From assembly GCA_010909165.1 (NCBI GenBank), contig MU008193.1, positions 62,001-126,000 of the forward strand: 64,000 nucleotides of DNA, written 5' to 3'. The position numbers were made by a program, and so were the translations under genes. Positions 1-64,000 of the stretch are shown in pieces. The first letter of the stretch is position 1; the number at the start of each line of letters is the position of its first letter. The stretch comes from Anthoceros angustus. Taxonomy: Eukaryota; Plantae; Anthocerotophyta. The notes beneath the pieces were generated by a model, which worked only from the letters and a program-made list of their open reading frames with translations, ran no database searches and had not been told where the DNA came from.

Positions 1-2164
1 CCGGGTCTTCCGAGATTCTCCCACTCAGGGCCACACTTATCCCACTGCCGCCAGCGCTGGGTTTCGGCCCCATGAGACTTGTGTGAAAGTTCGAGGTCTT
101 GTGGATGACCGGTCGCCACTGCTGACACACTTTCATTCCTCTAAACAAGCAAGGCGCCTCTACTCCCTATTACGTTGCTTGCCCCACCGCACCGCTCGAA
201 AAATCACCAATCCTCGACCCACACGACACAACACAATTGTGTGTCCGCCTTAGCAATGAGGGAGCCTATCATCACGGCGGGACCCCGATCCACACCGATA
301 ACCGTCCCTACTTAAGACCACTCTTTCCACTCGGGGGAGCGCTTTTACTTGTGATTTGGGATCTGCCCCTTAGGCTCGCTCCCTGTGGCCTTCTAACGCC
401 TACAATCTATTCCTCTACTCATCTCCTCATCCTCCTATTCTAACCTCGGCTTATCGGGCTCGACCGCCCTTATGGCACAGGGGTGGCCCACCAACAAGTT
501 CTTCCTTGGGCTTGCTATGAGTTTGACACCAATGAGAACCTCTGGAGTCTTTCCTCAGAGTCTACCCTCGTCGAAAGTTCCCCAGCATTGCCACACACCC
601 AAAGCAAAGCAATTTCAAAGAACCATTCACAAGGGGAGCAACTCGTTAGGCGCCAGTGAGCAAGCCCTCCACCAGCACTCCGACCACCGCGACTTCCTCT
701 CTACCAGACTGCGTTGGCTCATGCGTAAATTCCTTTACAAGGGCAAAGGACTCATGAGTATGGAAGCAAGACGTGATACTTTACTTTGTGAAATCCTCCT
801 CCTCTTATAGGAGGCTTCCACATACAATTCCCTTAGGTGACTACCGCAGTCACCTTTCCAATATTCTTTTTATTTCCTACGCCAGATTTAATGCCCGGCA
901 CCTAAGTCCATTGTCCGATCCTTGGTAAATTCTATTCTAGTAACTTCACCTAAGATCATCTTAAAGGATGTCACCACACCACTTATCCTTTCTATTCTCC
1001 CACTCAAAGATTTATGGTCTTGACCATACCTAGTCCTCACCGGAATAGTGGCGGTCCTTGGTGGATTGGCTTCCTTGCCCTCTTTGCTCTCGCCCTTCCC
1101 AAATTCTGGTTGCCTTCCAAGGGCAAGTACAATTTTGCCCTTCCTCCGCGGGTGCCCGATTCCTCCATCATCCCAAGCAACCGCACTCGCGCCACTTGCC
1201 CTTCTTTCCAGCCTCACCGCCGCCTCCTTTTCCAAGGGCACCCTACGCGGTAGTCGGCGATCATCAGCCGACATCATCATGGTAGTCCGATCTTCATCTT
1301 CTTCTTCTCCCCATCTACGCTTGCCTCTTGGGTTGGAATCTTCCGTGCTCCTTTCCTCTGTTGATTTGTCCATACCTATCATGGAGCATTCAGATTTTCC
1401 TCCCCAATTGTCACGATTTCACTAATCCCTCCCTTTTGATCGCCTCCTTGGCTCGGCCCTTCCTCGCCTGGGTGAGGGAACTTCACCCTCCTTCTTCCTT
1501 AACGGACGGATCCCGCCTCTCCTGGTGGACCTCCCACCTCCTCTTCTATTCTGAGGGTGCCCCCCCGGCCCTTCCTCGCAGCCTGCTGACTCCCAGCCTC
1601 ACAACAAGTTGTTGCCCACCCCTAGTCCCGCATCACGCGTAGAGTTGTTCACCACGGGCAGACCACTGTGGTAGGTCACCTACCATGGTAGGGTGACTGA
1701 GGGCGAGGGCTGTCCCCTCCTGCTCCTCACGCCATCCTCGCCTCGGCCTTCTTTCTCCACCTTCCGACTCCCTAGACTGAGTCCATGTCACTGTAGCCCC
1801 GCCGGGTCTGAGGGCTTCCACCGCACTTGCCGCAGCCTCCTTCCCTGTCATCATCATGAGGACCTATTGTCCTCCCTTCACCAACTGTGAGAATCTCAAT
1901 GTTGGCCTTCAAAATCCCATTATGGAGGTGAGCCCCCAAGTTATGATACCGTGATTTGAGATCATCAACTCCGCGGGCCACTCTCCATCCTCACACCTAC
2001 CCCTTTAGGCGCCCTCATGCGTGGACCTTCTCCCACCTCGACATGGAGGGTCACATTCTCCTCCCTTGCTTCTTTCAACCGGGTTGGCCATCCTGCCTCA
2101 AGGTATCACCGCCCAAAATCTCCTTTTTCCTCACTACCAAAAGATCCCGGCACCACCTTCTTGT
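1..2164 (-). mobile_element. Degenerate L1-type LINE relic (ORF1-like region ~2160-900, APE endonuclease-like region ~850-1)
   Basis: The minus strand gives an APE-like motif GRSAGGGLAHW (~640-675). Bases 1-800 are clearly homologous to 50710-52000, which carries W-R-F-x-x-x-G-V and VSYHCRP (SDH-like) endonuclease motifs. Many stops and frameshifts. Confidence 0.45.
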
Positions 2165-2363
2165 AGTTAGAATTGCATGCGGAAGCGTCTTAAGCAAAGA
2201 TGCTATATTAACAATGAATCAAGTGTGTTCATAGGTGGGCTTTTATAGGTGGTCTCAAGGGTGTGTCCTTCGCTAGCCTAGCTAACTACCTATACTAACC
2301 GCCAGGTCTAGTGACTAACCATATTGGTACGTAACCAACGTGGTCTCGCTATTATTTCTAACT
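2165..2363 (-). repeat. 3' LTR of a 5'-truncated copia copy (AGTTAGAA...TTCTAACT)
   Basis: Near-identical to 4397-4595 and 14699-14900. It has 8-bp terminal inverted repeats, and a purine tract (GAGGGAG on minus, 2364-2370) lies immediately upstream. Confidence 0.9.
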
Positions 2364-3857
2364 CTCCCTCGACACGCTGCAGAGCTCAACTAAGAAAAGG
2401 AGGTCACTACTAAAAGAAACCGCCATGGCTACCATCTTCGGCTCGGTGTCACATCTTCTAGTCGCACTCCGACGCCGAGTCTGTCGTCGACAAAGAACTC
2501 ACGCAGAGAGCACCATCATGACCGAAAGGTACAAGTCTTCAACTTAAGTTATCTTCAGATGATGGAACAAACATGGAAAGCCTCACCAAATGAGTGATTT
2601 GTCTAGTCACATAGCTACTACAATCTACAAGTCCGAGCCCTTCTCTGTGGAAACAGTGTTTAAACTTCAGACTGTAACATCGGCCAGATTATCATCTCTG
2701 TTGACACATCAGATCTTCACTAAGCCCTCTCGAAAGATCTCTAACATAATGATGTTGAATCTCAATGTGCTTAGTGCGGGCGTGAAACATGTGGTTAGAA
2801 ACCGTATGTATGGTCGATATATTATCACATTGCGTAGGTCCCGCTTGTTGCATACCCAAGTCTGTGACAACTTCCTTTCCCACTGCCTCCTTAGTGGCTT
2901 CGTGAGAGCTTTGTACTCAATGTGGAAGATAAAGATATTGAGGCTTGTTTCCTACAAGACCAATTTACAGTGGAGCCATGAGGAAGCAATAAGCCGATAG
3001 ACTCTTCGGTGTCCGTGACGAAGCCCAACTGCATCGACATAGCAAGTCAATTGTAGACTCCTTTGCCACTAGGCTTGTAGCAGAGACCATAGTTAGAAGT
3101 ACCCTTGAGGTACCGTGATAATTCTTTTAAGTGCTACCCGTGATCCCTTCCTCGGGTTCTCGTGAGAATTGGGCAACGCATTAACAGATTAGATATGTCC
3201 GGTCTTGTCCATAAGAAACATGAGAGTGCCAACCGCCATACGATAAGGTACACTCTCCATTTTTCTCGCCGACTGTGGACAAGAAGATGAGGAGAGCTTA
3301 ACACCAACAAAGACTGGAGTGGTAGCCGCGTGCATTCTCCAAGTTGAACCTCTTGAGCATCCCGCCACATATCGACCTTGATGAAGGTAGATTGCTCCAA
3401 AGTGGACCTTTGTGTACGTGCATTCCAAGAATGTATTTAACTTGACCCGATCTTTCATTTCAAACTCCTTGCCGAGATCGCCTTGATCCGTTAACCAACT
3501 CCACATTGTTACCGGGATAACTAAGTCATCCACGATAACGCTATCAAAACAAGTGAGCTGTCCTTTGTAGCACATACAGTTAGTATCGCTTCGCTTTGCA
3601 CGAAGCCAATCTTCTTAAGATAAGAGTCAATTCTCTTGTACACGAGGACTTTGTTTGAGCCCATAAATAGAACGAAGGAGTTTACACACCTTGTGAATCT
3701 CTTATCCTCATAATCCTCGTTGATCCATGTAGATCTCTTCTTCCAAGTGACCATAGAGGAAAGTCGCATAAACGTCCAAATGATAGATGTCCAAGCAAGA
3801 CATAAAGCAAGGAGCATCCTTACGTGTGAGTAGACTTGATCGCCTTGATAGTCGATT
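2165..3857 (-). mobile_element. 5'-truncated Ty1/copia element (RT, RNase H, 3' UTR, PPT, LTR), frameshifted
   Basis: Fragments include YHLDVYATFLYGHLEEEIYMDQ, ESVPYRMAVGTLMFLM and FHARTKHIEIQHHYVRD. The sequence duplicates 4597-6118 and joins gypsy integrase sequence at ~3857. Confidence 0.85.
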
Positions 3858-4396
3858 GGGCTTGGCGTTTTGGGTTCCATGGGCAAACCGACGAGCCTCT
3901 GCGAATTTGGACACGTTGGGTGAGAAAATCGACAAGCGAGGGACACAAGCAGCAGAAGGCAAGGAAGCAGAAAGCAACGTGCGAGGGTGAAAACCTTTGT
4001 TGAACAAGAATGGAGTAACTCGGGTTGACGCGTTAGGGGCATTGTTGTAGGCAAACTCAACGAGGTGGAGAAAGTCCAGCCACCGAGTTTGGTGCACACC
4101 TGCATAAGCACGGAGTATATCCTCTAAAACTTGATTAGCTCGCTCCATAGCACCATCCGTCTAAGGATAAAAGGCAGTAGAGATACAGGGCTTGGTGCCA
4201 AGAGATGAACCGCTTGCCGGGCGGACGTAAACTGAATCATGATCGCTCACAAGAGAGCGAGGGAGGCCATGGGCACGATAAACCACTTTCGAATAAGTCA
4301 GCAGTTTGTTCAGTAGAGCATGTCTCAGTAGTGGAGGCAAGGAGCACTTGATGAGTAAGCTTATTCGTGAAGACCAGCAACGCATCAAAGCCAGTA
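3858..4396 (-). mobile_element. Ty3/gypsy integrase relic, core/C-terminal part
   Basis: Reads ERANQVLEDILRAY...LHLVEFAYNNAPNASTRVTPF...GFHP and GLPRSLVSDHDSV. It continues in frame from 14901 across the copia insertion (PRNAT|GFDALLVF). Confidence 0.85.
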
Positions 4397-4595
4397 AGTT
4401 AGAATTGCATGCGGAAGCGTCTTAAGCAAAGATGCTATATTAACAATGAATTAAGTGTGTTCATAGGTGGGCTTTTATAGGTGGTCTCGTAAGGGGTGTG
4501 TCCTTTCGCTAGCCTAGCTAACTACCTATACTAACCGCAGGTCTATGACTAACCATATTGGTACGTAACCAACGTGGTCCGCTATTATTTCTAAC
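4397..4595 (-). repeat. 3' LTR (~199 bp)
   Basis: Starts AGTTAGAA on plus and ends TTCTAAC (one T missing relative to the other copies). It is preceded on minus by the purine tract GCGAGGAGGGAG. Confidence 0.9.
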
Positions 4596-4799
4596 CTCCC
4601 TCCTCGCACGCTGCTGAGAGCTCCGAACTAAGAAAAGGAGGTCACTACTAAAAGAACCGCCATCAAGGCTACCATCTTCGGCTCGGGTCACATCTTCTAG
4701 TCGCACTGCCGACGCCGAGTCTGCCGTCGACAAAGAACTCACGCAGAGAGCACCACCATGACCGAGCAAGTCTTCAACTTAAGTTATCTTCAGATGATG

Positions 4800-7700
4800 G
4801 AACAAACATGGAAAGCCTCACCAAATGAGTGATTTGTCTAGCGCCACATAGCTACTACAATCTACAAGTCCGAGCCCTTCTCGTGGAAACAATGTTTAAA
4901 CTTGGGCGAGACTTCCGTAACATCTCAGATTATCATCTCTTGATACACATCGATCTTCACTAAGCCCTCTCGAGCATCTCTAACATAATGATGTTGAATC
5001 TCAATGTGCTTAGTGCGGCGTGAAACTGTGGTTAGAAACTGTATGATGATACATATTATCACGAATAAGCGAGGTCCCGCTTGTTGCATACCCAAGTCGT
5101 GACATAACTTCCTTTCCCACTGCCTCCTTAGTGGCTTCGTGAGAGCTTTGTAATTCGTGGAAGATAAAGATATTGAGGCTTGTTTCCTACAAGACCAATT
5201 TACAACAAAGGAGCCATGAGGAAGCAATAAGCCGATAGACTCTTTCGTGTCTGATCGAAGCCCAACTGCATCGACATAGCAAGTCAATTGTAGACTCCTT
5301 TGCCACTAGGCTTGTAGAGACCATAGTTAGAAGTACCCTTGAGGTACCGTGATAATTCTTTAAGTGCTACCCATGATCCCTTCCTCGGTTCTCGTGAGAA
5401 TTGGGCAACCGTGCATTAAGATTAGATATGTCCGGTCTTGTCCAGCTAAGAAACATGAGAGTGCCAACCGCCATACGATAAGGTACACTCTCCATTTCCT
5501 TTTCTCTTCGCGTGGACAAGAAGATGAGGAGAGCTTAACACCAACAAGACCGGAGTGGTAGCCGCATTCTCCAAGTTGAACCTCTTGAGCATCCCGGCTA
5601 CATATCGACCTTGATGAAGGTAGATTGCTCCAAAGTGGACTCTTTGTGTAATGCATTCCAAGAATGTATTTAACTTGACCCGATCTTTCATTTCAAACTC
5701 CTTGCCGAGATCGCCTTGATCCGTTAACCAACTCCACATTGTTACCGGGATAACTAAGTCATCCACGATAACGCTATCAAAACAAGTGAGCTGTCCTTTG
5801 TAGCACATACAGTTAGTATCCGCTTCGCTTTGCACGAAGCCAATCTTCTTAAGATAAGAGTCAATTCTCTTGTACCACAATGAGGACTTTGTTTGAGCCC
5901 ATAAATAGAACGAAGGAGTTTACACACCTTGTGCGGAATCTCTTATCCTCATAATCCTCGTTGATCCATGTAGATCTCTTCTTCCAAGTGACCATAGAGG
6001 AAAGTCGCATAAACGTCCAAATGATAGATGTCCAAGTTAAGTTCAAGACATAAAGCAAGGAGCATCCTTATCGTGCTTTGACGATGTGTGAGTAGACTTG
6101 ATCGCCTTGATAGTCGACTCCCTCTTCTCGACTATAGCCCTTGGCCACTAGCCTCGCTTTATAACGTATGCGGGCTCAACCTCTTGAAACTTGGTTTTGA
6201 GTACCCACTTGCACTTGACAAGAGTCCTTCCGGGGTAGATCCACTAACGCCCAAGTGTTATTCTTGACTAAAGAGTTATACTCATCGTCAACAGCCGCCA
6301 CTTGTTAGACTCAGTCTAGCATATGCTTCTTGAAGTGTGAGAGGATCTCCTCCTCAAACAATGTAACTCATAGCAAGAGAATAGGCGGCCGGATCAAGAT
6401 CAAGATAACCAGCTTGATTGAACTCCAAGTCAAATGGCTTCTCATTCCGAGGTGTCTTGGTAGTCTCGACGCGTAGGGTACCCACGCTGTGAACAACGAC
6501 TGTGTCTCGGGGTGATGGAGGCGGTAAAGGAATGTCTGAGCCTCTCCAAAGCATGTATGTCCCCAAATCCAGAGGCAATCGTCCTTGTGCATCATCCATG
6601 GGCCGATCATATTCTCTCGAAAGGTGAACCGGAAGAACCGGAATCGCTTGAGGTAAAGGAGCCATGAGGAAGCAATAAGCCGATAGACTCTTTCGTGTCT
6701 CATCGGAAGCCCAACTGCATCGACATAGCAAGTCAATTGTAGACTCCTTTGCCACTAGGCTTGTAGCAGACCATAGTTAGAAGTACCCTTGAGGTACCGC
6801 ATAATTCTTTAAGTGCTACCTGATCCCTTCCGGTTCTCGAGAATTGGGCAACCGCATTAAAGATTAGATATGTCCGGTCTTGTCCATTGTTAAGAAACAT
6901 GAGAGTGCCAACCGCCATACGATAAGGTACACTCTCCATTTCCTTTTTCTCACGATCGTGGACAAGAAGATGAGGAGAGCTTAACACCAACAAAGACTGG
7001 AGTGGTAGCTGCATTCTCCAAGTTGAACCTCTTGAGCATCCCTACATATCGACCTTGATGAAGGTAGATTGCTCCAAAGTGGACTGCTCTTTGTGTACGT
7101 GCATTCCAAGAATGTATTTAACTTGACCCGGATCTTTCATTTCAAACTCCTTCGAGATCACCTTGATCCGTTAACCAACTCCACATTGTTACCGGGATAA
7201 CTAAGTCATCCACGATAACGCTATCAAAACAAGTGAGCTGTCCTTTGTAGCACATACAGTTAGTATCTCGCTTCGCTTTGCACGAAGCCAATCTTCTTAA
7301 GATAAGAGTCAATTCTCTACCGAGGACTTTGTTTGAGCCCATAAATAGAACGAAGGAGTTTACACACCTTGTGAATCTCTTATCCTCATAATCCTCGTTG
7401 ATCCATGTAGATCTCTTCTTCCAAGTGACCATAGAGGAAAGTCGTATAAACGTCCAAATTGATAGATGTCCAAGTTAAGTTCAAGACATAAAGCAAGGAG
7501 CATCCTTATCGTGCTTTGACGATGTGTGAGTAGACTTGATCGCCTTGATAGTCGACTCCCTCTTCTCGACTATAGCCCTTGGCCACTAGCCTCGCTTTAT
7601 AACGTATGCGGGCTCAACCTCTTGAAACTTGGTTTTGAGTACCCACTTGCACTTGACAAGAGTCCTTCCGGGGTAGATCCACTAACGCCCAAGTGTTATT

Positions 7701-10395
7701 CTTGACTAAAGAGTTATACTCATCGTCAACAGCCGCCACTTGTTAGACTCAGTCTAGCATATGCTTCTTGAAGTGTGAGAGGATCTCCTCCTCAAACAAC
7801 AGTAACTCATAGCAAGAGAATAGGCGGATCAAGATCAAGATAACCAGCTTGATTGAACTCCAAGTCAAATGGCTTCTCATTCCGAGGTGTCTTGGTAGTC
7901 TCGACGCGTAGGGTACCCACGCTGTGAACAACGACTTGTGTCTCGGGGTGATGGAGGCGGTAAGGAATGTCCGGAGCCGCTCCAAAGATGTATGTCCCCA
8001 AATCCAGAGGCAATCGTCCTTGTGCATCATCCATGGGCCGATCATATTCTCTCGAAAGGTGAACCCAAGAACCGGAATCGCTTGAGGTAAAGGAGCCATG
8101 GCAGACACAGCAGGAAAAGACGAAGGGCTTAAATCAAAGTGAATGTAAATGTCGCCAGAGAGCGGGACTATTGGGGATAGAAGCGCATCATCATCCTCAT
8201 CCAAAAGCGGACCAGGAGGAGAGAATGCTAGCCTGCCGAAAGTGACAAAGCATAAACAGAGTCCGAGTAGCCACGCCAATCAACTTGTACGCCTTGCGAT
8301 CCTCACCATAACCACAAACACCACCGTGTTCGGAAGAAAGCTTATCACGGAGCGAGGGACATAGGCATGCGTGAGAGCCAAAGACGCGCAAATGGGTGAT
8401 CAACGGCTTGTACCCATGCCAAGACCAAAGGAGTACGGCCAACAACGGACTTGGTCAAGAACTGCTTTGATGTATGTCGCCAGAGAGCCCAAAAAGACTT
8501 AGGACTGGCTAACATAGCTCGCGCCATGGCCATGAGATCGCCATTGGCCTTCTCAAGAACGCCATTCGCGTAAGTGTAGGGAACAGAATTGTCTCAAGAT
8601 CCCACGCCTCATGAGTCTTTGAATCGATGGTTGCTGAGTTCTCCCGCATTGTCGGATCCGATGCACCGTAGCTTGCATCCGGCAACTCGCCATAGAAACA
8701 AAAGGTGAGAACACAAAGAAAGGAGTCACTCTTGAGACGAAGCACGCAAAAGAGTAGCGGAATAATCATCCACTATCGCTATAAAATGGCGTGCTCCGCC
8801 TAAAGAAGTAACAGTGAGAGGTCCACACAAGTCTACGTGAACTAACTCCAAAGGCCGAGAAGCCCTATGAGTGTGAAGAGAGTAGGAGAGCCCCCATGGC
8901 ACACACGCTCACAAAGAGGTGGTGTCTTGGCCAAGGAGGGCAACTTATCTCGATACAAGTCCCGAGTCATGGCAAGGAGCTTGGTGATTGAGGTGCCCAA
9001 GTCGATACAAAGTAGGGCATTCCTGATGGAGGGAGCCTGTGGTGAGACAACCTTAGAAGATGCTACCACCGCAAGAAGTGTACACAGGGGTGCCGTGAAG
9101 ATGTAGAGATCATCGCGGGCTGCCTCGCTACAACTGTTTGGCCGAGAGGAACGATAGAGAAAACAATCCTCACGTCCAAACTCCACCAAAAGCTCCATCT
9201 AGCGGTTGGCGAACGGAATCAAATTCTTAGCCATCCGCGGACGTGGAGCACACTATTTAGCACAAGGGAGGAACCATCCTCCAAAGGTGAATGTCACGAA
9301 CCAACTCCAAAGAATAGCAAGGCCGAGTCATCGCCCAACAAAGACAAAACGTGGAGTGTCATTGTCGCTGTAGGAAGTAAACATGTGCTTGAGCTGCAGA
9401 TATGGGCAAGGTCATGAGTCCAAAGAACTGTGAGGTCCGAACTCAAGCTACCAAGCACACTAAAGCAATCTCGCATTTGACCGGTTCTTGGCCTTGGAGA
9501 CGATAGTCAGATTAGCGCCTTGATCTCACGCTTGGCCTCACCGCCTCGCTTCTTCCTGCACTCGGCCTCCCAAAGGTCGGTGATCGACACCAATTGCACG
9601 TCCCTTGACGTTTTGCAGGCTTGGAGGAGGAAGAGGCAGAAAGAGCAGCCTTTGATGGGCCGGAGTTGTTGTTTCTCCGGGGGTTATTCCCTCTCTTCTG
9701 TTGTTGATTTTGTGACCGTCCTCGAGTCACAAACATCACTCGCTCTCCACCATGTTTAGATGTGCCGGAGTTGAAGCGGGATGCCTCCTCCTGAAGGAGT
9801 GCGCCAGCAAGCTCGATACGCTTAGGTGGATTGTCCACCACCGCCATCGCCAGAAGTCCGGACCGACTGGTTTTGGGAAGAGACGAACGACTGATAACTA
9901 GCCGGAAGGCTAGCCAGAAGCTGGACAGCAGCATCAAATTCAGACATTGTAGTCCCGAGTGCAGCCAATTGTGCCCAAGGTACCGAATCGGCTCACGTGA
10001 TGGGCAATACTATCACCTTGTTGCATCCGAAGAGTGTAAAACTCTTGTCGACGGTGACCAAGGTCATCACATTCGTTGATCGATAGATGTCATTGATCCG
10101 CTTCCAAGCCTCGCTGAAGTAGACGCACCGCTTGCAGTGATGCAAGGTGGTTTCCAAGGCCGAAACCAGCATTTGCATGGCTTGACGATCCAACTTGAGC
10201 CACGATCAATCGCCGATCGAGGTGCGGTAGGCTTTGGGAAACACCTCCACCGGGGAGAAGATCGCGTGTTGAGAGCCGTTTTCATCCGTCGAGACCAAAT
10301 CTCATATTTGGTCCCGTTGAACCTATCTCTCTCTTTGAAGTCAGAGACGCTCATAACATTAATTACGAGCCGAGATGGCGGAGGTGGCGGTGGGG
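4800..10395 (-). pseudogene. Copia gag-pol (gag B, protease, GAG-pre-integrase, integrase, RT, RNase H) with many frameshifts
   Basis: Fragments include KERDRFNGTKYEIWSRRMKTALN, RPLELVHVDLCGPL, HLRVFGSHA, YKLIGVATRTL and RTKHIEIQHHYVRD. Confidence 0.85.
5207..8100 (-). repeat. Tandem duplication (~1.44 kb unit) of the linker-RT segment
   Basis: Copies at ~5207-6654 and ~6655-8100. The 12-bp microhomology AAAGGAGCCATG occurs at 5207, at the 6655 junction and at 8089. Confidence 0.85.
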
Positions 10396-11857
10396 TGGAG
10401 TTCCTCGACATGGAAACAAAAGGTGAGAACAAAGAAAGGAGTCACTCTTGAGACGAAGCGGCACGCAAAAGAGTAGGAATAATCATCCACTATCCATAAA
10501 ATGGCGTGCTCCGCCTAAAGAAGTCAGGAGAGGTCCACACAAGTCTACGTGAACTAACTCCAAAGGCCGAGAAGCCCTATGAGGGAAGACCAGAGTAGGA
10601 GAGCTCACGCAAGCACACACGCTCACAAAGAGGTGGTGTCTTGGTAGTCTCGACGCGTGGGAAGAGAGCCCAAAAACCACGTCCAAACGTCCTCACGTCC
10701 AAACTCCGAAAAGCTCCATCTAGCGGTTGGCGAACGGAATCAAATTCTTAGCCATCCGCGACGTGGAGCACACTATTGAGCACAAGGGAGGAACCATCCT
10801 CCGGTGTGAATGTCACGGAACCAACTCCACATTGTTACCGGGATAACTAAGTCATCCACGTATAACGCTATCAAAACAAGTGAGCTGTCCTTTTGTAGCA
10901 CTGAGTTAGTATCTCTGCCGCTTTGCACGAAGCCAATCTTCTTAAGATAAGAGTCAATTCTCTTGTACCACAATGAGGACTTTGTTTGAGCCCATAAATA
11001 GAACGAAGGAGTTTACACACCTTGTGCGGAATCTCTTATCCTCATAATCCTCGGGTTGATCCATGTAGATCTCTTCTTCCAAGTGACCATAGAGGAAAGG
11101 CGGCCGCGTCCGGTGATAGATGTCCAAGTTAAGTTCAAGACATAAAGCAAGGAGCATCCTTATCGACCTTTGACGGTGAGTAGACTTGATCGCCTTGATA
11201 GTCGACTCCTCTTTCGACTATAGCCCTTGGCCACTAGCCTCGCTTTATAACGTGTAACGGGGCTCAACCTCTTGAAACTTGGTTTTGAGTACCCACTTGC
11301 ACGGTAGTCCTTCACGGGGTAGATCCACTAACGCCCAAGTGTTATTCTTGACTAAAGAGTTATACTCATCGTCAACAGCCAATTTCCACTTGTTAGCCTC
11401 AGGTCTAGCATATGCTTCATGAAGTGTGAGAGGATCTCCCTCTGAAACAGCAGAACTCATAGCAAAAGAATAGGCAGCTGGATCAAGATCAGTATAACCA
11501 GCTTGATTGAACTCCAAGTCAAATGGCTTCTCATTCCAGAGGTGTCTTGGTAGTCTCTGACGCGTAGGAAGAGAGCCCGAAAAACAGCCACGTCCAAACG
11601 TCCTCACGTCCAAACTCCAGCCGAAAAGCTCCATCTAGCAGAAGTTGGCGAACGGAAATCAAATTCTTAGCCATCTGCGGGACGTGGAGCACACTATTGA
11701 GCACAAGGAGGAACCATCCTCCGGTGTAGAAGATCACGGAACCAACTCGATAGCAAGGCGAGTCATCGCCAGACGGGTCGGTAACAGTGTGCGGTGGGCG
11801 ATGGCAGCATGAGTCCGGCAACGGAGGTCACGAACTCGAAGCTACCAAGCACCGCAG

Positions 11858-12829
11858 TTAAAGCAATCTCGAGACTTGGCGGTTCTTGGCCTTGGAGGCG
11901 ATAGGCGTAATGGCAGATCTTGATCTCACGCTTGGCCTCACCGGCCTTCTTCCTGCTCGCGCTCGGTGGCGGGTGGCCCGGCACCGCGTCCCTTGGCGTT
12001 TTGCAGGCTTGGAGGAGGAAGAGGCAGAAGGAGCAGCCTTTGATGGGCCGGAGTTGTTGTTTCTCCGGGGGTTATTCCCTCTCTTCTGTTGTTGATTTTG
12101 TGACCGTCCTCGAGTCACAAACATCACTCGCTCTCCACCATGTTTAGATGTGCCGGAGTTGAAGCGGGATGCCTCCTCCTGAAGGAGTGCGCCAGCAAGC
12201 TCGGACACAGTTAGGGTGGATTGTCCACCAGCCGCCACTGCTCGTTGTGAAGTCCGGACCGACTGGTTTTGGGAAGAGACGAACGACTGATAACTAGCCG
12301 GAAGGCTAGCCAGAAGCTGGACAGCAGCATCAAATTCAGACATTGTAGTCCCGAGTGCAGCCAATTGTGCCCGAAGGTACCTGAATCGGCTCACGTGATG
12401 GGCAATACTATCACCTTGTTGCATCCGAAGAGTGTAAAACTCTTGTCGGACGGTGACCAAGGTCATCACATTCGTTGACTGATAGATGTCATTGATCTGC
12501 TTCCAAGCCTCTGCTGAAGTAGACGCACCGTCGGTGTGATGCAAGGTGGTTTCGTCAAGGCCAGAAACCAGCATTTGCATGGCTTGACGATCCAACTTGA
12601 GCCACGCATCAATCGCCGACTGAGGTGCGGTAGGCTTTGGGGAAACACCCTCCACCAGTGGGAGAAGATCGCACGTGTTGAGAGCCGTCTTCATCCGTCG
12701 AGACCAAATCTCATATTTGGTCCCGTTGAACCTATCTCTCTCTTTGAAGTCAGTAGAGACGTTCATAACATTAATTACAGGAGCCAGAGATGGCGGAGGT
12801 GGCGGTGGGGGTGGAGTTCCTCCTGACAT
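11858..12829 (-). CDS. Copia Gag (UBN2/retrotran_gag_2-type), longest intact retroelement ORF
   Basis: MSGGTPPPPPPP...DRFNGTKYEIWSRRMK...AWKQINDIY...LRMQQGDSIAHHVSRF...LLASLPASYQSFV. The zinc-knuckle region is frameshifted; copy B retains CNWC at ~9590. Confidence 0.85.
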   Translation of the reverse strand: MSGGTPPPPPPPPSLAPVINVMNVSTDFKERDRFNGTKYEIWSRRMKTALNTCDLLPLVEGVSPKPTAPQSAIDAWLKLDRQAMQMLVSGLDETTLHHTDGASTSAEAWKQINDIYQSTNVMTLVTVRQEFYTLRMQQGDSIAHHVSRFRYLRAQLAALGTTMSEFDAAVQLLASLPASYQSFVSSQNQSVRTSQRAVAAGGQSTLTVSELAGALLQEEASRFNSGTSKHGGERVMFVTRGRSQNQQQKRGNNPRRNNNSGPSKAAPSASSSSKPAKRQGTRCRATRHRARAGRRPVRPSVRSRSAITPIASKAKNRQVSRLL

Positions 12830-13444
12830 GGTCAAATCCTTGGCTCCACAATTGTGTAAACGAGCAGCGTGTTGTGACACAAGGCTCAGAAAAACACAAG
12901 TGTAGTGTGAGCAAAAATTTTTCCAGGAGAGTTCAAAGCAAACACACTCACACCAGCCACCTACAACGCATCAGCCGGATCCTGTGCTCCAAAATTGTTT
13001 TCCAGAGCACTCGCCCTATCAAAGATGGACTCAATGCGTCGAACAGTTTGACAACATTCACAAGATTAGTCTTGATGTGGGTGATCGCCAAAGATTTTGA
13101 TAATGGAAGGCGTTGCTCGTGAGCTCGGCTTGGGCCTCGTTGTACTTGAACTCCTTGTAGGCGCTTCCAAAGTCTCGAAGTGGAGAGGACGATCTTGGTT
13201 CCTCACGACATTGTGATGACTTGGCGATTGTGATGACGATCCGGTGTTGAAATCGTGTGTAGGAGGCACACTTTGCATAGCCAAGAGCCGTCGGAGGTGA
13301 GAAGGATCGCCACCAAAATCGCCACTAATTTGCTGGAAAAGAGCCCGAAAAACAATTAACAGGAGCGAAAGAAAAAACAGAACCGGTAGCCCCGTTGGAG
13401 GTGACGGGTCACGCCTGTCATGAGCGCACGCTGCCCGCTGAACG

Positions 13445-13650
13445 GGCGCCCCGTTAACCGAGCGGGTGGCAGCCCGTCGGGCACCGCCGCGAGCGGCGCC
13501 CAATTTAAGGGCACCGCCGTGGCGGGCCCGGCCCGCGGCGGTTGCCCAACAAGTTGGGCACCGCCGCGAGCGGCCCGCGGCGGGCGCCCAATTTAAGGGC
13601 ACCGCCGCGGCGGGCGCCCAATTTAAGGGCACCGCCGCGAGCGCGCTCAC
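13445..13650. repeat. GC-rich repeat and palindrome cluster inside the retroelement 5' region
   Basis: GCGCCCAATTTAAGGGCACCGCCG occurs three times, plus the imperfect palindrome GCGGCGGTTGCCCAAC-AA-GTTGGGCACCGCCGC. Confidence 0.8.
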
Positions 13651-14685
13651 ACCGGCCGGAAATCCGTGGTTGAGGCGGGCCACCTTCCGAATCTCGACCG
13701 ACCGATGGGGCGCAGCTGATTGAATCGGGCGCCTCTCCTCTCGATTGCGGCTGGATGGGGAAACTCGGTGACGATCAAATCGTCGTCGCTCTCCCCAAGC
13801 GAAATTTTCCAGCGGAATTGAGGCCGTCGGACAAATCCTTGGAGGCGTGCTTGATTCTTCATGGCACCTTGAGGATGTCCCGCAAGGTGAGGAATTGGGC
13901 TGGGAATCGAGAAACCAACGCATCTTTCCTGCAATCTCCTTTGTTGGCGATTGTGATGACTTGGCGATTGATTGGATCCCAATTCACGGCGATTGTGAGC
14001 CGCATCGGTGGGGAGTCCACCTCTTATCCAAAGCTTGGATCAAAGCATCCGTGAAGTTGTCGCCAAGGATTGATAGTAGCGAGGTGCATCGCCATCCGAA
14101 TCCCGTGAATTCCTTCGTTGAATTGATCGCCTTGAGCACGCTCCACATCGTCACCAAAGCGCCGAGAATGAGCTACCGACCGCCATGTTGGTGTGTAGAA
14201 GCAAGGCTTGCTTGAATTGGAGGAGGAGTAAAGCTTAGAAGAGCAATGTGTATGAAGGAGCAAGGCTGAATGCCTTCCCCTAAACACAAAGCCATGCTTA
14301 TAAACCTATGTAGAGCACCCTATCAAATCTCCTCTCTTTTTAAAAAAGAGATAAATATGATAAAAATAGAAACATGCTTTTCTATTTTTTTCATTTCTTC
14401 TAAAGGAAAAAATTGTAGGACACTAAATCTAATCCTATAAGAATAGAGAGTCTAGATTTAGTGTAAGACATGGGTGAGCCCACTACATTGTATGAAAGCG
14501 ACGACAAAGATATTGTCGTAACTTCCAATGGTGGTCTTGTCATTCCAATCTGCTATCAAGAACGACGTATCTAGTGCTTCTATCCATGAGCGAGCACGTA
14601 GAGCTTCATACGTCCATTGCTCACCTAGATAGTGACACATTCGTAATCTAGCCATTGGGTCTAGAGACCATGGTAAGAGCCCTGT

Positions 14686-14698
14686 GGCTCTGATACCA
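14686..14698 (-). promoter_or_regulatory. Primer-binding site for initiator Met-tRNA
   Basis: The minus strand reads TGGTATCAGAGCC directly abutting the LTR end, with no spacer. Confidence 0.9.
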
Positions 14699-14900
14699 AG
14701 TTAGAATTGCATGCGGAAGCGTCTTAAGCAAAGATGCTATATTAACAATGAATCAAGTGTGTTCATAGGTGGGCTTTTATAGGTGGTCTCGTAAGGGTGT
14801 GTCCTTTCGCTAGCCTAGCTAACTACCTATACTAACTGCCAGGTCTAGCTGACTAACCATATTGGTACAGAACCAACGTGGTCTGCTATTATTTCTAACT
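14699..14900 (-). repeat. 5' LTR (202 bp), termini AGTTAGAA...TTCTAACT
   Basis: Perfect 8-bp terminal inverted repeat. The PBS lies on its inner side and the TSD CAGTA on its outer side. Confidence 0.9.
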
Positions 14901-15150
14901 CAGTAGCATTGCGAGGTAATCCGGTTATGAAGTCAAGTGTGACTTGCTCGAGCGAAGGGAGGCAAGGGTTGGAGCAGCCGGCAAGGCGTTGGTGACAAGC
15001 TTTGTTGCATTGGCATAAGTTGCAAAGGAGGACATAATCTCGGACGTCTGATTGAGCCGAGGCCAAAAATAGAGCCGATTGAGAGTGGTAGTAGTAAGAT
15101 TTATGACCGTAGATGGAACATCGTGGGCTTCGTAAATCAAAGCCCGGCAA
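14901..15150 (-). mobile_element. Ty3/gypsy integrase relic, N-terminal zinc-binding part
   Basis: Reads EAHDVP...LNRLYFWPRL, SDVRDYVLLCNLCQCNK and EQVTLDFITGLPRNAT. Confidence 0.85.
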
Positions 15151-17436
15151 ATATGGGGAACTTAAGGGATGTCATACCGCAGACACTACTCTGCACTTGG
15201 GTTTAGTGTTTGATTAGCATTAATTAATCTAATGACTTGTCTTTAAGTAACTAGTATTAATTAATCTAAAGCGCTTATATGCGCGTTAACGCAACCGCTG
15301 ACAACCCTAACAAATTGTGGATGTCGCGTGACCAAAGATGGCATATTGCGAAGACCTACCTAAACGCAACCCTAAACCCGAGAGAAGAAAAGTTTCGTAT
15401 CATGAAATCTTTTCGTGCATCATGGGGTAGGTTGACGACATCGACACCGGAGGCCGCAGCCCCAACCGATGTGGTCATGCATGACATACTGAAATAGTTC
15501 ATCGTGAGACTATTTCTTCTGTCAAAACCCTAAAAAATATGGATGTCGTGACCAGATCGATATTCCATAGTGGAGCACAATGCTCATGTTTATAATTGCA
15601 ATTAACGTTTTAATTAAGCGTGCATACTTAAACGATAAACTTATGAGAACACAAAATGCGGTGAGGCGGACAAATTGGTTGTAGGAAGCGTCGTCGCCTT
15701 CCTTAAATAGGTTTCGATTTCCTTTCTCTTTCGCCCCGAGATGGCTTCACTTCTCTCGTCTCTTAGTTGTTGTGGTTGCTCTTGTTGTTCATGCTACTTG
15801 GTTGGTATGGTTGCAATCACAAATACTTATTTCGATGCCTAGTTCGTCTCGTCCTCTCGGAGACTATAATCCTTACACAGTTGGCCATATTTTGGTGCCA
15901 CCCCAGCTTCAGCGGTTGGGGGAGCCCTACCATGTGATTCTGGAACCTCAACTTGACAATGTGGAACAAGAGTAGCTGCAAGTAGAAGAAGCATGGCCTC
16001 CTCACACGGAGCTTGTGAAGAAACTTGTTGGTCAAGCGGAAGTGGAGCAATCTCGGCACCAGACCAACCACAGCTACTGCAGAAACGTCGGAGACTTAAG
16101 CAACCTTAACAATCGAGCAACCGAAACCTTGTTTACGAAAGGCAACGGTGCAGCTTCTTGCAACCCTCTTGTCTCCCTTACATGCGGGAGACAAGCGGGT
16201 TGCAGCTTCTTGTCAACCCGCTTGCATTTTTGTGTGGTCATTGTGTGCGAATATCTTTCATGCATAAGATATACTATCACGAGCCGGAGTAAATCGATTA
16301 AGCACGCTTCATTACAAACGTGAACCGGTAATGTGATGCACATGCAACCTCGTATTGATATGCGGAACTATATGGCATGCTTATGTACAGGTTTGACACT
16401 TAGGCTGCCCGCTATTATGGGGCCATGTGTGTTTTTAGGCCTTTTCCTTCATGGCTTGCCACTCTCGCGAGAAGAGGCACACACCATGCTTATAATGAAT
16501 TCAACGACACGGGAAGATACGACATTTAAATATAATTCTTGAATCAATAATAATATTTTCTGGAATCAGCAAAACTGAATACATGAATAAATTCGAGAAT
16601 CGCACGCTTCTGGACCCCCCCCTTTGCGTTACATGGAGGCGCGTGTTCATCGCACACATGCTGGACATGAAGGCAATGACCATATACGGACCACATACGG
16701 GGTGTATGGGATGGAGGCTGCCCGGATGGTGAGGATATCTGCGTTTTTGGCCTTTTTCATTGCATCGCTGCCTCGTTCGTTCCATGTACCCCCATACCCC
16801 ATGCCCTAAGTCGCCGCGATGCGGTGCTTTAAGGCATTACGGCTAAAACCTGTATTTCGTGAGTTTAGAATTTGCTTCTAACCTAAACTCATTGTTCCAT
16901 GCCGTGCCTTGGTATGCAGTGGTTGTTAATGTCTTCTACCACTCGCTTGACCCTCTATCGAGCGTCGGCAAGTGATAAAAACCCTTGACCTATCAGTATG
17001 TGATCAACTTTTTCAGTATGTGTATCTTCTTCCACCCGACGTCTGATGAACCATGGTCTGACTGCACGATCGATCGAATAGGAAAATGGGCACCCTCGCT
17101 ACGTATCCTCCATCCTGTCCACGATCTGATGGGAAGCATCTACAACAGATCAAAGACGTCAGCACTTCATGTATAATAAAGATTTCAAAACAGCTGAAGC
17201 TGTGCCAGCCCGCCAGGTGGTGAGGACTGAGGTCCCATCCGTGAAGTCGTGCGGAGGGCTAGACGCACAGATGCTCTTTCCCATGTGACAAAAGGGATGT
17301 TCCGTCATTGTGACTGGTAAGTTGGAAGCGTCTAGCAGACCTCCCCCAACCAAGTACATAGTACACACACGCACCGGATCTTCTTCTTAAATGGCCGCTC
17401 GACTGAATCTGTGAGCACCTGTAGGTGGGCGATGCA

Positions 17437-18876
17437 ATGGCGCAAAGAGCAGAGTCCCTAGATGTGGACTCCATCTCGGCAGAACTAGAGCGTGTGCAGC
17501 TCATTTCCAAGACAGGGGAAGTGCCGCAGTGTTTCCTGCAGAGCAAGCCACTCATCTCCCACCCGGCCGAGTCAGGTCGGATTCCGGTCATCGACCTCTC
17601 AGGCTACTTCGGCTCCGACGCCGGGTCCAGACAGGAAATAGAGAACCAGGTGGCCCGTGCCTGCGAGGATAACGGATTCTTCCAGGTAACCCATTCCCGC
17701 ATCGATTCAAGGGGACCCATAGGCTCGTTTCGTGCTGGATGCATGCGCAGGAATCCGTGACAGCTGAGAGGAGTTCACTCTGGGCGTATGGCAGGTGGTG
17801 AACCATGGAGTGGATCTCTCCGTGCTGGAAGAGAGCATGGATGCTGCCAAGAGATTTTTTGCCTTGCCTGGCGAGGTTAAGGAAAAGTATGCTATGCCTC
17901 CCCCTGGCACATCCAAGAACTGGTCTGGATACGGCAGGTTCGTGCAGATCGGAGGCAGCGAGCTGGAGTGGCAAGACACGTTCTTCCACTATGATCCGGT
18001 GCTTCACGGTCCCGGCGGGGTTGAGTGGCCAGAGCAACCTCCCGATTACGCGTGAGTAATTTGTGCAAACGGGCTGGAGTTCGAAATGGATCAGGTTGTG
18101 TGGCGCATCCATGGTGGGCGATGTTGCAGAAAGGGACTGAGTGCGTGCCTTGGTTTGTTCGTTGTGTTTGGTGCAGGGAGAAGCAGGGGAAATTTAAGAG
18201 CCAGGCATTGGAACTGATGAAGACGCTGCACGAGATCACAAGCATCAATCTTGGCTTGCCCCGCACTTACCTGGATGAGATTGTTACCGAATCGCGGGCT
18301 CTAAAGGTGAACTACTACCCGGCCTGCTCCAGGCCCGACGCTGTGCTGGGCCTCAATCCACATGCAGACGTGACCACCTTCACCATCCTGTACCAAGAGG
18401 AGGTAGCGGGGCTTCAGGTGCTGCATAACGAGGAGTGGATCACAGTGGAGCCTATGCCTGGTGCCTTGGTGATCAACATCGGTGACACCCTCGAGGTATG
18501 CTTGCGCTGTAGGATGTGAGTTGTGTGTGGAAACCACCATTTCACTCGAGTCACGGGGTTTGCACTTGCGTGATGAAAACAGATACTGTCAAATGGGAGG
18601 TACAAGAGCTTGGAACACAGAGCTCTGGTGAATGCGGAGAAGGAGAGGCTGTCCATCGTGTTCGGAACAGGCCCAAGCCTGGATTGGACGATGGGGCCAA
18701 TACCCGAGCTGCTTGGCCCTGGTAATCCTGCTCTCTACCGCTCCTTGACCTATGGTGAGTTCTGTCAGCTGAGGTTGAGCATGAAAAACGATGGCAAACG
18801 CTACCTGTACACCCAACTTGGCATGAAGAAGGAGCTCCAGGATCTGCCTGCCGGTCTGCTGCAACACGTTTCTTGA
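17437..18876 (+). CDS. 2-oxoglutarate/Fe(II)-dependent dioxygenase (DOXC class), 4 exons
   Basis: Exons 17437-17685, 17795-18051, 18177-18495 and 18583-18876 with GT-AG introns. Motifs include IPVIDLS, ACEDNGFFQVVNHGV, NYYPAC, HAD, NGRYKSLEHRA and RLS. Confidence 0.93.
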
Positions 18877-19415
18877 AACTCACAAGTGAACCTGGGGAGA
18901 GGCAGGTATGTCTCGCAACCCGTCCTCTCCGCATTGTGCCCATAGTTTGTCACATGCCATAGTGGGGTGAGATCAGTGCTTCTACAGAGAACAACTCTCC
19001 TCTTATTACGATGTGAGCACACAGAATTAAAAAAAAATTAGCTGAAGTGTCATCCTACGCCTCATCTATGTAGGGCTAGCTTTTGACACTCTACGCTGCT
19101 TAAACTGTCCATGTAGGGAGCCCCTCCATTCTTGTAGGGCCAGCTACCACCCTATACCTACCCCTCGTAGGGTGCACTTCCCTTTGGTAGGGAGTGCCAT
19201 GCTCTATATCTATAGGTACCCTTCCTACCCGTCTTTCCCCTTGTGTAGGGGATGTCTCTCCCCCACATCATTCATACTCGCTTCCTCCCTACATGCAACT
19301 CCGCCCACCTCTTGCAAACTTGTATAAAGGTTCAGGAATTCATCACCAAGCCCTCGTTGAGGGCATCTTTCAAGCATGGATTAGGCACTCCTTCTGCTAA
19401 CAGTGCGACTATCGT

Positions 19416-21596
19416 TCACACCTTCACTTGTGGATCACCGATTTGTACTGTTTTTCCGTTAGAGCTGAGTGCAGCTTCAATGATTCCCAGATCTCGTAAT
19501 GCTTCTTGAGGAGAGCTCCTCCAATCAGACGTTTGGACGGCAACATTCTATGCAGGAACACAGTGTCAGAGGCACTTGTGCTTGTAGAGAAAAAGAAAGC
19601 CTGCTGAAGATCCTTACGGATATACACTTGTAGGACAAACGAGAGCTTGTTAGAGGAAGATGCTTACAGATATATTTCTCTTCACGTCAGCGGCGAAAGA
19701 CTTGATTTCTTCTTCTATCCCAACGAAGGGGAAGAAATTGGATTGAGAGCTTCCTTGGAGAGGGATCGTGGTCACCTGGCAATTGTAAATGATTGAACGT
19801 GATTGTTTTTCGTAAAAAAATAAAACATGGACAAACCACTGCTATACCGTGTACCCAAAGTTGCCTTCGAGTTTTGCACGCTCCACTTCCACTGTCCCTT
19901 GCGCACACACAACTCGCCAGATAGCCTACAGGCAAATAAGTTAGCAACATGCTTATACAACCAATACATGTTGCAGCAATTTGAAGGTTTTAGTGCCTTA
20001 TTTGTTGACGAGGCGTACGCTATCACCATGACTCCAGAGCAGCCATTCTGAAACTCTCTGCAGAAGCCCATACCTCCAGCATCAATCCTGGCTGGAAAAA
20101 AGGAGGCACAAAAGTTAGGAATGCTGCCCAGTGAACAAATCACTTACAAAACTGCAGTGAGAGTATCCGGAGCCGGTAACTGTTTGTTTCTATGGGTGGC
20201 GAGGCCTCGAACTGCTACCAGACTGCTGTCTGTCATCTGCGAAGCCGAGGCATCTCGCAAGAAACAACCAGATGTCAAGCCTAAGAGAGTTCCTGATCAA
20301 CCACGTTGTACAGAACAAAGCAGAAGAGCTCTTCGAATTCATTTTGCAAATCTCCCCTACCAACCGGAGGCCTGCCACAAAGTGCACCCCGCAGTCGATT
20401 ATGAAACCGCCCTGCACGACCAGACGTACCGAAGTAGGGTCAGAAAATTTTGCAAAGCCATGGCATGCTCTTAACACATCCACCGTACAAGACTGGTCAC
20501 CTTCAGATCTCGGCGCCACTGGCTGTCGAAGTACTTGTTAGAGCTCAGCATCTGAACCTCTACAATAACCTCAACTACCACCATGGTCCCAAGGCTCTTT
20601 ACGATCTTCCCAGCCTGTCAGTCAATAAGCATCATTCACTGTAGCAGTCCACAGAAACACAATATCTGCGCTGCCAGCTGAAAGCTCCCACCTCATGGAA
20701 TGCGGTTTCAAACCTAAAGTTTTCTCCAACCGCCCATATGGGACTTTGGCCAACCTGCTCCGACAGTGTCTTGTAGCTTAGCCATGTCTCAAATCCTCAG
20801 TAAAATCTGCTCTTGAAGCAGAGTCAGTCAGGACTGATGAGCACAGTGGTTTAAGCTTTCACATCCCTGTTTCTTCACAACAAAGATTCAAACCCGTACA
20901 ACTTACTTTCCGCAACAGGCTTCTCTGCAAAACAGAACAAGCAGAAACAGCAATCAACATGAAGAAGGCAAAAGAAATGGGCACAGGCTTCCTGCATCAT
21001 GCCAGCTCATACCTTGCAGAACGTGCTTGCCTGCTCCAAGTGCTCGCAACACAATGGCAGGCTGAATGAGAAACAGACTTCCAGCATGAGATGCCCACAT
21101 ACAAGCTTACCTGTCCTGTGTTGTCACACCAAGTGCAGTGTCACTTCAATCGAAAGAAGAATTCATTTTACCTGCAACTTCACGGGCAGCACCACCAAGC
21201 AGCAGTGAACCTGGCGAGAGGAAAGTATTTCCTGCAACCCATCCTCTCCCCATTTTGCTTCCGCCTCTGGAGCAAAGTCTCTCACAGTCTCTAGCAGTCG
21301 CTCTGCTGAACGCTGATCAACAAGAGTTAGCAAAGCTTTCACCTTCTCCCCTCATACACCAATCAAAGCCAAGTTAAAGAAAGCAATGCAATGCAATCCG
21401 ATCTATTGCAATGCAGTGAACAAGAAAACTCCGACAGTCAGCAATTGCCCACCTGCGACCGGCTCCAGATACTAGTCAGCACGAGGCTCACTCGATGCAG
21501 AGTTTTGATGATCGGCACGTAGGCATCTCGGGCAAAGATCCCGCAGCCTAGGAGTGCGGCTGAAGGGACAAATTCAGCGTTTCCATCACGATCCAT
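19416..21596 (-). CDS. Gfo/Idh/MocA family NAD(P)-dependent oxidoreductase, multi-exon
   Basis: Spliced reading: AALLGCGIFARDAYVP...IWSRS, EAKWGEDGLQEIL, LGAGKHVLQEKP, IWAVGENFRFE, KYFDSQWRR, GGFIIDCGVHFVAGLR, LPAPDTL, NGCSGV, WRVVCAQGTVEVER, SSPQEALRDLGIIEAALSS. Confidence 0.88.
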
Positions 21597-21893
21597 CGCG
21601 AACAGCGCTGGATTGAATGCTTCACATCCGACGATGAAGGACCAATTTGTTGTGGGTTTCATTCACGTTTGTCACGTGATAACTGGAGTGACTCAGTAAC
21701 TCTTATCACAACTTACATTCCTCTTATTGCCATGTATGTCCAAGAATGTTATTGTCTGTCATACCTCTTAAGAGTCTTAACTGGCAGTAGGAATCTGGCA
21801 ACTTGCAGGATTTGCAGTCCCTGGTGCAGGCATGTGATGTGGAGGGTGTTGTACGTGTGACTACAAAAACAGGTGCCGCTGGTTTGAGAGCTA

Positions 21894-22429
21894 CAGTCCA
21901 CCCCCCCTAAATGGGACTGGTTCGGAGTGCCTTTAGAGGTCCCATTAAGGGAGGTGTCCCGATTATATTTTCCCTATTTAAAAATAATAAAAATATTATA
22001 AACTCTAAAAAATCAAAAAAATACCCAAAAAAAGAAAATTTTAAATTTTGATTGATAGGTTTCACTAAAAATAACTTTTACCACTTCTTTATATAGTTAT
22101 TTGAAAGCTAGCGCTCTCTCAAAGCAACATCAAAAAACCTCTACATAAAGGAAAAAGCTTAGCTTAAGAGTCTTCAATCACACCTAAAAGTCTATTGTTC
22201 TCTGAAATAATGGATTCTTTTTTCTTTCTTTTTTAATTTTTTTTAGTAAAAAAATTAGAAATCCCATTTAGGGAGGTGAAACTAACATGAATGTATGTTT
22301 CAAAAGGTCCCAATTATCATTTAGGGAAAAGTCCCATTTATTACATTGTAAACTAAAGGGAGTTGGATGGGAGGTCCCATTTAGAGAGAAATCCCATTTA
22401 TAGAGTTCCCAATTAGGGAGGGCCGACTG
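21894..22429. mobile_element. Tc1/mariner (pogo-like) MITE, 536 bp
   Basis: TA TSD at 21892-21893 and 22430-22431. Imperfect TIRs CAGTCCACCCCCCCTAAATGGGAC / CAGTCGGCCCTCCCTAATTGGGAAC, repeated CCCATTTA subterminal motifs and an AT-rich noncoding core. Confidence 0.75.
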
Positions 22430-22699
22430 TACATACATGTAAGGTTTCCTTGCACACCGAAAAGCTGGTCGTGAAGACCAGGCTGGAAAGACCACCAGAT
22501 CCCGAAGAGCAGTTCTTGTATCAGACAGAACCGCTTATCGCATGTACGCAGTGGTCCGGTCCAGCAAGTGAGGCTCACCGCCATGCGTTTCATTGCGCTT
22601 CACCATCCGCCCGCTTATCGGCCTTCACAGAGTATTACCGGACTCAGCTATGCGGGGCGGATGCTAGGGCGGGAGACGCGCGTCGTGGGCACCAAAAAC

Positions 22700-22860
22700 C
22701 GGCTCCAAGCGGGCGTGGGTGCGGCAAGCTTGAACAGGAGCGGTGAGGCGGGCATGGGTGCGGCAGTTTTGAGCGGGAGCGGTGAGGCGGGCATGAGTGC
22801 GGCAGTGTTGAGGGGGAACGGTGAGGCGGGTATGGGTGCGGCAGTTGAGCGTTGAGGCGA
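22700..22860 (+). repeat. 39-bp GC-rich minisatellite (~4 copies)
   Basis: Unit GAGCGGTGAGGCGGGCATGGGTGCGGCAGTTTTGAGCGG starts at 22738, 22777 and 22816. Confidence 0.85.
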
Positions 22861-23990
22861 GCGAGATGCGGTCTCCTCAAGCGCCGCAGGTCGGACTGGA
22901 TCGGGAGGTTGGGGTGAGAAGGGTAGTCCGGGTTGCGGGTTGTGGCGGGGCCTAGCCTGAAAATTCAGTGGCCAGCGGGGCTGACATTAGTGTACTTCAT
23001 GGTGATGTCTCTCACATTGCCATCCGTATAGAGATCGTCTATATGGTACATCCGTAGAGATCGTCTATATGGTCCACCAATTCACCGTGACCTGCTCCAT
23101 TGGGCACAAATTCACCGCCACCGGCTCCACTGGGCATAGGCTCCGTTTGAGCAGCATTTTTGTCTTTTGAATTTAACATAACTAGAATGGTGAAAATTTT
23201 AATTTGGTTAGCTCATAATGTGTCAAATGAATATGGATTATTAGTGATGGCGGCCAGCAAAGAAGCTTTCGCCGCTACATGAGTGCGAGGTTAAGCGAGA
23301 TGGTGGAAGTTGACTTGCCAAGGGATTGTCCTTTTCCATTGAAGTGCCACTCAATTGTTTTGAGATTGCCACCTTTCATGGCGTAAATTACCGCAAAGCA
23401 TTCTTGATTCGGGGCGTGTGAAGGAGGCCCGAGTTGTCCTTGGGAACGTGTGCAAGATTTCGTTGGCGGAATGAATAGCTACAGTGGAGCACCAACCAAT
23501 TTTGCAAGAGTCTGGACAAAGGGTCCGAGCCAGTTTTCACAAACCAATCAGCCAAAGGCGATTCATCGATCTTGGTAGTCGATTTGTTTGGTTTTGGTTT
23601 GTGCAATTGCTTGATGTCCTTTTGCTTCTCATGGATCATTGTGTCTTCAAGCGCCTGTCTTTCATAGTTCAAAACTTTCTCCAGTAGTTTCGAATCTTGA
23701 CAAGTCATACACCAAACTGTTCGTCTCACTGAGACAATTCTAACGATGCCTTTTTTGTTGAATTCCGAAAAGGTTTACGCAAGATACTAACTTCAAACGT
23801 TTTCTTACTACGGCATATTTTGATATAACATGGCTTTCACGCCTGATTCCTTTCTCTAGTCCTTATTAATCTTGTCAGGCTATATACCATTTTGTAGCTC
23901 TCAACGAGATGAACATAATGGTGTGCTTTGTGTGTAGTTTTGATATGAGTTGACAAGGTTTCCGTCTGTAAACGCTTTTTCCCACTTACC

Positions 23991-25030
23991 ATGACTTCTA
24001 GATTCAAAGGTTTCTCACTGGTGTGTCGCTTGATCGAGTACTGGTGTGGTTACGGGCCTGAGGATTACCATTCTACCATGCAAGCTGTTGTTCAACGTCC
24101 TCCTCTCCCTAACAAAAGGCGGTCACGGCTAGCAGCTGGAGAGAGCATCAAACATGGGTGTCATGCTAGTTTTACTATGAAAGGGCTATATTTATGGCCA
24201 TCTGTTGCTCAGATCTTGCTCTATGAGAGTAGACATGTTGATGTCAGGGGTATAGTTTGTCATGGTCTATCTTACACAGGCATAGTTCGAGATATTAGAG
24301 CTCCACATTTGTCGGAGAAGAAAGCTTGGGTGAGATATGGTTTACATTTTGTGTCATTGATGAGATTTTGCGACGTCATCCACTTTTGTAGCTAAATGTT
24401 GCCCTCCTGCTTTATCAATCCATGAGGCCCCTATGTGAAGGTAAGGGACAACTTCCTCACACGGAATGATATCTCCAATATAACTAGGGAGGTGGAGAAG
24501 AATGAGTGGAGGTATTATGAGGACGATAACCTTAGTGTAGGGATGTGGATGCAATTACATGCGGTATGTGTTTCATAGGTTTGTGGAGGAGAGCATTTTT
24601 GCCTAGGCTTGCAAACATCCTTCATGTTGGAGATTTACATGCAACACGGACACAATAGTTTTACTTGCTATGGACTCCACTTTTGGAGTAAACAAATATA
24701 AGTACCAGCTATTTCTTGTCATGGTGTTCAATCGACATCGAATGGAATACTAGTTGCATAGGCTCTCACGAGGCGACCACAAGAGCTTTAGTTCCATGGC
24801 TTACTTCTTTACGCATGAAAGTTCTTGATCGACTCAGTTGGCTGCCATCTACATTCTTGGTCGATGATTGTCTGCAAAGATAGGTGCTTTAAGGGAGGTG
24901 TGGTCATAGGATGTGCCGATCTTCTTGTGCTTGTGGCACGTTAGCGTGCCAGCTCTAAATTTGTTGAAGAAGGTTAAGAATGTGCACGATGCACAAGCTA
25001 TGTGGGTTGAGTTAGGTCGAGACGGGTTTG
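23991..25030 (+). pseudogene. MULE transposase relic
   Basis: SIKHGCHASF (FAR1/WRKY-like zinc finger), STFLVDD and PIFLCLWHV...LKKVK; frameshifted and 3'-truncated. Confidence 0.75.
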
Positions 25031-26224
25031 GTTCGGTGGTGGTCGGATCGACCCTCTACACCAAGGAGATTCCGTCTCAATCCGTCTTGCTTGCATTTTG
25101 TGTGTCGGACTGTTAAACATGTTTTACACTTTTACACCCTATGTCTGGATGCGGTAACCCTTGTTGGGTTTGGCATGGCCCGGGTTGCCCTTGTTGGGTC
25201 TAGCGTGACTCGGGTTGCCGGTGGCATACAAAGGTATATACATATCATATGGCGGGTTGTGAGGGTATGGACTACATGGTCATGCCCGCCTGAGGGAGTC
25301 TAATCATGTGGGCCCCACACCTAGCCACCGATTCTCGTGTGAAGCGGTGGGTGGGCCCCACACGGTGGCCACGACCCCAAGCCACATGTATCCTCTATGC
25401 TACGAGGAGCTGTGGATGTGCCACTCTAACATGCTAAAGGCCACAACGATTCCATCTATCGCATCCAAAGCTACCTTGCAGATTTTGAAGTCCTTTTCGA
25501 GCTCAACGATCGTGGTCGTAGGTATTTAGATTGAACTTCGTATTGTGCGAGTGCCTTTCTAAAGCTTGAAGCACACTATTTTAAACACACTCACTTTGAT
25601 GGTTGGACCTAGGATCCCTAATGATTGCAGGGAGCCTGCGCAATCGAAGCGCCCGGAAAGCTTGGGGGACTTTAAGTTGTGGATGGTCAATTTTCACAAC
25701 TTGAAGTCCCTCAAGCTTTACGGGCACCGGGCACTTCGACCGCGTAGGCTCGCAGCAATCGTTAGAATCCTAGGGTCAACCTTCAAAGTGAGTGCACTTA
25801 AAATAATACGCTTCCAGCTTCAGGCACTCTCACAATATGAAGTCCAAACCAAATACCTGCAACCATGGTCCCTGAGCTCGAAAAGGACTTCGAAATCCGC
25901 AGGGTAGTTCTAGATGTGGCAAATGAGATCGTTGTGGCCTTCAGCGTGTTGCGGTAGCACATCCAACTCCTTGTAGCATGAGGATGCATGGATTTCTTGG
26001 GGGCATAAGACCTGTAAAAGAGCTCAGACCACACGTTAGGATCTGGTGAGCGTGGAACCCTCCTCCACTGGCGACCTGCACATGTTGTGGCTGCGGCGCC
26101 TGCCATCCTGGCCACATCCCCCGCAATATTTGAACCACACCCCACTGTCCGCCCGGCAACCTGACTGGTTGGAGAGGTCGCCCCCAATCGGCCACCCCAA
26201 CCTGTAGCCCCGCTACAACCTGCT

Positions 26225-26600
26225 GACCCAACCCACAGCCCCGATTGCCCGCTCCAACCCGCAGCCCCAACTGTCCATCCCGCTCCAACCCGCAGCCCTG
26301 ACTGTCCATCCCGCTCCAACCCGCAGCCCCAACTGTCCATCCCGCTCCAACCTCTTGGTCCAGTCACCTTGCTCCAACCTCTTGGTCCAGTGATCACGCC
26401 TTATCAGTCCGCTCCAACCCTTGACCATGGTCACCTTGCTCCAACCTCTTGGTCAGTGATCCTTGTTGTCAGTCCGCTCCAACCCGCAGCCTTGGATCCC
26501 GGTCCCGCTCCAACCCAATGTCCTCCTGCTCCAACCCCGTCATCCATCCCGCTCCAACCCGCAGCCTTGGTATGCTCCAATCTCCCGGTCCAGCGTCCCG
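26225..26600 (+). repeat. Minisatellite built on CGCTCCAACCCGCAGCCC (~36-bp higher-order unit)
   Basis: More than 10 GCTCCAACC cores are visible. Confidence 0.85.
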
Positions 26601-27481
26601 CCCCAACTACGTGAGCTTGAGGAAGCCGTACCTACGCTCCCCTCACCGCTCCCGCTCACGTTCAGAAAAAAGTATAGTGTGAAAAAATATGCCCCCGTCC
26701 CCTCTGTCCACTTTGGTATGCCATAGGCACCACCTGTCCTACTTAAAATCACATGAATAAAGAGCGCGACCTGTTACACCTTCATATTGAACATAGGCTT
26801 TAAGAAATGCATTATCGTATGTTGCGTTGAGCTCTTCTTCATCATCGTTGGTGTCACTTTCTTCGCATTCTTTGTCCATGAGCAGCTCATTAAAGAGCTG
26901 ACCATTCACCTTATAATAATTTATTGAGGCCATTTATCTTTTCTCCTCTTCTTTTGTGGATGAGATTACGCCAAAAAGATAAGACATAAACGCAACACCC
27001 TCAAAGTAAATCGATTGTTAAAAGTCAAAAGAGGAAGATGAGAGGAGTAGAAGGTGGAACAAGACCACATGACAAAGTTCAACTTGATGAAATTAGGTTG
27101 CAAAGAAGCATTGAGAAGTCCGATAACCTTGTTCATCACTAATGGGTTTGCACATGAGGGAAGGATGTACTCGAACTTTCCTCATATCACACAACATCAC
27201 TCATTGCTCTATCAAAGTTGGCACTTCTCCACAATTCTCCGGACAAGCCAAGCAACATTATGTTCTTCCGGGAATGTCTTTGTAAGAAAATTGCGAAGCA
27301 AAGGTCGACTTAATCCCAACTCCATTCATATGCTCGCATGTACATACAAGCCTCTCACTGGCACTCACGACCCATACCCTTAGGAGGAACAGCGAAGAGA
27401 ACTCCCAGGGGAGAGAGGATGCGGCAGCACGATGCATCGGATGAGCATCGGGGTTTGTGCCACACGAGCGGTGCGGTGAGG

Positions 27482-27620
27482 TCGGCGTTTATTTGCTTAT
27501 GAGGTTAGGCGTTTATTTGCTTACGAGGTTAGGCGTTTATTTGCTTATGAGGTTAGGCGTTTATTTGCCGACGAGGTTTTGGCGATGAGGTTTAGGCGTA
27601 TATTTACGAGGTTTAAGCGA
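27482..27620 (+). repeat. 24-bp tandem repeat GAGGTTAGGCGTTTATTTGCTTA(T/C)
   Basis: About 4 near-perfect copies followed by degenerate copies; no spacers. Confidence 0.9.
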
Positions 27621-28118
27621 CAGGGTACCTGTCCAAGCACCGAGGGTAGACTGTCTACGACTTTGAAGTGGTCAGTTCTTCCCAGTTCCCACCTCGTGGA
27701 GCCTCGATGCCTCCTCTGCATTTCAAGTCTCTCCAGTTTCGAGCCGACTACCCCCAGATTAATGAGTACAACCGTAGGTGAGACTTGCCAGCTCGTGATC
27801 TGCAGCGTGTTCCATCCTAGGAGGCCATGCAAGTTTCTCTTCCTTCAGTCATTTGCAGGGCCTTGCGTTGCCTCGAAACGAATTGCGAACAAGGCTGCTG
27901 CACTGTTATGCTCTGAGCTCATGACCGACTAAACACATGGTCATCCGGCAGCACCCTAAAGCACCACGACAGCCGGTGACCGGATTAGGTCTTCATACTT
28001 ATATAGCACATGCATAGGCTGAAGTACATTTTGCGTCAAAATTGTTTCACCTTGAGTTCCCTTCGTGCAAGAGGGGGAGGTGGCTCGCAGACAAAGTTCA
28101 TGTACAAAAAGGCGGGAT

Positions 28119-30875
<2,757 letters not shown>

Positions 30876-31116
30876 CTTCGCGGGCAACAGCAGCAGCAAC
30901 AGCAGCGTTCGACCGACAAAGAGACAAAGAGGATGGAAATGTCAGCCGAGTGCGATTTAGCGAGCTCTGGATTTTTTAGGGCCTCGTCGAGTTCACTACT
31001 GACTCACTGATATGCCGCCATTGCTTGCTCAGAGATTGAGACGTCTCAATCTCTGAGCGAGCCGAAGGAAGGAGGAAACGCGGTGGGAATCGGGCTCCGA
31101 TCGTGAGCGAGCGACC

Positions 31117-34100
31117 ATGAGCGGGGCCAAGCTCTGCATTCTGCTGGAAGAGCTGGGATACGACGGGTGGCAGGATCTGGATGCGGACAGCTTCGAATGG
31201 CCGTACCAGTACGAGGAAACGCGGCCCCTGCTGGAGTGGCTGTGTGCCAATTTGAGGCCCTCCAATGCGCTGACGGCCGAGGAGGCTCTGCTGTGAGTGC
31301 ATTTGATTTTTGGGCTGTGCAAATTTGTGTCTCTGATCGCTGGATGAGGTGTGATTGTTTGTTGTTGGTTTTTTTCTTGTGTTGGGCAGGTACAATGCGT
31401 TGCAGGCTGAAGGGAAAATGCTGGAGGTTTGTGGGCTGCTGTGCTGGGTGGAAGGATGTTGGTGGATTCGTGGTGCTGTGCTGTGCTGTGCTGGAATCGG
31501 ATGGGGTGGGGGTTTAAGGTGGGCCGGTTTTCTGCAGGGGGAGGAATTGGAGTCTGCGTACGAGAGCATTTCTGCATTTGGTGCCAGGAAGTCCAGTGAA
31601 GAGGACATTTTGGGTGCAGAAGAGACGGTGACGGAGATCAAGTGAGGAGTGATTGAGTGATGTGGCACGGTTGTTCGTTTTAGGATTGTGGGACTGTTGG
31701 CATTGATGCTTGGAGTGGTGTTTATTGGCACGGTGAAGGGAGTCGACAATGGCCTTCAGATCTGAAGCAGCAGTTGTGCAGAGGCAGATACGACAGGTGC
31801 AGGCAAATCTGGACGCTCTCTCTGCTCAGGCAACTTCGTTGATGCAAGGTAGACGCTCAAGGTCAGCTGTGGCATCCAGCAAGAACAGGCACCTGCAAAT
31901 GATTGAAGAGCAGTTAGCAAGTAGGAATCTTGAGGTAGGGGACCGTGGCTTATAGTAAGATTTGCGGAGGTTTTTCGAAGTTTGATGATGCTGGTGTTGT
32001 TTGTCAAAGTATTCTTACCTTGTCTTTTTGCCTCGCTGCGATTCCTCATGTCAGATGAACACGGTTCTGGAAAGGTTGACGGACTGTGTCCAGCAAATTG
32101 CTCACTATCAGTCGGGGCAAGGTACTGTCGTTCCTCTGAGATTGATCAGCTTTTCTGTCAGTTGCCTGTTTGGAATGATTGACTTTTACTCAAGTGATTC
32201 ATGGGTGCTTCCAGAGGAGGGCGTTTACTTGAACTTCACTGATTTTAGCCCCTACACGCAACAAGAACTGGTCTGCACAAGTGACTTGAGCAAGTGGTTC
32301 ACGAAGCAGTTCGACATGGTAAGTGCATCAGTCTCCCTATCCAGGCAGCATTGCACCCTCAAGGGCAAGTACATTTTCCTAGAATTTGTGCTATGTCGTT
32401 CTCTGGTCGACTAGGCTCAATTTCTGATTGATCATGGGGGTTTGGCCTCAGGGTTCAGCACAGTTTATAGCAGAAGAAGGAAAATCAATTCTGTCATGGA
32501 TCTCCGTGGATGATGTGACAACCTCGACACCCCTTGGTGTGTCCTCATTTCCCCATTGTGTAGCTTGAGGCCCTTTCATCCTTGATTTCAGTCGTAGTGG
32601 ATTCTTGTCTGTAAAATATGGGAACATGTTCAAAGGTGTTCAGATCTCTCACAATCTCAGGCGAATTGGAACAAAATTACAATATCCGAGTTTCAGAGCT
32701 TCAACGCCTTCGCACCATGTGAGTCACATAAGCTGATGTCAGATGGCCTATTAAGTTTATCTCCCTACATGCATGTTTCTTACCTGACAAAGTATTTGTT
32801 TCAACTACTTACTTGCTTCTTAACAGTTTCGGGGTTAGCGAAAGGCAATGGGTGGAGGCACAAGCTGAGAATGCCAAGCAACAGGCAATGCTGGCTACAG
32901 TGAAAATGCAAGCCTCTGCAGATAGCACGGACTCCTTTTCGGATTCCTACTCACAGAGGTTCGATCCCATTCTAGTCCCATGCACATTTTGCTCAGGTGA
33001 TGTTCCGAAGGTGTGCTCAGTGTGTAGGCCTTTGTCATGTGAATGCTTTCTTCGTGAAAGTGTGGCGCACCTGTATGAATCTCCTTGTGGCTTTGCAGCT
33101 GCAGGCAAAAGCATGCAGATCTTGTGAATGAGCTGCACCCACTGGCGCAACAGGAAGAGAAGCTTCTGACTGAAGTACATCATGTTCATCTTTCAGTGAA
33201 AAGCATCTTGTTGGCTCAAGTTATTCTTGAATCTTGCGAGTAACAGATCATCGCTTTGGCCAACAGGTTGTGCCATCACTTTGCTGGGAGCTTGCGCAGC
33301 TTCAAGATACATACATTTTACAAGGTGTGGTTAAGCAGTTTTCTGATATTCGGGGAAAATTTCAGCTTACATTGCGTCAGACATTTCTGAAGGAGTGCCG
33401 CTCACTGCTGTTCCATGTCTGCTAGGTGATTACGACCTCAAAGTAAAACAACAGGAAAGCTATGTTGCTCAGCAGAAAAAGGTAGGGTGCTGACTTTGAA
33501 CAATCGTTTCAGTACTGTTTCAGTTACATGGTTTCTCTGTATGCAAGTCACGGTCAGAATTTGGGATCTTCAAGTGAGCTTGCTAACTCTCCAGCTCATG
33601 TTTCAGTTTATAGGCCATTTGGTCGACCAGCTTGCTCGACACATATTTCTCAAAACCACATGTGATGTGGAGCGCAAGGAGATGAATGGAGTGTATGAAC
33701 TGTTGAGGGTTCTAGAAACAGAGGTTGATGCCTTCACGGAGGCAACCTTGGCAAGGATTGTAAGCTATGAGTCGTGACACAAGCAAAATCTCTGACTTGC
33801 TTTGTTTCTGGTGCCCTACTCAGACAACTCTGGAGGGCTAGAGCCTCGGCCACGCTACTTAACACTCTCTCTTCCTCACAGGATAGGTGCAATGCATTGA
33901 TTCATTCTGCAGCTGAAGCTAAGGAGCTTGGTGCTGTAGATGATAGGGATACGCTTCTCCATCGTGTCAGAGACATTCTGAATCTTCAATCTTGTAAGTG
34001 TGGTGTGACTTATCAAGCCCAGCTAACTCTCTCGAATGACTGGATATCTAACCCTCTGTCCTGCAGATGACCAAGGAGCTTCACCGATGTACGTGTCTGC

Positions 34101-34748
34101 ACCAGGCCTTGCTCAGCAAATCAACAACCTTCACACTCAGTTGCAGTCATCACAGCTAGAAGTTGGCACCACATTGGCGGAAGACAAAGCCAAATGTCTC
34201 AACGACCTGTAAGCTAACTGGTCATCAGCTGAAAGTTGTGCCCTGTGTGCATGCCTGCGTACATTCCATGAGTTTGCCTTGTCCACTTCCAGGTACGACG
34301 TCATCAGAAAGATGCAACAGTTGCTGTTCGCGTCCTCGGCTACTGCGCAACCTATTCTGAGTCCTTGGGTATGTGTTGAAATCGGCCATGCTTTCTCCAC
34401 AGTCAGCTTATTCTTTCCCCTATCACTAACGCCCTGATTCCATCTTCAGCCTCTGATGAAGGAGCTGATGGAAATGGAGAAGGTGAACTCCCAGCTTTCC
34501 GCAGCGATTGAGGAGGTCACTCGTGTGCACCGCGAAAAAGCTGAGGTGAGCTTGCGAAACCTGATATTGATTGTCCTCACGGGGGTTTCAAGTCCTCACT
34601 CTCTCTTGGCATGTAGATTGTGAAACATCACCCCCGTGAAGTGGGTCGAGAGAGGCAAGTTTTCGTCGATTTCTTCTGTGCACCAGACCGGCTGCGCAGT
34701 CAAGTTCGAGAGTTATCTGCCCGAGTGAAGGCAATGCAAGGGTCGTAA
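31117..34748 (+). CDS. AUG3: Augmin/HAUS complex subunit 3, multi-exon
   Basis: [15 protein letters not shown]...DSFEWPYQY...[45 protein letters not shown], ending [24 protein letters not shown]-stop. Confidence 0.93.
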
Positions 34749-35333
34749 CCACCCAGTGTCTCGCCAGAGAAGCAGTCATCATTGGGCTGATCTGGAGCAA
34801 CTCTTTTCATTCACCGTCTCACCTTAGGGGGAATGACACCCAGCTTGGGTTGTACAAGGTAGAGAGTTCACTTACAAAAGCGCTGCCAGAAGGCATTTGC
34901 TAAAATGGCACGATACTCTATATCGCAACACGGCGGGGAGGTCAGGTTCGCTTTGCAGTTCCATGGCTGCTGGTGGCTGCTGACTTCCCTCTCCACCTGT
35001 AATCAACTCTGGCCTGAGCGAGCAAGAAGCAGCCCTCCTCACGCTGGAAAGCTCATCACGAGACTTACAGAGAGCAGAGCAAGCCCCGGTAACATTAGAA
35101 CTACGCGTGCCTGCCCACAGGTCTCACCCTCACCGTCACCTTCGAATGTGGTTAAGTAGAGAAGCTCTTTCCCCCCACAACAAGGTATGCTTCTCTGGAG
35201 CCGTGCACCTACGCATTTCGCTAACACCACAAGACTCTAGAGACGGAAACCGCGGCTTCCGATCATCAAAATTCACGATCCTGTAGGGAACGGAGAGCGA
35301 ACAAATTTGCAGACAAGTAAAACTAAACACTAC

Positions 35334-36651
35334 CTACTCAGACTTTACTTCAGCTGTTACTTCAGCTTTTACTTCAGTTTTTACTTCAGCCGTAGCCACA
35401 GGTGCACTTGCCTTCTCAGCTTTCTCCGCCTCCCGCTCTGCCTGCTTCTTCTTCTCCCTGAGGCACCAGGCAACCTTCAGAACACACGGCCACACGGCTT
35501 TCTTTGCATCTCAAAACAAACAGAAGCCAGTTGCGTCAACAAACCTGTCAATGTACTCTTTCAAAAGCTCCTTCCCTTGCACTAATTTCGAAAGGAGATT
35601 CCTATACACGTCAAGGTCTCTGTCCACGCTTATCTTACTCACATTCAAAGCCCTACACAACTGCAAAACAAAGCAAGCCATGAGGAAATCACTCAACACA
35701 GCAGCCGCAGCCGCAGCCGCAGCTCAGGCCACAACCTTTCTTTCTCACCTGCTCCAACACGGCCGGATCCGACGCCTTCGCAACCTCCAGCAGCCGGAAC
35801 AAGCCAATGGCGAAAAAGCGGCTGTAATGGAAAGTCCCTTTGCTGCTGGCCCGCTCGGAGATATCCTTCAAGGAAGCTACGATTTCTCCCTCCTGTTCCG
35901 CAAACGCAACAAGTGACGCCGAGGTCTGAGCGGACGCCCACTCCTCCAGCTTCTTCGCGTCGCTCCTGCACCGTGACGGCTACCGGATCTGAGGCAAGGA
36001 CTGATATTATACGGACTCCATCCAGCAGCACACATTCAGTGCTGCCCTTACCTGTACTGCTCAGGATCCTCCTTAAGCGCGGAAATGTAAGCCCGGAAAA
36101 TGGCGTCCCGGTCCTGAGCATTCGGGTACCCGTCCATGAGCTGGTCGTACACCGTCACATATCCCAGCGCGAACACAGGATCATACTGGTAAGTGCTGTT
36201 GTAGCGCATGAGGTGCTGCTGCACCAGCAGGTCCTGGATCACGTTGCTGTAGATGCTCGGGATAGGCTTCCTGTAGCCATTCAGGAACGCCGATTTGGTG
36301 GCGGCCACGGTCGGCACTTCTGCGCACGCCTCAACGCAGCTGCACGAAGTCAGAAACCTAGCACTGTCTCACAGCCGCGCGAAGCCAAGCCAGCCGTCAC
36401 GAAACGCTCACAGTCCCTCTCAATGCGAGCAAGGGCGTACCAGCAGCGGAGGCGGCCACGCAGCGGACGGAGGCCCGGGGGGCGGAGATGGCGGGGAGCG
36501 AGCACGCCCGGAGCTGGTCCAGGCCGGGGCAGATGCGCCAGGTCGAGCGGAGAGACGAGGAGGAGGAGGAGGCGGCAGTGCCGGCGTCAGAGGTGAGCGC
36601 TGCCGCTGCGGGCGTGACGCGCGCAGCGCAGAAGGAGGCGAGGGCGGCCAT
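35334..36651 (-). CDS. THF1: Thylakoid formation 1 (Psb29), chloroplast
   Basis: Transit peptide, then PTVAATKSAFLNGYRKPIPSIYSNVIQDLLVQQHLMRY, YSRFFAIGLFRLLE, VDRDLDVYRNLLSKLVQGKELLKEY; last exon EKKKQAE...EVKSE-stop. Confidence 0.96.
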
Positions 36652-37689
36652 GGCCGGACCGGTGCTGGAGACGCAGCGCACCGGCTTCCTGGAAGCGGAA
36701 GGCAATGCGATGAAGCAAGCTGTGACAGCCACCACTCGCTTAGCCTTGCGGAAGCCCCATCGTATGGTATGCTGGTTCCTGCCCAGGTGGCACTTTTATC
36801 CACTTCATGTAGCTCCTCTAGGGATCTCATGCCAAGTGCACCTCTCTCTCTTAGCTTTCCGGAATCGTGTTCCTCATCATCGTAATTCCCCATCTTCCCT
36901 TTCATGACTAAAAGGACTTTTCCCTTCCCCTTCCCCTCGTAACCACAAATATTGAAAGGCCAAGCAATATAGGTACCCGGCAGAGCGTGCTGTCGTGTGG
37001 GCACTACAGAAGAAGGTCTATCAGAGTCCACTTGGATGGAATTTTTCCAATCGTGGGATTTGATACTTAACATTTTGTACCATGGTGTGCATAAGCTACA
37101 AGCCCCAATGGCATCCACTTCCTTTTAGGCACTCCATTTAAGTAGCAATGGAAGTGCAGATGCTTAACAGCCATATTCTTATAAAGGTGTGTCCATTTGG
37201 ACACTCATTTAGACAAGGTCCCGTAAAGGAAGGAAGCGTAAAACAAAAAAAGGGCTCGTAAAAGCGCCTTGTCCATGGGAGGCTCGCTCGCTCCCCGCTG
37301 GCCCATATAAGTGAGGGTGAAAAGAAGAGAGGGTCAAATTTTCACTTATAAGAGATAATCCCCCATATCTGATTTTTGATAATAACCAAAATTCAGAACA
37401 TGTGGATAAAATTAATTGCAAGTTAGAAATAACAAAAGGCTATAAATGAAGAGCTTCATCTCTTTAATCAGATTAAACAAACCAACATTAAGTAACTTGT
37501 ATACCAATCCAAATATATATCAAAGAATGGAGAAAAAAGAAGTCCTCCATAATTTCCTGCATACCAAGATGGGCACCGAAATCAAATAACGAATTAAAAA
37601 TAAGTCATATTTCCAACGGAGGGATCGCCCAACTCCAATGATGATCTACAAAAAAAAAAAAAAAAATCAAACAATGATTAACATAAGAA

Positions 37690-37757
37690 AATCCAAAATA
37701 GAAATAGAAATAAAATAAAATAAAATAAAATAAAATAAAATAAAATAAATAAAAATA
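37690..37757 (+). repeat. (TAAAA)n microsatellite, with a poly-A run at ~37649-37666
   Basis: Directly visible in the sequence. Confidence 0.9.
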
Positions 37758-38342
37758 GAAGACGCATAGACGCTAGCGTACTTGTGCAACATCCTCATAG
37801 GTCACCAACAGTTTGGGCAGTGGTTCCCTTGTGTCAGTATTCCTAGATGCTCTGGCTTCCTTGTGCCTTACTCGGGAACTCGTGCAGCTTGAGGTGCTTC
37901 CCAACAATCCAAGAAGTTGGCTGCATGCAACCCGAGAAGTGGACAGGTTGACGAGCTGCATGAGAAGTGACCAGGTAGAGGTGCTTCCTAGTAAACCACG
38001 AAATTCTCCAATTCAAGATATGTCATGCCTCCTCTTGCATACTCATGTTGCTCAAGATTGTCCAATTCTACCATGCAATTGCCGTCACTCTTCTTTCAAA
38101 ACCATGCACACTAAACCAAGGCAAGAGATTGGTGGAAGTCGAGAGGCGGAGGGTTCAGTTTTCTCTCAGCAGACAAACGACCAAGATAGCCAAGCTCGCC
38201 ACCATGGATCACGAGCTATGGTGTCTTTAATTGAAACAGCGTGGAGATTTGCTCATCAAAACAAATCTATTTATGATTAATCGAGACCCAGCTAGTTACT
38301 TAGGTTATCATGACATTTTTTGTGGTGTGGGCTTCTCATTGC

Positions 38343-38620
38343 TCATGTCTCTCGGGATCGAGGGCGACGGCGAGCAATATGAATGAGAGATTCCACCTCA
38401 AACTCTGGCTGGTTTTCAATGAGTTTTGGGGGAGGACAGAAGGTTAGAGTGTCACGATATGGTTTAAGCAAAGGGGTATGAAAAACATCATAAACTTGCC
38501 AGGCCGGGGGAGGGGCTAATTTGTAAGCAGCCGGGTTAATACCAGTAGAGACAAAAAAGGAACCAACCCATTTGTAACTAAGCTTGGCTACACCACGAAC
38601 AAGAGGCTGATAAAATGACC
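38343..38620 (-). mobile_element. Chromovirus (Ty3/gypsy) integrase C-terminus and chromodomain-start relic
   Basis: KLSYKWVGSF...AYKLAPPPAWQVYDVFHTPLLKPY...PPPKLIENQPEFEVESL. Confidence 0.8.
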
Positions 38621-38999
38621 CAGTCTCTGTCGTGAAAATTCTGCAATCGCTGTCATGTATCATGGACCTGTTTTTTGTCGATTTTTAGTCACTAAGATCA
38701 AAAACTGTAAAAACGAGCAAGACTCGACAATGAATGCAATTCCAACGGCATCCTCAAGAATAAAACACAAGCATGAGGACTTGAAGGTGAAAAGCCCAAT
38801 AAGGATCTCGTTTTAGAAAAATTCTTCATAGTGGTATTTAAGATATTCAGGATTTTTAGAACTGGTGAAAGCCCTTTTCCGATTGCATAACCTATCTCAC
38901 CTTAGTCCGATCATCTCATCTGCATAGATTGTCACGCGAGGGAAACCAACGGTCAGACCTTTCTTTCCCACAATAAGAGCATGAACACGGCTATGGCAT

Positions 39000-39400
39000 C
39001 CCGTTTGGGACTCTCCAAAAGTTATATCTTTTTGTTTCTGGGTTCCAGCTCAGCCATGCGCATGAGCAAGGCAGCAAGATGTGGATGCCACCATGCTGCA
39101 GGGGGTCCAGGTGGACTGCCAATTGCGAGACTCTTGATGTCCGAGATCGGGCAGCAGCTGCTGGAATGCGGGCACTTCTGGAAGGACCCGCTGTATCAGT
39201 CCGGCAATCGGCGCATGAGACCAAGCGTAGAGTCCTGTCCATTCCCATGTTCCTCAACGGAGATGTGCAAGTGGAGGAAAAAGCTTGGTTGCATCCGGTG
39301 CTGAGTCGTCCAAGTGCTCTACACTGCGCAGGGCTGATGGACATCGAGCTCTCCACTGCTGTGCAGGCTTGTGCCCGTTTGGAGTAGATGCTGTCCCCGC
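39000..39400 (+). pseudogene. Possible heavily degraded PLS-PPR fragment
   Basis: ADGH...TAVQACARL at ~39333-39385 resembles the PDGHVLVAALQACS motif of the PPR relic at 40739-41235. The rest is unalignable by eye. Confidence 0.35.
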
Positions 39401-39587
39401 AATGTGGTCCTGTGTTTCCAGACCAACCGTGGGTGTCTATTGTCTACTGTCTCCTGCCAGATGGGTTGCTTGTCCTGGTTGGCTTACGTTTTGTGAATTG
39501 TCCTCGACAGAAAAGCAAGTTGGGAGCCTGCTAGCGGCTGCAGAGGCCATTCTGGCCATGGAGGAACTGCGTACCTTTATGGTAGGT

Positions 39588-40092
39588 CTTTTCCATCAGA
39601 AAGTACACCGTCAAGTCTCTGCTTTGGCAGATCCTGAATGGCCTCAATTATGTGCACGGGTTGCTGGACGCAGTTGCTCTACGGTTGAGCCTTGTCTGCT
39701 GTCTTGTGCTGAGTGGAATGCTCCTTTTGTGAGGTGTCTGTGCTAGTCCCACATCATTCTCCCTTTGGTGCAGCAATCGGATTCTTCCTTTGGTGCAGCC
39801 GTCAAATATCCTGATTGGTAAAACTATGATATCAGACAAATCCTTGAGAACTAGATCACAGCTGTTATTTTGAATGGGCCTCTGTGTCTGTGCCTGAAAG
39901 CGTTGCCTACTCTAGGAGCTCACAGGTGACGGGTGGAGGGGAAGAACAAGGCGTCGTGAAAATTGGTGATTGTGGGCTAGCACGGATATACCAAGGTCCA
40001 CTCAAGCCCCTCAGCGAGAATGGGGTACGATCCTTTTGTCTCATCAAAATTCCTTATGGCATGCTTCTTGAAAATGCCGGAGGCAGTTTCAA
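39588..40092 (+). pseudogene. Partial duplicate of CDKE1 (source 41894-42397, introns included)
   Basis: Alignable over ~500 bp. The HRDLK catalytic loop is destroyed and DFG has become DCG. Confidence 0.9.
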
Positions 40093-40738
40093 CTTAGGAC
40101 ATTTAGCACCCAGCTTGGGTTTTACAGAGTAGAGAGATCACTTGCAAAAGCTCTGCCAAAAGGCAGTTGCCAACATGGAACAATGCTCTACATGGAAACA
40201 CGGCGGGGAGGTCAGGTTCGCTCTACAGTTCCATGGCTGCCGGCTTGCCTCTCCACCTGTCATCAACTCTGGCTTGAGCGAGAAAAGAAGCAGCCCTCCT
40301 CACGCAGGAAAGCTCATCACGAGACTAACAGAGAGCAAAGCAAGCTCCAGTAACATTAGAACTAAGTGTGCCTGCCCACAGGTCTCACCTTTACCGTCAA
40401 CTTCGAATGTGGTTACGTAGAGATGCTCTTTCCCCCCACAACAAGGTATCCTTCTCTGGAGCCCGGCACCTATGCATTTCACTAACACCACAAGACTCTA
40501 TAGACGGAAGCCGCAGCTTCCGATCACCAAAATTCACGATCCTGTAGGGAACGGAGAGACTACCTACTCAGACTTTACCTCAACTGTTACTTCAGCCGTA
40601 GCCACAGGTGCACTTGCCTTACAGGCTTTCTCCACTTCCTGCTCTGCCTGCTGCTTCTTCTCCCTGAGGCGCCTGCGAGGTCAGTCACCCTTCAGAACTC
40701 ACACACGGCCACACGGCCACACGGCTTTGCATGTCAAA
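40093..40738 (-). pseudogene. Partial duplicate of the THF1 3' end (part of last intron, last exon and 3' flank; source 34823-35517)
   Basis: Alignable over ~650 bp. The last exon reads EKKQQAEQEVEKACKASAPVATAEVTVEVKSE-stop. Confidence 0.9.
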
Positions 40739-41235
40739 CTGCCCAGCTTCCAGGTCTGCTCCCCGGGAACAAGCCTGCAGGGCTGCTACAAGCACATGAC
40801 CATCTGGCTGCACACTCAACCTGCACATCTGACGATACAGTTGTGTGGCATTCCTATTTTGTCGTCTGTGGGTAACATTCGCCGAAGTGATGGCAGACCA
40901 CGTGAAAGCATCTGGACTAGCAACCCTTCCCAACACATCCATCGTTTCTTGCAACATGCCATGAGAAGCGTACATCCGCAGGATATGGTAGCACAAAAGC
41001 GTGTCCGCCTCAGACCTTTTTTCACAATAAGAGCATGGACTCGGCGACCCAGGACCCCGTCCCTCACATATGTCGTTAGGACTGTACAAAGCAAAGAGTG
41101 AGAAACAGGACATTCTGTCTGCACCACAGCACCCAGAGCCTCCACAGCATCTGTAAGCTGCCCCTGCTCACATGATATGCTCACAGATCCAAGTGTGACG
41201 CGCCTTTCGTATCCTGCAGAGCGGGGGTTACTCAC
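40739..41235 (-). pseudogene. PLS-class PPR gene, 5' part only, frameshifted
   Basis: CEQGQLTDAVEAL...GRRVHALIVKKGL / ADTLLCYHILRMYASHG...PDAFTWSAI...LYRQM...QPDGHVLVAALQACS. Confidence 0.8.
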
Positions 41236-41390
41236 AGGGGTGGTGTAGAGGGCTGCGATAGAGGAGTCTCAGGCACTTGCCGGGAGGCGCGCTGTGGTCT
41301 CTTCGCGCTGGCCGTCTCCTCGCCTCCCGACTACAGCAGTCTGCAACTTCTCTAGTACCAATGGAGTGAGGATTGGCGGGGCAACCAACC

Positions 41391-44130
41391 ATGGTGGATA
41401 CCCATGGCAAGCGAGCCAAACCGGCCTGGCAGCTGCAATACGAAGTGGTGGGCAAGATTGGGGAAGGCACGTACGGGCTGGTGTATCTGGCCAAAAACAA
41501 GCTTGTCCGGGGCCACACTGTTCGCACTGCAATCAAGAAGTTCAAGCAGTCCAAGGAGGGCGACGGCATCTCCCCCACCGCCATCCGGGAAATCATGGTA
41601 TCAGACACCTCGTGCTTGTTGCACTTCTCTTGTGTTGCTTGCGGTTCTGACGTGAAGATGACTGGATGCAGCTGCTGAGGGAGTGTATCCATGAGAACAT
41701 TGTGAAGCTGGTGAATGTCCACATTAATTACGTGGACATGTCTTTGTACCTGGCATTTGACTATGCTGAACATGACCTCTATGTAAGTGCTGGGGCTGGG
41801 CCTGTGTCTGTTGAAAGCGTGGATTGTTGAATTCCTCATCAGCCTGAGTTCTGAATGACAGGAGATCATCCGACACCATCGGGAGAAGCTGAACTTTTCC
41901 ATCAGCCAGTACACCGTCAAGTCTCTGCTTTGGCAGATCCTGAATGGCCTCAATTATCTGCACAGGTTAATAGACGCAGTTGCCCTACGGTTGAGCCTTG
42001 TCTGCTGTCTTGTGCTGAGTGGAATGCTCCTTTTGTGAGTTGTCTGTGCTGGTCCCACATCATCTCTCTTTGGTGCAGCAATTGGATTGTTCATCGGGAC
42101 TTGAAGCCGTCAAATATCCTGGTTGGTAAAATTATGATTTCACACACTCCAGAAGACAAATCCTTGAGAACTAGATCACAGCTGTTATTTTGTATGGGCC
42201 TCTGTGTTGCTTACTCTAGACGCTCACAGGTGATGGGTGAAGGGGAAGAACAAGGCGTTGTGAAAATTGGTGATTTTGGGCTAGCACGAATATACCAGGG
42301 TCCACTCAAGCCCCTCAGTGAAAATGGGGTATGATCCTTTGTCTCATCATAATTCCTCTTATGACATGCTTTTTGAAAATGCCGTAGGCAGTTTCAATTG
42401 GCTGTACATTGTTTCACGCACATGGCATATTAGGGCTTTGCAGCGGACATGCATTGCCTATTAACGCACTCGAACCATGTGAGATATCCTGTGCCACAGG
42501 TTGTTGTGACCATATGGTACAGAGCCCCTGAGTTGCTTCTTGGTTCCAAACATTACACCAGTGCTGTTGGTAAGCACCTCAACGCTCGTGCTTCGTGTAG
42601 TAGCAGTGTGTTGACAAACCTGAACATTTCTTTGGCTGGCCTGTCATGCGCAGACACATGGGCTGTTGGATGTATTTTTGCGGAGTTGCTCACGCTGAAG
42701 CCACTCTTTCAAGGCATAGAAGATAAAACTACCCCAAATCCGTTTCAGGTTGTTTCTGGCCTTAAAATGTCTCCTAGGTTGAGTTGCAGATTTCTACATG
42801 ACATCTGACCAATCTAGCCATTTGTGCCTGACAGCTGGATCAGCTGGACAAAATCTTCAAAGTGCTGGGTAATCTTTGGTCTTTCCTGGCATGGGGTGAC
42901 AAGTTTCATGAGAATGGCATGATGGCATCCGTGTTACTCACAACGCAGTTTCACAAATGTAGGGCATCCAACTGGAGACAGATGGCCAACACTTCTGAAT
43001 CTACCACACTGGCAAACAAATCGACAGCTTATTCAAGGACGGAAGTAGTGAGTGCATTTGAGCTTGCATTAACTAGCTGACAGTTCTATCCCTACTTTTT
43101 AACATGTTGTAAGTTGGATCTGTCCTTGTGGACAGTGAAAATGTGGGTCTTCATAATGTGCTGCAGCTGTCGCCAAGTGCTGCAGTGAAGAACCCTGCTT
43201 ACGATCTGCTTGCAAGGATGCTTGAGTAAGGACGCACAAGAGCTTCCTTGATCAGAGTTACGATGCTCTCCCTCTGCCTCTCATCCTCTCTCGGTGTCAA
43301 TGTCTGCAGATACGATCCGCTCAAGAGAATATCCGCAGCACAAGCATTGGACCATGAGTATGTTATCTCGTCTTTCGATAACAAACCTGCCTAAGGTAGA
43401 AGGTAGTCTTATATCAAAAGCTGTGTGGTGTTTCTGTTGTGTTCTTATTCTGGCAAGCTGAATTGCATCTCCAGGTACTTCAAGACCGAACCACTGCCTG
43501 GTCGCAAGTAATTCTCGTGCCTTTGTGATGTACATTCCTGTACTGTGTGAAGGCTGCCCATAAAATGCAGGCCGTCGTCGTAGTTCCAGCTCGTGACGTT
43601 GTATCCTTTAGTTCCCTTGTTCCAGGTCAGCCAGGTGAGAAAGTTGTGGCTTATCCCCCACGGCCAGTAGACTACTCCACAGATTTTGATGGCACAAGCA
43701 GCTACCAACAGCCCAGCATGGTATCCCTCCTCAATACCTTTTCAGTGCTTGAAGCAGCATGTTGTTTGATTCTATCAGTCTGACCTCGGATGTGATGATC
43801 AGATGGCTGCTGCCAGTTCCGCTGCTGCAGCTTCTGCTGCTGCAACTGGTGGCTCGGTTCACCATTCCTTGCAAGGAATGCAGAGAGTGCACAACGCCAA
43901 TGCTTTTAGCGTTAACGCGCAAGGTGTGGCCGGTATGGGAGCACACCACGTTTTCGGAAACCGACTTCCTCAACAGCAGGTCCGCTCCCAACGGTACTCC
44001 TAGTTTGCGAACAGAAGTTGTTTGATTGCACCTCAATTCACTTCTGGTCTCTCAGGTTCGTAGGCGAGATCCTCCTGGCGCGACGCAGGGATTTTATCAG
44101 CCTCCACCCAAGCAAACGAGACGGATGTGA
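41391..44130 (+). CDS. CDKE1: Cyclin-dependent kinase E-1 (CDK8 ortholog, Mediator kinase), multi-exon
   Basis: [35 protein letters not shown] (SPTAIRE is the CDKE signature), [32 protein letters not shown]; C-terminus PPKQTRRM-stop. Confidence 0.96.
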
Positions 44131-44443
44131 ATTATCGTCATTGTGATACCAACTGGTTGTATATTCTTCCACCTTCTAAAGCTAGCCATTCATCTAGCTA
44201 TTTGCTGTCGATATGAATCTCGGGTTGATACATCCACCCAGTCGCCTTCGTCCGATAATCAACTTGAATCAACTGGTATTGGGCATACTAGGATTGATGA
44301 ACAGCCTTGGAACGTGGCGCACTGCTGTCTCAAAGTAAATATTTACACGGCAAATGGACCGAAGACGAAAGCACACAGTGCAGGCTTGCAGACACAGAGC
44401 CAAGTTTGGTGCCATTCCACCTGACGGTGGAGCACTAGCAAAC

Positions 44444-45614
44444 CTACACCTTAAACTTCAGCAGACCCCATTGCTGCAGCTCACGGCGAAGTGAATGGAA
44501 AATATGGTAGAGCAGTGCCAGAATTGAGAAATTTCCTACGCTCAGATACAACCAAGGAGGAAGCTTTGACACAGCGAAAGCCAGCTGATAGACCGGGTAG
44601 AAAGAGAGGCTAGTGTCACCGACCTTCGTGAAAAGAGCACCACCCAGGATTACTCCGCTTAACAGAGCCCCGGTAATCCTGTTGGTGATGGAGGTGACGG
44701 AGGATTTCTGTGGCGCGTAAACGGTCAGGTGCGGCGACAATGGTCGATTTGTTTTGATGTTGGGTGCTGCTGTTCCAAACTGTCGTTCACCCTGCCAATC
44801 ACGGACAAAGATGTTAAACACTGGTCTGAAAAGTGACGAGACATGTGCACAAGACAGTATTCCACCAACCTTGGAGGAATCACTCTCGTTGTCCATCTTC
44901 TTGTAGACGGCATTCCCATCCTGAGTAAGCTGATCGGCACCCCCATAAGAGGAGAAACTCACTGCACGGCGAGAACAGGGTTAGCAATGCTACTGTATCC
45001 CTGCAGTATTTGTCTCCTGTGTGAGAAGAATACGGACCTTGAGCTCTGGACAGGTCGTTCATGACCTGTGTCATAAGAACCGTCTTCCAGACACCAGCGG
45101 CTCCGACAATATGCTGAGCTCTCTCGCCCCTCTGGTATGGAGTCAGAAGGTCAACCTAAGTAGACACGCCGGAACATAAACCCGTATCAAGCAAGACATC
45201 TCTGCAAACGTCACTCACAAATTGACAGCTAGAAATCCATTGGAAGCGATTACATTAAGTCCGGCCGGCTCCCTGTCCCGATCTGCGAAGGCAGGCACCT
45301 CCAGGTCCCCTGAAAAAGTGCGGGAGCCTGCAAACAGAGAGACAAAGTTAGTGGCCGAAACATTCTGCTCATTCCACTCGGACCAGCCGAGATCCGCAGA
45401 GTTCTGCAGATCCATCCATTCAATACCAAGCGGAACGAGACAGAGAACTGGCAATCGAACTTCAATACCACACAATCGGCAGAGTCCACTCACTGAAAGC
45501 GGCAATGGTGCCATTGGTAGCGGTGGCCTGCAGTCTGGAGTGGCCAGGGCTCCATGAACTCCTACATCCTGCTCTGCTGCCACTGACGAGCGCGGCCAAT
45601 GCCTTTCGCGACAT
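44444..45614 (-). CDS. SDH3: Nuclear-encoded succinate dehydrogenase subunit 3 (cytochrome b) with an N-terminal extension derived from ATP synthase beta; 5 exons, ~250 aa
   Basis: Exons 45614-45494, 45327-45254, 45155-45038, 44961-44870 and 44791-44444 are all GT-AG and sum to 753 nt with no stop. The last exon has NRPLSPHLTVY...SITNRITG...LYHIFHSLR. Exons 3-4 read VDLLTPYQRG...GAAGVWKTVL...SFSSYGG...TQDGNAVYKKM. Confidence 0.85.
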
Positions 45615-46012
45615 CTCTTCCTGCCGCTCGCGAAGCTTGATCGAAGAGCAGGAAAAAAATTTGTCGACGGAACGTAGCTCAAGAAAGACCTTCCTTCGCA
45701 GTTCGAACCCTGTCGTGGTTTGCGCAAGTTGGAACTCAGTCGTGCTGCCAAGTTCGAGCCCTAAAGCACTTACTAGCCCGCCAGAATGCAGGTCCCAGAA
45801 TTTTGGTTTCGAGAGCTTGTTCAGCGCTCAGCACAGCCCTTGCTGCTGGACTGACTCGATTCCAGCCAGCCTGAAGCAGAGTCGTGCTGCCAAGTACCTA
45901 CCCTAAAGCCACACATTAGTCCGCCAGAATTGAGATCACTGGATTTTGGTCTTAGGCAGCGGTCTTCGCCCAGCATAGCGCTGCTGCTCCATTGAGCAGC
46001 CAGCTTGCAGCC

Positions 46013-49000
46013 ATGATGACGGGACAGTCTCTGGAGCTCATGGGGGAGCGGCAGACTGGCCAGGACGTGCGCACTCAAAACGGTAAATTCGTTTCTTGTG
46101 AAGTGGTGCTCGAGTTCGTCTTTCTGTGAAGTCTTGTTCCGATCCTGGTCGTGATCTGGTCGTCGGTGGCCCTGGACTGTGGAAGTGGGCTAATTGTCTG
46201 TGTTCTGTTGACTTTTTTTGTCTAGTGATGGCCTGCCAAGCAATCGCCAACATTGTGAAGAGCTCCTTAGGACCTGTTGGCCTGGACAAGGTGCGCTTTT
46301 CTTGTAAATGCTCGATGTTGCCGCAGGATTGTTAGGAAGTGAAGTGAGCATCGCACTTTCACAGCTTGATTGTTTGTGGGTCACTTGCAGATGCTTGTTG
46401 ATGATATTGGAGATGTTACTATCACTAACGATGGGGCCACTATCTTGAAGATGCTTGAAGTTGAACATCCCGCTGCTAAAGTAGGTCTTGGTTGGCTGTT
46501 CTTCATTTGCATGTTGGAGGATCTATTCATTGGAGGTTCATGATGCAAAACCATACTTGCCCAGGTCTTGGTCGAGCTAGCCGAGTTACAAGATCGAGAG
46601 GTGGGAGATGGGACGACATCTGTCGTCATTATTGCAGCTGAGCTTCTAAAGGTGTGCTTTTTTAACCGAAAGCTGGGAAAAACTCTTCGTCTCTTGAGGG
46701 TCAGCATGATGAAGTGAATGTGGTACGTTTAATCGCAGAGAGCAAACGACCTGGTGAGGAACAAGATTCATCCAACTTCAATTATCAGTGGATACAGGGT
46801 AGGCTCCCTTACTCTGGTGTGGGTTTTGTCACCACGTCTTTGATGTGTCTCATCTCTTAGGATTGTTGGAGATAACCACTGTGATTGACTTGTGAGTATT
46901 CTTATTGCCTGAGCTTCACAGCTTGCAATGCGAGAAGGGTGTAAGTTTATTGAAGAGAAGCTCACTTTGAAGGTCCAATATGCTCGAACTCAAAGGCTAT
47001 GAATGTCATCTGCTACTTTTTGAAGTGTTGTGGTGTGAAATATCTTGATGCTGTATTCTTGCGTACAGTATGTTTCTCTCAGAAGTGAATCCTGATGCAG
47101 GTTGAGAAGTTGGGGAGGGAACCTTTGGTTAATTGTGCGAAAACTAGTATGTCATCCAAGATCATTGGTCCAGACAGCGAATTCTTTTCCAAACTGGTAT
47201 TTGTCTGACACTACCTAACATGAGGCCCGTCAGTAAAAAAGGCCTAAATCAAGATGTCTGCAGGTTGTAGATGCTGTGCTTGCTGTAAAGGCAACCAATG
47301 ACAGGGGTGAAGTCAAGTATCCAATTAAGGTGTGTACATCTAGCCTGGCTTCACCAATATCCCAGGGTTTTGTCTGGTTGCTGTTTCACGAGCTGGTTGG
47401 AGATAGCTGGCTCCTTTGTTGAGGAATGGAATGTCGTCTCCCTGCAGTCAATCAACATATTGAAGGCTCATGGAAAGAGTGCACGGGAGAGTTACCTTTT
47501 GAATGGATATGCCCTCAACACAGGCCGTGCTTCTCAGCAGATGCCCAAGCGCATAGTGTCGGCAAAGATAGCTTGCTTGGATCTGAATCTCCAGAGGACC
47601 AAAATGCAGATGGGTGTGCAGGTCCTTGTAACTAATCCTCGTGAGCTGGAGAATATTCGAGCAAGGTATGGTCCGAGCTGGCAAGGTTGCTGCTTGTTGA
47701 TTCCGTTTCAGCCAGCAGGATCCTAATAGGCATCTTTCTGCATCTTTCAGGGAATCAGACATAACAAAGGAGCGCATCCAGAGAATTTTGGATGCAGGTG
47801 CAAATGTCATATTGACAACCAAGGGCATTGATGATATGGCTCTCAAGGTTGGTATGTACATAGTTTCTGAAATTTTCAGTGTTAAGACGTGTGAGACGTT
47901 CAGGTTTCCACGGATTAACCATTGCCTGTTCCATCTGCAGTATTTTGTGGAAGCAGGAGCCATAGCTGTTCGTCGGGTTAAGAAGGAAGACTTGAGGCAT
48001 GTCGCAAAGGCAACTGGTGCAACCCAGGTAAGCTGATTCTATGGCTTCAGAGAGTACTTCTTCAGGATGTCAAAATGTGATGAAAGTCTGCCTTGCCTTG
48101 CAGATTCTCAACTTTGGGGACATGGAGGGAGATGAAACATTTGATCCGTCCTTCCTAGGGTCAGCTGAGGAGGTGGTGGAGGAACGTGTTGCAGATGATG
48201 ATGTCCTTCTAATCAAAGGGGCCAAGAGCTCACGTGCAGTAAGTCCTTCCCTCCTTTGCATCTCAATTTTGCAGCAGTATGGTAGAAGAGCTTTCTTGTT
48301 ATCTCAGGTGCATGCTTGTGGGTAGGTCTCAATTATCCTTAGGGGAGCCAACGATCATATGCTGGATGAGATGGAGCGCTCCATCCATGATGCTCTGTGC
48401 ATAGTGAAACGCACATTGGAGTCAAATTTGGTAAGTCTTGCAACACATGTCACCAGTGACCATTGCCACTCGCTGAAAGCCACGATGGGTTTGAATGCTC
48501 ATTTCAATGGCTACAGGTGGTGGCTGGAGGAGGTGCAGTGGAAGCTGCTCTGTCGGTTTATCTTGAGAATTTGGCCACCACGCTGGGTTCTCGAGAACAG
48601 CTTGCCATTGCTGAATTTGCCGAGGCACTTCTTATTATACCTAAGGTTTGTAAGAACATGGCTATGTCTTCCAATATCTTTCTGCGTCAAGGGAAATTGG
48701 ATGTGCTGAATTTGACCTACTTTAATGTGTCTTCGGTTGTAGGTACTAGCTGTGAATGCAGCAAAGGATGCTACTGAGCTGGTTGCAAGGCTACGTGCGT
48801 ACCACCACAATGCACAAACAAAAGCTGATAAGCATCATTTGTCTGGGTAATATTCCAAACAACACCCTCACTTATGTTCTAGGCCTGCAAAGAACAAGTC
48901 TGTAACAAGAGCACTCAGGTTGTTAACTCTTGTGAATGACGTACTGTGGACTGCAGAACGGGACTGGACCTCGTGAAGGGCGCTGTTAGAAATAATATTG

Positions 49001-49241
49001 AAGCTGGCGTTATTGAGCCCATGATGAGTAAAGTGAAGATCATACAGGTGCATCTCCGTCTGGCCTTAGTGGTCTTTTCAACTCTTTGCATGTCATGGAA
49101 TAATTCTGTTTGTCATCTTGTCGAGTGTTAACAAGAACCAACGTTTGCGGCCAGTTTGCTACCGAAGCAGCCATCACCATTCTCCGGATTGATGACATGA
49201 TCAAGCTTTTCAAAGAAGAACGAGGAGATGAAGAGGAGTGA
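46013..49241 (+). CDS. CCT1: T-complex protein 1 subunit alpha (cytosolic chaperonin CCT), multi-exon
   Basis: [94 protein letters not shown]. Confidence 0.96.
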
Positions 49242-49689
49242 GTTCCGGAATGTCCTTGCAGGTACAAGAGAGCAGCACCCAAATTTTGGACTTCTCGGTC
49301 CCGAGATTGTTAGGGTATGTGCTCAGGACAGCACAGTAACCAGCAAATTCGCACACCTTCACACGGAGAGAGTAGTCCCCTTCCACGTCACACGCGGCAG
49401 ATCCCGAGGAAAATCAAGGTTGCACTGTATGAGGACCAGCCATGCGGTATTGGAGTCCCCTTTGTTTTGTAGTTTACAATTTGGGGAACTTTCCTCATCG
49501 ATTGAGTATTCCGCTTTGCTGGTGGTCCGAGATCGGGAGCAATGATTAGCAGATCAGGACTGTAGTCTCCCAAGATGCTGCGGCTGTCCGACCTTCACCA
49601 TGATTCGTAACTAGACTGACTTTCTGAACGTTTTTAGTGGTTTTCGTCCCACCATGTAATTACGTTTTGTTCTTCCTGGGAGAAAACCT

Positions 49690-50710
49690 AGCTCGGCAGT
49701 CGTATCCTGCAATCAGGGCATTCCAGGAAATCACGTTTCTCTCTGGCAAGGCTTCAAAAGCCTGCTGTGCTTCATTCATGCTCCCACACCTCAACAAGGA
49801 GTACATGTCATCAAACTGCGGGCTATGAACACATCACCTTCAAGCCACTGTCCTTTGACCAGTCCGGGCATCTGTTTGGACAAGTCTGTCGAGCAGTCGC
49901 TGAGCAGCCTCTAACCTGCCACATCTTTACAGACATGTTTTTCCAACTGTTTGCACATATGAATACCTCAACTTGATGTCCTCCTTCTCTAATTTGTGTA
50001 TGAACATCCTTTTCATTCTCCAGAGCTGGGCTAGCCCACACTTAGTTGCACATGCTTGCAGGAGGCAAACAAAACAATAGTCACAGCATTGGGAACAGCA
50101 ATATAGCCCTCCTCATACGATCAACTGGGACGGCGAACGAGCACAAACGAGGAGCGTGACGAACATTACATCATACAGCAGTCCTCTTTCCACAATCTGG
50201 GAGTGCAGCTGCCTGCCCTTCTGTGAGGCACCAGTGCTTGTTCGTCTATTTCTTGATAACCATGTTGTCTTAAAACTTGCTTGCATCTTTCAGTTCACCA
50301 CATTTTGCATCTGCACCAGGCAGTTGCCAACACACACGCCAGGGGCAATGCCACTGTGCAATACATACATCACAGTGCACTTCTCTGCCAGATTCCAAGT
50401 CACCGGCACTTGCACAAGCTTGAAGGGCACCTACAAAAACATGACCTTCTGCCTTCACTCCTGACCTACGCATATCATAGTACAGGTATATGGGTCTCCT
50501 AGGTTTCCCATGCTTAGCATATGCAGAGGCTGTGGAAGACCACATGAAGCCATTTGGCTTGCCCACCCTGGTGAACACATCCATGGCCTCCACAAGCATA
50601 CATGCGCAAGATATGGTTCCCCAAGAAAGCATCCGACTCGTACCCGAGTTTGACATCGAGGTTATGAACTCGTCGCCCCACAACCAGATGCTCTGTGGTG
50701 ACAAAATCAC
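49690..50710 (-). pseudogene. PLS-class PPR pseudogene
   Basis: GRRVHNL...LGNHILRMYACG, GHVFVGALQACAS, GRQLHSQIVERGL, GDVFIARSL, CGSMNEAQQAFEALPERNVISWNALIAGY. Multiple frameshifts; the 5' end abuts a LINE relic. Confidence 0.85.
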
Positions 50711-62816: not shown

Positions 62817-64000
62817 ATACTCCAAATTAGGGTTTAGTTTTTATTATATACTGTAAAAAATAGGGCATGGTTCAAAACTCCTGATCCAAAAACGTGGCCT
62901 CATCTATGTCTGCCTGGTTGTGGAGAATCCAGATGACGACATGGATGAGACAAGTCCAAATGGCTTAGGCTAAATGAACACACATTTATAAGAACGCCGT
63001 GATTAAGCATCTTGAGCTTGGATCGGTACTTAGATGGGGTGCCTAAAGGGAGTGGATGCTTTTGGTGCAAGTAGCTTAGCACACCATGGTACAAGTTGTT
63101 AAGTACCAAGTCCTATGACGGAAATCCATTCTTAGTGGACTTAAATAAAATTCTTCTTCTTCTTCTTCATGGCTGACGTGGTATACATGTATATAGACCG
63201 CTTCAGGATCATGAAGCATGCATCATGAGTCTCTACAGAGGCTTTTACTAGTCTGTGGAGTATATATTGGGCGATCCATTCCAAGCCCTCTGCCTCTTGC
63301 CCTTTGAGTCAGTGGGAGAAATTGAGGAAATGCAGCTCGCCCGCAAATCCATCTTTGAGAAATAAATTGCTTGAGGCTTGAAATGTACTCGCTGCATTCT
63401 TGCGGGAGAGCAATAATAAATATGTATAATTAGATAATAAATATCATCTTGACTCTCTAGAAAGAAAGATAGATTCTATGTAGTCTAGAATTAATGTCTT
63501 TACAGAACATATAGATTTATTTAATTATCACATTATAAATTTAATTTTTGATGTTAATCTTGCAATTAAATCTAACAAAATTGAGCTTCCGTGCATGGAT
63601 GATTCAAGACTCACCATGCCCAAATAAAGATTGTCCACTTAGGAGGTTGACACATTGCTAAGGTCAAGCAGTTACCTACATCCAAGGACATTTGGGACAA
63701 GCTAACCGGTTGTTTTCAGGAGGTTAGTTTAACCACTCAGCTCCTACATCACGATAAGCTTTCTTCTTTAAAGCTAAAGGAATGGGAATCTGTCATGGAT
63801 TTTCTATCTACATGGGAACAAGCTCTCGACGAGGCACTCTCGTCCGGCGTGGCAGTAAACAACGACATACAAGTTATGTACTTGTTGCGGTCCCTGCTCC
63901 CATCATGGAGACCATTTGTGTCTACCACAGCTAGCTTAGCAACAACAGTTAATCCTCTGTCTCTTACTACTCTTTTGGCAAAAATCCGGCATGAAGCTGT

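Follow-up and report, generated by a model that had tools for sequence, protein, structure and literature searches.

In angiosperms, the nuclear copies of sdh3 from all 14 independent transfers have taken their presequence from existing nuclear genes (PMC4045975). In the account given in the same source, where Adams et al. 2001 is cited, the sdh3 of Arabidopsis has a leader derived from hsp70, and in Gossypium and Rhazya sdh3 is joined to a fragment of hsp22. A similar arrangement was seen in the homologs collected here, as HSP70 fragments stand upstream of the Sdh_cyt domain in three of ten long SDH3 homologs (P0009, P0044 and P0051), and in P0051 the fragment covers positions 1-119 of the HSP70 profile (E 1.2e-48). 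The locus described here lies on the minus strand of the window, by which we mean the whole stretch of 64,000 nucleotides of Anthoceros angustus DNA that was analysed. It is like the angiosperm SDH3 chimeras in that a relocated core follows a presequence and a mature piece of a nuclear gene for a mitochondrial protein, and also in having an intron near the junction and a core without the third helix. It is unlike them in the donor, which is ATP synthase beta and not a chaperone, and in the host, which is a seed-free plant.

Donation by an ATP synthase beta gene has a parallel in rice, where the presequence of rps11-1 was copied from atp2 according to Kadowaki et al. 1996, as cited in PMC2631504. 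In both cases the beta gene gives its N-terminal part to a gene that was transferred from the mitochondrion, but in rice the cargo is ribosomal and the similarity is that of a presequence, whereas the present gene has retained about 85-95 residues from the mature nucleotide-binding region. The third comparable system is that of maize and rice rps14, which sits inside an intron of sdh2, a host gene whose own product continues to be made through alternative splicing. As in that system, the transferred mitochondrial gene uses the upstream exons of its host through splicing; however, no further beta exons are found in the window and the host copy appears to be dead. We found no published description of a fusion of ATP synthase beta and SDH3, the coverage of the literature being incomplete. 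The capture of part of a mature host protein by SDH3 is an established pattern; three things are new at this locus, namely the donor (the mature region of beta), the host lineage and how old the fusion is. The route by which sdh3 captures host genes is in this way extended from angiosperms to a seed-free lineage and to a new donor.

We consider it very likely that the locus is a working nuclear gene for SDH3, which anchors succinate dehydrogenase (complex II) in the membrane, in which a core derived from mitochondrial sdh3 stands behind a decayed fragment of a beta gene, likely ATP2, and a presequence-like first exon, and that this arrangement goes back to one old fusion, its N-terminal part probably serving as an import leader.

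Gene structure, transcripts and the SDH3 core

A sequence-only reading of this DNA had proposed a stop-free protein of 250 residues encoded by five exons, forming an in-frame ATPbeta-SDH3 chimera. The model could be reproduced from the window, and all the peptide strings quoted in that reading were found. On the minus strand, five GT-AG exons extend from 45614 to 44444, and their 753 nt make up 250 codons and a TAG stop with no stop in between. The four introns are all GT..AG, with lengths of 166, 98, 76 and 78 nt and phases 1, 0, 1 and 0 in the order of transcription. Exon 1 (45494-45614) has its start codon at 45614 and contributes 40 codons and one nucleotide, and intron 1 (45328-45493) splits an AGC codon for Ser. 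Intron 2 (45156-45253) lies just before the residues VDLL, intron 3 (44962-45037) is found in the window organism and in three close relatives, and intron 4 (44792-44869) stands at the boundary of the beta-derived and the sdh3-derived sequence. The context is nuclear, with spliceosomal introns and with CDK-like and CCT-like neighbours in the window. Scans of the SDH3 locus for tRNAs and Rfam families gave no match. The GC content is roughly 48%, and the introns are short, as would fit a hornwort.

Splicing of the gene is seen in RNA-derived Logan contigs, whose joints against the window fall at 45326/45493, 45153/45252, 44961/45038 and 44790/44869, where CT..AC on the plus strand corresponds to GT..AG on the minus strand. 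In a run from the same organism (X1), a contig with 0 mismatches leaves out exactly the four predicted introns, and the run contains 64% of the sampled words of a 1.5-kb stretch, which is roughly what is expected for a spliced transcript with its untranslated flanks. The same four joints are present in runs from three other organisms (X2, X16 and X22), at ~88-97% identity by exon and ~92% overall. The check that the earlier reading had set for itself, namely spliced RNA joining the beta-like exons to the SDH3 exon, was thus borne out in the contigs of four organisms, and with homology on both sides of the joint the in-frame chimera stands as proposed. Agreement of this extent is well beyond chance.

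The alignment to the window breaks at 45148-45153 in X2 and at 45126-45153 in X22, and in both places the stretch is replaced at equal length. Because these replacements are of equal length and the coding pieces show zero gaps, the frame is intact in all four taxa, in agreement with the claim that it had been kept across four introns; indels between the RNA contigs and the window occur only in the untranslated flanks (at 44140, 44366, 44422-44425, 45665-45694 and 45870). Intron 4 is itself in frame and without a stop, yet it is removed in all four RNA assemblies. It was also observed that the RNA contigs continue into the two adjoining genes on the plus strand, which is explained by overlapping transcripts having been merged by an unstranded assembler and not by a single RNA.

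Exon 5 (44444-44791, minus strand) begins with a variable linker and continues as the SDH3/SdhC core, with the RPLSPHL motif and two transmembrane helices, up to the TAG stop at 44446-44444. Its identification as the SDH3 core was upheld by a match to Pfam Sdh_cyt (PF01127) well above threshold (E 1.9e-13; 51 bits against a cut-off of 25.8) and by the retention of functional residues: in an alignment with E. coli SdhC and 19 homologs, the equivalents of Ser27 and Arg31 of the quinone site and of the heme ligand His84 are conserved. A loss of the heme ligand (RH to RR) was considered as well and ruled out, since the residue matching His84 of E. coli SdhC is in the conserved YH, and exon 5 has this YH. 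The protein stops shortly after helix 2, so that the third helix of the three-helix SdhC/SDH3 proteins is absent, as it also is in many SDH3 proteins of this alignment that have an N-terminal extension and are presumably nuclear. This agrees with the published view of plant SDH3 as lacking one helix, for which SDH6 is proposed to make up (PMC5855863, PMC10231475).

A transcribed gene with a recognisable core could still be a non-functional relic, with the working SDH3 encoded elsewhere, in the mitochondrion or in another nuclear copy. Such a reading has some room, as our examination covered one window of the genome and the expression depth taken from assembled contigs is non-quantitative. We nevertheless regard it as very improbable. 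The frame of 250 codons is intact and free of indels in four taxa, the synonymous changes in the core exceed the replacements (~9 against 4 among the differences listed between the window and its close relatives) with the key residues kept, and a distant lineage also has an intact orthologue. Moreover, sdh3 is a pseudogene in the mitogenomes of Anthoceros angustus, Phaeoceros laevis and Nothoceros aenigmaticus, and it is intact in that of Leiosporoceros (PMC6082510 Table 2). We infer that pseudogenes of this kind are what an old nuclear replacement of sdh3 would predict. Within the hornworts, the chimera also offers a nuclear marker by which the loss of the mitochondrial sdh3 could be dated.

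The ATP synthase beta remnant and its donor

That exons 2-4 are homologous to ATP synthase beta had been claimed from the letters of the sequence, and the searches agree with this, as the matches are significant, nearly exclusive to beta chains and collinear with AtpD. The signal is clearest in exon 3 (45038-45155, minus strand), which encodes 39 aa and is a remnant of the P-loop region of F1 beta. Searched alone against PDB sequences, it found F-type ATPase beta in 55 of 56 matches, aligned on the P-loop region and with a best E of 1.2e-4, and with the Pfam profile ATP-synt_ab (PF00006) it scored 17.6 bits, which is under the cut-off of 29.5, over profile positions 5-38 of 213. When spliced together, exons 2-4 align collinearly with residues ~134-198 of E. 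coli AtpD. Exon 2 (45254-45327, minus strand; 74 nt) is weakly beta-like (..EVPAF..) and by its order the counterpart of the F1 beta residues that immediately precede the nucleotide-binding core. Exon 4 (44870-44961, minus strand), for which a Pfam search by itself gave no match, occupies the place of the beta strand and loop that follow helix B, and its counterpart in F1 beta ends ..GVIK.

The crippled Walker A motif reported earlier (GGAGVGKT to GAAGVWKT) is indeed seen in exon 3. It departs from the pattern GxxxxGK[TS], and as the Gly required before the Lys is lost, the motif is destroyed. The beta part has neither the N-terminal barrel nor the C-terminal domain and lacks most of the nucleotide-binding domain, and a tblastn search of the window and of the distant orthologue with E. 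coli AtpD found no further beta segment upstream or downstream. Judged from these sequence features, exons 2-4 are a catalytically dead remnant and not a beta subunit or a member of its family, and the host copy would be a dead partial duplicate, since the window holds no other beta exons.

Among beta genes, the most likely donor is nuclear ATP2, which codes for the mitochondrial enzyme. Mitochondrial and chloroplast beta are not told apart by score, as the best matches in PDB alternate for exon 3 of the window and for the corresponding exon of the distant orthologue L001. Chloroplast beta chains score equal to mitochondrial ones (the best being 22vl_E for the L001 exon and 6rd4_X for exon 3 of the window), which would suit a nuclear insertion of plastid atpB, or some other F-type beta gene, as the source of these exons. 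An origin of this kind is nevertheless unlikely, because the segment follows a presequence-like exon and is broken by old spliceosomal introns common to two lineages. It also keeps the mitochondrial-type residues at two diagnostic positions, the Q in PYQRG and the F in the GGFS equivalent, these being the only two that favour the mitochondrial type. In addition, ATP2 has already been documented as a donor of a presequence, in the work cited in PMC2631504.

A distant orthologue and selection on the captured fragment

A word-indexed search of an index of 5.8 billion proteins with the open reading frame of exons 4 and 5 gave a single match, P0001, which belongs to L001, a Logan contig of 8.2 kb with SGT1 and a uL6 gene as nuclear neighbours. 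The exons of L001 (3043-3181, 3326-3396, 3560-3772 and 3862-4221 of the contig) encode 260 aa, with the same chimera architecture upstream of the SDH3 exon. Its beta-like exon is better preserved than that of the window: 58 of 58 matches in PDB are beta-type (57 of F-type ATP synthase or F1-ATPase and one of G1-ATPase), the best E is 4.6e-8, and the identity to E. coli AtpD is 38% over 74 residues, from residue 116. The SDH3 cores of the two genes are 68% identical, and in a search of 1.84 billion representative proteins P0001 was found at E 4e-56 against 1.4e-19 for the next best. This same search, made by HMMER with an SDH3 profile, produced 551 homologs, and among the best 150 only L001 carries a beta-like extension. 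The word-indexed protein search with the beta-like exon of L001 returned only the query's own fragment, with no ATP2 exons and no more orthologues, and the 13 loci found in a metagenome scan were all distant and SdhC-like, none of them with beta pieces.

Three introns are common to the window gene and L001. Intron 1 is in phase 1 and splits the same AGC codon for Ser, intron 2 is in phase 0 directly before V(V)DLL, in the same place within one codon, and the junction intron (intron 4 of the window) is in phase 0 between ..K and G-E/Q-R. As L001 shares these three positions and phases, the fusion is ancient. Intron 3 is absent from L001, which puts the gain or loss of at least one intron later than the fusion. 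The two copies also have derived states in common when compared with beta, namely GGAG to GAA, the replacement of the Walker Gly (by W, codon TGG, in the window gene and by R, codon CGG, in L001), I to M in the helix and D to A after GN. Other changes are particular to one copy: the Walker A of L001 reads GAATGVRKP with an inserted residue, each copy has a private one-codon insertion near the P-loop, and exon 2 of the window has 5 residues deleted in comparison with L001.

Independent transfers of sdh3 have been numerous in angiosperms (PMC4045975), and the two lineages could in principle have captured beta fragments separately. We find such convergence hardly credible, as the fragments have the same boundaries, the three intron positions and phases and the identically split Ser codon agree, the derived substitutions of the P-loop are shared and the SDH3 cores are mutually closest by far. 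The chimera in all probability arose once, before the split of the window and L001 lineages.

The sequence-only reading had taken the preserved frame as a sign that the gene is under selection, and Nei-Gojobori counts between the window and L001 confirmed this. Shuffled codons, that is, unrelated sequences of the same composition, served as the control and gave a pS of 0.73 and a pN of 0.72 +/- 0.03. For the 95 codons of the beta part, pS was 0.72 and pN 0.43 (bootstrap CI for pN 0.36-0.51). Within this part, the P-loop exon (exon 3 of the window), which aligns without gaps, had a pS of 0.80 and a pN of 0.30, and exons 2 and 4 together had a pS of 0.66 and a pN of 0.52, with a possible alignment bias. 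The values were 0.61 and 0.35 for the presequence and 0.72 and 0.20 for the SDH3 core. Since pS equals that of the shuffled control, the synonymous sites are fully saturated, and with saturated synonymous sites a pN of the beta part below the control indicates long-term purifying selection on the amino-acid sequence of the remnant. This constraint is weaker than that on the SDH3 core.

The saturation of synonymous sites between the two lineages that have the chimera also makes the fusion much older than the family-level events of angiosperms. The captured piece of mature protein is not a neutral spacer, as its amino-acid sequence is conserved between two deeply diverged copies in which the synonymous sites have been randomised. 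Long-term purifying selection on a captured host fragment, as these counts show it, goes beyond the textbook picture, and it makes testable the question of why transferred hydrophobic organelle proteins retain long soluble pieces of host proteins in their leaders.

The proposed long leader and its possible fates

Exon 1 had been described as rich in Arg, Ser and Ala and presequence-like, and the composition is as described: the first 45 residues contain 6 Lys and Arg, 13 Ser and Thr and no Asp or Glu, and no acidic residue occurs before position 48. Searches of exon 1 of the window and of L001 against Pfam and PDB found no homolog. In its composition the exon looks like a plant mitochondrial presequence, and the residues R-T-F|S at positions 43-46 fit the -3R processing motif, suggesting a first cut after the presequence.

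According to the preferred reading, the SDH3 core of exon 5 is descended from mitochondrial sdh3 and is expressed as the last of five exons, and the N-terminal ~135 residues would form a long import leader. The leader would carry the hydrophobic core with its two helices through TOM/TIM23 into the inner membrane. The presequence may be cut first, at R-T-F|S, and the core would then assemble with SDH4/6/7 under SDH1/2. Hydrophobic proteins encoded by genes relocated to the nucleus typically have long leaders, and in yeast F1 beta there is redundant import information beyond the presequence.

The conserved amino-acid sequence of the remnant also allows a stronger proposal, which we put forward tentatively and think less probable than its negation: that the dead P-loop fragment has been kept under purifying selection, from a time before the window and L001 lineages parted, for a job of its own, either as a permanent matrix-facing extension of SDH3 or as a sequence-specific module for import or assembly. 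If the latter is true, and the module is recognised, for example, by chaperones or receptors of the beta precursor, the biogenesis of complex II would be tied to that of complex V. In the former case the beta remnant would stay on mature SDH3 as an extension of ~90 residues on the matrix side of complex II and would there act in a way that depends on its sequence, for example in assembly, through contact between subunits or as a substitute for plant-specific accessory parts. This fate is possible but rather doubtful. It agrees with the amino-acid signal that has survived in the remnant, and above all in exon 3, despite saturated synonymous sites, with the position of the likeliest MPP motif, which as read from the residues precedes the beta part, and with the retention of the remnant in two deeply diverged lineages. 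However, most of the original fold is missing and the remnant is therefore unlikely to fold alone, and in Arabidopsis mature SDH3 migrates at roughly the size of the core alone. The remnant is also evolving at 2-3 times the rate of the SDH3 core, and each lineage has its own in-frame indels in it.

Also against such an extension is a change from Leu to Pro that the remnant shows in close relatives, at a residue invariant in beta. In relatives B and D, VDPL is read from the replaced letters in place of the VDLL common to beta, the window and L001. In the comparison with run X16, 26 of 284 nt are different in exons 2-4 and 13 of 280 nt in the listed part of the SDH3 core, and a rough, count-based guess of omega for the beta part among the close relatives is ~0.6. 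The divergence of the beta exons at about twice that of the core, together with the change from VDLL to VDPL, points to a weak constraint on the remnant in the short term.

Exon 5 linker and intron 4

The linker at the beginning of exon 5 (window 44724-44790, 67 nt) is hypervariable. Between the window and X16, an RNA-derived assembly from a relative, approximately 19 substitutions appear, by subtraction, to fall in this stretch (39 differences in the 44302-44790 piece, minus 20 listed elsewhere), and they are much denser here than in the flanking UTR or the SDH3 core. The linker also carries indels between the window and L001, the Logan contig of a distant organism with the orthologous beta-SDH3 chimera.

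Intron 4 of SDH3 (44792-44869, minus strand, 78 nt) is in frame and stop-free; were it retained, the beta remnant and the SDH3 core would be separated by 26 additional residues (ORF 44444-44962). It was spliced out in all four RNA assemblies.

RNA-derived contigs across neighbouring genes and the divergent interval

In four organisms, single RNA-derived contigs span three alternating-strand genes (window 43802-46294), and the same contigs define two introns on the plus strand (43977-44052 and 46082-46224) as well as the four minus-strand introns of SDH3. Contigs running through three genes indicate that the 3' end of SDH3 overlaps that of the upstream CDK-like gene, and that the 5' regions of SDH3 and the CCT-like gene are overlapping or shared.

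SDH3 starts at 45614 on the minus strand and the CCT-like gene at about 46013 on the plus strand. Between these divergent start codons is an interval of approximately 400 bp, in which a direct repeat of approximately 72 nt is located (window 45738-45807 and 45880-45950; copies 76-87% identical, spacing 142-143 nt). No match to the repeat was obtained in tRNA and Rfam scans; it may represent either a promoter element that was duplicated or a small repeat family.

Flanking genes and other SDH3 homologs

The chimera in L001 has an SGT1-like gene on one side and a uL6 (Ribosomal_L6) gene on the other (L001 353-1845 and 5052-5877). SDH3 in the window lies between the CDK-like gene and the CCT-like gene. 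No synteny around the chimera is shared between the two lineages in the flanking genes compared.

Among the SDH3 homologs from the profile search, three protein representatives (P0009, P0044 and P0051) have HSP70 fragments immediately upstream of the Sdh_cyt domain, the longest of which covers profile positions 1-119 (E 1.2e-48), and these are independent cases of SDH3 retaining a piece of a mature host protein. Another representative, P0003 (337 aa), carries two tandem copies of one SDH3 sequence, matched as two stretches, which is probably an artefact of assembly or gene calling.
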